The notes under the pieces: model-generated | Databases searched by the model: none | Told to the model about the DNA's origin: nothing | The model's input: only the letters and a program-made list of their open reading frames with translations | Shown here: positions 1-64,000 of the stretch, piece after piece | How the letters are laid out: each line of letters starts with the position of its first letter | Position numbering within the stretch: position 1 is the stretch's first letter | Translations under genes and position numbers: made by a program | Source: an uncultured archaeon | GTDB lineage: Archaea > Asgardarchaeota > Thorarchaeia > Thorarchaeales > Thorarchaeaceae | Direction of reading: 5' to 3' | NCBI GenBank assembly: GCA_964558645.1 | Contig: CAZLEV010000001.1 | Location: forward strand, 189,568-253,567 | DNA: 64,000 nt

Positions 1-113
1 GAGAGGCAATATGCGTGGTCAAGGTCGATGACGCAACAGATGTCTTGGAGGATGGGATGCACATTCGGGTTGTGGCCTATGAGAGCCGCGGTGACATCTA
101 CTTCATAGACTAG
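1..113 (+). CDS. C-terminal fragment of a probable PEP-utilising enzyme mobile (swivelling His) domain protein; 5' truncated by window
   Basis: Manual translation from nt 3: EAICVVKVDDATDVLEDGMHIRVVAYESRGDIYFID*. Resembles the IPCVVG..AT..L.DG..I.V....G.VY end of PEP_utilizers domains. Confidence 0.5.
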   Translation, partial: EAICVVKVDDATDVLEDGMHIRVVAYESRGDIYFID

Positions 114-1870
114 GTTGGAGAGTCAAGGAGCCTCTGGTTCTTCATAGCGAGTGGGAGATACACTATGAAGCGCGGTCCCTGGGTATAGTCTCCCTCTATT
201 CGGTCTTTGATTTCAAGACTGCCATAGTATCTTTCTGCCAATGCCTTTGCGAGAGGCAATCCGACTCCCGCACTGGGTAGATTCGAGCGGACTCTCCAAT
301 CGAACAACTTCGGCTTAATAGCATCGGGAATCCCTTGTCCATTGGAGTCGATGACAACTTGAAGTTGATCTCCCATAATACTCGTCTTGACTGATATCAC
401 TGGTTTCGAATCCTCTCGAGTCCAAATGCAATGTCTCAATATGCTGGAGAAGCAATGAAACACCATTCTCTCTGCAAATACTGAATCGGTGCCCTCATGG
501 AAGCTCAGTTCTACTGAGACCTGTTTCTCCGGAAATTTGGTCTGTACTTCTGCAACAGCCTGTTTCAATATGGTAGTCACCGAAACGGGTCTTGCATCCG
601 GAGGCGTCTTTCTGGCCTCGGCCATAAGTTTCACATCTCTGACCAACTCAACAGCACGGTCAATCTGCGCCTTTGTCATCTCCATCGAATCGAATAGCAT
701 TCCCTTGTCATCAGGATTCTCTAGAGTAAGCTCCACACCAAGCAGTATGCTCTGTAAGAGATTGGAGATGTCATGTCCAAGGAGATCGAGGTACAGCTCG
801 GCTCGATCTCGCTCCTCAAGCACGTCGTCTAGGAGTGAAGCCAGTTGTTCCGCCTCTTTGTTTCTGACTGTCGGTGTGACATCATTCAGGAGGATTAGAA
901 CAGAGAAGGGGATCCCCTTGCTACTGGTCTGATGAGGGACAATCTCAATTTGATAGAGCTTGGTTGGATCCAATAAAGGCAGGTTGGTATACGGGAGGGT
1001 TATCTCCATGCCTGAACTGAAGACTCTGTCAACCGCATCTCCCACATGAGCCAGAACAACCTCTGCAAGCCTCATGCCCTTCCCTCCTTCATGCCTTTCT
1101 TCTATCTCGCCACAGAGATTTGTCATCTCTATCTCGGCACGTCCATAGACCAAGATGAAGCCAACTCCAAATCGGGTATATAGACTTGCAAATGTAGGAG
1201 TCCTCAGAATCACAACACCAGCTGCAATCAGCAGAACAGCAAGAGCCATATTGACCAGCCCAATCTCGACAAGCCTAAACAAACCTGCTCCAATTGCTTC
1301 TCCCAGATACATGGCAAGGAATCCTGCGAAGACAAGACGTGCACCTCGGCTGTATTCCGGCTTCTCTATGCGAAACGGATTCGTGATTATAAGCGTGATA
1401 TACGCGGCGAAAAGAACCGTTATGATACTGACTCCGAAAACAACAACCAATTGCCTGACTGCTTCCACACTTAGAAGGAACACCGCTGCTGCTGCCCCAG
1501 GCAAAAGGATCATTGGAACAAAGTGAGCAGCTCTCTGGACTATTTGATTCATCTTACCTACTCTTGCAGCAAGATTAGACTGGACCATTTGGAGTCCTAG
1601 TGGAATAAGGGGCGCAGAAACCAGATAGTCCGTGGACCTTGCTATCCTATTGATATACGAGGTATCGGGCGTATTGAAAAAGAAATAGAGTGCAAGAAGT
1701 CTTATCGAAACGCAAAGGCAGAACAGCAATGCACTGATTTCGACACGGTCTCTATACAAGTATGTCTGGTACGCGAAATAGACTGCAACCAGCATAGTGA
1801 CTAATGAGGCATAGAGCGCAGTCTCATACATTGGTCCACGGTCCCGTTGCCGAATCAACAGATTGTTCAT
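110..1870 (-). CDS. Membrane-bound sensor histidine kinase-like protein with degenerate ATPase domain
   Basis: About 7 N-terminal TM helices; H-box DLLGHDISNLLQ; C-terminal HATPase-like region (NGQGIP, AGVGLPLA..L.E.Y.G.L). Confidence 0.8.
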   Translation of the reverse strand: MNNLLIRQRDRGPMYETALYASLVTMLVAVYFAYQTYLYRDRVEISALLFCLCVSIRLLALYFFFNTPDTSYINRIARSTDYLVSAPLIPLGLQMVQSNLAARVGKMNQIVQRAAHFVPMILLPGAAAAVFLLSVEAVRQLVVVFGVSIITVLFAAYITLIITNPFRIEKPEYSRGARLVFAGFLAMYLGEAIGAGLFRLVEIGLVNMALAVLLIAAGVVILRTPTFASLYTRFGVGFILVYGRAEIEMTNLCGEIEERHEGGKGMRLAEVVLAHVGDAVDRVFSSGMEITLPYTNLPLLDPTKLYQIEIVPHQTSSKGIPFSVLILLNDVTPTVRNKEAEQLASLLDDVLEERDRAELYLDLLGHDISNLLQSILLGVELTLENPDDKGMLFDSMEMTKAQIDRAVELVRDVKLMAEARKTPPDARPVSVTTILKQAVAEVQTKFPEKQVSVELSFHEGTDSVFAERMVFHCFSSILRHCIWTREDSKPVISVKTSIMGDQLQVVIDSNGQGIPDAIKPKLFDWRVRSNLPSAGVGLPLAKALAERYYGSLEIKDRIEGDYTQGPRFIVYLPLAMKNQRLLDSPT

Positions 1871-1991
1871 TCAAATCGCCGTTTGAAGGCTGTTCCCAAG
1901 GGAACTCTCTGTTGTGAATTAGGTCCCAATCGGCATTACGTCCGCAGTTGGCATCATACCTTTATAGAAGAATCTTGTTTGCATTTCGGTT

Positions 1992-3005
1992 GTGAATCCT
2001 CTGATTGAGTTAGATACCCTCATAAGTCGGACCCGAATAGTGGACCGACGGAATACCCTTTATGAACTGGTTCTATATCTCGTACTGATCTCCATTGGCT
2101 CAATCATTTATGTCATTCTTCTCACGTTATTGTCTGTTCATGTCGCCGTGCCACACCTTGCCGTGCTTGTAGTGGGAGTCCATGTATCCTTAGGTTTCTG
2201 TGTGATTATTCAGGGAGTTAAGACAGGCCGTCGTCTGAAGAGCAGGACTACGTTTCTCGATTCAAAAACTAGTCCTGAAGAAACATTGTTTCACCAAGGC
2301 TCAAGAGATGACATCCGTCGTGTCTTTGAACGATGGGAGCTGGATGCACAGAGAGGGAGGCAAGAACACCAAGATGAGATTTCTGATATCCTGCTATTTC
2401 TGTTGCTCTTCCAAACGATTCTCGTGACTGCCTTTGTGCTCGTGTCTGACGAATACCTGTATCTTCTGATGACGCTTCCTTTCACTCTGGCATTGCTTGT
2501 AGCAGCAGGTCTGATCCATTCACACATTATGTCACCCGGCCCTCATTTCTCTGATCTTCTCAATCATTTTGAGTTCTATGTCATGAATCGGCTGAATGCA
2601 CTTGAATCCGCATTTCGCAAGTCCTCGATCTCGCTCGAATGGGGTCAGTGTGGGTCGGTGCCAGTTCTTCATGATATCGGGTTCCGTTTGAAACACAACG
2701 ACAACTCGCACCCTATTCTCGAATATCGGATTGGTATAGCATCCACTGCAGCCGAGCGCTTCTTGGTATTCGCAGGTATTCCAGATGCAGACGCGAAACA
2801 AATCATGGATCTGCTTCCAAAAGAATGGCGTCTAATTCAAGACTATGATGAGACCGTGTCCCTTGCTATAGTACATCGATACAGAAACTTGGATGCATCT
2901 AATGACATCACGTACCTTCTCACTCCTTCACAGATTCAGAGAGATACAGAGGAGGTTGTTCAGATTGCAGAATTACTCCGGGATGCTCTCTTGGATAAGA
3001 ACTAG
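1992..3005 (+). CDS. Hypothetical membrane protein (4 TM)
   Basis: 337-aa ORF, two hydrophobic hairpins; TTTATA at 1961 about 30 nt upstream. Confidence 0.65.
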   Translation: MNPLIELDTLISRTRIVDRRNTLYELVLYLVLISIGSIIYVILLTLLSVHVAVPHLAVLVVGVHVSLGFCVIIQGVKTGRRLKSRTTFLDSKTSPEETLFHQGSRDDIRRVFERWELDAQRGRQEHQDEISDILLFLLLFQTILVTAFVLVSDEYLYLLMTLPFTLALLVAAGLIHSHIMSPGPHFSDLLNHFEFYVMNRLNALESAFRKSSISLEWGQCGSVPVLHDIGFRLKHNDNSHPILEYRIGIASTAAERFLVFAGIPDADAKQIMDLLPKEWRLIQDYDETVSLAIVHRYRNLDASNDITYLLTPSQIQRDTEEVVQIAELLRDALLDKN

Positions 3006-3071
3006 TGTTTCTTCAAAATCACGCAGGATTAACTTAAAATTCGATGACGTGCCTCTTATCGCTAAGGAACC

Positions 3072-4379
3072 ATGATGAAAGTCCGAATGAAGGTTGATTC
3101 TCAATGGCTTGGAAAAGAACGCCGTAGTATGGAGAAGATGAAACAGGACTATAAGTCGTGGGAGGCTGAAACACTACAGAAGGCCAGAGAAGCGGACGAC
3201 CTCCGTTCCTTGCGAGATGTATTCTATCAGCTGGGAGATCGGTGGGAATGGGATCAGGCAACGGGGTCTTGGCTCTCTAGCGGACAGCCGCTCGATACAA
3301 TTGGGCTTGTCCTTAGGTTGCCGGGACTAGAGCCGCAAAAGCAACGATACATTCTCTACGCGGTCATGGCTTACAGCAAGGGGTTCACCAACCAGTTCGA
3401 TCATCTTGGGGACAAGGAACGGATTATCATCGAGCTCGATAAGGAATCCGGCACCATTCAGGCATGGTCGACGACGGGCCACGGAGCGATGGATATCATA
3501 CCCTTAGATTTGACCAGATTCGGGGATGTGGAAACTGCCCTTCAGAGATGCTATATCGTTGCTCAACCTGGCGACCACGCCTTACGCTTGGAGCTTCCCG
3601 AATCAGATGTGTCTTTCTATTCGCTGAAACACTGGCTCTGGAAGATAGCAAGCGGTTGTCGGTCCTTTACGCTAAGAGAGGTTGTGGTGCTTGACAGTGA
3701 GGATATTGAACAGCAACTCGACTTTGTCTTCTACAATTACGCAAAATCAGTGATAGACTTGGAAAGAGAATGGAAGCGACAGCACAGAAGCCTCTTTGGA
3801 AAGGCTCGTGAGGCGCTGCTAGATGAGATACCCGACGATGTGGAGAGGCGGGACAAGCAGCTGCTACGACGAGTTGAGGGACTCATTCATGTTCTCTGGT
3901 TCACTCCCTGTGCGAGGCAGATCAGACTGATAACCAGGTTCTTCGAAGACCTCCGCTCTGAAACATCACCTTCGCAGTTGTTGTTGCATCTACTTCCCCT
4001 CATTGGTGAGGTTCAGCATACTCTGAATGATATCATAGAGAAGTCGAAGTATCTCAAATGGAAGAGTGTGATGGACAAACAGAGCTACAAGACTAGCAAA
4101 CTGTTTGAGGGACTCGATCTATCAGATCTTGCGAAGGAAGCTTTTGCTGTTGCCCTCGAAGATATACTGAAGGAACACACGTTAGCCTATATCGGATACC
4201 CTGAGAGAGCTACACCGAAGAGCAAAGTCGTGAGGCTACTCTTTGGGACACTCGTCCTGCCAGTGCGGCTGCTGACATCCTTTGCTCTGTATATCCGGCG
4301 GAAGGCCAGATCACTGAAGAACTCTCTTGCTAGGAAACCTAGTGGTTCAAAGGAACATGATGACCGCTGCGGAGCTTGA
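3072..4379 (+). CDS. Hypothetical protein with possible Vps62/NPP1-like motif set
   Basis: 435-aa ORF; HLGDKERIII...TGHG...YIVAQPGDHA motif order; C-terminal hydrophobic segment followed by a basic tail. Confidence 0.6.
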   Translation: MMKVRMKVDSQWLGKERRSMEKMKQDYKSWEAETLQKAREADDLRSLRDVFYQLGDRWEWDQATGSWLSSGQPLDTIGLVLRLPGLEPQKQRYILYAVMAYSKGFTNQFDHLGDKERIIIELDKESGTIQAWSTTGHGAMDIIPLDLTRFGDVETALQRCYIVAQPGDHALRLELPESDVSFYSLKHWLWKIASGCRSFTLREVVVLDSEDIEQQLDFVFYNYAKSVIDLEREWKRQHRSLFGKAREALLDEIPDDVERRDKQLLRRVEGLIHVLWFTPCARQIRLITRFFEDLRSETSPSQLLLHLLPLIGEVQHTLNDIIEKSKYLKWKSVMDKQSYKTSKLFEGLDLSDLAKEAFAVALEDILKEHTLAYIGYPERATPKSKVVRLLFGTLVLPVRLLTSFALYIRRKARSLKNSLARKPSGSKEHDDRCGA

Positions 4380-4404
4380 CTGCTGATGTGCCTTTGTAGA
4401 ATCT

Positions 4405-5133
4405 CTATCCGAAGAGGTCAAGGAGCAGAGGGAGTGATTCGACCACTTCTATGCCTTCAGGAGCCTTCTCCGCCTCCTCAGCGTCTGACCAAGTAGTTAG
4501 AATCGGAATCATCTCTGCTCTGATTGCCGCTTCGATATCAGCTTCAACGAGATTCCCAACATAGGCGCAGCACCTGGGATTCATGTCAATCTTCTCTGCG
4601 GCATCGAGGAGAGTATATGGATTTGGCTTGGCGTAGCCGGGTACTCCACTCCAAGTTACCACGGATATGATGTCGCCAATTCCCGAAGATACGATAAGGT
4701 GCGATGGGTCGTGGAACCGTCTGGTGCAGATGCCCAAGGTATACTCTCGGTCATGAAGACCCACAAGAGTTTCGAATGCCTCTTCTGTTAAGTACTCATA
4801 CTCGGGGCTTCGAATCGCCTCTGTCCAACGTTTCTCGAATTTCAGGATCGTTTCATCTGAGAGGTTGGTAACACCCAGAGCTTCGAACATTATTCGGTCT
4901 GCCTGAAGCCATTCTGTTGGGTCATTCCCCCAATGGACATCAGCATTGCTACGAACGAGCTCTGCATTGAGCCAGCTATCCGACTTCTGAAATGCCTCAT
5001 CAAGCTGTTCATCACTGAATCTCTGAAGATTGATTTCGAAATCGCGACCAATCTCTCTGAGCAGCTCAAGAGGCGATGATTTGGTTCCCGTAAGAGTGTG
5101 ATGCAGGTCGAAGAGAAATGCTCTGGGTTTCAT
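4405..5133 (-). CDS. HAD-superfamily hydrolase
   Basis: Motif I FDLHHTL (variant), motif II ICT, motif III/IV KPNP...YVGNLVEADIEAA. Confidence 0.85.
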   Translation of the reverse strand: MKPRAFLFDLHHTLTGTKSSPLELLREIGRDFEINLQRFSDEQLDEAFQKSDSWLNAELVRSNADVHWGNDPTEWLQADRIMFEALGVTNLSDETILKFEKRWTEAIRSPEYEYLTEEAFETLVGLHDREYTLGICTRRFHDPSHLIVSSGIGDIISVVTWSGVPGYAKPNPYTLLDAAEKIDMNPRCCAYVGNLVEADIEAAIRAEMIPILTTWSDAEEAEKAPEGIEVVESLPLLLDLFG

Positions 5134-5228
5134 TCTCGGGAGCCTCTGTTCACGAGCGGATTGCAGGCTGTGATAGAAATCTTTTGGTCTGAAATTCAGG
5201 GGCCACCATCTTATTGGTGGTGTAATCT

Positions 5229-6515
5229 CTAGCTAATCTCCACGACGGGTTGTCTGCTCTTTCCCTGGGGAATCAGCGAGAAGACTCTGTCAGCCCCCTC
5301 CTTCAGCTCTTCCATATGCGTGACAACCAAGACCTGTTCAACGGTCTTCAGGCCAGCAATCGCCTCAGGCATCCATCTTCTTCTCTGTGAATCCAGTCCG
5401 GCCCCTGGCTCATCAAGGATGATTAGTGCAGGTGCCCTCTCTCTGAACGACTGTTTCTGGAGCGCAGTGTTGACAGCAACTCTGAGTGCAAAATTCACAC
5501 ACACATCCTCTCCACCCGAGGCAGCCATCAAGGAAACATGGTTACCCGTCAGGTTGTATAATTGGATGTCATAATCATCGGTTATCGTGATGTCACTATA
5601 TCTGTCTCCAAAAATGCTCAGGAAGATTGCTCGGGCCTCGGCTCTGATAGCGGGTCGAAGCTGCTCCTCTGCAATCTGAGGAATCGTACTGATGATCCGT
5701 TCCAGATTTCTAGCCAACACCTTCTGCTGTTTCAACTCTGCAGGGACCTCAGTGAACTCTTCAGACTCTATTTGTCGGTCTATTTCATCAATCGAGCCTT
5801 GAACTTTGGCCAGCAGTTCCTGAACAATCTCTAATTCAGCCCCGTCTTTCAGAGAGGCTCTGATTGATTCCAGCGAGTCGATTGCTTTCTTGAGTTCTTG
5901 TTCAGCTGGCAAGTGTTTGCGGATCTCTAGGAGCCGTTCTTTCTGCGTTTCGAGCATTTTCAGCTGTTTTCTAAGACTACTCATCTTGCTCTTTATTCTT
6001 GATTGGGCGTCTGAATACAACCCCAACCCCATCATATCATAAAGGCTATTCCTTCTTTTCTTGGGCTGAAGCCGTGAGAGTCGGTCAATCTCTCCTTGAC
6101 GCACATATGTCAGGGCAGCGAATGCGTGTCTGTTCAAACCCAGAAGCTTTTCGATCTCGTCGTCGACCCTGGTGGCACCTGACTCGAGCGGGTCGCTATT
6201 CCCTTTGACAAAGAGGTCAGCGTTTGTCTTTCCGGGATGGATGCTTCTAACCACACGATACGTTCGTCCATTGACCGGGGCAATGAATTCAAGCTCCACG
6301 ACTGCCTTGTTGCGTCCATGTCGGATGAGTTCCTCAACTTTGGAGATGCTCTTCTCCTTTCGAGTGACCCGTCGAAAGAGCGCGAATTCGATGGCCTCGA
6401 GAATCGTTGTCTTTCCCGAGCCGTTAGGCCCCACGACCGCGGTGGTCCCTGACTCGAATGAAAATGTCTGGTCCCGAAAGAGCTTGAAATTGCGCAGTGA
6501 GATTTCCTTGATCAC
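5229..6515 (-). CDS. Short Rad50/SbcC-like SMC-family ATPase (428 aa, no zinc hook)
   Basis: IxLxNFK start, Walker A GPNGSGKT, Q-loop YVRQGE, signature ASGGE, Walker B/D-loop IILDEPGAGLD, H-loop VTH; coupled to the upstream Mre11. Confidence 0.9.
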   Translation of the reverse strand: MIKEISLRNFKLFRDQTFSFESGTTAVVGPNGSGKTTILEAIEFALFRRVTRKEKSISKVEELIRHGRNKAVVELEFIAPVNGRTYRVVRSIHPGKTNADLFVKGNSDPLESGATRVDDEIEKLLGLNRHAFAALTYVRQGEIDRLSRLQPKKRRNSLYDMMGLGLYSDAQSRIKSKMSSLRKQLKMLETQKERLLEIRKHLPAEQELKKAIDSLESIRASLKDGAELEIVQELLAKVQGSIDEIDRQIESEEFTEVPAELKQQKVLARNLERIISTIPQIAEEQLRPAIRAEARAIFLSIFGDRYSDITITDDYDIQLYNLTGNHVSLMAASGGEDVCVNFALRVAVNTALQKQSFRERAPALIILDEPGAGLDSQRRRWMPEAIAGLKTVEQVLVVTHMEELKEGADRVFSLIPQGKSRQPVVEIS

Positions 6516-6517
6516 GA

Positions 6518-7594
6518 TTATCGCCCCATGATGTGATGGTACAAACTCACCATTTCTTCTGGGTCATACTCTCTGGTCTGTTCCAGATACTGGACAATGG
6601 ATTTCTCCGCATTGAGCGGTTCTGACAATTCGACAGCACGAGGTCCATATACCCGCCATCTCGGTTCTATGTGGAAGAATAGAGGGTCGCATCTCTTCTC
6701 ACCATATTGAAGTATCTCCGTCCTGTTTATAGCTTGTTCAGTTTCGCTATCGATTGTTCCCCCTACCTCAACAATTATGACAGGCTTGTCCTGCTTCTTG
6801 ATGGATAGCTCATCTATACGTTTCTTCATGTATGCACTGATCTCTTCTGGGCCCATACCTGTCACACTTAGGCCGGTGATGAACTTGAATTCGCGCACAT
6901 CGTTGAGTATTTCGGTGGAATACTCATTTCCCTCCCTTGTTACATCTGCTACAATGAGCTTCTTTCTCGAGCCTTGTTCCTTCTTCCAGTCCACGATACC
7001 GGTTGAACCGGGTCGGCCGATTCCATATTCCTCATCCAACCAGAAACTGTGGGAATGGCCTATGCCAATGTAATCAAAAGAGATGGGCAACTCGTGTTTC
7101 TCAACAGGAAGATCATGAGCGAAGAGGAGATTGACATTATCAGATGGATGAGTGTGTTGACCGAGAAGATGCCGAATCCGCCTCTCTCTGGTCCATGAGA
7201 TAAGATGGATATCGACGGCTTTTCCATCACAGTCGATACTGAACGAGTCATGGTCTTCTGTTCCCGTGGAGCGGATTAGTCCCGCATTCTCAATGCTGAG
7301 TATGGGACTAAACTGCCTGCGGTAACCATATGGTAGGTCATGATTTCCATGGACAACAATCTTACAGATCTCGTCCCCTATGTTCTTGAAGAGATCCATC
7401 ACAAAGCTGAGGTCCTCGTTTGAAGGAAACGGGCTGTCGAACAGGTCTCCCGTGTGAACAAGAATGTCAGGAGAGTGTCGTAGTGCCATATCGACTGCTT
7501 TCTTCAAGCACCTTCTCGCATCTTCTCTACGTTCTGATAGCTGGAATATCGCGCTGCCGAGATGCGAGTCCGAGATGTGAGCAACCCGTACCAT
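6518..7594 (-). CDS. Mre11/SbcD-family DNA repair nuclease
   Basis: Phosphoesterase motifs DSHLG, GDLFD, GNHD, AH, GHSH; 2 nt from the Rad50-like gene. Confidence 0.9.
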   Translation of the reverse strand: MVRVAHISDSHLGSAIFQLSERREDARRCLKKAVDMALRHSPDILVHTGDLFDSPFPSNEDLSFVMDLFKNIGDEICKIVVHGNHDLPYGYRRQFSPILSIENAGLIRSTGTEDHDSFSIDCDGKAVDIHLISWTRERRIRHLLGQHTHPSDNVNLLFAHDLPVEKHELPISFDYIGIGHSHSFWLDEEYGIGRPGSTGIVDWKKEQGSRKKLIVADVTREGNEYSTEILNDVREFKFITGLSVTGMGPEEISAYMKKRIDELSIKKQDKPVIIVEVGGTIDSETEQAINRTEILQYGEKRCDPLFFHIEPRWRVYGPRAVELSEPLNAEKSIVQYLEQTREYDPEEMVSLYHHIMGR

Positions 7595-7955
7595 CCGCCC
7601 TCACCTGTACAGGCTCTTGATACTGGGTCGCCGATATTTTAATGAATCTGAATCAGACTCTTTGTAGAGCAATCAGTGAATCAGGTTCTGAGTAAGACGT
7701 TACGATGGTTCGTGCTGGTCTCATCATTATCTTCTCGAGCGGCAAAATGGTGAGAACTCGTCAGCGCATGATTGAACACCAAGAGGCATCCTGCTGTCCT
7801 AGCGTGTATTACAAGCTTTGAAATCGCAGTAGTCTTTGTCTTTCGTACGGAGGCCGAATGTAGATTTCTACAACACCCCCAGATTTCTCAACATCCCTTC
7901 CCAGGCGGCCTCCGACTCTCTTTCTCTTCTAAACCTCCATTTTCTGACTGGTTCC

Positions 7956-10880
7956 TTAGTCCGGAATGAAGACTTCCGTGAAAATGTAGAATAGGATGGA
8001 CTCAGGCGAAGGCATGACTTGGAATTGGAAGCAAATGATGTCTGTCATAGCCTCATAGTATACTGCGAAGAGGTTATCGCCTTCTATTGCACTGAACTCA
8101 AGCCACTCTTCACCGTTCCAGACTAAGCCTGTTATTGGCTCTGAGCAGTTGAAATAGGTCCAGTAAGCGGTCCCCTCTTCTAGCGTTGCGTTGAGGTACA
8201 GTGAGCCATCATCGTGTATCGAGTATGGCAGTGGGACTCCGAAGTACTCGGTCTCTCCATTATACCAAAGGGGATTGTCAATGCTTGAGCCAGCAATTGG
8301 CTGTGTGAACGCAATGATGTGTCCGATGGCGCCCGGTGCCGAAGTGGAAAACACAACCCGGATGAGCGCGATGCCACTGGATGGGTAGTTTTCTTCGAAG
8401 TAGCGGGGCAGCAGAAGCTCTCGCGGCCACTCACCATCAGCATATACACCTTCGTTTGATGCCAGTAGGTTCACCGCGTCCTCCCGATCATAGACTTCGA
8501 CATGCCAATCACACTCTATCTCGAATCCTGCGTCGACTTGGAGAAAGAGTGTGTAGTCGAAGTTTGGATCAAGAGGTAGTTCATACCAGGTGCAGCTGTC
8601 AGTTCGCCACCTGTCTGACTCGAGCAGGATTTCTTCATCGGGAACCATGCTTAGGGGGCTCTCGAATACTGCACCCTCTCTTGTCTCCTCCAGAAGCTCT
8701 AGCGTTCCACAAAGCATTGATGTCCAGTTGTACTGGGATATGGTGATTCGATAATCGCCAAATTCCCAGAAATACTCGGGATCAAAATTGACTAGAATCT
8801 GTTCACCACCTCCAATTCCTGGTTCTTCAAAAACCAGTCCCGAAGGCGACTCGATAGTGATGTTGAAGGCGCTTCCACCTGTTATGCTCGTGTAGTTGAC
8901 TATGAGAGTGTAGTTATTGAGGTCGAGAAGGTATGTGAAATTCCAAGAGACCAACCAAGGGTAGTCCCATATACTAGTGTTACCGAGGCCCCATGGCAGT
9001 TCGAAATCATATGGGCCTCCGTTTGGCGTAATTTGGGCCGGACCAGGACGCGGTATGGGCGAGACTGTCATGTTGATTTTGGCTGTCGAGTCCCCGACAT
9101 GGCTCTTGATAACGATGACCTCTTTGAGCTCCTTGTCGTGCCCCTCTGGGTTCACTGCTATATGCGGATAACTGGGTCCGTGATCGAAGGGCGAATTGAC
9201 CATTTTCTTTCGGCTTCCATCCCCATATACGTAGATTATGGTGATTTTCCACTTACTGTTTGAAGGATTCACATTGAACTTGATTTTGAACGGCTGCGTG
9301 CTGTTCACTTTGATTCGTTGTACAGCTGCCGAGTACGCATTCACGCTAACAGCATCGCTCACCGTGTCGTTGTTGTAGGTAACGTTCACGTGGGTCTTTC
9401 GTTCAGGAACGCCATTGTCCGTGATTGCATCTGTCATTAGCCACGCATGAAACTCCGCGACAATCTGTTCCCACGACTTCCCCAGCACTTGTGCGATGGC
9501 TTCCTTGGGGCTCACATCTTTAGAGTCGTTCTTGAAGTTGTCCACCGCAGTATCGAATATCTGCTTGAGCTTGTCTTCACCGAATGCTTCTGCAATGAAC
9601 TTGTTGAACAAGTAGGAACCCATATAGTCTGAATATGACCCGCCCCACCCCTTGAAGATAGACCTGTTGAGATCAGTAAAGTGCGTGTACCAGTTGTGAT
9701 CCTTGACTCGCTTGAACTCATCCTGGATTTCTTTGTGAGTGAGATTGTAGTTGGCACGTGTTGACTCGATTCCCCAGTAGGTCGCCTGCCCCTCAATCCA
9801 GAACTTGTTCGCGTATGGAGCATGGTCCACTGTATCATTACCTATCTTCTCAGTCTTGAATTGGAAGAGATGCATCAGCTCGTGTTCGCATACGTACTTC
9901 AGGTCGGCATCGCTCTTGATGGTGCCGACCCTGATTACGATGTTCCCTTTTGTTGACGCTGCCCCAACTGTCTCTGTTCTTGTTCCTTGAATGACTGTTA
10001 CGTTAATCTTGCCGGGTTTGTACGTGGCTGGTCCTCGTGTGAATCCCTTCTTGTGGTAGAAATCAAGGCTGTATGCGATGTGCTTCGCTATATCTTTGAG
10101 GCAATTGCTATCGACTCCACTTTTCGGATAAAAGTCAATCTTCTCGCCTTTTCCAGGAAGCATGGTGTCATCAATACCATCGAAAGAGAACTCCTGATTG
10201 ATTCCATTTGTGATTGTGAGGGTATACCCTGTCTCAACAGCGAGAAAGCTGAATACATTAGGTCTCGCTGGTGTAAGAAGACTCGCCATCCAGTCACTGG
10301 TGTTCGCTGAGTCGAAGCCGAACAGAGATATGGAACCTGTGTGATTCGATGGGATTGATGGGCCATCCTCTGATTCTGGCCATCCGTCGAAGTTCTGGTC
10401 TCCATTTCCTCCACCGTAGCGAACATAGTCCAGCACGTGGCCGTTGCTGTCGAAGATGCCTATCTCATCACCAGAGGGATCAAGAATTCTTTCTGTCAGT
10501 CCTAGATGGATGGTGGCTGATCCATCACTGGCATCTAGGTCGTCTTCTCCTGCACCGCTGAAGATTGCGATGTAGTTCTCACCTTCAACATTGGAGACAG
10601 TGGGTAGCGCAAGCATACCTTCAGCACCGAAGGTTGTGACATACCATCCCTCAATCCTCTGCCCCACATAACCCCCCGGCAAATAGATCTCAAAGTATTC
10701 TTCATCCACAGATAGTGTCTGGTTGCAATGGATTTCACTGATCAGGACATCATCGGCGTAAGCTGATTGAATGTCCAAGGGGCTAGGGGCACCGGGCTGT
10801 TGCAGTAATAGCAAGACTGCGATACCGGAGGCCGCAAGAATCATCACGATAAGCACAGCAGCAGTTCCTTTCTGATTCAA
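7956..10880 (-). CDS. Large membrane-anchored/secreted protein: lamin-tail domain, HExxH metallopeptidase and C-terminal beta-rich repeats
   Basis: N-terminal TM; VLISEIH..EEYFEIY..GDEIGIFD..G.VLDYVRYG (LTD-like); HELMHLFQ...WIEGQATY (gluzincin-like); many N-x-S/T sequons. Confidence 0.75.
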   Translation of the reverse strand: MNQKGTAAVLIVMILAASGIAVLLLLQQPGAPSPLDIQSAYADDVLISEIHCNQTLSVDEEYFEIYLPGGYVGQRIEGWYVTTFGAEGMLALPTVSNVEGENYIAIFSGAGEDDLDASDGSATIHLGLTERILDPSGDEIGIFDSNGHVLDYVRYGGGNGDQNFDGWPESEDGPSIPSNHTGSISLFGFDSANTSDWMASLLTPARPNVFSFLAVETGYTLTITNGINQEFSFDGIDDTMLPGKGEKIDFYPKSGVDSNCLKDIAKHIAYSLDFYHKKGFTRGPATYKPGKINVTVIQGTRTETVGAASTKGNIVIRVGTIKSDADLKYVCEHELMHLFQFKTEKIGNDTVDHAPYANKFWIEGQATYWGIESTRANYNLTHKEIQDEFKRVKDHNWYTHFTDLNRSIFKGWGGSYSDYMGSYLFNKFIAEAFGEDKLKQIFDTAVDNFKNDSKDVSPKEAIAQVLGKSWEQIVAEFHAWLMTDAITDNGVPERKTHVNVTYNNDTVSDAVSVNAYSAAVQRIKVNSTQPFKIKFNVNPSNSKWKITIIYVYGDGSRKKMVNSPFDHGPSYPHIAVNPEGHDKELKEVIVIKSHVGDSTAKINMTVSPIPRPGPAQITPNGGPYDFELPWGLGNTSIWDYPWLVSWNFTYLLDLNNYTLIVNYTSITGGSAFNITIESPSGLVFEEPGIGGGEQILVNFDPEYFWEFGDYRITISQYNWTSMLCGTLELLEETREGAVFESPLSMVPDEEILLESDRWRTDSCTWYELPLDPNFDYTLFLQVDAGFEIECDWHVEVYDREDAVNLLASNEGVYADGEWPRELLLPRYFEENYPSSGIALIRVVFSTSAPGAIGHIIAFTQPIAGSSIDNPLWYNGETEYFGVPLPYSIHDDGSLYLNATLEEGTAYWTYFNCSEPITGLVWNGEEWLEFSAIEGDNLFAVYYEAMTDIICFQFQVMPSPESILFYIFTEVFIPD

Positions 10881-11081
10881 AGTAGGCTTCCTGAAACCGG
10901 TAGTGGCTCGGACAGGAATTCAGAAGACCAGTATTTGTTTGTTTTGTGTTCCTTCTCCGATTTGAACTGCACCTTGACAGAGGGAAGAGCTGCAGGCTAA
11001 TGGCATTCTTCTCCAGCATCTCTCGAGTGAGGGGCGTCTTGCTGTTTGTCTAGAGCTACTATATTTGCAGCATTGGTCCAG

Positions 11082-11117
11082 AAAAAGAATAGCCCTCGGG
11101 ATGCAGCCCTGAGGGCT
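11082..11117 (-). terminator. Hairpin plus U-tract downstream of rubrerythrin
   Basis: AGCCCTC..GGG/CCC..GAGGGCT stem followed on the minus strand by ATTCTTTTT. Confidence 0.55.
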
Positions 11118-11131
11118 TCTTGATTGCTGAG

Positions 11132-11716
11132 CTAGAACTCGGCGGTATGAATCATGAAGTGCCCCTTGGGATGATCACATGCGGGACATTTCTCAGGGGG
11201 TGTTTCGCCCTCGTGGATGTAACCGCAATTCTGACATCTCCATCGGACCTTTCTGTCCCTGTGGAAGACACTGCCATCATCAATCTTATCAGCAAGTATC
11301 TTGAAACGGTCGTGGTGCCACTTCTCTGCGTCTGCAATTCTTCGCCATGTTACGGCGATTTTATTCAACCCTTCCTTCTCAGCTATATCGGCGAAACCAG
11401 GATACATGTTGGTGAACTCATGGTGTTCCCCTTCAGCGGCTGCTCGAAGGTTTTCGACTGTGGTGCCCATGGGCCCAGTGGGAAACTCATACTCTATCTC
11501 TAGTGCTGGATTGGCATTCCCCTCTTTGAGGAATTTGAAGAATCGTTTTGCGTGTTCCTTCTCTTGGTCTGCAGTCTCTAGGAATACGTTCATGGCCAGA
11601 ACGTACCCTTCCTTCTTGGCAATCTTGGCCCAGTACGTGTAACGATTGCGGGCCTGTGACTCGCCCGCAAACGAGATCAGCAGGTTCTTCTCTGTCTGCG
11701 TTCCCTTAAGTTCCAT
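11132..11716 (-). CDS. rbr: Rubrerythrin
   Basis: FAGESQARNRY, EKEHA, EKWHH di-iron motifs; C-terminal rubredoxin-like CQNC...CPAC. Confidence 0.95.
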   Translation of the reverse strand: MELKGTQTEKNLLISFAGESQARNRYTYWAKIAKKEGYVLAMNVFLETADQEKEHAKRFFKFLKEGNANPALEIEYEFPTGPMGTTVENLRAAAEGEHHEFTNMYPGFADIAEKEGLNKIAVTWRRIADAEKWHHDRFKILADKIDDGSVFHRDRKVRWRCQNCGYIHEGETPPEKCPACDHPKGHFMIHTAEF

Positions 11717-11823
11717 CTGTGTCGTTTCTCCTCTCTATAGTGCGTCACTGTTGCAACGCAGGTATGGAGTATTTTACGTGGCTGGCCAAACTGATGTTTA
11801 TAAGAATACCCTTAGGCCTATCT

Positions 11824-11845
11824 AAAAAAATGAAGGGGCGCCTTC
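11824..11845 (-). terminator. Hairpin plus U7 downstream of fprA
   Basis: GAAGG/CCTTC stem then TTTTTTT on the minus strand. Confidence 0.5.
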
Positions 11846-11869
11846 TTCTGATCCGTGTCTGTACGGTAT

Positions 11870-13054
11870 TCATCTGAGTCTGGTCGCGATTGCCTTGGCA
11901 AGTTCCTTGATCTTGGCTTCTTCCTCTGGATTCGGTCTGGCTTTCACTCGGATTACAGGGTCCATAATCTCAAAATTCTGCTCCCGGAGCCACTTGTTCA
12001 GCCGTCTGACTCCACCGCCTCCCCATCCGAAGGTACCGAATAGACCGACAGGTCTCTCTGCAAATCGCTTCCCCTCCATCTCACTCACAAAACTCCAGAC
12101 TTTCGGGAACGGGTATGCATCGTATGTTGGGCTGCCAATCACCAAGATACCAGCTCGCATGGAGTCGACAAGAATGTCCCCTGTCCTTGCATAGGACACA
12201 TTGTGGACCTTCACATCAACTCCTAGTTCAATGAGTTCTTTTTTCAGTTTGATAGCCAGCCTATGTGTATACCCGTACATCGAACCATAAAGAATGCAGC
12301 ATGTTCTCTCAAGATCGGGACTGCTCCATTCCGCATACTTCTCGACAATCCACATCGGATTCTCACGATAGACTGGACCATGACTAGGTGCAATCACGTC
12401 GATCTCAATACCCAGATCTTTAACCTTGGCTATGCCCCTCTGAACAAACTTGAGATAGCTCGTGATGATTGTGGACAGGTAGCGTCTGCTCTCTTGCTCC
12501 ACCATGCGTAGATCAATCTCATCGTCGAAGATGTTGCCATTGAGTGCTCCATAGGCACCGAACGCGTCACACGAGAAGAGAATCCTATCCTCAATCAGGT
12601 ATGTCAGCATGGTCTCGGGCCAGTGCAAGAACATCGCGTGCACAAACTTCAGCGTCTTTGAACCAAGAGATATCTCTTCAAGGTCTTCAACAGTCTTCTC
12701 CTTGAGTCCAACATCGTAGAATGACTTCTGCATGGGAGCGGCTTTGGGAGTGTAGACCATGATGGCATTCTTGGCAATCTCTGCAATATGTGGTAGGGCA
12801 CCTGTGTGATCTGGTTCCATATGATTGAGGATGATATAGTCTATCTTGGACGGGTCGACAATCTCCCTGATGTTGTCGAGCCACTCCTCCGTCCAAGGCT
12901 CTTTCACGGTCTCAATCAAAGCTATCTTTTCGTCGACAACCAAGTAGCTATTGTACGATACGCCCAGCGGAATCTCCCAGAGGTTCTCAAATAGCTCTGT
13001 GTGGTGATCGTCCACACCAACGTAATAGACATCTTTCGCAATCTCTCTATGCAT
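11870..13054 (-). CDS. fprA: Flavodiiron protein (FprA/A-type flavoprotein)
   Basis: G.SYNSYL, HMEPDH, LHWPE, SCDAFG, PSHG; flavodoxin domain SMYGYT, GSPT, FGTFGWGGG. Confidence 0.95.
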   Translation of the reverse strand: MHREIAKDVYYVGVDDHHTELFENLWEIPLGVSYNSYLVVDEKIALIETVKEPWTEEWLDNIREIVDPSKIDYIILNHMEPDHTGALPHIAEIAKNAIMVYTPKAAPMQKSFYDVGLKEKTVEDLEEISLGSKTLKFVHAMFLHWPETMLTYLIEDRILFSCDAFGAYGALNGNIFDDEIDLRMVEQESRRYLSTIITSYLKFVQRGIAKVKDLGIEIDVIAPSHGPVYRENPMWIVEKYAEWSSPDLERTCCILYGSMYGYTHRLAIKLKKELIELGVDVKVHNVSYARTGDILVDSMRAGILVIGSPTYDAYPFPKVWSFVSEMEGKRFAERPVGLFGTFGWGGGGVRRLNKWLREQNFEIMDPVIRVKARPNPEEEAKIKELAKAIATRLR

Positions 13055-13200
13055 AGTTCTCTGCTCCGCAATCGTTCTTGTTCATCCTCAGTCAGTGTTT
13101 GATATAAGAACTGCCATATGGTTACTCGATGCTCAATGGGTTTTGACCGGTAGGGAACATTTTTCTTATGATTCGATTCTTCTCTTTCTTTGTGAGTACA

Positions 13201-14247
13201 ATGGTAAAGACAGAGAGCTTCAGAGGCAGAGACTACATCACTCTGCTTGATTACAGTAAGGAAGAGATTGAGACTCTCATCGATGTTGCACTAGATCTGA
13301 AGAAGAAATATGCGCTGTGGGAGCCACACAAGCTTCTTGACGCCAAGACTTTGTTCATGATCTTCTATAACCAATCACTTCGTACGCGGAATTCGTTTGA
13401 GGCAGGCATGACCCAACTGGGTGGTCACGCTCACTTCTTGGATCCAAGCAAGATTTATGCCCCTGCACTTGAAGGTGATGAGAAAGCATACTCTACTGAA
13501 CGCGTGTCAGATGTAGCACGGGTTCTGGCAAGAATGGGACAAGGAATCGCAATCCGTTGCTATGGGGATCCTGTCGGTTGGCAATATGGCCGAGCAAATG
13601 AGATCATCAACAACTTTGCTCACTGGGCAGACATTCCCGTCATCAACATGGAGGATGATAAGTATCACCCCTGTCAGGCACTGGCCGACGTGATGACAGT
13701 GAAGGAGAAATTCGGGACTTTCAAAGACGTTAAGTTCGTGATGAGTTGGGCCTATTCTCCGTCGGTCCATAAGCCACTCGCCGTTCCACAGAGTGCAATC
13801 ATCGGTGCCACCAAGATGGGCATGGAGACCGTCCTCGCCCATCCCAAGGGTATGGAACTGGATGACGAGATTCTGGACAAATGTAGAGTCTATGCTGAGG
13901 AGAACAACTCAAGCTTTGAGATAGTAAACGACATGGAGGAAGCCTTTGAAGGTGCTCATGTTGTGTATCCAAAGGCCTGGACTTGCAAAGAGTTCATTCC
14001 GCCCTTCAATGACAAGCCCGAACTCGAGAGGTCGCAAGAGGTCTTCGACAAGAACAAACACTGGATCTGCGATGACGACATGCTGAGGAATGCTCGTTCA
14101 GACGCTTATTACATGCATTGCCTACCTGCAGACCGAGGGTTTGAAGTGTCGAATTCAGTCATTGATGGCCCGCAGTCGATTGTCTTTGACCAGGCAGAGA
14201 ATCGGATGCATGGTCAGAAAGCGGTCCTTGCCCTCACCATGAGATGA
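13201..14247 (+). CDS. Knotted (YgeW-like) carbamoyltransferase, ATCase/OTCase superfamily
   Basis: SLRT, HPCQ, SWAYSPSVHKPLAVPQ, YPKAW, HCLPAD, QAENR; no DxxxSMG ornithine motif; start placed at ATG 13201. Confidence 0.85.
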   Translation: MVKTESFRGRDYITLLDYSKEEIETLIDVALDLKKKYALWEPHKLLDAKTLFMIFYNQSLRTRNSFEAGMTQLGGHAHFLDPSKIYAPALEGDEKAYSTERVSDVARVLARMGQGIAIRCYGDPVGWQYGRANEIINNFAHWADIPVINMEDDKYHPCQALADVMTVKEKFGTFKDVKFVMSWAYSPSVHKPLAVPQSAIIGATKMGMETVLAHPKGMELDDEILDKCRVYAEENNSSFEIVNDMEEAFEGAHVVYPKAWTCKEFIPPFNDKPELERSQEVFDKNKHWICDDDMLRNARSDAYYMHCLPADRGFEVSNSVIDGPQSIVFDQAENRMHGQKAVLALTMR

Positions 14248-14282
14248 TTCTGGACCTGCTTCAGAGGCCAATTTTCTCTTGA

Positions 14283-14318
14283 GAGTGCCGATCTGGCACT
14301 CGTCCCCTTTCTTTCTTT
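14283..14318 (+). terminator. Hairpin plus pyrimidine tract
   Basis: GAGTGCC-GATCT-GGCACTC then CCCCTTTCTTTCTTT. Confidence 0.5.
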
Positions 14319-14406
14319 ACGATTCCCAAGCAATTAAGTACACACTCTGGAAATCAGGTTTTTAGGAAGCCACTAGTGCAGAAACCCACATGTTGGTGTC
14401 AATGAA

Positions 14407-14718
14407 GTGAAGGCGAGAATGCTTATCAAAGGCCGAGTCCAAGGTGTCGGTTTTCGGGCAACTACGAGAAAGATAGCCCGCGAGATTGGGCTAGAAGGTC
14501 TCGTAAGAAATCTTCGTGATGGAAGAGTAGAGGTGTTCTGTGAAGGCACTCGGGACGAGATTTATGAACTCGCAGAGAGATTGAAAAGCTTGGAGCGGAC
14601 AGTTCTTGACGTCCGTCCTCGTGTGGAGGAGCTTTCAATCCACTATGAGGGTGAAACTGGCTTCTCTCCAGCTTGGAGTGACTATTCTGGATTTGAGGTT
14701 GATCACAGTCTGGGTTGA
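14407..14718 (+). CDS. acyP: Acylphosphatase
   Basis: GRVQGVGFR and G.VRNL.DGRVE signatures. Confidence 0.92.
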
Positions 14719-14818
14719 TCAGGCCTACTGCCCGTGTCTTCTGTTGGTCATTGTCAGGCTACCGCGATCTTGAGATAGAGTTATAGATGTGCGTCATGGA
14801 TGTGGACGGTGATCGAGT

Positions 14819-15880
14819 ATGACTATTTACGGACGAGACCTTATTACAACCCAAGATTGGCCTGTTGAGTACATCGAGCGGGCATTGGAGCTCGCCGTCG
14901 AGTTCAAAGATGACCGTTATAATCATCCTTTGAGAAACTGCCTCGATAGACGAACTTTCGCGATGTTCTTTTACAATCCAAGTGTGCGTACCCGGCAGTC
15001 CTTTGAGGCTGCAGCAACAGAGCTTGGCGGTCACGCACAATTCCTCGAACCGAAGAGCATGCGTCTGAAATCTGCGAAGAGCGCAGGCGAAACGATTGAA
15101 GATGCGGCCAACGTGATGAGCAGGTATTTTGTCGGGATAGGAATCCGGATACTGGAAACAGCCATAGAGGAGTACGGACAGGGCGACGAACTGCTTCGAG
15201 AATATGCACAGCATGCTAGCATACCTATTGTTTCGATGGCTCACGACAAGTTCCATCCCTGCCAGGGACTTGCTGATGTAATGGGCATGAGGCAGCACGC
15301 TGGAGACCTCAAGGGCAAGAAGCTTCTCCAAGTCTGGGGCAAGGGCGCACTGGTTCGTTCTTGGTCATCGGTACAGGAGAGTGTTCTCATCAATTCGCGT
15401 CTTGGCATGGATGTGACTCTTTGTCATCCCGAGGGCTATGATCTTGATCCTGAAGTGATCAAAACGTGCGAACAGAATGCCGAGTCCTCGGACAGCACCT
15501 TTGAGATTGTGCACGATCTGGAGGAGGGCTACGACGGAGCCAGTTTCGTCTACTCAAGAAATTGGATGACTTCTAACTACTATGACCTGGCAAAGAAACA
15601 CGGTGCTGAGGAAGCGAAGAAGCGAGAGATTGAGAGGGCTCTGGAGTACGATGACTGGATAACAACCAAGAAGTGGATGGATAAGACCGACGACGCTTTC
15701 TTCATTCATTGCGGTCCTGTTGACCGAAACTCTGAAGTCACTGACGAGGTTGTGGATGGACCGCGGTCGATCGTCTACGACATTGCAGAGAACAGGCTCC
15801 ATGTCCAGAAGGCTGTGATGGCCCTCACTATGGCTCGAACTGAGGCTGAAGATTACCCACCAGAAGATTTCGGAATCTAA
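14819..15880 (+). CDS. Second, divergent carbamoyltransferase (OTCase-like, unknown substrate)
   Basis: SVRT, HPCQ, YSRNW, HCGP (not HCLP), AENRLH; no SMG motif. Confidence 0.85.
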   Translation: MTIYGRDLITTQDWPVEYIERALELAVEFKDDRYNHPLRNCLDRRTFAMFFYNPSVRTRQSFEAAATELGGHAQFLEPKSMRLKSAKSAGETIEDAANVMSRYFVGIGIRILETAIEEYGQGDELLREYAQHASIPIVSMAHDKFHPCQGLADVMGMRQHAGDLKGKKLLQVWGKGALVRSWSSVQESVLINSRLGMDVTLCHPEGYDLDPEVIKTCEQNAESSDSTFEIVHDLEEGYDGASFVYSRNWMTSNYYDLAKKHGAEEAKKREIERALEYDDWITTKKWMDKTDDAFFIHCGPVDRNSEVTDEVVDGPRSIVYDIAENRLHVQKAVMALTMARTEAEDYPPEDFGI

Positions 15881-15902
15881 TGGAGTTTCTGTCGTGTTAG
15901 CA

Positions 15903-16055
15903 TCCAATCTTTGTAGTGTCAAAGGCAATCGGCGCCACCGGCATCTTGACCCTGTGATTACGGCAGTACGGTGAGTGGAACCCCTTCTGCTTCACAGTCC
16001 GAGGAATAAAGAATTGTCTATCGTCTGTGTACTCCTCTATGATATGCAGAAGGAG
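15903..16055 (-). mobile_element. Probable decayed third copy of the GGT-core mini-element (inverted)
   Basis: Ordered blocks matching the reverse complement of copy 2 (CACCGG..TCTTG.CC...ACGGCAGT...GGAAC..TTCAC..TCCG..AGG...GAA.TGTCTA); ends degenerate. Confidence 0.4.
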
Positions 16056-16187
16056 GCTGAGTGCGCCTTCGTCTTTATTTGAACCCTGGCTACGAAGGTA
16101 TTTCTGCGACGCTACAGCAAGTCAAGAAAAAGTTGAGGTTGCGCATAGGTTAGAGCTATGCTCACACCTTGCTGCCAGAGTACTGGA

Positions 16188-16745
16188 CTACGGTTGACCA
16201 ACAGTGAAAGTCCTGTTGACCGGAGTCAGAGTCTTGTCGATAACAGGCGAAGAGAAACCTGGTGGCGTTACCACAATGCTGATTGTTATAACCAACGTGA
16301 AGATGCCTTCTCCAACGATACCCTCTTCGGGACCTAGAAGGACTTCAACATTCTTCGTTCCTGTTCCGCCCTGAACACCTGGTTCAATCCTGATCTCTAC
16401 CGTATTATTGCTGGGTGTCCTTAGCGACAGCGTGATTGCTATGTCTACTAATGCTCCATCGCTATCTCCCTCTCCCGATGAAGAGGTTATTCCTGTCACA
16501 CGTGTCATTGCGTATTCGTATCCGCTGATGTTGCGGAGTGAAACAGCTGCTCGCTCGATGCCTACGATGAACGATGGAATCTGCAGCACTTGATGCCCGA
16601 CTGTAACAGAGGCAGTGCCTCCGGAGCCGACGGATATTCCCATGTCCAGATTTGCTACTTGTACTTGTGTGCCATAGAGTAGGATTGGTGAGGCTGCTGC
16701 AACAACCACGATAATCACAACTACGGCGGCAATCTTACCTCTCAT
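16188..16745 (-). CDS. Hypothetical exported protein (N-terminal TM, beta-rich)
   Basis: MRGKIAAVVVIIVVVAAA signal/anchor; start moved to ATG 16745. Confidence 0.65.
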   Translation of the reverse strand: MRGKIAAVVVIIVVVAAASPILLYGTQVQVANLDMGISVGSGGTASVTVGHQVLQIPSFIVGIERAAVSLRNISGYEYAMTRVTGITSSSGEGDSDGALVDIAITLSLRTPSNNTVEIRIEPGVQGGTGTKNVEVLLGPEEGIVGEGIFTLVITISIVVTPPGFSSPVIDKTLTPVNRTFTVGQP

Positions 16746-16881
16746 CTCGTAATTCACTATAGTAAATTCATCAATATGCCTTATAGGTGTTATCAAATGA
16801 GATTCTCATGACAGGTTCTGGGTGCGGTGGCATTTTCCTCTGCCGTCAGACCTAAAAGTATGGTTCATCATTGTTAATTAG

Positions 16882-17760
16882 ATGTTGAATATGAAGAGCG
16901 ATGAAACACCATTTGGCTTTGGAAACTTGAAATGGGTTTCCACAAACTGGCTGGAAACGCATCTTGATGAAATCAAGATCATAGATGTTCAGCCTGATAT
17001 CCACGATTATATCAAGGCTCACATTCCAGGAGCCGTTTACTTCGCACAGAAACTTCTGAGAGTTCCGGAGCACGGACGTCCGGGGGTGTACATCGAGCCG
17101 AAGCAATTCGAGGCTCTTATGAGCCGTATCGGTGTGAGCAATGACACACCTGTCGTAATCTACACTGGAAAGGGACTGCATCAGGGGTGGGGCGACGGGC
17201 TCGACCAGCCCATGCTTGGATATACTCTGTTGCGATTCGGCCACAGGGAGGTCTACCTGCTAGACGGGGGCTTCGACAAATGGACCAAAGAGGGCAAACT
17301 GATCACCCAGGAGTTCCCAGCTGTCAAGCCCGCTGAATTCAAGGCAAAGGTCAACAAAGATATGTTTGCTGACCTGAAGGAGGTTGAGAAGCTTAAGGAC
17401 AAGGATGATGCCATCTTGCTTGACGCAAGACCGGCAAACTGGTACAAGGGAGAAGACAGCCCTTGGATTCGCGATGGGCACATACCTGGAGCCGTAAACC
17501 TTCCGTGGAAGAGCCTAATGCATCCAGAGAACGCGACTGAGCTCAAGCCAGTGGAAGAGATTAGGGCGTTGGTGGAAGAGGTTGGTGCAACGAAGGACAA
17601 GACGATTATCTGCTCTTGCGGAACAGGTCGCGAGGCCACAAACGAATACACGATCTTCAAGCACCTCCTCGACTATCCCAACGTCAAGTTGTATGAAGGT
17701 AGCTTCACCGAGTGGACTGAAGACCCCGACCGACCAGTTGCTACCGGTATGGAGCCATAG
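16882..17760 (+). CDS. Tandem-domain sulfurtransferase (rhodanese/SseA family)
   Basis: HIPGA twice, LDGG...W, active-site loop CSCGTGRE, C-terminal LYEGSFTEW. Confidence 0.92.
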   Translation: MLNMKSDETPFGFGNLKWVSTNWLETHLDEIKIIDVQPDIHDYIKAHIPGAVYFAQKLLRVPEHGRPGVYIEPKQFEALMSRIGVSNDTPVVIYTGKGLHQGWGDGLDQPMLGYTLLRFGHREVYLLDGGFDKWTKEGKLITQEFPAVKPAEFKAKVNKDMFADLKEVEKLKDKDDAILLDARPANWYKGEDSPWIRDGHIPGAVNLPWKSLMHPENATELKPVEEIRALVEEVGATKDKTIICSCGTGREATNEYTIFKHLLDYPNVKLYEGSFTEWTEDPDRPVATGMEP

Positions 17761-17769
17761 AAGTTAGAG

Positions 17770-17838
17770 AACGAGACTTGGTGTTGGGAGTGTGGAATCT
17801 CCCACGCCTTGCTCGTTATACCGATTTTTCTTTCTTTC
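17770..17838 (+). terminator. Long imperfect hairpin plus U-rich tract between convergent genes
   Basis: AACGAG..TGGGAG/CTCCCA..CTCGTT then TTTTTCTTTCTTT. Confidence 0.45.
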
Positions 17839-17848
17839 AGCTCCGGCT

Positions 17849-18346
17849 TCAGAAGCTGATGTGCTGATGGTCCATGGCAGTTGCCTCGATGAGAGAAACA
17901 ATCCTCTCCGTTTCATCCGATTGTAGTACGGGGAGATTGATCCGTTCCTCCAAGTCAGTCTTTTTCCATATGATGATGGCATATGTTCCCTCAGGGATTC
18001 TGCTCTTGTTCAGTTCTTTGTCACCAATGCAAAGTACTCGCGGGAGTGCAACTGACTTGAATCCCTCCAATAGAATGAAGTCCACTTCAATTCCATTGAA
18101 CAGCTCAGTAGAATCAAGCCTTCTATGATATCTAACAGTTGTAGTGGTAGGCCCCAGAAGCACAACTGGGCTTGCAGACGCTCTGAGGTGCCTAAAGGTA
18201 TCGGTGCCCTTGGGAGGTCTGACATCCTCCTTCGAGCTCTTGACCACTGCCACAGAGTATCCTCTCTGTTTCAAGGCAGGCACAAGTTGTTCGATGAGCT
18301 CTGTCTTTCCCGTACCCGAGTAACCTGTCACTGCAAACACACGCAA
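17849..18346 (-). CDS. mobB: Molybdopterin-guanine dinucleotide biosynthesis protein B
   Basis: GYSGTGKT P-loop, G.DT.R, D..LLEGFK. Confidence 0.85.
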   Translation of the reverse strand: MRVFAVTGYSGTGKTELIEQLVPALKQRGYSVAVVKSSKEDVRPPKGTDTFRHLRASASPVVLLGPTTTTVRYHRRLDSTELFNGIEVDFILLEGFKSVALPRVLCIGDKELNKSRIPEGTYAIIIWKKTDLEERINLPVLQSDETERIVSLIEATAMDHQHISF

Positions 18347-18804
18347 GAAGATACCGTCCTTATCTAAGAAACTTCAGGGGATTCGATGAACTTGTGATGG
18401 TTCTGCCTTTTGACTTCTTCTGAGGTGTGATTCCGAAAGGTTCCAAAAGGTTCTCTCCAAACTAGTATCTCATGAAATCTAGTGTTGAGCGAATGTTGTT
18501 GTCAATCGAAGGTCTCTCCGTGGGTGACGCTTTCGGGGAGCAGTTCTTCTATCATCGTGGGTTGGCAGACGCAAAGTCCCTCCCTCCAGGTCCTTGGCCC
18601 TACACTGACGATACAACAATGGCACTGTCCATAGTGTCTGTCCTGATGAAAGAGGAGCAGATCGATCAAGACTCTCTTGCAGCGAGCTTTGCGAATCATT
18701 ACAATCCCGTACGGGGATATGGTCTCGGGATGCGTAAATGTATTCCCCGAGTCAGAAATGGCGCGCCTTGGAGACCCATCTTCGCCTCACTCTTCGATAA
18801 CGAG

Positions 18805-19013
18805 GGTTGCTAACAGTTGCATAGAAGTGGGACAAAGTGGGACACTTCATAGATGAGCGTCTGAATAAATATGTAGGTCTTTATATACTCCCGGAGTGAG
18901 ATGAGAGTATGAGGTTGACTGACACGCCCTATGGCCTCACAGAGTCTCCCCAGTGCCGTTCTTGCGAGCACATGACTCTGGTGTCTAAGATTGTACAATT
19001 TACTATGAACGGT
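18805..19013 (+). mobile_element. Non-autonomous mini-element copy 1 (206 bp plus duplicated GGT/GGTT core)
   Basis: Precise gene interruption; GGTT at 18805 and 19011; AAGTGGGACA x2 at 18825-18844; inverted partner pair at 18982-19001; homologous to 62990-63177. Confidence 0.88.
18880..18887 (+). promoter_or_regulatory. Candidate archaeal TATA box inside the inserted element
   Basis: TTTATATA begins 29 nt before ATG 18909, a spacing similar to other starts in the window. Confidence 0.4.
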
Positions 19014-19596
19014 TCTTTCGGGAATGGGGCCTCAATGAGAGTTGCTCCCTTGGGCGCGTTTTTTGCTGACATGCCAGATGATCTGGTCGAGAACGCAGCT
19101 CTCTCAGCTCAGGTCACCCACCATCATCCTGAAGCAACGGCAGGTGCAATTGCCGTAGCTATGGGGACAGCGCTGGCGAGCGAGTATTCCTCCTCGCAGG
19201 CACATGATTTCCACAGTTTCATCGAAAACATACTCGAATATGTGCCAGATAGCATGACTAAGGAGGGAATAACCATTGCCTTTGCCTTGGGCCCAGATGT
19301 GCCAGTAGAAGAAGCAGCGCGGAAACTCGGGTCCGGTTACGAAGTCACCACGCAGGATACTGTTCCTTTTGTGATCTGGTGTGCTTCGGCCTTCATGGGC
19401 GATTATGAAGAGGCTCTGTGGCACACCGTTCGAGGGGGCGGCGACATGGATACAACCTGCGCAATGGTGGGTGGAATCGTGGTGATGTCAACAGGCATAG
19501 GTGGGATTCCTGAGGAATGGCACAGGAGAAGAGAGCCACTACCTGATCTTCCATTCGAGGAGTGACTCTTCCAGTTGCGTGTCTATTCGTCAGTCC

Positions 19597-21144
19597 TCAA
19601 GTCTTGCGGTACCTGAAAACCACAGCTATGACCACTACAACACCTGCTAGTCCAACAATACCCGCAATCAGGAGTGGATCTATTAGAGGTGCAGTCGTTG
19701 TGGTCGTGGTCGAGGGCCGTGGCCACAGGGTTGCAATGAATGTATATTGCTCATGGCTCCAAAGGCCGTTCTTGCCAACTGCGTACACATCAAGCGTATG
19801 CTCTCCCGCGACTGACGGAACTCCTGTGAGCGTACTTGAGTTAGTTCCACCATCCCATGAGTAGTAGACCTGCTCTGGTACTTCGCTGAAGAGGATGAGT
19901 GGGACTGTTCCGTTTCTCTCATAGCCCCCATCGGGAGTTTCTCTGAGGAAAATCTCGATTGGGCCATCATAGGGATAGACGTAGTTCTCCACCAACTCGC
20001 CGTCAAGGCCTATGCTCGAAATATTGAGATGATGATGGGTCACATCTACCATTGCATAGTGGTTATACGCTCCACCCCATTGTGTGGAGTATAGTGGAGC
20101 GCCCGCACCTCCAGAAATAACATGGATGAGGTTATTGACGGTCATTCTGTTGTAGAGATGGTCGTGTCCGCAAGCATAGAAGGTGACATTATGTGTTTCG
20201 AACAACTGCTGAAGCTCGTCACGATGAGTCTTGTTGATATCCAACGAGTTACCTACATGATTCAATGGATAAAGGGGCCGGTGGCCAAAGACAAACTTCA
20301 TGGGTTGTTTGGTGTTTGAAAGGTCATTGACCAGCCACTCATATTGGTCTCCCAAGATCCTACCTTCTTCGCCTTCCATCTCTGTGTCGATCATGGTGAA
20401 ATGGACCCCAGCGTAATCAAATGAGAAGTATGTTGAGCCATTGTCATATTGCTCGAAGGCTCTGAGGAAGTACCAGTCGCGCATCCACCCCTTGCCTGTG
20501 TCGTGATTACCTATGGTTGCATAGACAGGAGCATAATGACCAATCGTATCTGTCACCTGACTGAATCTCTGCCAGACATTCAGATTTGTTTCATGGGTCT
20601 CATATACATGATACACGAAGTCGCCAGTCATGATGACAATGTGCGGCTCCTCTTCCACTAAGAGCTCTAGAATCTGCTTGTAGTTCTCTGGCTGCTCTGG
20701 GGCGGTTTCTTGACTTGGTCGATTGTCACCAAGCACGATCATCTTGAAGTAGGCACCGGCAGACGGTTCAGTCCGGAAGTGATATACTTCGCTCTCAGTA
20801 TTGTTTATCACGACCTGATAGTAATATTTCGAATCGATATCAAGTCCTGTCAACTCTATTCTGTGGACAGTATCAAGCGTAGTGTTATGAATTTCACTCG
20901 AAACGCCTGAGTCAAGACCATATCTCACCGTGACGTTAGTGGGTCCGTCAGTCCTGCAGAATATCATCGCTGAGTGGTTAGTCACCATATTCACAGTTGG
21001 CCCACGTATGAACTCTGCGTCTTCTGCTATGACATACTCCATTGATCCGTCCACACCATAAGCCGGTACAGAAGCAAGCATAAACGAGAAGAACGGAGAA
21101 CATAGCAGCAGAAGCATAGCAAATTGACCGAATCGTCGACGCAC
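19597..21144 (-). CDS. Surface-anchored purple acid phosphatase-like metallophosphoesterase
   Basis: Signal peptide, FN3-like domain, GD/GD.V/GNHD/H/GHDH motifs, Thr-rich linker, C-terminal TM and basic tail. Confidence 0.88.
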   Translation of the reverse strand: MRRRFGQFAMLLLLCSPFFSFMLASVPAYGVDGSMEYVIAEDAEFIRGPTVNMVTNHSAMIFCRTDGPTNVTVRYGLDSGVSSEIHNTTLDTVHRIELTGLDIDSKYYYQVVINNTESEVYHFRTEPSAGAYFKMIVLGDNRPSQETAPEQPENYKQILELLVEEEPHIVIMTGDFVYHVYETHETNLNVWQRFSQVTDTIGHYAPVYATIGNHDTGKGWMRDWYFLRAFEQYDNGSTYFSFDYAGVHFTMIDTEMEGEEGRILGDQYEWLVNDLSNTKQPMKFVFGHRPLYPLNHVGNSLDINKTHRDELQQLFETHNVTFYACGHDHLYNRMTVNNLIHVISGGAGAPLYSTQWGGAYNHYAMVDVTHHHLNISSIGLDGELVENYVYPYDGPIEIFLRETPDGGYERNGTVPLILFSEVPEQVYYSWDGGTNSSTLTGVPSVAGEHTLDVYAVGKNGLWSHEQYTFIATLWPRPSTTTTTTAPLIDPLLIAGIVGLAGVVVVIAVVFRYRKT

Positions 21145-21462
21145 CTTGCTTCACCACCACATATTGTGTAACTGGATTACTTAAGATATACTATACTTCG
21201 TTTTTTACCAAGTGCATCGAGTGCTTGCGCGTTCCTAAGCTGTTGGGCATTAGAGGTTTCATGAATTCATGTTGTGGTGATGTTCCGCCATGCTCACTCG
21301 TTAGGACAGACCGACGAAATGGAATTTTGCGCCAGTGAGGGCGGAAACGAAGTGGATGCAGGTGACAGCCTTGGGACCGACTGCTCTTCGTTTGCTAGAC
21401 TCTAAGTGGTTATAAGCAATCTTGACTTTGCCACTTTGAGAAATCTCGTGAGTGTGTGACAA

Positions 21463-22542
21463 ATGAGAAATAGTCCATGGGAACGTCTTGCTGCTGTTCT
21501 TGACAGGATTCCCAACTCGTTTTCAAGTGTAGACGACGGGAGCCATCTGGATGTCCTAAAGTGGATATTTTCTGAAGAGGAGGCGGATTTGGCTAGTAGA
21601 ATGAAGCTCATGGGAGAAACCGTCAGCGAGATGGCTGACCGGCTTAAAGAGGACCCCTCGCGCCTGGTGGAGCTACTCGAAAATATGGGCCAGAAGGGAC
21701 AGATTAGGGTCTGGAACTCAAGCACTGGTCGTCGCTATGCTCTAATGCCTTTTGCAGTGGGCATCTATGAAGAGCAGTTGGAACGAATGGACGAACGATT
21801 TGCAGAGCTCGCTGAAGACTATTTTGTGAAGGGCCGGGGAATGGGACTATTCGATACAGAGCCTGCCATCTTCAGGGTCGTTCCGGTAAACCAAGCGATT
21901 CGGAGTGAGCTTGAGATTAAGCCATATCAGGTGGCAGAGAACCTGATCCAAACAGCGGAATCTTGGGGGATACGAGAGTGCATATGCAAGAAACAACAGG
22001 AGCTACTTGGTAACAAATGCAGTTATCCCACTTCGGTCTGTATCATATTCGCTAAGACGAAGCATGCTTTTGAGGATTCGGGCCTGACGAGACCAATAAC
22101 GAAGCAAGCAGCTCTCGAGAAGTTGAGAGAGGCTGAAGAGGCCGGACTTGTCCATTGCACCATGAACATCCGTGAAGGCCAGAACTACATCTGTAATTGC
22201 TGTACGTGCTGCTGCAATGTGCTAAGAGGTGTATCAGTTTCCGGTCAACCTCATGCATTTGTCAACTCTAACTACATCATTTCAGTCGACTCTGACTCAT
22301 GTATCGGATGTGCGACCTGTGTTGGTCGCTGCCAGTTTCACGCACTCTCAGTGCCTGATGATACCGTTCTGTTGCAGCCAGACTTATGCGTTGGTTGTGG
22401 AGTATGTGCGATTACATGCCCTGAACAGGCTCTCGCACTTGTGGACAGAGAAGGGCACGTAGTGGAACCTCCAAGGGATCTTATCGAATGGATGACTGAA
22501 AAGGCCCTCTCCCGCGGCGTTGATCCTTCAGACCTTCTCTAG
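21463..22542 (+). CDS. Iron-sulfur protein (CNCCxCCC motif plus 2x[4Fe-4S] ferredoxin domain)
   Basis: CICK..C..C, ICNCCTCCC, CIGCATCVGRC, CVGCGVCAITCP. Confidence 0.85.
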   Translation: MRNSPWERLAAVLDRIPNSFSSVDDGSHLDVLKWIFSEEEADLASRMKLMGETVSEMADRLKEDPSRLVELLENMGQKGQIRVWNSSTGRRYALMPFAVGIYEEQLERMDERFAELAEDYFVKGRGMGLFDTEPAIFRVVPVNQAIRSELEIKPYQVAENLIQTAESWGIRECICKKQQELLGNKCSYPTSVCIIFAKTKHAFEDSGLTRPITKQAALEKLREAEEAGLVHCTMNIREGQNYICNCCTCCCNVLRGVSVSGQPHAFVNSNYIISVDSDSCIGCATCVGRCQFHALSVPDDTVLLQPDLCVGCGVCAITCPEQALALVDREGHVVEPPRDLIEWMTEKALSRGVDPSDLL

Positions 22543-22942
22543 CGTTACCACAGCTCTGCTAACTCCTCGGGTTCTGGGCACAGTCAGCTATTCATTGCAC
22601 ATCGTACTAACCCCGACTCTGATTCCACAGCCGCCACACGTGAGTCAAGGGATCAGCAAAGCAGATCTCAGAACGAAACATGAACAGTGATCCCATTTCT
22701 CCTCATTTAGGCAGAGCATTGATTCGCCGAGCACATTCCACTTGTCAACTACTTGACGGCGCTATCCTTGCGGTAGCGCACTGGGTCGATGTGTTTCCAG
22801 GCCCGCTGAGAGCAATAGACCGACTAACTGTGGGCCAACTTGGGCATGATAGAACTGAGTATCCGATGAAAAAGTCAGGAATTTCCAAGGTGCGATGTGT
22901 GCGAAACCACGCTTCCAGCATAGGACTCACTGTTGGATGAAA

Positions 22943-23818
22943 TTACCATGCGCCTTCAGTCGTGTCAAAAGCCCTGAGCAACAGATAGAGCACCACACCA
23001 ACAACGACAATGACCAATACAAACCCCATCATGAATGTCGGTGCCGAAAGGTAGTTCCAGTAGAATAGATCCCCATACATCTCTGTCCAAGCCGCTGCTC
23101 CGGTAAACTCTGCAATGCACGTCAAGACGAATGGGAAACTGACGAACAGGCCGATTGCAATCAGTATATACGCAATGCGTCTTGTCAAGGATCTAGAGGA
23201 TTTCGGTTCTTCATGGCTCTTCAAGGGCTTCAAATCCTTTGCAGCAGTGTCTTCTAATCCCAATGTGAGTATCTTATCGTGGAATCTGTCATATTTCGCT
23301 CTGAAGTACCTCTTGAACCCTTTGATTGATACATCGTTGTCCCTGCTCATTAGACCACTAATCACGACATAGGATAGAGCACCTCCTATGGCTGCGAAGA
23401 ATGGGGCCTCGTAGACCCAGTAGAATACAAAGACATTGTATATGGCGATGCCAATCCTCATACAGAGCAATAGTGAAAGGTACGGCGTCTTATTCCCTGA
23501 GATGTTTCCCCGTGTATACAGATAATAAGATCCAATGAGCATCGTGAACAGGGCAAATGATACAATGTTAACAATACCCCAGACGATGCCCAAATTGTGT
23601 ATGAATGCCAAACGCACAAATGGATTATACTCATATTCTGGTCCGTATGTGGCCAAGAGGAGATGGGTGTAGTAAGCATCGATGACTCCGATGGGTAGCA
23701 ATAATAGGACTAGATAACGTACCCATGGTACATCCCACCACAGGCCAAACATGTCCTGTATGTTCATGGATGTCATTTGAGGCCTGTTTCTGCCATGCAT
23801 CAGAAGACTACCGAGCAA
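22943..23818 (-). CDS. Integral membrane protein, N-terminal DUF5658-like motif
   Basis: 6-7 TM; IDAYYT...EYNPF motif; start uncertain. Confidence 0.6.
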   Translation of the reverse strand: MLGSLLMHGRNRPQMTSMNIQDMFGLWWDVPWVRYLVLLLLPIGVIDAYYTHLLLATYGPEYEYNPFVRLAFIHNLGIVWGIVNIVSFALFTMLIGSYYLYTRGNISGNKTPYLSLLLCMRIGIAIYNVFVFYWVYEAPFFAAIGGALSYVVISGLMSRDNDVSIKGFKRYFRAKYDRFHDKILTLGLEDTAAKDLKPLKSHEEPKSSRSLTRRIAYILIAIGLFVSFPFVLTCIAEFTGAAAWTEMYGDLFYWNYLSAPTFMMGFVLVIVVVGVVLYLLLRAFDTTEGAW

Positions 23819-23911
23819 TTCATTGTGGTATTCTGGTATTAAACCATGTTACCTGCGCAAGGCAGCACCTTGGTATACGTCGCGCGATGCAAGGCTGTGC
23901 CAGAAGAATCG

Positions 23912-23948
23912 AAAAAAATAGAACAGGGCAGAGGGTCGCGCCCTCTGC
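23912..23948 (-). terminator. Hairpin plus U-tract downstream of the solute-binding protein gene
   Basis: GCAGAGGG-N5-CCCTCTGC perfect 8-bp stem; T7 tract 9 nt later on the minus strand. Confidence 0.55.
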
Positions 23949-23977
23949 AGTATTGAACTAATCTACATCACGAATGA

Positions 23978-25843
23978 CTACGCCGACTTCCAGTAATGAT
24001 AGAAGTAGACGTCATGCATCGGATTGAACTGGTAGCCGTTCATCTCGACCCGTTCGACATGGAACACCGTTGGCTGATAGACCCAGATATACGCTGCGTG
24101 TTCAATGATATCCGCCTGGATTTCCTCATAGAGAGTTATCCGTTCAGACTCATCTGTGGACCTCGCCGCGTCCTTGATCTTCAGATCCATTGCTGCTGCA
24201 TCCCAGCCCGGTGACTCCGAGATGTGCTGGAACCCTGCAAAGGTGCCAGTACTGTGGACATAGGGTGAGATGAAGTTCGATGGATCTGCATAGTCCGGAG
24301 CCCAGCCGATCATGAATGACTGCATGTTGCCAGCAACCAGACGGCCGATGTAGCTTGACCACTCCACTCCCTGAGCATTGATTGTCAGGGGTTCAGTAGG
24401 CTGTGTGGCCTCTGTTGAGTTGAGAATGGCGTGTATGCCATCCTTCAGGAGCAGCATGCCCTTGCGTCGCACCTCGTTTCCTTCGTTGAAGAAGAGATCG
24501 ATGGTGTATGAGCAATTCTCCAAGATATCATCCAGACCCGCAGTCATGGCGTCGTTCCACTTCTCTACGGCTGTGTCGATGTCGTAGGGATATTGGAACG
24601 CGTCATCATCATGGCCGAACATGCCGATTGGAATGGGTCCTTGACCCTTCACTCCGTGTCCGTTCACGACATTATCGATGAAGGTATCATAATCAAAGGC
24701 ATAGCTTGCTGCCTGCCTCAGATCCTTCAGATAGAACGGATTCTTCAAGACATTGCCTCCCACCTCATAGGTTTCGGACAGGAGGAAGTGAATCGAAGCT
24801 AGAGTGTATGTCGGGTATTTGGCCCAGACCTTCAGGATGTTAGGCTTGAGACTCTGGACGGTACCATCGTTGTTCTCGAATGCAGGTGTTGTTGATGTGT
24901 TGTCGTAGACTTGGTCTGCGTGGCTCGTAGGCCAGTAACAACCATCAGAAACTCCTGTCTCGATGTTCAGGATTCTGCTGGTGACGTCGTCAACTGTGTT
25001 GATGATTATCGTCTCAGCTGCCCCTGCAAAGGGGAACTGTGCTCTTGCGTCAGCTTCTCTCCAGTAGTTGTCGTACAGCTCAAGAGTGATGTGATCATCG
25101 ATCTCCCACTCAGTGACCATGTACGGCCCTGTGCCGCAGGTCTCCTCGTCAAGAACCTCGTTGTGAGATCCAATCTCGACCCCGCCATTCTCCTCGATGA
25201 AAGTCGGGCTTATGATGGCACCGACTGCATAGGTGAGGATTGGCAAGAATGGAGCGTATGGATACTCGAGTACGATTTCTATTGTGTAGTCATCAACAAC
25301 ATTGATGGCACCTGTACCTGCATCGTTAGCATCTTTCCATGCTGTGTAGTTACCCACATGCTGGGCACTGCCAGCTCCGTAACCATACACTGCATCTTCG
25401 ATGGCTGAACCACCCTTGATGGGTCCAGATATCATGTATGCAGGACCACCAGGGTCAAAGACGGCTAGCACTCTTTCGAAGTTGTACTTCACACACGAGG
25501 CATTGAATGGGGTGCCATCGTGAAAAGTCACACCTTCTCTGAGTTCGAACGTGTAGGTCTTACCATCTCCTGAAATCGTCAGGTCTGTAGCCAGCAACGG
25601 TTGAGTAGGTTCCGTTGCCATGCTATCCCATTCGTATGTATACAGCGTTTCGTAGACGTTGTAGTGGATCCACGAACCGAAAGACTCGTAGTTAACGTGC
25701 GGGTCCATATAATTGGGGTTACCAATCGTTTCCCACACTATAGTCTGTTCGGTCGGGGGAGTAGGCTGCAACAAGATATATGCACCTGCTGCGCCAACGA
25801 TAACCACAACGACGACAATCGCCAGTAGTTGGTTTCTCTCCAT
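23978..25843 (-). CDS. Peptide/nickel ABC transporter solute-binding protein (family 5)
   Basis: N-terminal TM anchor; YTFELREGVTFHDGTPFNA, GTGPY, GWAPDYADP; SD AAGGAGGT before ATG 25843. Confidence 0.93.
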   Translation of the reverse strand: MERNQLLAIVVVVVIVGAAGAYILLQPTPPTEQTIVWETIGNPNYMDPHVNYESFGSWIHYNVYETLYTYEWDSMATEPTQPLLATDLTISGDGKTYTFELREGVTFHDGTPFNASCVKYNFERVLAVFDPGGPAYMISGPIKGGSAIEDAVYGYGAGSAQHVGNYTAWKDANDAGTGAINVVDDYTIEIVLEYPYAPFLPILTYAVGAIISPTFIEENGGVEIGSHNEVLDEETCGTGPYMVTEWEIDDHITLELYDNYWREADARAQFPFAGAAETIIINTVDDVTSRILNIETGVSDGCYWPTSHADQVYDNTSTTPAFENNDGTVQSLKPNILKVWAKYPTYTLASIHFLLSETYEVGGNVLKNPFYLKDLRQAASYAFDYDTFIDNVVNGHGVKGQGPIPIGMFGHDDDAFQYPYDIDTAVEKWNDAMTAGLDDILENCSYTIDLFFNEGNEVRRKGMLLLKDGIHAILNSTEATQPTEPLTINAQGVEWSSYIGRLVAGNMQSFMIGWAPDYADPSNFISPYVHSTGTFAGFQHISESPGWDAAAMDLKIKDAARSTDESERITLYEEIQADIIEHAAYIWVYQPTVFHVERVEMNGYQFNPMHDVYFYHYWKSA

Positions 25844-26129
25844 TGTTGACCTCCTTCTTTCGCGTCTTGGATACGCCTCGGAGAGAGGCCTAACCAATTG
25901 AAGCCGCGATACAATGATAGAATTGATTGGTTCTTTTATAGCTTGTGCATTCCATGCATTTGAGGCCCTTAGGTCACGTTTGCAGATTGCTCTTGTAGAT
26001 AGAACACACCTATTCGCCAGCTCTGAACCAAATGTTTAAGTAGAGTTTGAAGTCGCCTACCATTTACCGGTACTTTACGAATCTGCTCTAGCGAGATGTA
26101 CTACCCCATCTGCTTGGAGAGGCTAAGCA

Positions 26130-27164
26130 ATGAAATTAAGAGATTTCATTATCAGAAGGTTGATTCTTGCTGTCCCAGTTATCTTTGGCGTGATTACCAT
26201 TGTATGGTTTCTTTCATATGTGATAGGTAATCCGGTGGCGATGTATATCAACGAGAACACGCCAAAAGACGCATATGATTCGATTATAGCAACACACGGG
26301 TTCGATCAACCTTTATACGTCCAGTATTTTCTTTATATGTCCGCGCTCTTTCGTGGTGACTGGGGTATCAGTACTTCTGCGAGCTTCAGGCCTGTGCTTG
26401 AAGTGATTTCCAAGAAGTTCCCTGCTACAATAGAGCTCGCAATATACGCAATGGTCATAGCTATTATTCTAGGCATACCCTTGGGAATCATCTCTGCGAC
26501 GCGGAAGGATGAAGCGGTTGATCATGCCACAAGAGTCTTTTCCTTGACGGGTGTGTCAATGCCCATCTTCTGGTTCGCTCTGATGCTCAAGTACGTACTT
26601 TTCTATCAGTTGGCAATGAATGGCCTTCCACACCTTCCCGGGGACAAGAGATACGACAATGTTACCTTTAGGAATTTCAACTATGTCACAGGCTTCTTGC
26701 TCTTGGACGCCCTAATCTTCCATGGAGATTTCAGATTGTTCATCAATGGTTTGCTTCACTTGGTTATGCCTGCCTTCTGTCTTGCTTATCTCACCTTGGC
26801 GATCATAACGCGAATGATGCGGTCGAGTATGCTGGAGATAATGAGGGAGGATTATATCACCCTGGCTAAATCCAAGGGTCTGTCAGAAAGAGTTGTGATA
26901 TACAAGCATGCCCTCAGGAATGCACTGATACCAACAGTCACTGTGATTGGTCTTGCCTTCGGAAGCCTGATTTCAGGTGCGGTGTTGACAGAAACCATAT
27001 TCAGCTGGCCGGGTCTTGGGAAATGGGCTGTTGGGGCAATTCTCACTTCTGATATGGCTGCTATTACAGGCTTCACACTGCTGGTTGCTCTCATCTTTGT
27101 TTCGGCTAATCTCCTTGTTGACCTTGTCTATGGTGCTCTGGATCCACGTATTAGATATGGATAG
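26130..27164 (+). CDS. dppB: Peptide ABC permease (DppB-like)
   Basis: FIIRRL, PATIELA, RSSMLE...DYI.LAKSKGL, HALRNA, ETIFSWPGLG, LDPRIR. Confidence 0.92.
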   Translation: MKLRDFIIRRLILAVPVIFGVITIVWFLSYVIGNPVAMYINENTPKDAYDSIIATHGFDQPLYVQYFLYMSALFRGDWGISTSASFRPVLEVISKKFPATIELAIYAMVIAIILGIPLGIISATRKDEAVDHATRVFSLTGVSMPIFWFALMLKYVLFYQLAMNGLPHLPGDKRYDNVTFRNFNYVTGFLLLDALIFHGDFRLFINGLLHLVMPAFCLAYLTLAIITRMMRSSMLEIMREDYITLAKSKGLSERVVIYKHALRNALIPTVTVIGLAFGSLISGAVLTETIFSWPGLGKWAVGAILTSDMAAITGFTLLVALIFVSANLLVDLVYGALDPRIRYG

Positions 27165-27174
27165 GCGATCAGAA

Positions 27175-28503
27175 ATGACTTTAGGGACTTCAACAACAAA
27201 CCAGACAACAAGTAATACGCGGACTGAATCAACTCGATGGGTCCAGTTATTGAGTCTATTTGAGTTGGTCTTTGCTGGAGCAGCCATCATCTTTGGCGGA
27301 ATCGTGATTATATCTCAGATTGTGGCTTTCGTTCAAGGACTGCTCGGTATACCAATCAGTGCCGCATACTCTTCATGGTTCACCCAGGGGCTCATTTCTC
27401 TCGTTCTCGGGTTGATTGGGGTAAGCATTGGAACTAACATCCTTGAGAGGGAACTCTGGCCCTTCTCTACATGCCTATATGTCAACAGCATCCTGACAGT
27501 TGTTTATCTGACTCTGCCCTACCCGCTGTCAGTCGCGTTTCTCATCTTTGCCCTTATTCCGATTGTATTATTGTTTCATCCTGAGATAAGGGCATTCTGG
27601 TTTCCCAGCTTCCGAGAAGACATGACCCCTAGAATCAAAGAGCTTCGTCATGGCTTGTATCTCGTCAAGAAGAGCCCACTGGTAGTTGTCGGTCTGATTA
27701 TCATTGCCGCATTCGTCTTCTTAGCATTTGCTGCTCCTTGGCTTGCACCATATGGCCCTGAGGAGAGAATCTGGGCTGACTCGAATCTCCCTCCTATGTC
27801 ACCCAGCACACGACCAAATGCCCCTATGCACTACTGGGGCACAGATGATAGCGGTGGGGATATATTTAGCCGGATACTCTGGGCGGCTCAGGTAGACCTC
27901 AGGATTTCGATTACTGTCGTGGCCGTTGCTGTGATTGTGGGTGTTCTCATCGGGTCTATTGCAGGGTATTTTGGTGGAATCGTCGATGAGCTGGTCATGC
28001 GAGTGACTGACATATTCTTTGCATTCCCTGGGCTGGTTCTTGCAATGGCAATTGTCATGGCCGTCGGCCAGAGAAACATGGATAGCATCGCCATAGCTCT
28101 TATTGTCACATGGTGGCCCGTATACGCCCGCCTTGTTCGGGGGCAGGTCTTATCCGAACGAGAGAAGCTCTATGTCGAGGCTGCCCGATCAGTTGGGGCC
28201 CGGGACAGCAGAATAATACTATTCCACATCATTCCTAACACCATTCAACCTCTGATTGTCCAAGCCACGATGGATACGGGTGCAGTTCTACTTACAGCTG
28301 CGGGTCTGGCATTCATCGGGTTCGGCCCTCCTGCTGGAGTTGCTGAGTGGGGATACATGATATCAATTGGACAGTACTACTTCACGTCCAATGTTTGGCC
28401 TGTCTTCTTCCCAGGCATGGCTATCCTGCTTGTTTCATTGGCTTTCAATCTGGCGGGAGATGGCATACGCGACATACTTGACCCGAAGCTACGGAGGCGA
28501 TAG
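27175..28503 (+). CDS. dppC: Peptide ABC permease (DppC-like) with extra N-terminal TM domain
   Basis: GTDDSGGDIFSR, YVEAARSVGA, HIIPN, EWG.MI, GDGIRDILDPK; start reassigned to ATG 27175. Confidence 0.9.
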   Translation: MTLGTSTTNQTTSNTRTESTRWVQLLSLFELVFAGAAIIFGGIVIISQIVAFVQGLLGIPISAAYSSWFTQGLISLVLGLIGVSIGTNILERELWPFSTCLYVNSILTVVYLTLPYPLSVAFLIFALIPIVLLFHPEIRAFWFPSFREDMTPRIKELRHGLYLVKKSPLVVVGLIIIAAFVFLAFAAPWLAPYGPEERIWADSNLPPMSPSTRPNAPMHYWGTDDSGGDIFSRILWAAQVDLRISITVVAVAVIVGVLIGSIAGYFGGIVDELVMRVTDIFFAFPGLVLAMAIVMAVGQRNMDSIAIALIVTWWPVYARLVRGQVLSEREKLYVEAARSVGARDSRIILFHIIPNTIQPLIVQATMDTGAVLLTAAGLAFIGFGPPAGVAEWGYMISIGQYYFTSNVWPVFFPGMAILLVSLAFNLAGDGIRDILDPKLRRR

Positions 28504-28507
28504 CAAG

Positions 28508-29665
28508 GTGACATTACCTAAAGACTTGGTTCTGAACGTGCAGGGTCTGAAGACCAACTTCTATACCTATGAGGGCACCGTGCTTGCACTTGACGGTGTT
28601 GACCTGTTCCTAAGACGTGGAGACACTATGGGGCTTGTCGGGGAAACAGGGTGCGGAAAATCTGTCACTGCCCGTTCTATACTAAGAATCGTAGAACCTC
28701 CCGGTGTGATTGAAGAAGGTTCAATAGTACTCTATGACCGCGACGAAGAAACCGAAGAGGTCAACGAGATATCAATTCTCGACTTAGACCCTGAAGAGAT
28801 GTTGAGGGTACGCGGCAGAAAGATTGCCATAGTCTTTCAAGATCCTGCTACCTTTCCAAATCCTGTCTTCCGCATAGGAGAACAGATTGCAGAAGTCATC
28901 AAGATACATCAGGACCTCTCTCGTGAAGTGCTTGAGATGAAAATCGGGGACTTGGAGAAGTCTCTTGATAGTGTTGAATCTGAGGAACGGCGCAGCAAGA
29001 TTGAGCAGAAGATCCTACATTATGAATCACAGCTGGATGAGCCTCCCAAGCCAGACAAGAAAGACCTCGAGAAGGCTGCAAAACGTGAGGCCATAGAAGT
29101 GCTGAAATTGGTAAGAATGCCGAGTCCCGAACGTGTGGCTGAACAGTATCCTCACGAGCTCTCTGGTGGAATGAGACAGAGAGCACTCATTGCCATGGCT
29201 CTGTCGTGTAATCCAAGTGTCCTGATCTGCGATGAGGCCACTACAGCCCTTGATGTGACAGTCCAGGCTCAGGTTCTCAAACTCCTCAACGATCTCAAGA
29301 AGGACGTGGGTTCGTCAATCATAATCATCACCCACGATCTTGGTGTTGTTGCAGAAACATGCACGTGGGTGAACGTCATGTACGCAGGCAGCACTGTAGA
29401 GTCTGCTGCAACCGATGAGCTTTTTGAGAATCCATATCACCCTTATACCAAGGGCCTGCTGAAAGCTGTTCCAAAGTTGCATGAAGTGCGAGAACGCTTC
29501 CCTCAGATTCCAGGAAGTGTTCCAAACCTGATTGAACCCCCGACTGGCTGTCGTTTTCATCCACGATGCGATTACGCCACCGATATCTGCAAAGAGGAAA
29601 AGCCGGTTCTTGAAGAGCTATCACCTCAGCATTGGGTTGCCTGTCATCATCCCTTGAAGGAGTAG
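28508..29665 (+). CDS. dppD: Peptide ABC ATPase (DppD-like)
   Basis: GETGCGKS, YPHELSGGMRQR, ICDE, ITHD, C-terminal GCRFHPRC..C..CH; GTG start after GGAGGCGA. Confidence 0.92.
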   Translation: MTLPKDLVLNVQGLKTNFYTYEGTVLALDGVDLFLRRGDTMGLVGETGCGKSVTARSILRIVEPPGVIEEGSIVLYDRDEETEEVNEISILDLDPEEMLRVRGRKIAIVFQDPATFPNPVFRIGEQIAEVIKIHQDLSREVLEMKIGDLEKSLDSVESEERRSKIEQKILHYESQLDEPPKPDKKDLEKAAKREAIEVLKLVRMPSPERVAEQYPHELSGGMRQRALIAMALSCNPSVLICDEATTALDVTVQAQVLKLLNDLKKDVGSSIIIITHDLGVVAETCTWVNVMYAGSTVESAATDELFENPYHPYTKGLLKAVPKLHEVRERFPQIPGSVPNLIEPPTGCRFHPRCDYATDICKEEKPVLEELSPQHWVACHHPLKE

Positions 29666-29678
29666 GAGAGGAACAGAT

Positions 29679-30701
29679 GTGTCTGAAAAATTGATTGAAA
29701 TAGAGAACCTTCAGAAGTACTTCCCCCTAACTGGCGGTGTGTTTCGTTCCGTTGTGGGATATGTACATGCGGTTGACGGTGTGACTTTCGATATCAAGAA
29801 GGGAGAAACATTGGGTCTTGTCGGCGAGTCGGGGTGTGGCAAGACGACGCTCGGACGAACCATGCTTCGGCTCATTGAACCGACTGATGGAAGAATCATC
29901 TTTGACGGTGAAGATATCACCCATATAACTGGGGGCGACCTGCGGAGAACTCGCCATCGGATGCAGATAGTCTTTCAGGACCCTATGGCTTCTCTTGACC
30001 CTCGAGTCACAATAAAGAACTCTGTTGGCGAGCCATTGGTGGTCAACGGCATTGCGAAAGGCCCTAGGATGCGCAAAATGGTGCTAGATCTACTCCAGAA
30101 GGTCGGTTTGACCGAGGATCATCTGAATCGCTTTCCACACGAGTTCAGTGGTGGCCAACGACAGAGAATATGCATTGCCCGGGCGCTCGCTCTGAATCCT
30201 GATTTTGTGGTGATGGACGAACCCACATCCAGCACTGACGTGTCTGTTCAAGCCCAATCGTTGAACCTGATGAAGGACTTACAGGATGAGTTCGATCTCA
30301 CATACATGTTCATCTCTCATGACCTATCCGTGGTCAAGCACATGAGTGACAGAATTGCAGTCATGTACTTGGGCCAGATAGTAGAACTAACTCCTGGTGA
30401 TATCTTTAGGGAGCCACTGCATCCCTACTCCTTTGCTTTGGTGTCAGCAGTACCAATACCTGACCCGCGATTTGCCGGAAGAGCCACTATCCTTAAGGGT
30501 GAGGTTCCCAGTCCCATCAGTCCTCCACCAGGGTGTAGGTTCCATCCCCGGTGCATCTTTGCCGAGGAGATATGTAAGAAGGAGGAACCCGAACTGAGGG
30601 ATGTAGGCAACGGGCATCTCGTTAAATGTCACTTCGCTCCGGACCTTGATTTCGGAACTAGTGCTCAACAGGAGTTCGCTGATGCAAAGGAAACAGCATG
30701 A
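29679..30701 (+). CDS. dppF: Peptide ABC ATPase (DppF-like)
   Basis: GESGCGKT, FPHEFSGGQRQR, MDEP, ISHD, oligo_HPY Cys motif. Confidence 0.92.
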   Translation: MSEKLIEIENLQKYFPLTGGVFRSVVGYVHAVDGVTFDIKKGETLGLVGESGCGKTTLGRTMLRLIEPTDGRIIFDGEDITHITGGDLRRTRHRMQIVFQDPMASLDPRVTIKNSVGEPLVVNGIAKGPRMRKMVLDLLQKVGLTEDHLNRFPHEFSGGQRQRICIARALALNPDFVVMDEPTSSTDVSVQAQSLNLMKDLQDEFDLTYMFISHDLSVVKHMSDRIAVMYLGQIVELTPGDIFREPLHPYSFALVSAVPIPDPRFAGRATILKGEVPSPISPPPGCRFHPRCIFAEEICKKEEPELRDVGNGHLVKCHFAPDLDFGTSAQQEFADAKETA

Positions 30702-30761
30702 CCCAATGGAATGACTCTTCAGTGAGTATGCCATGGAGAAAGACAAGAAGGTTGAAACATC

Positions 30762-30992
30762 TTGAGTTCGGACGACGAGGGGTATACTTACAACGAAGAG
30801 ATTGATCAGCAAGAACCTGATTGGAGTCAGTACGCTCGCCGAGAGGACTACCGCAAGAACAGGGTTCATCTCGACAAGACCGACTACTTGGCCCTCTTCT
30901 TGGCTGCTGTTCAGACCATATTTCTCCCGTTGGTCATAATTGCTTTGGCCCTCGTTGCATCTTCTCTAATACTCACATTCTTACTATCTTGA
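30762..30992 (+). CDS. Small membrane protein
   Basis: 76 aa; acidic N-terminus, hydrophobic C-terminus; fills the gap in a co-oriented run. Confidence 0.55.
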   Translation: MSSDDEGYTYNEEIDQQEPDWSQYARREDYRKNRVHLDKTDYLALFLAAVQTIFLPLVIIALALVASSLILTFLLS

Positions 30993-31012
30993 TATTGCTG
31001 GTGAAACCGAAT

Positions 31013-31351
31013 ATGACGGGGTTCAAGGATGAGGTCTGGGAAGCTGCCAGCTGGGCGAGTATCGTTTCTGTTGCAACAATGGCTATTGCGTTCATTCCGT
31101 TTCTAATGTTTGGATTTCAAGGTTACTTCTATATGGTCTCGAATCTCACGTTACTAGAATTCGGCTTGTTCTTGGTTCTGGGCGGTTGTCTGATGGCACG
31201 TCAGCCACTTCGTGATGAAGACCGATATGATGCTGATGGCCAACCAGTACTCTCATGGAGATGGGCTATCATCGGCAAGAAGCTACTTATCGCATCAGTG
31301 TTCTTGCTCGGCTTGACGGGTGCATTCTTTCTTCTCGGAGCCCTTCTCTGA
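31013..31351 (+). CDS. Small 3-TM membrane protein
   Basis: ATG 31013 after GGTGA SD; hydrophobic. Confidence 0.6.
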   Translation: MTGFKDEVWEAASWASIVSVATMAIAFIPFLMFGFQGYFYMVSNLTLLEFGLFLVLGGCLMARQPLRDEDRYDADGQPVLSWRWAIIGKKLLIASVFLLGLTGAFFLLGALL

Positions 31352-32140
31352 TGCTTTGAGCCCTTTTTGCGTTCGGAGTGTCATGCAGCGTCTATTCCAC
31401 AGTGTTACGAGAAACCGAGAAAGTCTAGTGACTGATAGCGTAATGAAGGCTACCGCACCAACTAGATAGAGAACTGAAAAGACCGCCCAGTATTCCAAGA
31501 GATATAGAGCAGGATTCCAGAGAGCAAAGAGCGTAACTTGGGCGACCAGATACGCTACTACTATGCCAATACTCTCTCCAAAGGGAGCAAGCAACAAGAA
31601 CGCACCCCCAATAGAGTATGATATAATCTGCCAGTTCCGCATCGTTTCATGGGCGATCTTGGCATAGACGTAATCCTCCTCGACAAGGGTTGTCGGCCAT
31701 TGTGCATAAATTGCTTGTAGAAGCGACTTAGACGTGTTCAAAGTGCCGGGGCCTAAGGAAACAATCACGCCCGCTGTCAAGATTGGTAGTGAGATTCCCA
31801 ATACACTAACAGCTCCAAGTGATATCAGTATGAGTATGAGCGATGAAGAAAAGAGAAAGATAGCGACCAAGAGAAATCCAAGCAGGGGGCTTTCATTTAC
31901 TTTGTCTCTGATTAGCTCGACAAGTCTATGCGAGTCTTTCATTGGGATCTTATCAAACAGCCATCTGTGCGAGAAGCATCGAGTATACTCAGTTCTTCCT
32001 GAGGTGTCAATTTGACTCAAATCAAACGATTCTTCGAAACGTGACAGCAATGCCGAAAAATAGGCAAGCTTCCGTGCCCTTAGTAGACTAACAGCGATTA
32101 CCATACTTCCTGCCGCAAGCAGGGCAAAGGTAGCTATCAT
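31295..32140 (-). CDS. Hypothetical multi-TM membrane protein
   Basis: Hydrophobic ORF; likely start ATG 32140 after GAGGT. Confidence 0.6.
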   Translation of the reverse strand: MIATFALLAAGSMVIAVSLLRARKLAYFSALLSRFEESFDLSQIDTSGRTEYTRCFSHRWLFDKIPMKDSHRLVELIRDKVNESPLLGFLLVAIFLFSSSLILILISLGAVSVLGISLPILTAGVIVSLGPGTLNTSKSLLQAIYAQWPTTLVEEDYVYAKIAHETMRNWQIISYSIGGAFLLLAPFGESIGIVVAYLVAQVTLFALWNPALYLLEYWAVFSVLYLVGAVAFITLSVTRLSRFLVTLWNRRCMTLRTQKGLKASEKGSEKKECTRQAEQEH

Positions 32141-32276
32141 AACCTCTTCGCCAACTCGGAATTCATCCCTCAGGATTAAACCGTGTCTTTTAGAGATGTG
32201 GAAGTGTGCATGGCCTACCGATTTGAGAAAAGATGGCATCTTCCATTGAATGTGATGGATCCGAGCTGGCGAGCTC

Positions 32277-33257
32277 TTAGACACAGCTCTTCGCTTCGAT
32301 TAGATCCCGGAGTGCCATCATCCAGAGATGGTACCTCAGAGGAATCGATGTATCGTGAAGTCCATCCATCGGTTTGCAGATCATGATCATGACAGAGCCG
32401 CACAGTTTGCATGGTGGTTTTCCACCGACACCAAGAGTCACAGCTTCACCTGTGGTGGAGATACCAATTCCATGGGTGTGGAAATCCTCGGGGTCCTCTG
32501 AAAAACGATAGTCGAAGCTCACATCAGGCAACGGATAGATGCTCGCCTGACAAAGCTTCATGTCTACATCTACTCTGATATTCTCCAGATTGTATTTGGA
32601 TATGAGATCACGAGAGCCAAATCCGCGAGGAATGAAGATTGGCCGTGAGCTGTATGTTTCTAAGACCACCCGCTCCTCTAGAACCCCTGCGAAGTCGCCT
32701 CCATGGCCAGCCAGAGTCATCATGTCATCCTTGACCGAGAAAGACTCTAGACCACTTCCTGTAGCGTGCCTCACAATAGACCTGCTGTCATTTGTCCCAT
32801 CGGACGTAGAATCATGGTAAAACCAAGGGAAGGTGATCATCGGATTTAGTCTGTCACGGTATTCCTTCTTTCTTGCCATTATTTTCCAGATGTTCTTATT
32901 GATAACGAAGACTGCCAATGATATAGGCTGAAGTACCTTGCTTTCACGCATGATGTAGTCGGAAATTGGCTCCTTTCTTGTTTGGCGCAGGATTCGCCGA
33001 AGCTGCTCGTATGACAGCTTCGTGTCCCCCGTTGTCTGAAGACTAAGCTCTTGCTGTTGTTCAAGAGGAATCTGATGGCCCCTCTCTGCTTCGAATTGCC
33101 GTAGAGCTTCTAGTCCAAATCTGTATCTGGTTAGCAACGCACCACTCTCAGACGACTGGTTGTTCGGTTCAGGTATGCCCATTGAGATGGCTTGGCCTTT
33201 GACCTTTGTGTTCAATGCGGATTGTGCGAACCAGTATCCTGCTTCCTTTCCTCTCAA
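32277..33257 (-). CDS. Hypothetical soluble protein (start may be 33182)
   Basis: Long ORF, no recognised motif. Confidence 0.55.
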   Translation of the reverse strand: MRGKEAGYWFAQSALNTKVKGQAISMGIPEPNNQSSESGALLTRYRFGLEALRQFEAERGHQIPLEQQQELSLQTTGDTKLSYEQLRRILRQTRKEPISDYIMRESKVLQPISLAVFVINKNIWKIMARKKEYRDRLNPMITFPWFYHDSTSDGTNDSRSIVRHATGSGLESFSVKDDMMTLAGHGGDFAGVLEERVVLETYSSRPIFIPRGFGSRDLISKYNLENIRVDVDMKLCQASIYPLPDVSFDYRFSEDPEDFHTHGIGISTTGEAVTLGVGGKPPCKLCGSVMIMICKPMDGLHDTSIPLRYHLWMMALRDLIEAKSCV

Positions 33258-33583
33258 TCAACACTTAATCTGCATATTGCTCTCGAGAGCTCGACGCTGT
33301 TATGCGTCAATCGGATGAACAAATGAGCGAGATGACAAGACTTCAAACAGCACACCGGTATTGTCCATCCTGAGCTTGGGGTACCTATGCGGCTATTACA
33401 GCAAAGACGTATATAGCACCTCACCATATCTCAGAGGTGTTCAAGCCGGGAGACTTGTTCAGCAAGTACATGAAAAGCCCATTGGGTTGTGGATGGTAGT
33501 AAAGAGTATCTGGAAAGTCACAGGTTGATCCAGTTCCCGTTGAATGGGATCAATGGGCGTATCTGTTTGACGCGGCAGACAGG

Positions 33584-33618
33584 AAAAACCCCTTCGTGGG
33601 CGCCCTAAGGGCGCTCAC
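33584..33618 (-). terminator. GC-rich hairpin plus U-tract after ABC ATPase
   Basis: GTGGGCGCCC-TAA-GGGCGCTCAC; TTTTT downstream on the minus strand. Confidence 0.5.
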
Positions 33619-33627
33619 CCCCTATTT

Positions 33628-34707
33628 CTAAATCTCGCCCCATCGGTGACAGTATATGAAATGCCCCGGTTCGACTTTGCGATACTCGGGTATCTCTTCC
33701 CTGCAAATATCAATACAATACTCACATCTGGGATGGAACGGGCATCCACTGGGAAGGCTTGACAGATCTGGTGGGGAACCCGGTATACCTCTGAGCCGAG
33801 GCCTCTCCTTGCCTGCCTTCATCCGCATCATCGCTATCTTGGGATATGAACCCATCAGTCCTCGAGTATAGGGGTGGTCTGGGTCAAGGAATATTTTTTC
33901 TGCAGGGCCCACTTCCATGAATTTCCCTGCATACATGACGGCTACACGGTCTGCCAGCTCAGCGATGACGCCAGCGTTGTGGCTGATTGCCATGAGTGAT
34001 ACACCAAATTCATCTCTTACCATTTGAAGCACATTGAGAATCTGGCTCTGTATCGTGACATCTAAGGCAGATGTGGGCTCGTCAGCAATTACAAGATAAG
34101 GACCTGAGATTAGCGACATAGCGATGAGGATACGCTGAGCCTCTCCTCCACTGAAGGTGCCAGGATCCATGACAAAACGTATACCTGCATCTGCCAGACT
34201 GACCAAGCCCAGATATTCCAACACCTTGCGTTTGAGTTCGATGAGACGAATATTCTCCTCATGAATCTCCATCGGCTCGCCGGTCTGATAGCCAACGCTA
34301 TACTGAGGATTCAGTGCGCGGGTCAGTCCCTGCGGAATCATGGAGATCTGCTTCCCTCTCATCTTGACCAGTTCTTCTTCTTCCATTTGTGTCAGGTCTT
34401 GCCCACGGAAGTAGACACGACCTTGGACTCCGGGGCGGTCTTGAGAGTCCGACTGAGATGATTCGTCGAACTCCTGTCTGAGACCTGGCACATTAGATGT
34501 TCCTGCTGCGTATCTGGCAACTCGTTCAAAGAGTCCGATGACTGCAAGGGCAAGTGAGCTCTTGCCGCAACCTGACTCGCCGAGAATCCCAAGACACTCC
34601 CCGGTGTCAATGTGGAATGAAACCCCATCGACTGCTTTGATGACACCCTTCTTACTCGCATAGTATGCCTTGAGATTCTCGACTGTGAGTAGTCTGTCAC
34701 CGTTCAT
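33628..34707 (-). CDS. Orphan oligopeptide-type ABC ATPase
   Basis: GESGCGKS, FSGGEAQR, IADEP, ISHN, C-terminal GCPFHPRC..C..CH. Confidence 0.88.
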   Translation of the reverse strand: MNGDRLLTVENLKAYYASKKGVIKAVDGVSFHIDTGECLGILGESGCGKSSLALAVIGLFERVARYAAGTSNVPGLRQEFDESSQSDSQDRPGVQGRVYFRGQDLTQMEEEELVKMRGKQISMIPQGLTRALNPQYSVGYQTGEPMEIHEENIRLIELKRKVLEYLGLVSLADAGIRFVMDPGTFSGGEAQRILIAMSLISGPYLVIADEPTSALDVTIQSQILNVLQMVRDEFGVSLMAISHNAGVIAELADRVAVMYAGKFMEVGPAEKIFLDPDHPYTRGLMGSYPKIAMMRMKAGKERPRLRGIPGSPPDLSSLPSGCPFHPRCEYCIDICREEIPEYRKVEPGHFIYCHRWGEI

Positions 34708-34806
34708 CTTATTCAGGTTCTCAGGCCGAAACGATACGTTAAAAGACTATCAATCGGGCAAGCACAAGCTGCTATAGCACAATCTGTCAAGAACCGGTGT
34801 TGAAAG

Positions 34807-36000
34807 ATGTATGAGGTAAGTGAAGGAAGGCCTGAGTTCAAAGATGACGTGATTCGTATCTTCTGGAAAGCCTTCGAGCCAACTCGTAACCTTGACGAGA
34901 TGCGACAGGAAGATTGGACAGACTACTGGAACAACCAAGACAATGACGACTTCGCCTATGTTGCATTACACAATGGTAGACCGGTGGCCAATGTTTCATT
35001 CTTTGGCAGTATGCAGAACAAGATTCGGGGAATGCCTGTCAGGTTCGCAGGTGTCTGGGGTGTCGCAACAGAGCCGAATCACCGTCGGTATGGTCTTGTG
35101 CGTAGGCTCCTAGAGCCTGCCTTCACACGGATGAAGAAGGAAGGCATGGTCCTCTCCATTCTTGATCCCTTCTATGTTCCCTTCTATGAGAAGTTTGGAT
35201 ACGCCGTGGCGGAGAGCCGTACGCGGCATCAGTTCTCTCCCCGCGAGTTTCGGAAGGTCGAGATGGACGATGAGTTAGAGGCACGAGAGCTTTCGGACCC
35301 CGAGGAGTCAGAGATGGTTCTCGAGGTTGAGAGGACGATGTCGAGATTTGGTTCGCGAGCATTTCATTTCGGGAGGAGTATTGAGCGGGCAATCAAAAAG
35401 GGGCACTTCTATGTAATCGAGAAGGGCTCTCAACCCGTCGCAACCACGAAGTTCACTTTCGATCGCAAGAACGGTGATTTATCTCTAAATGCGGGTCTTT
35501 CATACTACAAGGCCTCGGAGTATTTCTCCTCCATCGTGAGACTGGTTTCTCAATATGCCGTGAACTCGAAGCAACTCACTTGGTACTGCGATAATCAGGC
35601 TCCTGTCAGATTGTTCACGAAGCATCATGATTCGGTTGTGACCCAAGAGGCCGGCGGAATGATGATGCGTGTTGTGGATATACAGGGATACTGTCGTTCA
35701 ATTGCTGTTCCAGAAGAGGCTGACCAACGAGTTACTCTCTCTCTGAAGGATGAGCAGTGTAGCTGGAACTCGGGAGAGTATGAGCTGCAACCCGATGGTG
35801 GGAAGCTTGAATGCAATCTAATAGAGTGCGATTCTACAGACATCAAACTGGATGCACTTGGGCTGTCAAGGGTCGTTTCAGGACTCGTCGTGGCGAGTAC
35901 ACTCAGGGGCCTGGGAATCATTGACTGTTCGAAAGAAACTGCAGCTAAACTCGATGCTCTGTTCCCTCCAGACAACTTCGTATCTTATGAGAGATTCTGA
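34807..36000 (+). CDS. Eis-like GNAT acetyltransferase with C-terminal SCP2-like domain
   Basis: GVATEPNHRRYGL, FYEKFGY, MMRVVD, D..C.WNSG. Confidence 0.88.
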   Translation: MYEVSEGRPEFKDDVIRIFWKAFEPTRNLDEMRQEDWTDYWNNQDNDDFAYVALHNGRPVANVSFFGSMQNKIRGMPVRFAGVWGVATEPNHRRYGLVRRLLEPAFTRMKKEGMVLSILDPFYVPFYEKFGYAVAESRTRHQFSPREFRKVEMDDELEARELSDPEESEMVLEVERTMSRFGSRAFHFGRSIERAIKKGHFYVIEKGSQPVATTKFTFDRKNGDLSLNAGLSYYKASEYFSSIVRLVSQYAVNSKQLTWYCDNQAPVRLFTKHHDSVVTQEAGGMMMRVVDIQGYCRSIAVPEEADQRVTLSLKDEQCSWNSGEYELQPDGGKLECNLIECDSTDIKLDALGLSRVVSGLVVASTLRGLGIIDCSKETAAKLDALFPPDNFVSYERF

Positions 36001-36072
36001 GTGTGACACCACTGCTACTTCAGACGTAACTCTTTATACGCGCACCAGTAACTTGGCGAGTAGGTGCAGACT

Positions 36073-37260
36073 ATGAACGAATCCGTGGTCTACTTCACAG
36101 ACAGAGCTGCAGAGTCAGGATACAACATGCTGGACAAACTGGAACAAATATTCACCAGGCTGGGACTTGCGGACGACATCGAGCCCGGTGAGAAGGTCAT
36201 GATAAAGACTCACTTTGGTCAGTACGGCAATACAAACTACATTCGTCCCGCATACGTGAGAAAGATTGCTGACTTGGTTAAGAAGGCTGGTGGAATCCCA
36301 TTTGCTGCTGAAACTTGTGGACTGGGATATGGAACGACCGGTGTATTCTCAGGTAGGACGACGGCCCCTGATTACTTGGGGATGGCATCTCAAAACGGCT
36401 TCTCTGAGGCCACAATCGGCTGCCCCATCATCATGGCTGATGGTTACTGGGGCGTTGACACCTTTGATGTTGAAATCGACGGCGAGTTCATGGACAGAGT
36501 GGATGTTGCTGCTGCAGTACTCGATTGCGATAGAGTGATCATGCTCACCCATGCGAAAGGTCACGGTCTCAGTGGCCTCGGAGGTACGTTGAAGAATCTG
36601 GGCATTGGTCTAGTCGGTAAGCGGGGAAAGGCAGCTATGCACAATCTCGGCGACTTTGAGATTGACCCTGAGAAATGCCTTGGACCTGAGTGTTCCAAAT
36701 GCCTTAAGGTCTGTCCCACACGGTGCATCACGATGCAGGATGCAGCGCAGATAGATAATGACCATTGCGTCAATTGTGGGCATTGCCGTTCAGTGTGCAA
36801 TAATGTAGATGCAAAGGCTATCTCTGTGACGTGGAGGAATGCCGATGATCAGCCTCTCCGATTTGTGGAGAATGCCTTGGGTGTGCTAGACTCCATCGGT
36901 CGCGATCGTTTCTATCACATCAATCTGGCTATTGATATCAGTGACCTGTGTGATTGTTGGGGGGTTGGGGCTCCCTTGCTGGTTCACGATATCGGTATTC
37001 TCGGTTCGCGCGACCCCCTCGCAGTCGATCAGGCAACTCAGGACAAGATTAACGAGGCTCCCGCAAACCCCGATTCCCTTGTTGGTGACCTTGAATGTGG
37101 CGAGTGCAAGTTTGCCCACGCGCTCAGTGCAAGGAGCACGAATGTCGACGAGCCCGTAGACCGTGCCGAGATCCAGTTTGCCCACGCCGAGAAGATGGGG
37201 CTTGGAAGCAGGAAATACAACCTGGTTCAGCTGACTAAGGATGATTTCAGCAAGGACTAG
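36073..37260 (+). CDS. DUF362-family Fe-S protein
   Basis: IKTHFGQ.GN, H.KGH...GG.LKNLGIG, ferredoxin Cys clusters, CDC, DIGILGS.DP.AVD. Confidence 0.88.
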   Translation: MNESVVYFTDRAAESGYNMLDKLEQIFTRLGLADDIEPGEKVMIKTHFGQYGNTNYIRPAYVRKIADLVKKAGGIPFAAETCGLGYGTTGVFSGRTTAPDYLGMASQNGFSEATIGCPIIMADGYWGVDTFDVEIDGEFMDRVDVAAAVLDCDRVIMLTHAKGHGLSGLGGTLKNLGIGLVGKRGKAAMHNLGDFEIDPEKCLGPECSKCLKVCPTRCITMQDAAQIDNDHCVNCGHCRSVCNNVDAKAISVTWRNADDQPLRFVENALGVLDSIGRDRFYHINLAIDISDLCDCWGVGAPLLVHDIGILGSRDPLAVDQATQDKINEAPANPDSLVGDLECGECKFAHALSARSTNVDEPVDRAEIQFAHAEKMGLGSRKYNLVQLTKDDFSKD

Positions 37261-37276
37261 AGGAGAAGAATCAGAT

Positions 37277-37801
37277 ATGGAGACACAGAATTGGTTTCGT
37301 AAGAGACTCATTGACGCACACGAGAGGCAACGTACCCATCTGTACCGTATCATCGGAGACCTGTCTCCAGATCTGGTCGAGGAGAAGGTTTCTGATGAGC
37401 AACGATTTCCTGACATACTCTCTGTCTTGCGACACATTGGCAACTCGGAGACCTACTGGTTCCACAAGAATGGCAATGACCTCCTTCCCCCGCTCAGCAC
37501 TGGAGGTTTCAATGCGGTGGTAAACCACCTAAAGGAAGTGTCCGAAGCGATGGTCGAAATGATTCGTACCTGCTCTGAAGAGGAGCTTCGAGTTGTGCCC
37601 CCCACAGCAGAGCGAGGCCCCTCGATTTCTTGGTGTGTCCTGAGGACTTTCCAGCACGGCATCTATCATGCAGGTCAGATTGCTAAGATGCGGCATATGA
37701 TGGGCGCACCATCTCTTGAGGTAGATGACGCTTCGTGGAACGCGGCGGTTGACGCCTCGACAGAGATTATTGGGGACTTATTGGACGAGTCCTGGAAGTG
37801 A
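37277..37801 (+). CDS. DinB/YfiT-family protein
   Basis: LRHIGNSE..W and HGIYHAGQI His triad. Confidence 0.85.
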   Translation: METQNWFRKRLIDAHERQRTHLYRIIGDLSPDLVEEKVSDEQRFPDILSVLRHIGNSETYWFHKNGNDLLPPLSTGGFNAVVNHLKEVSEAMVEMIRTCSEEELRVVPPTAERGPSISWCVLRTFQHGIYHAGQIAKMRHMMGAPSLEVDDASWNAAVDASTEIIGDLLDESWK

Positions 37802-37810
37802 TGGTCCGCG

Positions 37811-38290
37811 TTGCGAGTTCTGTTCGTCTATGAATCAAGGAGAGGTTCTACTGAGACCATTGTGGGTTGGATGATTGAGGCTCTGGTGTCTGCTGGTCAC
37901 ACCGTTGAGGTCTCCAAACCTGATAATGTGGCAAGTCTAGCGGCAGACCTAATCGTCATTGGCAGTCCGATATACTTCGAAGGTCCATTGGATGTGGTTC
38001 AAGACTTCGTCAAGGAGCATGCGGCTGAACTCCGAGATAGGACTGTCGCGGTGTTTATTCTTGGATGGGCTAGGAGAGCCTATGGTCGCCTTGAGTCACA
38101 CATCCGAAGTAACTATCTTGGTCCCCTTGTAGACCCCATTGATGATGGGGTTGTTGACCGCCACATGTTTCGTGGATGGATATGGACGGTTGACTCTGAG
38201 CAGAAACAGGAGGCTCAGGAGTGGATTCTCGATTGCGTGCATTTGATGACCGAGAGCCTCGAACAAACTGAAGAATCACCTGCTGATTAG
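37811..38290 (+). CDS. Flavodoxin-domain protein (HemG-like)
   Basis: YESRRGST FMN loop, IVIGSPIY. Confidence 0.8.
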   Translation: MRVLFVYESRRGSTETIVGWMIEALVSAGHTVEVSKPDNVASLAADLIVIGSPIYFEGPLDVVQDFVKEHAAELRDRTVAVFILGWARRAYGRLESHIRSNYLGPLVDPIDDGVVDRHMFRGWIWTVDSEQKQEAQEWILDCVHLMTESLEQTEESPAD

Positions 38291-38317
38291 CTAACCAGTT
38301 AATCTGCTCCCCTCACT

Positions 38318-38842
38318 CTACCTCCCGAAGTCGTAGAGCCTCGGGTCGACTTTTCGCCACGAATTGGTCCGCTTCCTGAATGCCTCCCGTTCTTCCTCAG
38401 TCGTCGGAACGATATCGAAGGTGCAAGTATCATCGCCCGCCGCCTGACACGTCAGGTGTATCATTTTGGCATCTTCGTCGAATGCCATGAACTTTGCAGC
38501 GTCCACGTAGCAGTACATATGGCCAACATCTAGTGCGTTCTCTTCCTCGAAGACCTTAGCGAAAGTACAACCTTTCGAGAAGAGCCTCCCCTGTTCATCT
38601 TCTCCATTGGCATCATAGAGCCCCAGCTCGGTAAGATCGGGGTGTCCCTTGTTCACTCTGTCTGCCACTCTGTGACCATATTCAATTATCGCTTTCGCGA
38701 TCAGGTTCTTTCCCTTCTCTTCTCCGAATTCGTCCACCGAGACTCTTGAGAAGGCTATATGGAGGAGTGCTACTCGTGAGAGAGCGCCTTGTGTTGCTTT
38801 GACTGCATCTTGCAGAGGAATCGTTTCGAAGTCTTTTCCCAT
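38318..38842 (-). CDS. L-2-amino-thiazoline-4-carboxylate hydrolase-like (V4R-like) protein
   Basis: C.FA..F, G.MYCYVD, GDD.C.F pattern. Confidence 0.65.
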   Translation of the reverse strand: MGKDFETIPLQDAVKATQGALSRVALLHIAFSRVSVDEFGEEKGKNLIAKAIIEYGHRVADRVNKGHPDLTELGLYDANGEDEQGRLFSKGCTFAKVFEEENALDVGHMYCYVDAAKFMAFDEDAKMIHLTCQAAGDDTCTFDIVPTTEEEREAFRKRTNSWRKVDPRLYDFGR

Positions 38843-38934
38843 TTCAAAAACCAGTCTAGACTTGGGTGTATGAGTAATAAGCAATTAGGAAGAAGACGTG
38901 TTCTTGCCTCGCCAAGCCTTCGCTCGTAACCTTC

Positions 38935-40059
38935 TTAGAACTCCGGCAGTTCCTCGTATCGATGACAGAAGATCCAGTAGTCATCATCCACCTCGCGATA
39001 CTCTGGAACCTTCTTTTTGCAGATATCGATGCAGTACTCGCATCTTGGATGGAAGATGCAGCCTGACGGCGGGTCTGCCATGTCCGGTGGCTCTCCGGGT
39101 ATTCCGCGCAGTACAAGTCCCTTGTCCCTGATTCGACGCATTATCTCCATAGTCGGATTGCTCATGACGAAGGCGCGAGTGAAGGGATGACCGGGATGCT
39201 TTAGCACGCGTTCGGCATCGCCAAACTCTACAATACGCCCACCTGTCATCACTGCAACCCTATCGGACATCTCGGCAATAACTCCCTGATCATTGCTGAT
39301 GAGCAGGATACCGATGTCGAGGTTCTTCTTCACCAAGTCGATAGCCTCGAGGATACGGCGCTGCACACCTACATCGACCGCTGTAGTTGGCTCATCCATG
39401 ATAAGGAGATCTGGATTCGTGATGAGTGCCATTGCGATGAGTATGCGCTGATCTTCACCGACACTGAACTCGCTCGGTTTCTGTTTCTTGCGTGTGTCAA
39501 CCGCGGGGAGCTCCACGAGGTCAAGAACCTCAAGGACACGTCGCAAGATGTACCGCTCCGGGAGCAGATTGTCTTCGTCGTGGACAATCAGGCTCTCGGC
39601 GGTCTGGATATCGATTGGCGTGTATGGGTTCATCGCCTGTCTGGTGCCCTGGGGAATGTAGGTGATGTCGTATCCCCTGATTTTCCTGTATTCCTTTTCA
39701 TCCATTCCAACGAGATTCTCCCCCTTGAACCAGATACGCCCCTCAACACCAGGGAGCGTCTCGCCCATGTCTTTGGACGTCAGACCTTTCTTTCTGGCCT
39801 CATCTCTTATCTCCCAGAGCTCTTTGTGCCTCTTGTCAGAGGCAAGCGAGGCATAGTATCGGGAGACCTGGTCGAATATTCCGAGAATCGAGAGGGCCAC
39901 TGAGGTCTTGCCTGCCCCAGATTCGCCGAAGAGCCCTATGGTTTCTCCCTTTCGAATGTAGAATGACACATCCTCTACAGCTCTCACAATGCCCCTCTTG
40001 GATGTGTAATATGCACGAAGGTTCTCGACCTTGAGAATGATGTTCTCTTGCTCTGACAT
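38935..40059 (-). CDS. Orphan degenerate oligopeptide-type ABC ATPase
   Basis: GESGAGKT, signature altered to FSVGEDQR, MDEP, H-loop ISND, C-terminal Cys motif. Confidence 0.85.
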   Translation of the reverse strand: MSEQENIILKVENLRAYYTSKRGIVRAVEDVSFYIRKGETIGLFGESGAGKTSVALSILGIFDQVSRYYASLASDKRHKELWEIRDEARKKGLTSKDMGETLPGVEGRIWFKGENLVGMDEKEYRKIRGYDITYIPQGTRQAMNPYTPIDIQTAESLIVHDEDNLLPERYILRRVLEVLDLVELPAVDTRKKQKPSEFSVGEDQRILIAMALITNPDLLIMDEPTTAVDVGVQRRILEAIDLVKKNLDIGILLISNDQGVIAEMSDRVAVMTGGRIVEFGDAERVLKHPGHPFTRAFVMSNPTMEIMRRIRDKGLVLRGIPGEPPDMADPPSGCIFHPRCEYCIDICKKKVPEYREVDDDYWIFCHRYEELPEF

Positions 40060-40310
40060 AGCTTACTCGTTGCCGTATAGCCAATTATATCCTGTGACGA
40101 ACGCATTACAGCAGCCACAGGGATTGCGGTTCTGGGATGAAGTGGCCCGAACCTACTGGTCCATCTCATATACTCGAACCGTCTTACGCTTGTTATGATG
40201 TCTTCCAAGCGCCCTACTTCTATTCGAGGTCTGGAGTGCTTTGGCGAAACAGCCTGTATGACCAATAGGATTAAAATCTACTCGAGTGTGCCCGTGCTAG
40301 AGAGCTAACG

Positions 40311-41522
40311 ATGTCAGCCGGACAGCGTTCTGTGTATGCAGTCTATCTCACCTATGCGCTGCAATCCATGGGACAAGCAATATCGTGGCAGTTCGTGACA
40401 TTCTTTGTGAAGCACGAACTGGGGGTATCATCCTTTCTCCTGCTTACGCTGGTCTGGGCTGCTCCTGCCTTGGTTACCATGGCTGCCGTCAACGTCTGGG
40501 GCTCTCTGTCCGACAACATGGGCCGTCGAAAGCCATTCATGATCCTGGGTTTCGTGGGCTATGCGGCGACCTTCGCCTTGTACTCCTTTGTCACAAATGT
40601 GGTCCAATACTTCATCATTGCCCTTGTCGGTGCTGCATTCTCCGCCGCGGCACTTCCTGTGGGACAAGCGTATCTGACAATAGGCATCAAAAACAAAGGC
40701 GAGCGTCTTGGATTCTTCCTGGTTGCCCAATCGGCCGGCTGGTTCTTTGGTGCAATCCTGAGTGGTCTGCTGTACGACGTTATTGGCATGTTTGTTCTTT
40801 ACAGATTCTCAGCGACTCTGTGCATTGTTGCGACGATTGGTTGTGTACTGTACGTCAAAGACTTGGAGGTCGTGCCCCAATACAAAGAGGACCGCATAGG
40901 CATGAAGCAACTCCTTTCGACACCCGGGATGGTGCGGTTGGTTCTGGCCGCTGCCTTCAGCGCAATCGGAATCAACTCTATATCGTATGTGATGGCGATA
41001 ATGATAGTCGACGAACTCGGTGGTATGACAGCATACGTTGGACTTGCAAACTCAACAGCGACTGCCCTTGCTGTCATTGTTACTGGGTATATTGGAAAGT
41101 TGGTTGACAGGAAAGGGCCAGTTAGAGTCATGGTCATTGCATATCTATCTTACTCGCTATTCGCTGTGGGGTTCGCATTGGCTCAAGATCCACTTGTGGC
41201 CACTATCCTATACGCGCTTCCCATCTATCCGTTGGCCAGCACGGCCGCATATGGCCTTGCCGCCCTGCTGTCAAGTGACAGACAACGTGGTCGTGCAATG
41301 GGGTTGGTCAATGGCGCTCAGAATGCAGGTGCCGCTCTTGGACCAGTTATCGGTGGGTTGTCCGCCGAGTTCGTCTTTGGGCGAGCTCAGCCAATCTCAT
41401 GGATTAACATGGTCTTCAATATGCTCGCTCTCATTCTAGCGTTTAGCCTTCTTCGATTGGGTGCAGAGCTGCACGCCCGTAAGGATGAAGACCTCTCCAG
41501 TGTCACAGAGATGCTTCGGTGA
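40311..41522 (+). CDS. MFS transporter
   Basis: 12 TM; GSLSDNMGRRK and GKLVDRKG motif A. Confidence 0.9.
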   Translation: MSAGQRSVYAVYLTYALQSMGQAISWQFVTFFVKHELGVSSFLLLTLVWAAPALVTMAAVNVWGSLSDNMGRRKPFMILGFVGYAATFALYSFVTNVVQYFIIALVGAAFSAAALPVGQAYLTIGIKNKGERLGFFLVAQSAGWFFGAILSGLLYDVIGMFVLYRFSATLCIVATIGCVLYVKDLEVVPQYKEDRIGMKQLLSTPGMVRLVLAAAFSAIGINSISYVMAIMIVDELGGMTAYVGLANSTATALAVIVTGYIGKLVDRKGPVRVMVIAYLSYSLFAVGFALAQDPLVATILYALPIYPLASTAAYGLAALLSSDRQRGRAMGLVNGAQNAGAALGPVIGGLSAEFVFGRAQPISWINMVFNMLALILAFSLLRLGAELHARKDEDLSSVTEMLR

Positions 41523-41525
41523 CTT

Positions 41526-42719
41526 CTATTCCTCTTCTATCGGTATCTCTTCTCCGTTGATGAAGACCTTCTCAGGTTTGCTGTAGAAGGTGAAGGGATC
41601 CCCTGACCAGATGACAACATCAGCGTCCTTGCCTGGCTCTAACGATCCAACTCTATCCTCGAGACCCAACATCTCAGCTGGATTCACGGTTACAGCCTTG
41701 AAGGCCTCCTCTTTTGGCATTCCAAACTTGATTGCGTACATGGGAAGCAACTGGAAATGGATCATGGGGGTCAGCGAGTCGGTCTGAAGTGCTACTTTCA
41801 CACCGGCCTCATGCAATACAACCGCAGTCTTGAACGACCTCTCTCTGGTCTCCGGCTTCGAGACCCAATACATCGTGGGTCCGACCACTGCTGGTACTCC
41901 TGCCTCTGCGATGAAGTCTGCAATCTTGTGGCCCTCAGTGCAGTGTATGATCACCACTCTGAGATTGAACTCCTTCGCAATGCGAATCACGGTAGCTATG
42001 TCATCGGCCCTGTGGGCATGAGCATGTATTGGTATCTCTCGCTTCAGGACCTTCGCAATGGTCTCAAGCCCGAGATCTTTCTCTGGCGGCTTCGGAGGGA
42101 CCTCGCCCTTCTCTTTGGCCTCTTTGACCTTCTTTCCAAATGTGGTCCATTCATTCAAATAGTTCTGAGCTTTTGTGAGGGTCTTCCTGAGTGTTGCAGC
42201 TACCCCCATCCTTGTCGATGGTGTCTTCTTCTGCTCACCGTAGACCCGTTTTGGATTCTCGCCGAAGGCAACCTTCAGGCCCGAGGGTGAGAGGACCACC
42301 ATCTCGTCTACAACTGATGCTCCAGTTGGCTTGATCACAAAGGCCTCCCCCGAGATCACATTTGCGGAACCAGGCCCCGTGTTGATGCAGGTCACGCCTC
42401 CCCTGACGGCTTCCTTAAGAGACGGTTCAAAGGGATAGAAACTGTCTATGCCTCTCATCTCTGGTGTGACAGGCTCTGTGGCCTCATTGCCATCCATTCC
42501 AGCCCAACCAATTGAGCCATCGAAGAGCCCTTGGTGAGTATGGGCATCAACAAATCCGGGCACAACATACTTGTCAGATGCATCAATGACCTCTGCACCT
42601 TCAGGGATCTCTAGATCTTTTCCTATGGCAGTGATCTTCCCTTTGTCGATAATGACTATTCCGTCTTGTATCTCTCCGTTCACTGGACAGAGAATTGTGC
42701 CACCCTTGATTGCTATCAT
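41526..42719 (-). CDS. Amidohydrolase family protein
   Basis: PGFVDAHTH, K.AFGENPK, HAHRADD, HCTEG, GSLEPGKDAD. Confidence 0.9.
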   Translation of the reverse strand: MIAIKGGTILCPVNGEIQDGIVIIDKGKITAIGKDLEIPEGAEVIDASDKYVVPGFVDAHTHQGLFDGSIGWAGMDGNEATEPVTPEMRGIDSFYPFEPSLKEAVRGGVTCINTGPGSANVISGEAFVIKPTGASVVDEMVVLSPSGLKVAFGENPKRVYGEQKKTPSTRMGVAATLRKTLTKAQNYLNEWTTFGKKVKEAKEKGEVPPKPPEKDLGLETIAKVLKREIPIHAHAHRADDIATVIRIAKEFNLRVVIIHCTEGHKIADFIAEAGVPAVVGPTMYWVSKPETRERSFKTAVVLHEAGVKVALQTDSLTPMIHFQLLPMYAIKFGMPKEEAFKAVTVNPAEMLGLEDRVGSLEPGKDADVVIWSGDPFTFYSKPEKVFINGEEIPIEEE

Positions 42720-42842
42720 TTGTGATTCTCCGCTTCAGAGTCAATACTCTCTCTGTCAAAAGTGTTAGTGTTTGTGTGAAGAGCCATCCCTCACCTAGTG
42801 CATACTTGGTTGATTGCTTGAAATACCGATATACTCGGGCGA

Positions 42843-43298
42843 CTACGAGCGATCTCCATTCCTATACTGCATCACACTCTCTATGAACTCCGTGGTTTCT
42901 ATACTCTTGTGCAATCCAAAGTCTGGGAGGTGGAACGAGAGTGTTGACTCTTGCGTTCTTAAGATGAGCATATCGTTGTAATCGCCCGTAAAGGCTGGGT
43001 GTTTGGCCGCCTCCAGCTCGACGATCTCATCCCATCCAAAGAATCGCTTCCACCCGAATATGTTGTAGAGGACACCATCATCATCGATCTGCAAATACCA
43101 CCGATGAAGCACCCTTGACGGTATCCACATGTCAATGAGTCCAAACATGATGATGAGTGGGAGTATCACGATAGCAAACGGTTCAAGCCACGGGTCGGAA
43201 CTAAACCAGAATGAAACAAGCAAAATGATGACTAGGAACGGTGCACAGGTGAGTCCGTTGAACCACGCGTTGGTTTCGCTTCTCTGGCGATACGCCAT
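42843..43298 (-). CDS. Small membrane protein with possible PH-like domain
   Basis: 2 TM then IDDDGV...F.WDEI pattern. Confidence 0.55.
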   Translation of the reverse strand: MAYRQRSETNAWFNGLTCAPFLVIILLVSFWFSSDPWLEPFAIVILPLIIMFGLIDMWIPSRVLHRWYLQIDDDGVLYNIFGWKRFFGWDEIVELEAAKHPAFTGDYNDMLILRTQESTLSFHLPDFGLHKSIETTEFIESVMQYRNGDRS

Positions 43299-43478
43299 GC
43301 ATAGATATACTCATTACTCTGAGATAAGTTTATCGAGTGATTTGTTTGAGCAAAAGTCAACCGTTACAAATGGGTTTAGAGCCCTGCGATTTCGCTCTAT
43401 TCTGGAGATGATAGGCCGTAGGGAGAGAAACAGCGGAGTGTTTCTTCACCCCCGATACGACCTGTGTTCCTTCTTAAG

Positions 43479-44483
43479 CTAAAGCTTCTTAGCAACAATA
43501 GCCGCTAGGTCGGCCAGTCTGTGGGCATATCCTGCCTCGTTGTCGTACCACCCAAGAACCTTTACTAGATTGTCTTTGACATTCGTCGACAGCGCATCAA
43601 AGCTGCACGAGTGTGGGTTTCCGATGAAATCGGAGGATACGAGCGGTTCATCCACATAATCGAGATAGGGGGCCAATGAACCCTTTGCTGCTGCATTCTT
43701 GAAGGCCTCATTCACTGACTCAACAGTGGCTTCCTTCTTCACGGTGACAGTCAAATCCACAATAGATCCATCCATCACTGGAACTCGCATAGCCATACCA
43801 TCCAGCTTTCCATCAGCCTTTGGATAGACTAAGCCAATAGCCGCTGCCGCGCCTGTTGTTGTCGGGACGATATTCCAGCATGCCGCCCGTGCTCTCCTGA
43901 GATCCTTATGAGGCCCATCAAGCATAACCTGATCATTCGTGACTGCGTGAATTGTTGTCATGAGTCCGCATTCTATCCCAAATGCCTCATCGAGCACTTT
44001 TACCAAGGGGGCCAGACAGTTTGTAGTGCAAGATGCGTTTGAGATAAGATGATGCTTCTCGGAGTCATAGTCCTCATCGTTGACACCTAATACTACAGTG
44101 AACATCGGCCCTTTGCATGGGGCACTGAGAAGAACCTTCTTTGCTCCTGCATCGAGATGCTTCTTGGCGTCCTCTGGTTTCCTGAAGAATCCAGTTGACT
44201 CAATCACAATATCGATGTTCATCTCTTTCCATGGAAGATTTGCCGGATCTCTTTCCGACAGAACCTTGAACTTCTTTCCATTGACGATGATGTTTCCCTT
44301 CTCATGAGATACCTCTCCTTCAAAGGGCCCCATGACGGTGTCATACTTGAAAAGATGTGCGAGGGTCTTCTCGTCTGTGAGGTCATTCAAAGCCACAACT
44401 TCAAACTCCTTCATATCGAATGCGGCACGGAGAAAGCCCCGACCGATTCGTCCAAATCCGTTGATAGCCACACGTACAGTCAT
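43479..44483 (-). CDS. gap: Class I (bacterial/eukaryotic-type) glyceraldehyde-3-phosphate dehydrogenase
   Basis: INGFGRIGR, SNASCTTNCLAP, WYDNE. Confidence 0.96.
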   Translation of the reverse strand: MTVRVAINGFGRIGRGFLRAAFDMKEFEVVALNDLTDEKTLAHLFKYDTVMGPFEGEVSHEKGNIIVNGKKFKVLSERDPANLPWKEMNIDIVIESTGFFRKPEDAKKHLDAGAKKVLLSAPCKGPMFTVVLGVNDEDYDSEKHHLISNASCTTNCLAPLVKVLDEAFGIECGLMTTIHAVTNDQVMLDGPHKDLRRARAACWNIVPTTTGAAAAIGLVYPKADGKLDGMAMRVPVMDGSIVDLTVTVKKEATVESVNEAFKNAAAKGSLAPYLDYVDEPLVSSDFIGNPHSCSFDALSTNVKDNLVKVLGWYDNEAGYAHRLADLAAIVAKKL

Positions 44484-44651
44484 TAATTGTCACACCTGCT
44501 TTGGTTGGACTAACCACGTTTTTGCTCTGCTATAATTGTTGCGCAACATCTTGTCTTGCTATATCTCATTCTATCTCGAGCCAATCCGTGCCCGATTTCA
44601 CAATCGGTGGCTATTTCAGATAGTACGGCAATGTGCTTACGATGAAGAGCC

Positions 44652-45995
44652 ATGACCGAAGACCTTCTTCCGTTCATAGATGATTATCGTGATTCCTCCA
44701 TGCGGGACCTCAGCCGTTTGATCAAGCTGCCCTCGGTGGCTGCCAAAGGAGAACACATGGATGAAACAGCTCAGGTTGTTGAGGAGATGCTACGCAAGGC
44801 GGGTTTCAAGACCGATATACACGAGACCTCAGGCTGTCCCGTTGTGACTGGAGAAATAGATGTGGGGGCGGAGCGGACGCTGCTTTTTTACGACCACTAC
44901 GACGTCCAGCCGGCTGAGCCCTTCGAGCTGTGGGAATCGCCTCCATTCGAAATGTCCGTTCGGGGCGACCGCATCTACGGTCGAGGTGTGGCTGATAACA
45001 AGGGAGACCTAGTGACTCGGATTTGGGCTGTTAAGGCGTTCCAAGAGACTGACACACAGATTCCTGTCAACCTGAAGTTCGTCGTTGAGGGCGAGGAGGA
45101 GATCAGCAGCCCTCATCTACACGAGTTCGTGGAGGGTAATCGTGAGTGGCTCAAGGCTGACGGCGGAATCTGGGAGTTCGGTGGGTCGGGCATCGATGGG
45201 AAACAGGAGGCATGGTTGGGTCTCAAGGGAATTCTCTATGTTCAGCTTGAGGTTGAGGCACTTTCGCACGATGCACACTCCTCATTGGGATGTGTACTTC
45301 CATCAGCCGCGTATCAGCTCGTCTGGGCACTGTGCTCTCTGAAGGGGGTAGATGAACGAATCATGATTGATGGCTTCTATGATGACCTCAAGCCTCTGAC
45401 TGATGCAGAGCAACAGGCTCTGTCTCTGATTGAGATGCGGGAAGAGGATGTCAAGAAGCACTACGGTATCGACTCCTTCATTCTGGGTCTGGAGGGTGAC
45501 ACCCTCAAGGAGGCATACTACAATGGGCCAACCTGCAACATCTGTGGGATTGACACCGGCTACCAAGGTGAGGGGTCGAAGACTGTACTACCTGCCAAGG
45601 CCACCGCCAAGCTCGACTTCAGACTCGTTGAGGGAATGGACCCTGATGTTGTTCTGAAGGGCCTGAGGGCTCATCTCGATAATCATGACTTCAGTGATGT
45701 CAAGATAGCATGGCATGATGGCTATCCAGCTGCCAAGACTCCAGTTGATCATCCCTTTGTAGAGATTGTATCTCGGGCGAATGAGGCTGTCTATGGGCAC
45801 AAGCTGGTAATCCAGCCAACAAGCCCAGGTTCAGGTCCACTCTATCTCTTTGACGGTTTGGCCCCGATGGTATCCATTGGCTGTGGTGATTTCGAATCCA
45901 GAGCCCACTCACCCAATGAAACAATCCTCACTGCTAATCTCGTAAACGCAACCAAACGGATGGCTGTACTCATCAGCATGATGGCCGACTACTAG
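44652..45995 (+). CDS. M20-family metallopeptidase/deacylase
   Basis: HYDVQP, GRGVADNKG, EGEEE, AHSPNE. Confidence 0.9.
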   Translation: MTEDLLPFIDDYRDSSMRDLSRLIKLPSVAAKGEHMDETAQVVEEMLRKAGFKTDIHETSGCPVVTGEIDVGAERTLLFYDHYDVQPAEPFELWESPPFEMSVRGDRIYGRGVADNKGDLVTRIWAVKAFQETDTQIPVNLKFVVEGEEEISSPHLHEFVEGNREWLKADGGIWEFGGSGIDGKQEAWLGLKGILYVQLEVEALSHDAHSSLGCVLPSAAYQLVWALCSLKGVDERIMIDGFYDDLKPLTDAEQQALSLIEMREEDVKKHYGIDSFILGLEGDTLKEAYYNGPTCNICGIDTGYQGEGSKTVLPAKATAKLDFRLVEGMDPDVVLKGLRAHLDNHDFSDVKIAWHDGYPAAKTPVDHPFVEIVSRANEAVYGHKLVIQPTSPGSGPLYLFDGLAPMVSIGCGDFESRAHSPNETILTANLVNATKRMAVLISMMADY

Positions 45996-45999
45996 ATGA

Positions 46000-47583
46000 T
46001 CAGGGGAGAGGTGGTCTGATTTCGATCTCCTTTTCCCACTCAACAGAGTAGGTGTATTCGATTCTGATTTCCTCATCTGGCTTGATATCAAGTTCCCACT
46101 CGATGACGCCCAGTTCCATAGTCTTGTACTCGTGAGTGAAATCTTCGAGTTCCACGGATATCTTCTCCGAGTCGCTATGTGGAACCCTGTCAATGACACG
46201 CATTGTGACATCTCTTTTGGCGAAACTTTGTATCTCCAAACCATACTTGTACTCACGACGCTTCTTTCCTCTTGTGAGGCCTGCTTTCTCCGTTTCTTTC
46301 TTGAGCATCTTCTTCTCAGCTTTCATGTCGTATGCGTTTCTTGCGCCAAGATAGAACTCCTCCCTTGGGGCTATTGTCGTCGTGGCTGTCTCGCTCAGGA
46401 AGTTCCCGTTGGAATACACCTTCACTTTTCCTGGAAGAATCAACGAGTCGCCGTTGGTGATCCGATTCTGAACAATGAAAGAGTCCATTGCATATGCATT
46501 CCAGTAGTAGACCTCTTGGCTGCTGAATTCCTCTTCAAGTAGTGTTATCGGATGTTGGTCCGTGTCTGCCGGTATTGTCACAGCACCTTGAACATTGAAT
46601 ACCATGCCTCCGCCCGCAGTTTCTGCAGCCCGTGCTGTGGCAGTAGTCATCTCTTCGAGACGACCAATCATCTCGTCGATAGCTGCTCCGTCAGCTAGCC
46701 TTCCAGAAGGAAGTTTCAGGTCGCCCAAATCGCGCTCTACCCTTCTTCTCTCTTCATATACCCTCTGTGGATCTGTAGTACTGATGTAATACGGACTCGG
46801 TTTCACTCTAGTGACTGGCCTAGCCGAGGCTGTCGAAACCGTGAGTTCTACATCTCTCCAGTCCTCAGAGCTGTAGTTCCAGACTATTGCCAACCTCTTC
46901 ATTGCGCTCTTATCGCCCATCAGATCGATGTCGTATTGAGGTAGCCATCGAGCCTCTCCTATCTGATAAGTCACCTCTAGAGCAACTTCGCACTCCTCCT
47001 TGACATCCAGATCTACAGTAATTTCTTTCTTTGATTCAACTCTTCGCTCCCCCTCGATCTTCGACAGTGCCGCTTTGACCTCTGCAATCTTGGCATCTAC
47101 CCCCTCGAGCTTCAGTTTTAGTTCGCGTATCTTCGCCTGTGCTTCTATTATCATGCCTGTGCTCTTCTCGTCCAATGTCGATATCGCACCAATCTCACTG
47201 TCTCCGAAAGCATAGCGATTCCCAAATTCGGCAGAGAAGCTGTCCACGACCATCCGTAGGCGTTCCACTCTGCGTTCTTGGATGGAGATCTGTTCGCTGA
47301 TGTCCAGTCTCTCTTCTTCGAGATCCTCAAGCTTCTTCCTCAGCTTCTCCAGATCACCCTCGGGCTCGAAGACTTCCTTCTTCGTCCTGATATCTATCCC
47401 CCTGATGCTTGCTTTACCCTTGCCTTTTACACGAAAGCTGTCTTCTTGAGCATGACGTGTGATACCGCCGAGCAGGATGTGTTGCTCTCCAGGCTTCACC
47501 TTTGCAGTACCTCTTCTTGTTATTCTCGCCCCATCGACGAAGACGGTCACTTTTTCTATTGGTGCATCAATTTCTGTGCTCAT
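46000..47583 (-). CDS. DUF4140/DUF4139 (MuiA/TIGR02231-like) protein, paralog B
   Basis: I.KVTVF.DGA.ITR, SFRV.G, coiled coil, W.PQYD, N.S.EDW, DRVP.S. Confidence 0.85.
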   Translation of the reverse strand: MSTEIDAPIEKVTVFVDGARITRRGTAKVKPGEQHILLGGITRHAQEDSFRVKGKGKASIRGIDIRTKKEVFEPEGDLEKLRKKLEDLEEERLDISEQISIQERRVERLRMVVDSFSAEFGNRYAFGDSEIGAISTLDEKSTGMIIEAQAKIRELKLKLEGVDAKIAEVKAALSKIEGERRVESKKEITVDLDVKEECEVALEVTYQIGEARWLPQYDIDLMGDKSAMKRLAIVWNYSSEDWRDVELTVSTASARPVTRVKPSPYYISTTDPQRVYEERRRVERDLGDLKLPSGRLADGAAIDEMIGRLEEMTTATARAAETAGGGMVFNVQGAVTIPADTDQHPITLLEEEFSSQEVYYWNAYAMDSFIVQNRITNGDSLILPGKVKVYSNGNFLSETATTTIAPREEFYLGARNAYDMKAEKKMLKKETEKAGLTRGKKRREYKYGLEIQSFAKRDVTMRVIDRVPHSDSEKISVELEDFTHEYKTMELGVIEWELDIKPDEEIRIEYTYSVEWEKEIEIRPPLP

Positions 47584-47595
47584 CTCTCTCACATC

Positions 47596-49203
47596 CTACG
47601 GTAGTGGTGGGTAGACCGCTGTGCCTCGTTTCCATTCAACCTCGTACCCGTATTCGATTGTATGCTTGTCCTTAGTTGGGATCTCTAGATTCCATGTGAT
47701 AACTCCCAACTCCTGCTTGTCTGGTCCGAGCTTCTCTACGTCTGATTTTACCTGAAGTTCTGGCTCGTTGCTATGGGGGATTCTGTCAATGACCTCTATC
47801 TCAATAGGAGCCTTTGCCAGATTCTCAATGGTCAATCTATACTTGTATCCTCTCCTCAGCTTTCCCCTCGTTAGACCCGCCTTGTAGATGGTCTTGTCAA
47901 CCAGTTTCTTATCGGCCTTGACATCATGGGCAATGCGAGTACCAAGGGTCCTCTTCTCCCGTGGAGATGTGAATGGGATCGTTGTTTCACCTACATATTC
48001 GCCCTCTGCATAGATCTTCGCTTTGCCAGCCATGAGAACACTGTCACCGTTGGTCACTTCATTCTCGGCTACGACATCAGCCATTCCGTCAGGATACCAG
48101 TAATGTAGAGTCTTCGACTCCAGGTCTTCTGAAATAAGGTCTACCGGCCTCATCCGTCCTGACTCAACCGTGACAAGAGATGGAATCTCGTATCTGGCTA
48201 TACCTCCCTCAACTTCTTCAAACTCCGCCTCATCAATCTCCATTTCGGGGGCGGGTGGAGGAGGCGGTGCAGCTGCAAGCTTCGCGCTTGGAGGGGCCGC
48301 CTCTTTGGCCATGAATCTTGCTCCTCCTCCTGTCATGGCCATCGCTGGCCTCGGAACGAACTCTCTGAGAATCAGCGGTCTTCCCTCGATGGCCTCCACA
48401 GGCCTAGCCTGTGCGCTTGAAACCACCATCTCTACTTCTTTCCAATCCTCTTGGGTGTGGTTCCTCACAAGGGCAATCCGCCGCATCTTGGCAGACTTCT
48501 TATCAAGGTCAATGTCGTACTGCGGTCTCCAAGATGCAGACGAACACTGGTAGTCCACATTGAGCAGGATTTCCGATGTCTTCTCTACCTCAAGACTCAC
48601 TTGAATGTCGAAGGTTTCCTTTATGAGTCGGGTTCCCGATTTCTCCGCCATTTGGTGTCTTAAGACTTCGATCTGATCGACAATATCCTTTCTCTCCTTG
48701 GACAGGGCTGCCAGTCTTTCTTTGATCTGCTTTATCATTGACATTGAGGTGCTGTCCATTTCCGCGAGTCTGTCGACTGCGACTTCTCCACCTGCAAAGG
48801 TCCGTCCAAATGTTTCCGAGAAGTCATCCAAGACCCCGTTTACTCCGTTCATGCGACCTTGATTTGTTTCGATGGTATCATCTAGCTCCTGTAGCTTCTT
48901 CTCAAGTTCACGCAGACTCTTCCTGTCATCTGATACATCATCCTCAGCCGTGACAAGTCTAGTCTGTTTAACGACATCGTAGTTGGTGATAGTAGCCGGT
49001 CCCTTCCCAGTGACCCTGAAGCTCTCGCGACCCGCGTCGATAGTTACACCCCGAATCCAAATCCTGCGCGACCCGGACTCGAGCTGCTTGCTTCCTGTTC
49101 TCGTGAGGAGGGCACCATCGAGAAGAACGGTGACCTTACTGATCTTGGTCTTCAAATCGGTCAAGGCAATCTCCTTGCTCTCTGTGTACAGAATCATGCC
49201 CAT
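47596..49203 (-). CDS. DUF4140/DUF4139 (MuiA/TIGR02231-like) protein, paralog A
   Basis: Same motif order as its neighbour; Pro/Ala-rich linker. Confidence 0.85.
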   Translation of the reverse strand: MGMILYTESKEIALTDLKTKISKVTVLLDGALLTRTGSKQLESGSRRIWIRGVTIDAGRESFRVTGKGPATITNYDVVKQTRLVTAEDDVSDDRKSLRELEKKLQELDDTIETNQGRMNGVNGVLDDFSETFGRTFAGGEVAVDRLAEMDSTSMSMIKQIKERLAALSKERKDIVDQIEVLRHQMAEKSGTRLIKETFDIQVSLEVEKTSEILLNVDYQCSSASWRPQYDIDLDKKSAKMRRIALVRNHTQEDWKEVEMVVSSAQARPVEAIEGRPLILREFVPRPAMAMTGGGARFMAKEAAPPSAKLAAAPPPPPAPEMEIDEAEFEEVEGGIARYEIPSLVTVESGRMRPVDLISEDLESKTLHYWYPDGMADVVAENEVTNGDSVLMAGKAKIYAEGEYVGETTIPFTSPREKRTLGTRIAHDVKADKKLVDKTIYKAGLTRGKLRRGYKYRLTIENLAKAPIEIEVIDRIPHSNEPELQVKSDVEKLGPDKQELGVITWNLEIPTKDKHTIEYGYEVEWKRGTAVYPPLP

Positions 49204-49250
49204 TTATCTCTTGAGTCTGAAAGATTCTCCCCTTATGAGCGAGAGGGTAA

Positions 49251-49796
49251 CTAGGACTCTCTCCGTTTCATCCCATAGACCACTGTCCATATCAGCGCAA
49301 GCGCTATGGAGAGAAAGAGAAGAGTCAGCTTGATGGAACTCATGACGGATGCCAGAAGAAGAACCTGTGGCGACGTAGACTGATAGGCATTGAGTTGGGA
49401 CCAGACGAGGACATTCTCGGTGTAATCGAAGGCCGCTGCAATGAAGGGTAGAACTATTGCCACGCGAAGCCTGTGGTCGGGTGCGAGAACCCGTCTATTG
49501 ACCAACGCGATGCATGAGGAGAGGGTGATTGCCAGACTGATTGGGAAACCGGTATCGCAGAGCTGGAAAAGTCGATACACAAAAACCCCGTCATCGCCTA
49601 GGGCCGCAAAGAGGAGGTTTGCATCCTCCGGGGAGTACGCAAGCCTCATGTCCAAGGGTAGCAGGCCTCCCGAGATTGAGAGGAATTGCGGGAGTAAGAA
49701 TAGCATCATTATCATCGAGAATATGATTGTTGCCCCTAGAGCGGCCAAGAGGATTCCTCTATTTGCTGTTTCGTGTAGCCAACGAATCATATCCAT
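49251..49796 (-). CDS. Conserved-type membrane protein
   Basis: 4 TM; LDMRLAY, D..FP, FDY.EN motifs. Confidence 0.65.
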   Translation of the reverse strand: MDMIRWLHETANRGILLAALGATIIFSMIMMLFLLPQFLSISGGLLPLDMRLAYSPEDANLLFAALGDDGVFVYRLFQLCDTGFPISLAITLSSCIALVNRRVLAPDHRLRVAIVLPFIAAAFDYTENVLVWSQLNAYQSTSPQVLLLASVMSSIKLTLLFLSIALALIWTVVYGMKRRES

Positions 49797-49925
49797 GCTC
49801 TATACTAGATGCTGTCTACCTATAATCTGTTGTCTTTGTTGAGAGATTCTAAGATTTTGCCCTGCAATCATATCAAGAGAAACAATTATTGGCGCTGGTA
49901 ACCATTACGTAGTGAGGGCATTCCT

Positions 49926-50777
49926 GTGCAAGAGTCAAGACCAATCAGATCTGCTGTCCTCGTGTTCTTGATGCTATTGGCTTCTATCATGATACAGGGA
50001 ATTCCCGAGGTTGTAGCACCACCGTTTCCTGTTGATTGTACAAGCGGATTTGTGTCTCCCCTGATGAGTGACATCACTATGGATAAGGCCCGCCTCAACG
50101 CTTCAGCTGTCATGACTAACATCTCGAACTCAAACTACAGCTACGCGGTTCACGGCATTTACAGATTCGACCTGCGAAACTCTCGGAATTATAATGCTAC
50201 TATCATACTCGCCCATGCAATGACGGGATCTATGACTGTCCATTCTTTCTCGTTAGACAATTGGATTGATGGTGAAGAGGAGAACTGCACCGCCATTCTC
50301 TATCAGTCAACTGAGCTCCTAGGCCGGTACGACACCTGGGCGCGGTATTCATCAGTCTATCACATTCTCAATGTTACCTTGGTCAACACAACCTCTGTTG
50401 CTCTGTTTGTTGCAGTGTCATTTCAAATCTCGGCTACTGGAGATATCCTGAATCTGGGACTCGCTGCAAGCGATTCCCTGCCTTGGAATCACTCGGCATT
50501 CCAGACAATAGTTCTCTCGGTATTCAACACAACCGTGTTCAGAAACATCAGTTTTGAGCCCCCTGCTAGCACTAGTACTCTCGATGTACTGGACCTAACT
50601 ACTGCACGTTGGGAACTGAATATGACGAGTTTCAGTGAGAAGTACGTCCTTACCGAACTTGTGCAGAACATTTACGAGCCGCCAGGATACGACCCGTTTC
50701 CAGCAATTGCTCTGGTTGTGTTGATCATCCTAGGGGGCCTAGTCGTCGTGAAGAGATATGCTAGAAGCCAAGACTGA
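49926..50777 (+). CDS. Hypothetical surface glycoprotein
   Basis: Signal peptide, many N-x-S/T sequons, C-terminal TM and basic tail. Confidence 0.65.
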   Translation: MQESRPIRSAVLVFLMLLASIMIQGIPEVVAPPFPVDCTSGFVSPLMSDITMDKARLNASAVMTNISNSNYSYAVHGIYRFDLRNSRNYNATIILAHAMTGSMTVHSFSLDNWIDGEEENCTAILYQSTELLGRYDTWARYSSVYHILNVTLVNTTSVALFVAVSFQISATGDILNLGLAASDSLPWNHSAFQTIVLSVFNTTVFRNISFEPPASTSTLDVLDLTTARWELNMTSFSEKYVLTELVQNIYEPPGYDPFPAIALVVLIILGGLVVVKRYARSQD

Positions 50778-51049
50778 AGTGCCGGAGATAGATTCCAGAC
50801 TGCACAGCGCTTCAATGAAGTCGCTGACTGCGAGGACGAAGGAGATCGTAGTAGAAGCCGTCCGCTATGCCGGTCCGATTCCTATCTTGGCGTCAGGGAA
50901 CATCTTCAGGACAGCTTGAGCCATTACATGAGATAGGGCGTGTCTGAGTCTGTGTAGGCCCTCTTCCATTCTGGTTCAGCTCGCTATTCGCTATGCTCTA
51001 CTCGGTCAAGTCAAGAAAGGTTTGTACCTGAGAGTAACGAAGACCCAAT

Positions 51050-51808
51050 CTATTCGATTTCTGGATAGAGTCTCAACGTGTTCTCACGGATGATCTCTCG
51101 CAGTTCTTCTCTACCTCTCTTGAGAATAGAAGCTATCTCGTCTAAGACCAAGGGCACATTGCTTGGTTCATTTCGTTGTCCTTTCTCAGCCCCAAGAACA
51201 GGACTGTCCGTTTCGAGCAACAGATGCTCAATTTCGGTAGCCCTTACAAGCTTCTGCTTCTGCCTGGACCTAACAACCGAATTGGGAACTGAGAAGTAGT
51301 AGCCGAGCTCGCGTGATGCTTCTCTGGCGTAACCAGCACGTCCGTCAAAGGCATGCATATGCACTCGGGTGGCGTTGGCTTGCTCCAATACTTCGAGCGC
51401 TTTTTTCCCGGCTGACCTCGAATGAACCTGAATCGGTTTTTGCAGTTCATCTGCCAAGCTGATGAACTCTTGGAACACGTGTTCTTGTAACCCTCTCTGG
51501 ACATGGTTGCGTATGATGAAGTGATCCAGTCCCACTTCACCGACTGCAGTAATCTCCTCCGCGTGTTGCCGGATGTACTCCATTGCCGCGTCATAGGGCT
51601 CGAACTGTGTGGGGTCTAGGCCGATTGAAGCAAAGACCCCATCATGTGAGTGTGAGAGCCTAAGGGCCGTATCCCAGGTTTTGGGACTTATCGCCGAAGT
51701 AATCATAGCAATCCGGAATCCGAGCGCGCGCTTGATGACTTCCTCACGGTCATCAGAGAACTCATCCTGCTCAATGTGGCAGTGAGTGTCGATGAAGTCC
51801 CAGTTCAT
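51050..51808 (-). CDS. tatD: TatD-family hydrolase/DNase
   Basis: DTHCH, GEVGLD, VHSR, HAF, LLETDSP, NEP. Confidence 0.92.
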   Translation of the reverse strand: MNWDFIDTHCHIEQDEFSDDREEVIKRALGFRIAMITSAISPKTWDTALRLSHSHDGVFASIGLDPTQFEPYDAAMEYIRQHAEEITAVGEVGLDHFIIRNHVQRGLQEHVFQEFISLADELQKPIQVHSRSAGKKALEVLEQANATRVHMHAFDGRAGYAREASRELGYYFSVPNSVVRSRQKQKLVRATEIEHLLLETDSPVLGAEKGQRNEPSNVPLVLDEIASILKRGREELREIIRENTLRLYPEIE

Positions 51809-51927
51809 GGCCGATAGCCTCTGGTGAGTCAGCTTCCATTCTACTATATCAAACTGAGGATTCGGACTCCTGCGGTCAAGAACATTTGGCCATAGTATTA
51901 TGAAGGATGCACGCCATGGATTAGGCT

Positions 51928-52452
51928 ATGAAACCACAAAGCGTTTCTCTGGAGGATGGTCGGACAGTCCTTCTTCGACAGCGAACACGGAAAGACGCGG
52001 AGGGCCTCTACAATCTGTTCTCATCACTATCAGAGGATGCAAAACGCTGGACAATGGCACCCATCACTCGACAACGTATTGAGATGTGGCTGTCTCAGGA
52101 AGAACAGGTCATTGCGATTGTTGCGGTTTCGGATGAGAAGATCATAGGACAGTCCGTTGTCTTCATGTACGGTCATCACCGATACAAGAACTGTGCAGAG
52201 CTTGGAATCCAGGTGCATCAAGACTTCCAAGGTGTTGGGCTGGGAACAGTCATGACAGAGCGATGTATCAGGCTAGCGGAGGAGGCGGGTATTCACCGCC
52301 TGTCATTGGAGGTAGTCGCAGAGAACCATGTAGCAATCCACCTCTACCAAAAGCTCGGGTTCCAAGAGGAAGGCCGGAAACGAGAGGCATTCTTTGGAGA
52401 TGACGGAAACTACCATGACATGGTGATGATGGGGCAGATTCTGGATCGATGA
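51928..52452 (+). CDS. GNAT acetyltransferase
   Basis: VHQDFQGVGLG, N..AI.LY.KLGF..EG. Confidence 0.88.
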   Translation: MKPQSVSLEDGRTVLLRQRTRKDAEGLYNLFSSLSEDAKRWTMAPITRQRIEMWLSQEEQVIAIVAVSDEKIIGQSVVFMYGHHRYKNCAELGIQVHQDFQGVGLGTVMTERCIRLAEEAGIHRLSLEVVAENHVAIHLYQKLGFQEEGRKREAFFGDDGNYHDMVMMGQILDR

Positions 52453-52558
52453 ACCACTACCGGCAAGTCTAGGACTGAATCCCATGTGATTTCCAAACGA
52501 ACGCCAGCTGAGGGAACACTCAAATGGCAAATTGCGTCATGAGCAGGAAGGTTTTGCT

Positions 52559-53062
52559 ATGTCTTCGTACAAATGGCGAGAGTTCGACCCGCCTGAGAAG
52601 GGCCTGAATGAGGGTGAAACCGTGGAATGGAGCCAGAAGGCGGGGGTCGAGTTCACCCTCATCTTCTGTAGCGTTTGCCTCCCCTTGGCCTCCGTCTTTT
52701 TCGCCTATCCCATTGTTCTATTCTTGGGAGATCAGATTGGGGCGACTGTTCTCATAGGCGTGGGGATCATGATTCTCTACTTCTTCGGTCAGATGATAGG
52801 AAGGAAGAGGACGAAGTACTTCCTGACTTCAGAGCGCCTGCTTGAAGTGAGGGGCGGCATAGTCGAATATGAGATTCCGTTGGCGAATCTTCGAGGTTTT
52901 GCCCCTGCGGATTTCATGAGTACCAAACTATCCCATGATGATGGGCCCTACAACTACTACAACATAGTCATAGAGGATCCGGTACAGGGCAGTTCTATAC
53001 GGATGACGGCCATGCGTGAAGATATAGTTGAGATCGTTCGTGGACTCGGAGATTCGGGGTAG
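52559..53062 (+). CDS. Hypothetical membrane protein (2 TM plus PH-like)
   Basis: L..GE.V.W, Y.LT..RL pattern; start at ATG 52559. Confidence 0.6.
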   Translation: MSSYKWREFDPPEKGLNEGETVEWSQKAGVEFTLIFCSVCLPLASVFFAYPIVLFLGDQIGATVLIGVGIMILYFFGQMIGRKRTKYFLTSERLLEVRGGIVEYEIPLANLRGFAPADFMSTKLSHDDGPYNYYNIVIEDPVQGSSIRMTAMREDIVEIVRGLGDSG

Positions 53063-53105
53063 GTATCTGCAAATGTTTATCTGACTGAGCACAGAGCGAG
53101 GTATC

Positions 53106-55184
53106 ATGCCGACCCCTCCCGCTGCTAAGAAGGAGCCTCATGAAACAGAGATACACAATAGAGTTCTCAAGGACGATTACTTCTGGTTGAGAAACAAGGA
53201 TTCAGAGGACGTTCTCGAGTATCTCAGTGCAGAGAACGAGTACACCCTGAAGATGATGAGAGGGACAGAAGAGCTTCAACAGGAACTTTTTGAAGAGATG
53301 AAGGCACGTATCAGAGAGGACGACCAGAGTGCTCCAATCAGATATGGAGATTACTACTATTACTACAGGCAGATAAGAGGCAAGAACTACAAGGTGCATT
53401 GTAGGAAGGAGGGCTCTCTTGAGGCCCCGGAGCAGGTCATCTTAGATGAGAACGCCCTTGCAGAGAGTCAGAAATATCTCAATATCGGATCTTTGAAGAT
53501 CAGCAATGACCAGACCCTCCTTGCGTATACAGTGGACTTCTCAGGCGATGAGACCTATGAGGCGCATGTCGTTTCTCTACTGACTGGTGAGATTGTTGAC
53601 CGATTAGATCGCATTGGTGCCCAACTTGAATGGGCTGAGGACGATTCTGCACTATTCTACACCGAGCTTGATGATATCCACAGGGATTACGCAGTTTCAC
53701 GCCATTTGCTAAGAACTGAACAAGAGCAGGATGGACGAATCTTTGAGGAGGATGACACCCGCTTTAGCGTCCGTCTGAGAAAGGCAGCTGACGAAACATA
53801 TCTCTTCATCTACTCGGTAAATTTCCCTTCAGAGACCGTGGAAGTAAGATATCTTGATCTGGAGGACGATAAGCAGAAGCTCTTCACTTTGTTCTCAAGA
53901 AAGCTAGAGTCAGAGTTTGTTGTGGAGCATCATGAAGGGAGCTTCTATTTTCTTACTGATCATGAAGACGCAATCTCTTTCCGATTGATGAAGACTTCAG
54001 TCGAAAGCGTTGGAGAAGACAGCTGGCAATCGGTCAGAGAGAGAATGTTCGTAGCAAGGATGCCCGAGCTTGTTGTTTTTCGTGAGCACCTAGTCATCTT
54101 ATCGAGAAGTGAGGGATATGCCTCACTCACCGTACACAATCTATCATCCGGAGATGCACATGATATTCAACTCCAAGAGGATATCTACGACATCAGTCTA
54201 TCTCTTGCACGTTTCTCCCAAGTCTTCTACTTCGGAAATCCTGAATACGACACTGAAACACTGAGGTTCTACTTCAGCTCGCTTGTCACGCCACAGACAT
54301 CCTATGATTATAACATGGTCACGCGGGAGCTTGAAACGAAAAAAGTACATGAGATTAGGGGCTTCGATCCATCTCAGTATACCGCCGAGAGAAGATATGC
54401 TAGCGCTTCTGATGGTTCCAAAATACCAATCTCATTGGCGTATCGCAAGGACACTCCACTGGACGGGAGTTCTGCACTGCTCCTGTATGGCTACGGCTCT
54501 TATGGCTATGGCATGGACCCTAGCTTTGATCATAAACGACTGAGCCTCTTGGAGCGGGGGATGATCTTCGCCATTGCGCACATTCGGGGCGGTGGCGAGT
54601 TCGGAAAGAGATGGTACCATCAGGGTAAACTACAACACAAGATGAACACTTTCACTGATTTCATCACATGTGCAGAGTACCTTATTTCGGAGGGCTACAC
54701 AAGAAGCGATAGGCTCTGTGTCTGGGGTGGTAGTGCAGGGGGCTTACTGATGGGCGCTATCACAAATATCCGTCCCGACCTCTTCGGATGCGTTGTGGCG
54801 TCGGTACCCTTCGTTGACGTGATCAACACGATGCTTGACGACACAATTCCCCTTACCACCTTCGAGTATACGGAGTGGGGTGATCCACGCATCGAGGAGC
54901 AGTTCGAATGGATGATGTGTTATTCTCCCTACGACAACGTGGAAAGGAAGGACTACCCGCCCATACTGATTACAGCAGGCTACAATGACCCCCGCGTGCA
55001 GTACTGGGAGCCCGCGAAATGGACTGCAAGACTTCGTCGCATGAAGACCGACCGGAATAGGCTGTTGCTTAAGACCAAGATGGAAATAGGGCACTTCAGC
55101 TCAAGTGGCCGGTATGACTACATGAAAGACTACGCATTCAACTACGCATTCATTCTTGATACACTGGGTCTGAACCACTCCTAG
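53106..55184 (+). CDS. ptrB: Oligopeptidase B (S9A serine peptidase)
   Basis: DDYFWLR, GYGSYG, RGGGE.G..W, GGSAGG, NDPRVQYWEPAKW, GH. Confidence 0.93.
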   Translation: MPTPPAAKKEPHETEIHNRVLKDDYFWLRNKDSEDVLEYLSAENEYTLKMMRGTEELQQELFEEMKARIREDDQSAPIRYGDYYYYYRQIRGKNYKVHCRKEGSLEAPEQVILDENALAESQKYLNIGSLKISNDQTLLAYTVDFSGDETYEAHVVSLLTGEIVDRLDRIGAQLEWAEDDSALFYTELDDIHRDYAVSRHLLRTEQEQDGRIFEEDDTRFSVRLRKAADETYLFIYSVNFPSETVEVRYLDLEDDKQKLFTLFSRKLESEFVVEHHEGSFYFLTDHEDAISFRLMKTSVESVGEDSWQSVRERMFVARMPELVVFREHLVILSRSEGYASLTVHNLSSGDAHDIQLQEDIYDISLSLARFSQVFYFGNPEYDTETLRFYFSSLVTPQTSYDYNMVTRELETKKVHEIRGFDPSQYTAERRYASASDGSKIPISLAYRKDTPLDGSSALLLYGYGSYGYGMDPSFDHKRLSLLERGMIFAIAHIRGGGEFGKRWYHQGKLQHKMNTFTDFITCAEYLISEGYTRSDRLCVWGGSAGGLLMGAITNIRPDLFGCVVASVPFVDVINTMLDDTIPLTTFEYTEWGDPRIEEQFEWMMCYSPYDNVERKDYPPILITAGYNDPRVQYWEPAKWTARLRRMKTDRNRLLLKTKMEIGHFSSSGRYDYMKDYAFNYAFILDTLGLNHS

Positions 55185-55248
55185 CCGGAGCGCGGTCGTC
55201 TGCGTTGTTGTGACAATGCTCTGGTTTTTTATGTTAGACTGGGACTGA

Positions 55249-56019
55249 ATGCGTATGCGAGCTGCAATTATCGGCGGGTCCGGATTCTATCGTTTCTTTG
55301 AAGGAGAAACAGGGAAGAGAACTACTCCCTATGGAGAGAGCAGCCCTGTCACGGAGTTTCAGGTAAATGATGAAACAGTCTTCTTCTTGCCCCGGCATGG
55401 TAGGGAGCACTCAGTACCTCCCCACCTCGTGAACTATCGGGCGAATGTGTACGCTCTTCGTGACCTTGACATCACGCACGTTGTGGCGACCAATGCCGTG
55501 GGTAGTTGCCGCACCGAGATGAAACCGGGTGACATTGTTGTGCCCGATCAACTCATAGACTCTACGGTCGGTAGGGTGTCAACCTTCTTCGTTGGAGACT
55601 CCGATGAGAAGATACCGGCTGAGTTCAAGACGGTACAGCATACGGATGTGAGTTATCCCTACGAGGGAGAGGTCAGACAGGCACTTCTTGATGCCCTTGC
55701 CGAACATGATGACATCATCTACCATTCAGTGGGTACGTACGTCTGCAACAATGGTCCTCGGTTTGAAACCGCCGCAGAAGTGAAGATGGCACGCATACTA
55801 GGAGGGCATATTCTGGGAATGACTTCTGCACCTGAGGCGTTTCTGGCACGGGAGTTGGGCATGGACTACGCGACCATCTGCTTGATTACTAACTACGGGG
55901 CGGGGATGCAGGATTCGGTGTCCCACGAGGAAGTACTCGAGCTGTTCAACGAGCGCATCGAAGTTGTCAGAGATATCATTCTCGACTGCACGAAATCTCT
56001 CCTTATGATGAAGAGGTAG
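55249..56019 (+). CDS. Methylthioadenosine/methylthioinosine phosphorylase (MTAP/PNP family)
   Basis: IIGGSG, TPYG, PRHG..H..PPH, AVGS, GPRFET.AE, GMT..PE. Confidence 0.9.
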   Translation: MRMRAAIIGGSGFYRFFEGETGKRTTPYGESSPVTEFQVNDETVFFLPRHGREHSVPPHLVNYRANVYALRDLDITHVVATNAVGSCRTEMKPGDIVVPDQLIDSTVGRVSTFFVGDSDEKIPAEFKTVQHTDVSYPYEGEVRQALLDALAEHDDIIYHSVGTYVCNNGPRFETAAEVKMARILGGHILGMTSAPEAFLARELGMDYATICLITNYGAGMQDSVSHEEVLELFNERIEVVRDIILDCTKSLLMMKR

Positions 56020-56253
56020 CAGAACCTGAGATATCGTGAGCATCTATGTACTGAGAGACTCGTAGATCATCTTTCTCTTCTGCGAGAGTCGATGCATCGA
56101 ATCATCATGGCGCGAAACGCCTCTCAGAAGCCTCGAGAAACTCAGGTCTTCTTCTGATTCATCGCATCTTGAGGAAACAACTTGGAGCGAAGAGCGCAGT
56201 CTATAAATGATAAATCCTGCTGAGAGAAATCCTCAGGTATTCGGTCTGACGAG

Positions 56254-56568
56254 GTGTGCTTATTGGATGATTCTGGTATACGGGTTAAAATCTTCGAGAG
56301 CCGAGGCGAAACATCAGTCTTCATTGATGCCGAGGTCAATAATCAAGGCGACTTGGTCATGTCCGGTCAGGACATTGGAAAAGCGCCTGAAGAGTACTTC
56401 GGAGACTCCGACTATGAGTACTGGGTTGTTGTGAAGGACGAGCATAAGGACCGGGTGCTTCTTTCCCTGATGGAAGAAGTATATGGTGGCAACTCTAAGG
56501 CAGTGACAGCTTTCATACAGCTGATGAAATCGAAAGGCATCCCATACGAGTTTAGTACTTGGACGTAA
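56254..56568 (+). CDS. Small hypothetical protein
   Basis: 104-aa ORF, GQDIG...FGDSDYEY; TATAAA upstream. Confidence 0.6.
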   Translation: MCLLDDSGIRVKIFESRGETSVFIDAEVNNQGDLVMSGQDIGKAPEEYFGDSDYEYWVVVKDEHKDRVLLSLMEEVYGGNSKAVTAFIQLMKSKGIPYEFSTWT

Positions 56569-56628
56569 CTTGGAGTCGCCTCCTTCACGGAATCACTGTG
56601 GGTTGCTAGGTCACTCTTTACAGAAGTA

Positions 56629-56980
56629 ATGACTACTAAGGAGTGGGTTGCTGTCACAACGGGAGGCACCCAACGACCCAGTTGCCCCTGACCAGCAGAT
56701 TGATTCAACGGGCATCAAAGAGTCAATCCTCCTCGCAGGAGATTGAAACAGTGAATTGCATTTGTCCCGGAGCCATAGACACTCCAATGCTGGAGCGCGT
56801 TAAGGGTTGGCAGGGGAGCTCGAAGAGGTCCGTGCCAGAAGGGTCAAGGGCTATCCACTTGGGCGATTTGAAAGACCTGATGAGGTTGCGCAATCTGTTC
56901 TCTTCCTCTCGTCTGGTATGTCCTCGTTGATCCGCGAAGTAGTCCTTGTAGTTGATGGTGGTTTCAGTTCGCTTTGGGTC
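56629..56980 (+). pseudogene. Short-chain dehydrogenase/reductase remnant
   Basis: VAVTTGG N-terminal relic, VNCICPGAIDTPM, then frameshift to PLGRFERPDEVA..VLFL.S...VVDGG; catalytic YxxxK region missing. Confidence 0.75.
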
Positions 56981-57260
56981 TGGGCAGAACCAAGTACGGT
57001 AGCATTCAAGAAGGCAACGCTTGCGATTCCTGTCATCTGGGTCCTACGAATCATAGAGCGGCCAGATTAGAACCCGCGAAGCAGTCATATCATGTGGTGG
57101 ATTGGCAGAACCTTTCTCTTCGTGGTTTCTGTTCTGTTTCCAGGGGTTCATGGACTGATGAAGGAGCTGTATATCGATGAGATTTGATTAGATCTGAACG
57201 CTTCATATGCATTATTCCATTTGAGCGCAGCCTCATGACCTCACCGCAGCAATCGAAGTT

Positions 57261-60062
57261 CTAGCCAGCTGTCCTCAGCCCGTCTGCAAGTTGTGCTCTA
57301 AGATAGTGTTTGGTTACTACATGGGTGAGGACTAGCGGTGCGATGAAGCTCAGAGCTATAATGATGGATAGTGTGAGATGTGGGATGCTAAGAGCCATGG
57401 GTAGTCTTTGCCAGTTCACCGATCCGGATACACCAGTATGACTGAGCGGTGTTCCTAGGATTAGAAGGCTCAATAACAAGCCCAATGGAATACCGATGGC
57501 TGCGGCAATTGCTATGCTGAGAAAGCTGTCAAGCAGAAGAGCCTGTTGCACAGACTCAGTTTCTGAGCCAAGTGCACGAACCACAGAGAAATGCTTCCTC
57601 AGTGATTCATTCTTTTGCACAGCGATGAGTGCCATTCCGATGGAGAGATAGATGATGGTGAAGATGACATTGAGGGAGAAGACCCCGTGTATTGTACAAG
57701 CGCTTCTTGAATCAACGATTGCCTGTTGCTGGCTCATGGTAGATTCAATTGTTAGAATATTATGACCCCCTACTTCCCAAAGCTCACTGATGACAGCCGT
57801 ATGATTTGCATCAGGAGCCAACCGCAAGTAGAATTTATCCACCCGCGAAGTGTTAAGCCTATCATGGAGAAGATTCATGTTGAGCAGTATGAACTCGTCC
57901 TCTTCAGGCGCACCTGGCAGATAGGTGGGGCTGTCCTCAGTTGAGTCCTCAGACAGAATATCGATGATTGTTACATTGAACTGCGTTCCTATTCCCTGCT
58001 TCAACAACCTCAGGGTTACTTCGTTTCCGTACACAGGGGCATAGCTGACATCCTCTTCTACATCATATCCTATAACCGGGCGGAAGGATGAGAGCACGTG
58101 TGTCCAGTTGTCAGCCATCGCGGACACGGCCTCTTCAGGATTCTGCCCTTCAGCAAAACAAGGCAAGAAGAAGGCGGCTGAGGCCCATTCGTCCGGTTGC
58201 ACCCCGTATACGGAAATCTGACGATCGTGTACCACGGTAGCATAGGGGCCGATTGTGAGATATGACACTCTCGCCTTCTCGATGAGCATTCCGCTCACAT
58301 GTTCAACACCAGCAATGGCCTGAAGCGCATCTCCTAGGTCCTCAGTGCTGTTCTCCATGGATGGGTTGAGTTCCATCAGAATGTCTGCCCCAACGTCAAA
58401 GGCAAGAAGATTCCTCACGTGATTGGAACCAGTATCCGATACAATCGCAGAAAACATCGCAGTCATGAATACGAGGGCGATAAACATCACACCCAAAGCC
58501 TCGGTCTTCGGCTTCATTCTTGAATAGCCCCCCATGACACTGGTTCCTCCGACGCGTCTTGGGTCGGCAATCTTTCTCATTAATGAGGACTTGAGATGTG
58601 CCGTAGGACGGGCTAGAAACTTCGTCAGGGATATGATGAAAGCTCCGAATGCGACCACTGTCATGAAAGAGGTGAATGGGCTCCGAGAGGAGGCAGCATA
58701 AGCACCCATATACGGAAGTAACATCATGACCACTACACTTGATATGCCAGCAATTGCTATTTCGATGATAGGTGCGTAGGTTTCCTCAGTTTCGGTCTTG
58801 TCCTCATGTACCTCCCTATGGGTTTCAGATGGAGACAACAGAAGAACCCGGATAATAGATAAGACCGACGCAAAGAGTCCCATGCAGAAGGAGAAGCCGA
58901 ACACGAACAAGACTGCTTGCGGCTGCAATACCACAGAGAATGCACTTGTACTGAATACCAAGAAACCCCTCATATTGCCGGAGAGAAGGGCCGCCAAGAA
59001 ACCTATGGCTACTGCCCCCGCTGCTCCCAAGAAACCTGTGAGGAGAGAGATGTCCAGAACCCAAGCGGCTGCGGCCCTGCTGGAGGCACCTCTCATACGT
59101 AGCATCCCGACTTCATTGCGGCGTTTGTCAGAAACTAGTTCACTTGTGTAGTTCACTAGAATGATGCCCATAACGAAACTCGGGATCGTAAAGGCAATCG
59201 CTATGGCAATCATACTCGAGCGCCATGATGCATAGCCGCGTACAACACTGAGGGCAGCCAGTTCTGTAATGCTCGCATGGGGTGCAATGTTCTGGGCAAT
59301 GGTCTTTCTGAGAGTGTCGATTTGCTCTTCTGCCTCAGCCGTATCTGAATTTTGAAGAAAGGAGGGTTGCATTTTTACCCAGATTCGGTGACTCAATGCG
59401 TTACGAACTCCGTAGCCAATGAGGCCGAATTCCGTTTGAAGAGTACTCTTCGTCATAATTGCCCTCAAGATTGGTATTGAATCTTCACCCTGTTTGTATC
59501 TCCCCCATAGGTTGGTTGACTCGAAACTCCCTCGTACTTCTAGCGTCCTTATGATATAATGTGTATCACCCCATTGGCTTCTCGGTTCAACCACTGTGAC
59601 ATTGTATGGATCGCCAATTCTAAGGCCTGCTTCCGTGAATATGCTTTCATCAACATAACAGCCGCCTTCTGTCAGTTCTAGGCTCTCTGGAGAAAGCTGG
59701 ATACAGTCAGCATACGTTTCAAGAAAACTATCCGCAACTCCGAGATGTACGTATCTTCTGTAGGGAGAAAACCACAGATAGTCGTAGTGGCCATCAATGG
59801 TCAGTACATGCTCTGATGCAGCTATCTGATCTTGATTCGCCAAGAAATCCATGATTTCTGTGGTCGAGCCATCTCCTTGAGAATAGAAGGTGTTCGTGAA
59901 TTGTATCTTCATATGGATGGGGGTACTATTAGCTAGTTCATCCAAAACATACGGGCCGGTGCTGTCTGTATAGAAGAGAATACCGGCCAGAACGCCTGAA
60001 GATAGGGAGAATACTAGGAGTGTGACCAATGTCTGGGTAGCGTCAGATTGTAGGCGCTGCAC
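57261..60062 (-). CDS. Large FtsX/MacB-like ABC permease
   Basis: Two TM blocks with EVGMLRMRGAS and FSVVRALGS motifs; large extracytoplasmic loops. Confidence 0.85.
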   Translation of the reverse strand: MQRLQSDATQTLVTLLVFSLSSGVLAGILFYTDSTGPYVLDELANSTPIHMKIQFTNTFYSQGDGSTTEIMDFLANQDQIAASEHVLTIDGHYDYLWFSPYRRYVHLGVADSFLETYADCIQLSPESLELTEGGCYVDESIFTEAGLRIGDPYNVTVVEPRSQWGDTHYIIRTLEVRGSFESTNLWGRYKQGEDSIPILRAIMTKSTLQTEFGLIGYGVRNALSHRIWVKMQPSFLQNSDTAEAEEQIDTLRKTIAQNIAPHASITELAALSVVRGYASWRSSMIAIAIAFTIPSFVMGIILVNYTSELVSDKRRNEVGMLRMRGASSRAAAAWVLDISLLTGFLGAAGAVAIGFLAALLSGNMRGFLVFSTSAFSVVLQPQAVLFVFGFSFCMGLFASVLSIIRVLLLSPSETHREVHEDKTETEETYAPIIEIAIAGISSVVVMMLLPYMGAYAASSRSPFTSFMTVVAFGAFIISLTKFLARPTAHLKSSLMRKIADPRRVGGTSVMGGYSRMKPKTEALGVMFIALVFMTAMFSAIVSDTGSNHVRNLLAFDVGADILMELNPSMENSTEDLGDALQAIAGVEHVSGMLIEKARVSYLTIGPYATVVHDRQISVYGVQPDEWASAAFFLPCFAEGQNPEEAVSAMADNWTHVLSSFRPVIGYDVEEDVSYAPVYGNEVTLRLLKQGIGTQFNVTIIDILSEDSTEDSPTYLPGAPEEDEFILLNMNLLHDRLNTSRVDKFYLRLAPDANHTAVISELWEVGGHNILTIESTMSQQQAIVDSRSACTIHGVFSLNVIFTIIYLSIGMALIAVQKNESLRKHFSVVRALGSETESVQQALLLDSFLSIAIAAAIGIPLGLLLSLLILGTPLSHTGVSGSVNWQRLPMALSIPHLTLSIIIALSFIAPLVLTHVVTKHYLRAQLADGLRTAG

Positions 60063-60071
60063 TAAGAATAT

Positions 60072-62891
60072 CTAGAAGAGCCTCCCTTTCTGTTGTGTTT
60101 CATCCCAAGCAAGATGTGCAATCGTCGATAGGGGCATATTCATCTCGAAAGCTGAGAGCGCAAGAGCTACGACAGTGGCAGTCATGAACACCGCAAACAA
60201 CATACCCAGTAGAATTGACCAAGGAATAACGAGAATAATCGGATATGGAAATGAGGTCAATGCAATACCTGAGGACAGAATTAGCAGCTCAATCCCATTA
60301 CTGATCATGATTGGCGTTGTAATCAACAAGAGCATGCTGGAGTAGAATGAGAGGGTCAGCATCTGAGTCAGATTGTATCCTAGAACCTCTCGTTTCCCTG
60401 CTCCCAGCGATTTCAGAAGAGCTGTTTCTCTTATCCTTTGTTGTCGAGTAGATACGGTGTATGTGACCAGTGTAATAGGAATCAGAATGAATGTAAGAAC
60501 AGAGAGCATTGTATGAACTGAGCGGTCCAACATGTATCTTTCACTCTCAGTATGCTCTTTCACGATCTCAAATGCCGCTGCAGACCCGCTGATCGCATCG
60601 GCTGCAGAACCCGTGTTCTCTATTATGTTTCGACGAGCTGCACTTCCGTTGGCAGTATCTTCGGTTCGAGCACATATGTAACCATTGCTGATATCCCCGG
60701 ATCCGAGCTGACTCTGAGCCAATGCCCGGTTGATCCAAATCCTGCCCCGTCCAATCCTACCCGAGTATTGATTCTTGATTGGAGGGTGGTATCCATGAAC
60801 CGAGACCATAGAGTCAGGTAGTTCGCTTACTACCCCCAAAATGACAAATGTCAGGGTTTCAATCAAAGACCCGTTCCTTCTAAATGCATTCAGTGTATCT
60901 CCTTCATATACGCCGTATGACGCGGCAATGTCCTGAGTTAGCACTGCGCCGTTGAGAATCGTATGAAGCTCCTCGAGGTAGTCCATGAGGTAAGAGGATT
61001 CGAGGCCGATTCCCTGAGCGTCATATCCAGTGTATGCATAGTCCAGCGGATCAACAGCGACAAATTCGAGCTTCTCCTGTAGCTCGGTTGACAAGGATAA
61101 TCCATAGACGCTAATGAGAGAGGCTGACTGAATATCCGGATGATTCTCCGAAACGGCAAGAATATCATCCCATAGGTTCGATTGCGACTTCCTGAGGCTG
61201 AATGCAATATCTCCCCCGATTGCAAAACGGGTTTGGTTTAGAATCGTTTGGTCAAGAGTTGTATCAAGAATTGCGTTGTTCCAAATCAGACTCGTTGAAA
61301 GCATGAGTATAAGAATTGCAAGTGCAGCCTGTATCTTCTGGGTCTGGACACTTCTGATACCGACAATTCGCTTCGACGCAAGACCTCTACCTCTTAGGAA
61401 AGAGGATATCTTGCTCAGAGGCCTTCCCAATTCCTTTGTGACAAGATCCCCGAGCGCTACCACCGCTACATACGGAGCAATACGGATTATCAGTGTAGCT
61501 ATCAATGATGACTTGATTGCTGTCGGTGCCTGTGATATTCCTACGACAAGCAGAAATGAACAGACAACAAGGGCTACATCCCATTGAACACGCTTTAGGT
61601 TCATCGGAATTCTAGAAATCCCTGAATTGGAAGAATCAGATTTACCTGCAAGGAAAGGGGGTATCAAGAAGGCTCCCAAGACTACACAGGGGGCGATCAC
61701 TCCGTAGAGAATAAGAGCAAAGATTGAATCCAAGGAAACGAGTATGCCGAGCTGAATTTCGAGGGCTCCTCTCTGCGCCAAGCTTCCTATCATCAAACCG
61801 ATTTCGTCAAACAAGATGCTCAGGCCAATCGAAGGCACAATTGCAATGACTGCAATGGTCAGAACCTCCTTGTAAGCCAGCCCCATGATCTGACGAGAAG
61901 AGGCACCTCGTGATTCCAGTGTTTTGATTCTCCTGTTATGGTGCTTCATGAAGATAAGCAGCCCCTGAATCATAACAAGAACTCCCACAAAGAGAAAGCT
62001 CTGGATTCGGATGAGCTGTGTTAACCGAGCAGAATTGAGCCAGTTTGAATAGCTTTCGATTCCCTTTAGCAGCAGATTATCCACGAAGAACCCGGTAACA
62101 TGCCTCTCCGAGTATCTTGGGTCCAGTTGTCGGATGCTCTCATCAATCTCTTGGAGGTAATGTAGGCTTCTGGAGGGCCAAAAGGCACTGATATGCTCCC
62201 GTTCTACATCGAGATACACGTAGTCTTCTCTCCCACGATCTCCAATGAGCTCGAAAGGTACGACAGCATAGGCTGAGGTGTAGTAGTATGATACCTGGTT
62301 GTCCGTTGCTCCCAGACGGTACACTCCTACTAGCTCAAGAATGCGCTTTGTTGCCTCCTGTTGGAACACGTATTCTACAATGTCTCCGGGGCCCACATGA
62401 TAGCGGTCTGCAACCCAGTCAACAACTGCTATTTCGCTGGCATTTTCTGGATATCTCCCAGTTGTGAGATTCATGATGCTCCCGAACATTTCGGTAAAAT
62501 CTGGACCGAGACAGGCAGCCCGAGTCGTAGTATTCAACTCTGGATCCAATGGATCTCCAGATACTAAGAAGCCGCTCGAAGGAGTTCTGTTGTGATGAAG
62601 GGGATATGCGTATATCATGGCCCAGGCACTGTGTAGGTATGCAGCCTTCGTAACTCCTGGTATAGCACGGATTTCGTTGATGTGCTTGAGTCCCTCGCTA
62701 CCAGTTATCACAGCTGAAGCTGGCCCAACATTTGTGCTTGAGTGCCACGTCACCAGAGAGTAGGAATCCAGATAGGCAAGTGTGCTTCCCAAAATGGTGT
62801 TTGACATCGTTAAACAGATTATGAGGTACCCTAAGCTTCGACACCTTGAGATGCTCAAACCTATCTGAACTCCATCTCTTAGGTTGTTCAT
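60072..62891 (-). CDS. Large FtsX/MacB-like ABC permease
   Basis: GRYPENASEI, LESRGAS, ETALLKSLGA motifs; same architecture as its neighbour. Confidence 0.85.
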   Translation of the reverse strand: MNNLRDGVQIGLSISRCRSLGYLIICLTMSNTILGSTLAYLDSYSLVTWHSSTNVGPASAVITGSEGLKHINEIRAIPGVTKAAYLHSAWAMIYAYPLHHNRTPSSGFLVSGDPLDPELNTTTRAACLGPDFTEMFGSIMNLTTGRYPENASEIAVVDWVADRYHVGPGDIVEYVFQQEATKRILELVGVYRLGATDNQVSYYYTSAYAVVPFELIGDRGREDYVYLDVEREHISAFWPSRSLHYLQEIDESIRQLDPRYSERHVTGFFVDNLLLKGIESYSNWLNSARLTQLIRIQSFLFVGVLVMIQGLLIFMKHHNRRIKTLESRGASSRQIMGLAYKEVLTIAVIAIVPSIGLSILFDEIGLMIGSLAQRGALEIQLGILVSLDSIFALILYGVIAPCVVLGAFLIPPFLAGKSDSSNSGISRIPMNLKRVQWDVALVVCSFLLVVGISQAPTAIKSSLIATLIIRIAPYVAVVALGDLVTKELGRPLSKISSFLRGRGLASKRIVGIRSVQTQKIQAALAILILMLSTSLIWNNAILDTTLDQTILNQTRFAIGGDIAFSLRKSQSNLWDDILAVSENHPDIQSASLISVYGLSLSTELQEKLEFVAVDPLDYAYTGYDAQGIGLESSYLMDYLEELHTILNGAVLTQDIAASYGVYEGDTLNAFRRNGSLIETLTFVILGVVSELPDSMVSVHGYHPPIKNQYSGRIGRGRIWINRALAQSQLGSGDISNGYICARTEDTANGSAARRNIIENTGSAADAISGSAAAFEIVKEHTESERYMLDRSVHTMLSVLTFILIPITLVTYTVSTRQQRIRETALLKSLGAGKREVLGYNLTQMLTLSFYSSMLLLITTPIMISNGIELLILSSGIALTSFPYPIILVIPWSILLGMLFAVFMTATVVALALSAFEMNMPLSTIAHLAWDETQQKGRLF

Positions 62892-62989
62892 GTGAACGCT
62901 CCTTCGTGTGGACGCCCTTGACTGAGGCAGTTTCTCGACGAGTCTGAATGTCCTTATGATTTAATAAACCTCTGTCAACCTCATTGACG

Positions 62990-63177
62990 GGTAGATTGCA
63001 GCTACAAAAAACCTAGACAAAGCTAGACATTTCTTGGGGTGCTTGTGTACCTCGGTACAAGACTAGTTCATAGTTCATCTGGCACCGCTGTGTTGACCTC
63101 ACGGAGTGAAGTTCCACTGCCGTTTCTGGACGGACAAGACTCCGGTGTCGAGGTTTGTCCAGCTTACAATGAACGGT
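62990..63177 (+). mobile_element. Non-autonomous mini-element copy 2 (185 bp plus duplicated GGT core)
   Basis: 48/64 gapless identity to the copy 1 right end and 29/45 to the left end; GGT at 62990 and 63175; AACCTAGACA-AAGCTAGACA at 63010-63029 and inverted pair at 63146-63165. Confidence 0.82.
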
Positions 63178-63207
63178 GAGTCACGTCAGGCATAGGCGTA
63201 CTGCAAA

Positions 63208-64000
63208 TCATGAACCAGCCTTGCGCAGATGTATATCTATCCTCGTTCCTCCCATCTCTGAGTTTCGAATCTCGATTCTGCCACCATAACTTCTGACGAT
63301 CTCCTTAACAAGGAAGAGGCCTAACCCGGGCGAACCACGTGTTTCCGGTTCGAAGCCACTGTTGAGGATGTCTTCAATAATGCCCTGAGGAATGCCCTTT
63401 CCATCATCCTGTAAGGTGATTATGATGTTACTCTCATGAGTCTGTGCAGTGAGTCTGATTTCGGTGCCGTCAGAATGCTCGAGTGAGTTCTCTATTAGAT
63501 TACTCAATAGGGGTTTCAGGAGTTTTCCTCCCTGAACCATCAGTTCTTGTTCTGGAAGACTTGTCCTTACACTCATTCCTTCGCCAAACTGTCGTAGGTT
63601 GCTCTCCGAAATCACGGATCGAACAACGGGGACAATATCGATGGATTCGAGATCCTTCTCTCGTTCGACATCCCGTAACAGTCTTACTCTTTCGATGATA
63701 TCTTGCTGGCGTTCGAGTCCAATCAGGGCCTTGTTGAGGATTTCGGATTGTTCTGCTGTCAGGTCTGTGTTCTTGAGGATCTCAAGAGCGGCCTGAACGA
63801 CCTGAATACTATTACCTACATCATGAGTGAGCAAAGAATGAAGGAACTCCCTGCGCCTCTCCGTCTGTTTCTGTTCGGTTGTGTCAAGAGTGATTTCTAC
63901 AGCTCCCACAGTAATGCCGTTCTCGTCTTTGACTGGAGCACCGGCGACCAACCACCACCTCCCATCGGGTGTTTCTCTCTCTCCGCTCTCTGGCTTTCCT
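63208..64000 (-). CDS. PAS-domain sensor histidine kinase, 5' truncated by window
   Basis: Frame open to the window edge; PAS/PAC end, H-box THDVGN, N-box NLIENS, DDGKG, GLGL. Confidence 0.88.
   Translation of the reverse strand, partial: GKPESGERETPDGRWWLVAGAPVKDENGITVGAVEITLDTTEQKQTERRREFLHSLLTHDVGNSIQVVQAALEILKNTDLTAEQSEILNKALIGLERQQDIIERVRLLRDVEREKDLESIDIVPVVRSVISESNLRQFGEGMSVRTSLPEQELMVQGGKLLKPLLSNLIENSLEHSDGTEIRLTAQTHESNIIITLQDDGKGIPQGIIEDILNSGFEPETRGSPGLGLFLVKEIVRSYGGRIEIRNSEMGGTRIDIHLRKAGS

Follow-up and report, generated by a model that had tools for sequence, protein, structure and literature searches.

A short insert splitting an ADP-ribosylglycohydrolase gene of Candidatus Thorarchaeota is very probably a MITE of a resident IS607-family transposon

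The 206-bp insert that disrupts an ADP-ribosylglycohydrolase gene in the 64,000-nucleotide stretch analysed here (the window) is very probably a gene-less MITE, derived by internal deletion from an IS607-family transposon whose hosts are Candidatus Thorarchaeota, members of the Asgard archaea. The assignment follows from the ends that the insert shares with full-length elements, from the linkage of those ends to an IS607-type TnpA, and from an anatomy that matches what has been published for the family. It explains the pseudogenised ADP-ribosylglycohydrolase gene as well as some 40 unannotated repeats in this Thorarchaeota genome, and exact boundaries can now be given for an IS607 lineage in Asgard archaea. 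The first-pass annotation of the window had taken the insert and its homologue for an unrecognised family; their anatomy is that of published IS607 elements (PMC6188088; PMC10711439).

The interruption was read directly from the sequence: the frame runs GAT AAC GAG GGT up to window position 18807 and resumes with TCT TTC GGG AAT GGG from 19014, and the insert between the two (Table 1) contains stops and has a length not divisible by three. Deleting it in silico restores ...DNEG-SFGNGASMR. In two genomes of the same genus, G001 and G002, the orthologous gene is continuous across the insertion point; the empty site (insertion point marked by a slash) reads GAG GGA/TCC in G002 and GAG GGC/TCA in G001, in the contexts ...GAT GAG GGA/TCC TTT GGG... 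and ...GGT GAG GGC/TCA TTC GGA..., with the proteins ...DDEG-SFGNGASMR and ...GGEG-SFGNGASMR. Given that the gene is intact at exactly the same site in both congeners, the insertion was precise and is younger than the split between the species. That the insert splits this gene had been noted at first pass, and the sequence, the two Pfam halves and the intact orthologues all agree with it. As a side observation, the frame opened by the ATG at 18909 in copy 1 stays open past the right end and continues in frame with the 3' part of the host gene (ORF 18909-19565, 218 aa), so that the insert could drive a truncated ADP-ribosylglycohydrolase fusion product; an open run of 35 codons such as the one in copy 1 is not unusual by chance (about 0.2).

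Table 1. Coordinates in the window of the two MITE copies, their parts and the interrupted gene.
Feature	Position	Strand	Basis or remark
ADP-ribosylglycohydrolase, 5' part	18472..18807	+	ORF list; Pfam PF03747 (ADP_ribosyl_GH) profile positions 5-111; ends ...DNEG
Left junction GGT	18805..18807	+	GG is the putative crossover dinucleotide; with G18804 forms the GGG left-flank (TAM-like) motif
MITE copy 1, subfamily B	18808..19013	+	206 bp, counted with the right GGT
Left-end tandem direct repeats, AAGTGGGACA x2	18825..18844	+	Candidate TnpA sites; family consensus TGGACA, 10-bp phasing
TATA-like box, TTTATATA	18880..18887	+	21 nt before the ATG at 18909; putative promoter
Relic of hairpin H1, CCCAG-TGCCGTTC-TTGCG	18949..18966	+	3' arm mutated here; intact TTGGG in sister copies
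Right-end repeats, TGTCTAAGAT + TGTACAATTT	18982..19001	+	Inverted relative to the left-end repeats; 10-29 bp from the junction; candidate TnpA sites
Right terminal GG and mostly fixed T	19011..19013	+	9 nt after the right-end repeats of copy 1
ADP-ribosylglycohydrolase, 3' part	19014..19565	+	Pfam PF03747 profile positions 120-287, E = 1.6e-35; starts SFGNGASMR
MITE copy 2, other subfamily than copy 1	62990..63177	+	188 bp with both GGT; intergenic
Copy 2 left junction GGT	62990..62992		
Copy 2 left-end repeats, AACCTAGACA + AAGCTAGACA	63010..63029	+	Sequence read directly
Copy 2 right-end repeats, TGTCGAGGTT + TGTCCAGCTT	63146..63165	+	Sequence read directly
Copy 2 right junction GGT	63175..63177		

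The element belongs to a sizeable family. An nhmmer profile made from both window copies found about 39 right ends in the 3.63-Mb genome, and a profile made from complete copies gave 42 matches in the same genome, 25 of them near-complete at 183-210 bp and divided among several subfamilies; the congeners hold at least 12 and at least 5 copies of one subfamily. A family of non-autonomous mobile elements of about 200 bp had been proposed, with further copies to be sought in the genome and its relatives, and both were borne out by these matches and by the same ends in full-length elements of relatives. Copy 1 has two sisters at 94-95% identity (G000 C15:56937-57145 and C1:352678-352886). The homologue recognised at first pass, copy 2, does align with copy 1 from end to end, at 77% mean column identity; its nearest relative (G000 C28:21717-21905) is 80% identical, and it lies between two minus-strand genes, one for a histidine-kinase-like protein (stop at 63208) and one for a 939-aa membrane protein (start at 62891).

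What is constant at the junctions is the dinucleotide GG, present at 22 of the 25 left junctions and at 19 of the 25 right ones. The third base is T in about 15/22 left and 14/19 right junctions and otherwise mostly C; the base preceding the left GG is G in 18 of the 22 MITEs. Left ends of full-length elements read GGGT in 8/8 cases, and GG is found at the termini of all full-length elements except for two degraded right ends. The layout reported earlier, GGT ends with tandem 10-mers, is exact (in copy 1, GGT is followed by 17 nt and then by AAGTGGGACA twice), whereas GGT as a fixed core has to be reduced to GG as the part that is invariant across the family. The further suggestion that the shared trinucleotide marks a recombination core and not a random target duplication agrees with the GG at the junctions and with the empty sites of the congeners; since those empty sites already read GAGGG, the GGG motif belongs to the target and not to the element. 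The ends show neither terminal inverted repeats nor a target-site duplication.

The left-end consensus consists of the flank (A)GGG(T), a few bases, AACAGCT, about 8 nt, and TGGACA-AAG-TTGGACA. At the right end the consensus is ...CCAGTGCCGTT...GTCCAAGTTTGTCCAAC.TACAATGAACGG(T), and the terminal ...ACAATGAACGG(T) is near-universal among the roughly 40 right ends of this genome and recurs in 16 full-length elements from relatives. Phased at 10 bp, the repeats are 18-37 bp away from the junction on the left side and 10-29 bp away on the right. This arrangement is close to what Chen et al. (eLife 2018; PMC6188088) describe for the IS607 family, in which terminal inverted repeats and target duplications are absent, GG stands at the exchange site of both termini and unoccupied targets, and TnpA sites are direct, helically phased repeats of about 9 bp located about 20-60 bp from the left end; in IS1535, two TnpA motifs lie 10-28 bp from the right end (PMC6188088). 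Four repeats are required for efficient end pairing in IS1535 (PMC6188088), and only two are clear in the MITE left end. The conserved G preceding the left GG completes a putative target-adjacent motif (TAM), as the resulting GGG matches in sequence the TAM of an IS607 TnpB, that of ISXfa1 (Yoon et al., NAR 2023; PMC10711439).

Full-length elements with the same ends were found among relatives, the Candidatus Thorarchaeota MAGs of a comparison that covered 36 genomes of the family. In this genome, the right end of the MITE recurs 35 nt past the stop of a 719-aa TnpB-like ORF on contig C14, a large nuclease with Cas12f1-like TNB and OrfB_IS605 domains (Pfam), and it follows tnpB homologues at 16 loci of relatives. 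The same left end lies about 70 bp upstream of tnpA in L045, L048, L049, L047, L050, L038 and L041, with the repeat pair about 20-40 bp inside the end and about 70 bp upstream of the tnpA start; on contig C5 of this genome it precedes by 38 bp a frameshifted tnpA relic (MYSVSQAALRL...RRWD, then ...AIYARVSGHRQ). The large tnpB itself occurs in 25/36 genomes of the family, in many Thorarchaeota genomes as several copies; the present genome has three full copies, and contig ends cut through several others. In relatives, more than 12 loci show a Resolvase-domain gene encoded on the tnpB strand and upstream of this large nuclease gene, either adjoining it or about 5.5 kb away with an opposite-strand gene of about 1,850 aa in between. 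Scanning these loci with profiles of the MITE ends gave element lengths of 2.6-3.2 kb (L048, L049) and 8.1-8.7 kb (L045, L047, L050). The check proposed with the first-pass annotation was to look for a long autonomous version, with a recombinase gene enclosed by the same ends; such elements are present in Thorarchaeota relatives.

The proteins encoded between these ends are those of an IS607-type element. TnpA (L045:519-1139; L048:546-1148) combines HTH_17/MerR and Resolvase domains, scores 175.5 and 160.5 bits against the NCBIfam model NF033518 "IS607 family transposase" (cut-off 110), and has as its top PDB matches the TnpA catalytic domains of ISC1926, ISC1904 and IS1535. The ORFs examined (L045, 150 aa or longer; L048, 120 aa or longer) comprise the IS607-type tnpA, the TnpB-like gene and, in each element, one ORF that Pfam leaves unassigned (1,838 aa in L045; 320 aa in L048). 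The TnpB-like protein (L002:665-2824, minus strand) is about 720 aa long, its N-terminal ~480 residues have no family match, and its score of 72.6 bits against an NCBIfam TnpB cut-off of 100 marks the nuclease partner as a divergent TnpB. The full-length order is left end, tnpA, sometimes the opposite-strand gene of about 1,850 aa, the gene for the ~720-aa TnpB-like RuvC nuclease, and right end. What the MITE retains of such an element amounts to about 70 bp at the left end and some 70-130 bp at the right; in copy 1, the left end is kept up to the position of the tnpA start codon, as judged against the resident relics C2:462391 and C1:506254.

By analogy with characterised IS607 elements, the insert may have arrived as follows. 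TnpA supplied in trans would bind the helically phased TGGACA-type repeats of both ends, pair the ends and exchange strands at the GG dinucleotides, releasing a double-stranded circle with the predicted junction ...GAAC-GG-T-left end, in which the right end ...GAACGG is joined to TTGCTAAC.... The circle would then recombine with a GG in the target, which for this ADP-ribosylglycohydrolase insertion falls within the Gly codon of ...GAG GGN TC..., and the expected outcome is an insert bordered by GG on either side, with neither inverted terminal repeats nor a genuine target duplication. A double-stranded circular intermediate and a GG-to-GG crossover have been described for IS607 (Yoon et al., NAR 2023; PMC10711439). 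We infer TnpA binding to the repeats, the circle, and a TnpB-assisted homing step from this parallel. Earlier proposals fit the same scheme: the tandem 10-mers, then read as recombinase-binding repeats, are laid out as in IS607 (PMC6188088) and probably have that role, and the circle junction predicted at the time is the one that an IS607 circle would have.

The ends were at first read as those of a tyrosine-recombinase mini element; in this model, arm-type repeats border an 11-7-11 core created by joining the ends, and the variable 6 nt that follow the left GGT correspond to a coupling sequence like that of Tn916. A fixed short core at both junctions accompanied by subterminal repeats suits such a model, and so does the complementarity in copy 1 between CATAG on the left and CTATG on the right. 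That complementarity, however, is not conserved in other subfamilies; the 6 nt are poorly conserved element sequence, specific to subfamilies and common to sister copies at different sites; the ORFs examined in L045 (at least 150 aa) and L048 (at least 120 aa) include no tyrosine recombinase; and the recombinase gene at these ends encodes an IS607-family serine transposase. We regard the tyrosine model as extremely unlikely and adopt the IS607-like serine-recombinase alternative that had been named beside it, in agreement with the TnpA scores above the NF033518 cut-off. The other alternative named then, an IS110/IS1111-type element with a DEDD transposase and a bridge RNA, would likewise account for a short conserved core and for the lack of terminal inverted repeats; no DEDD transposase is among the ORFs examined between such ends in the two full-length elements L045 and L048, no Rfam RNA family was matched in the window, and its probability is close to nil.

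An element of the IS200/IS605 type, a PATE that a Y1 HUH transposase would move in single-stranded form and insert 3' of GGGT, comes nearer in some respects: TnpB also accompanies IS200/IS605, the conserved motif lies on the left flank only, the right end holds hairpins, and PATEs are known for IS605 (Meers et al. preprint, 10.1101/2023.03.14.532601). Against it, a PF01797 search of the genome found no match to a Y1 transposase, the left end consists of direct repeats and has no subterminal hairpin, an IS607 TnpA accompanies the ends at many loci, and the occurrence of the same GG at both junctions and in the target is expected of a double-strand crossover; this origin is very unlikely. A chance repeat or an assembly artefact might be suspected because repeats often break or mis-join metagenome assemblies, because tnpB copies lie at contig ends here, and because a single contig of run X4 joins two copies. 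Both junctions of the insert are, however, spanned by contigs from three independent metagenome studies, which excludes its mis-assembly, and the 25 near-complete copies have distinct flanks while the congeners preserve a precise empty site, leaving this explanation with a negligible probability. Removal of the insert from the mRNA by splicing (bulge-helix-bulge, or group I in the manner of an IStron) was a separate candidate and was rejected: there is no Rfam intron match, and the sole end-to-end complementarity, CATAG/CTATG, is confined to copy 1. All Rfam families at gathering thresholds gave no match in the whole window.

Several contigs of the assembly start or end inside copies of the large tnpB (C1:3-803, C6:2-784, C16:1-1554, C27:28168-29553 and C10:2-376), which identifies this repeat family as a main cause of assembly breaks; gene copies, possibly including an intact tnpA, may be missing from the assembly as a result. 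The contig of run X4 mentioned above is of low depth; it has copy 1 and its right flank (window 18804-19160) attached to a left flank that belongs to the sister copy C1:352678. It is most likely a repeat-induced chimera, recombination between MITE copies being a less likely explanation.

Present-day mobility of the MITEs was considered in the light of the transposase genes available to them. A tblastn search with TnpA from relatives detected three copies of tnpA in this genome, all of them pseudogenes: the relic at C2:462460 has ATA in place of its start codon and a stop after about 135 codons, the one at C5:222181 is frameshifted, and the one at C1:506319 meets a stop after 33 codons. The relics surfaced by tblastn only, a Pfam Resolvase search of the genome having returned no match. 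As all detectable tnpA copies are pseudogenes, the MITEs are probably stranded, unless an intact tnpA exists among unassembled sequence; the genome is 92.8% complete and its assembly breaks at these repeats, so that such a gene could have escaped assembly. The divergence of 5-6% between sister copies does not point to very recent activity, and in the contigs of four public runs no empty-site or circle joints were reported.

The right end contains a hairpin, H1, of the form (N)CCAG-UGCCGUU(N)-CUGG(N), conserved over 16 full-length and 19 MITE right ends. One of its pairs is compensatory (C-G 18, U-A 9, U-G 2, G-C 1), and the structure is paired in 74% of cells compared with 33-44% for slid controls. 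In full-length elements H1 falls within the last codons of tnpB, the place where the scaffold of an omega-RNA should lie. H1 has been preserved in the MITEs, as have the ~65 nt adjoining the guide position; they lack the upstream half of the putative scaffold, which full-length elements carry within their tnpB reading frame. Folded as single sequences, MITE RNAs are no more stable than shuffles (z = -1.0, -1.1, +1.0 and +1.5), and full-length right ends are mildly more so (z = -2.3, -1.7 and -1.2). RNAalifold returned only a trivial 5-bp stem with no compensatory change for the full MITE alignment, and no structure for 40 right ends. Another candidate, an outer stem CAGAG.../...CTCTG that seemed compensatory between subfamilies, was discarded, being paired in just 52-61% of cells.

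Upstream of the right end, by 113-133 nt and at the same alignment position in most copies, lies an AT-rich, TATA-like box. It is conceivable, though we hold it to be unlikely, that the MITEs are satellite guide-RNA genes: transcription would start at this box and run across the preserved right-end hairpins and on into flanking sequence, and the short omega-RNA so made would load the ~720-aa TnpB in trans and direct it to cut GGG-flanked empty alleles, and homologous repair would recopy the MITE. If this were true, a gene-less element would be parasitising both the TnpA and the TnpB of the Asgard IS607 lineage. In published IS607 elements, the fixed nucleotide after the right end is part of the guide-RNA scaffold (PMC10711439), and the GGG left flank and the right-end hairpins predict, for the large TnpB, its TAM and the end of its scaffold.

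Two further observations deserve mention. The ORF of about 1,840-1,880 aa (L045:1120-6636, minus strand; L072:2492-8140, corresponding to G000 C14:56291-61939) stands head-to-head with the large tnpB and has no Pfam match (best TPR_14, E = 0.22); about 8 or more loci of relatives have it inside the IS607-type element, with tnpA to one side and tnpB to the other, and it may be a conserved giant cargo gene of the transposon. At the C14 tnpB locus, neither a left end nor a tnpA relic was found beside tnpB and the giant gene. On contig C5 (L001:613-5514; G000 C5:222112-227013), 4.9 kb separates a left end, accompanied by a tnpA relic, from a right end that has a relic of the tnpB C-terminus; between them lie two intact ORFs, one of 795 aa and one of 233 aa with a Thr-rich linker; the locus may be a decayed element with captured cargo or the product of two recombined elements.

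The MITE itself is ordinary, in that it behaves as the published ends of IS607 elements predict. As in IS607, IS1535, ISC1926 and ISXfa1, the full-length partners encode as their transposase a serine recombinase whose N-terminus carries a MerR-type HTH, and tnpB follows downstream. The ends agree with the family in lacking terminal inverted repeats and target duplication and in having GG at both termini and in the target (PMC6188088; PMC10711439), as well as in their helically phased subterminal repeats of about 10 bp, including a pair at 10-29 bp from the right end (PMC6188088); with ISXfa1 they share the GGG left-flank motif, which is the TAM of that element, and a mostly fixed nucleotide after the right GG (PMC10711439). 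IS607 TnpBs have been proposed as the source of the eukaryotic Fanzor nucleases (PMC10711439), and for this reason the large TnpB and the ~1,850-aa gene are of some interest.

The differences from described IS607 elements lie elsewhere: the window element is 206 bp long and without genes, its host is an Asgard archaeon, the partner TnpB of about 720 aa is nearly twice the usual size and falls under curated TnpB cut-offs, and many full-length copies carry the Pfam-less gene of about 1,850 aa between tnpA and tnpB. Only the lineage is new: it has an Asgard host, a TnpB of about 720 aa and, frequently, a giant cargo gene, and in this genome its MITEs have multiplied in a burst to about 25 or more copies.

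Gene-less relatives of IS elements provide the closest comparisons. The archaeal element ISC1733 has a resolvase-type orfA plus an orfB. SMN1 of Sulfolobus islandicus, which uses ISC1733 in trans, resembles the present MITE in being short and gene-less, in sharing its ends with an IS and in depending on a transposase supplied in trans; it differs in sequence and in the phylum of its host, and measures 320 bp (PMC3718332). The PATEs of IS200/IS605 are likewise gene-less, keep their ends and often retain a guide-RNA region that would need TnpB in trans; unlike the element described here, whose ends are of the IS607 type, they move by the single-strand mechanism of a Y1 transposase (10.1101/2023.03.14.532601).
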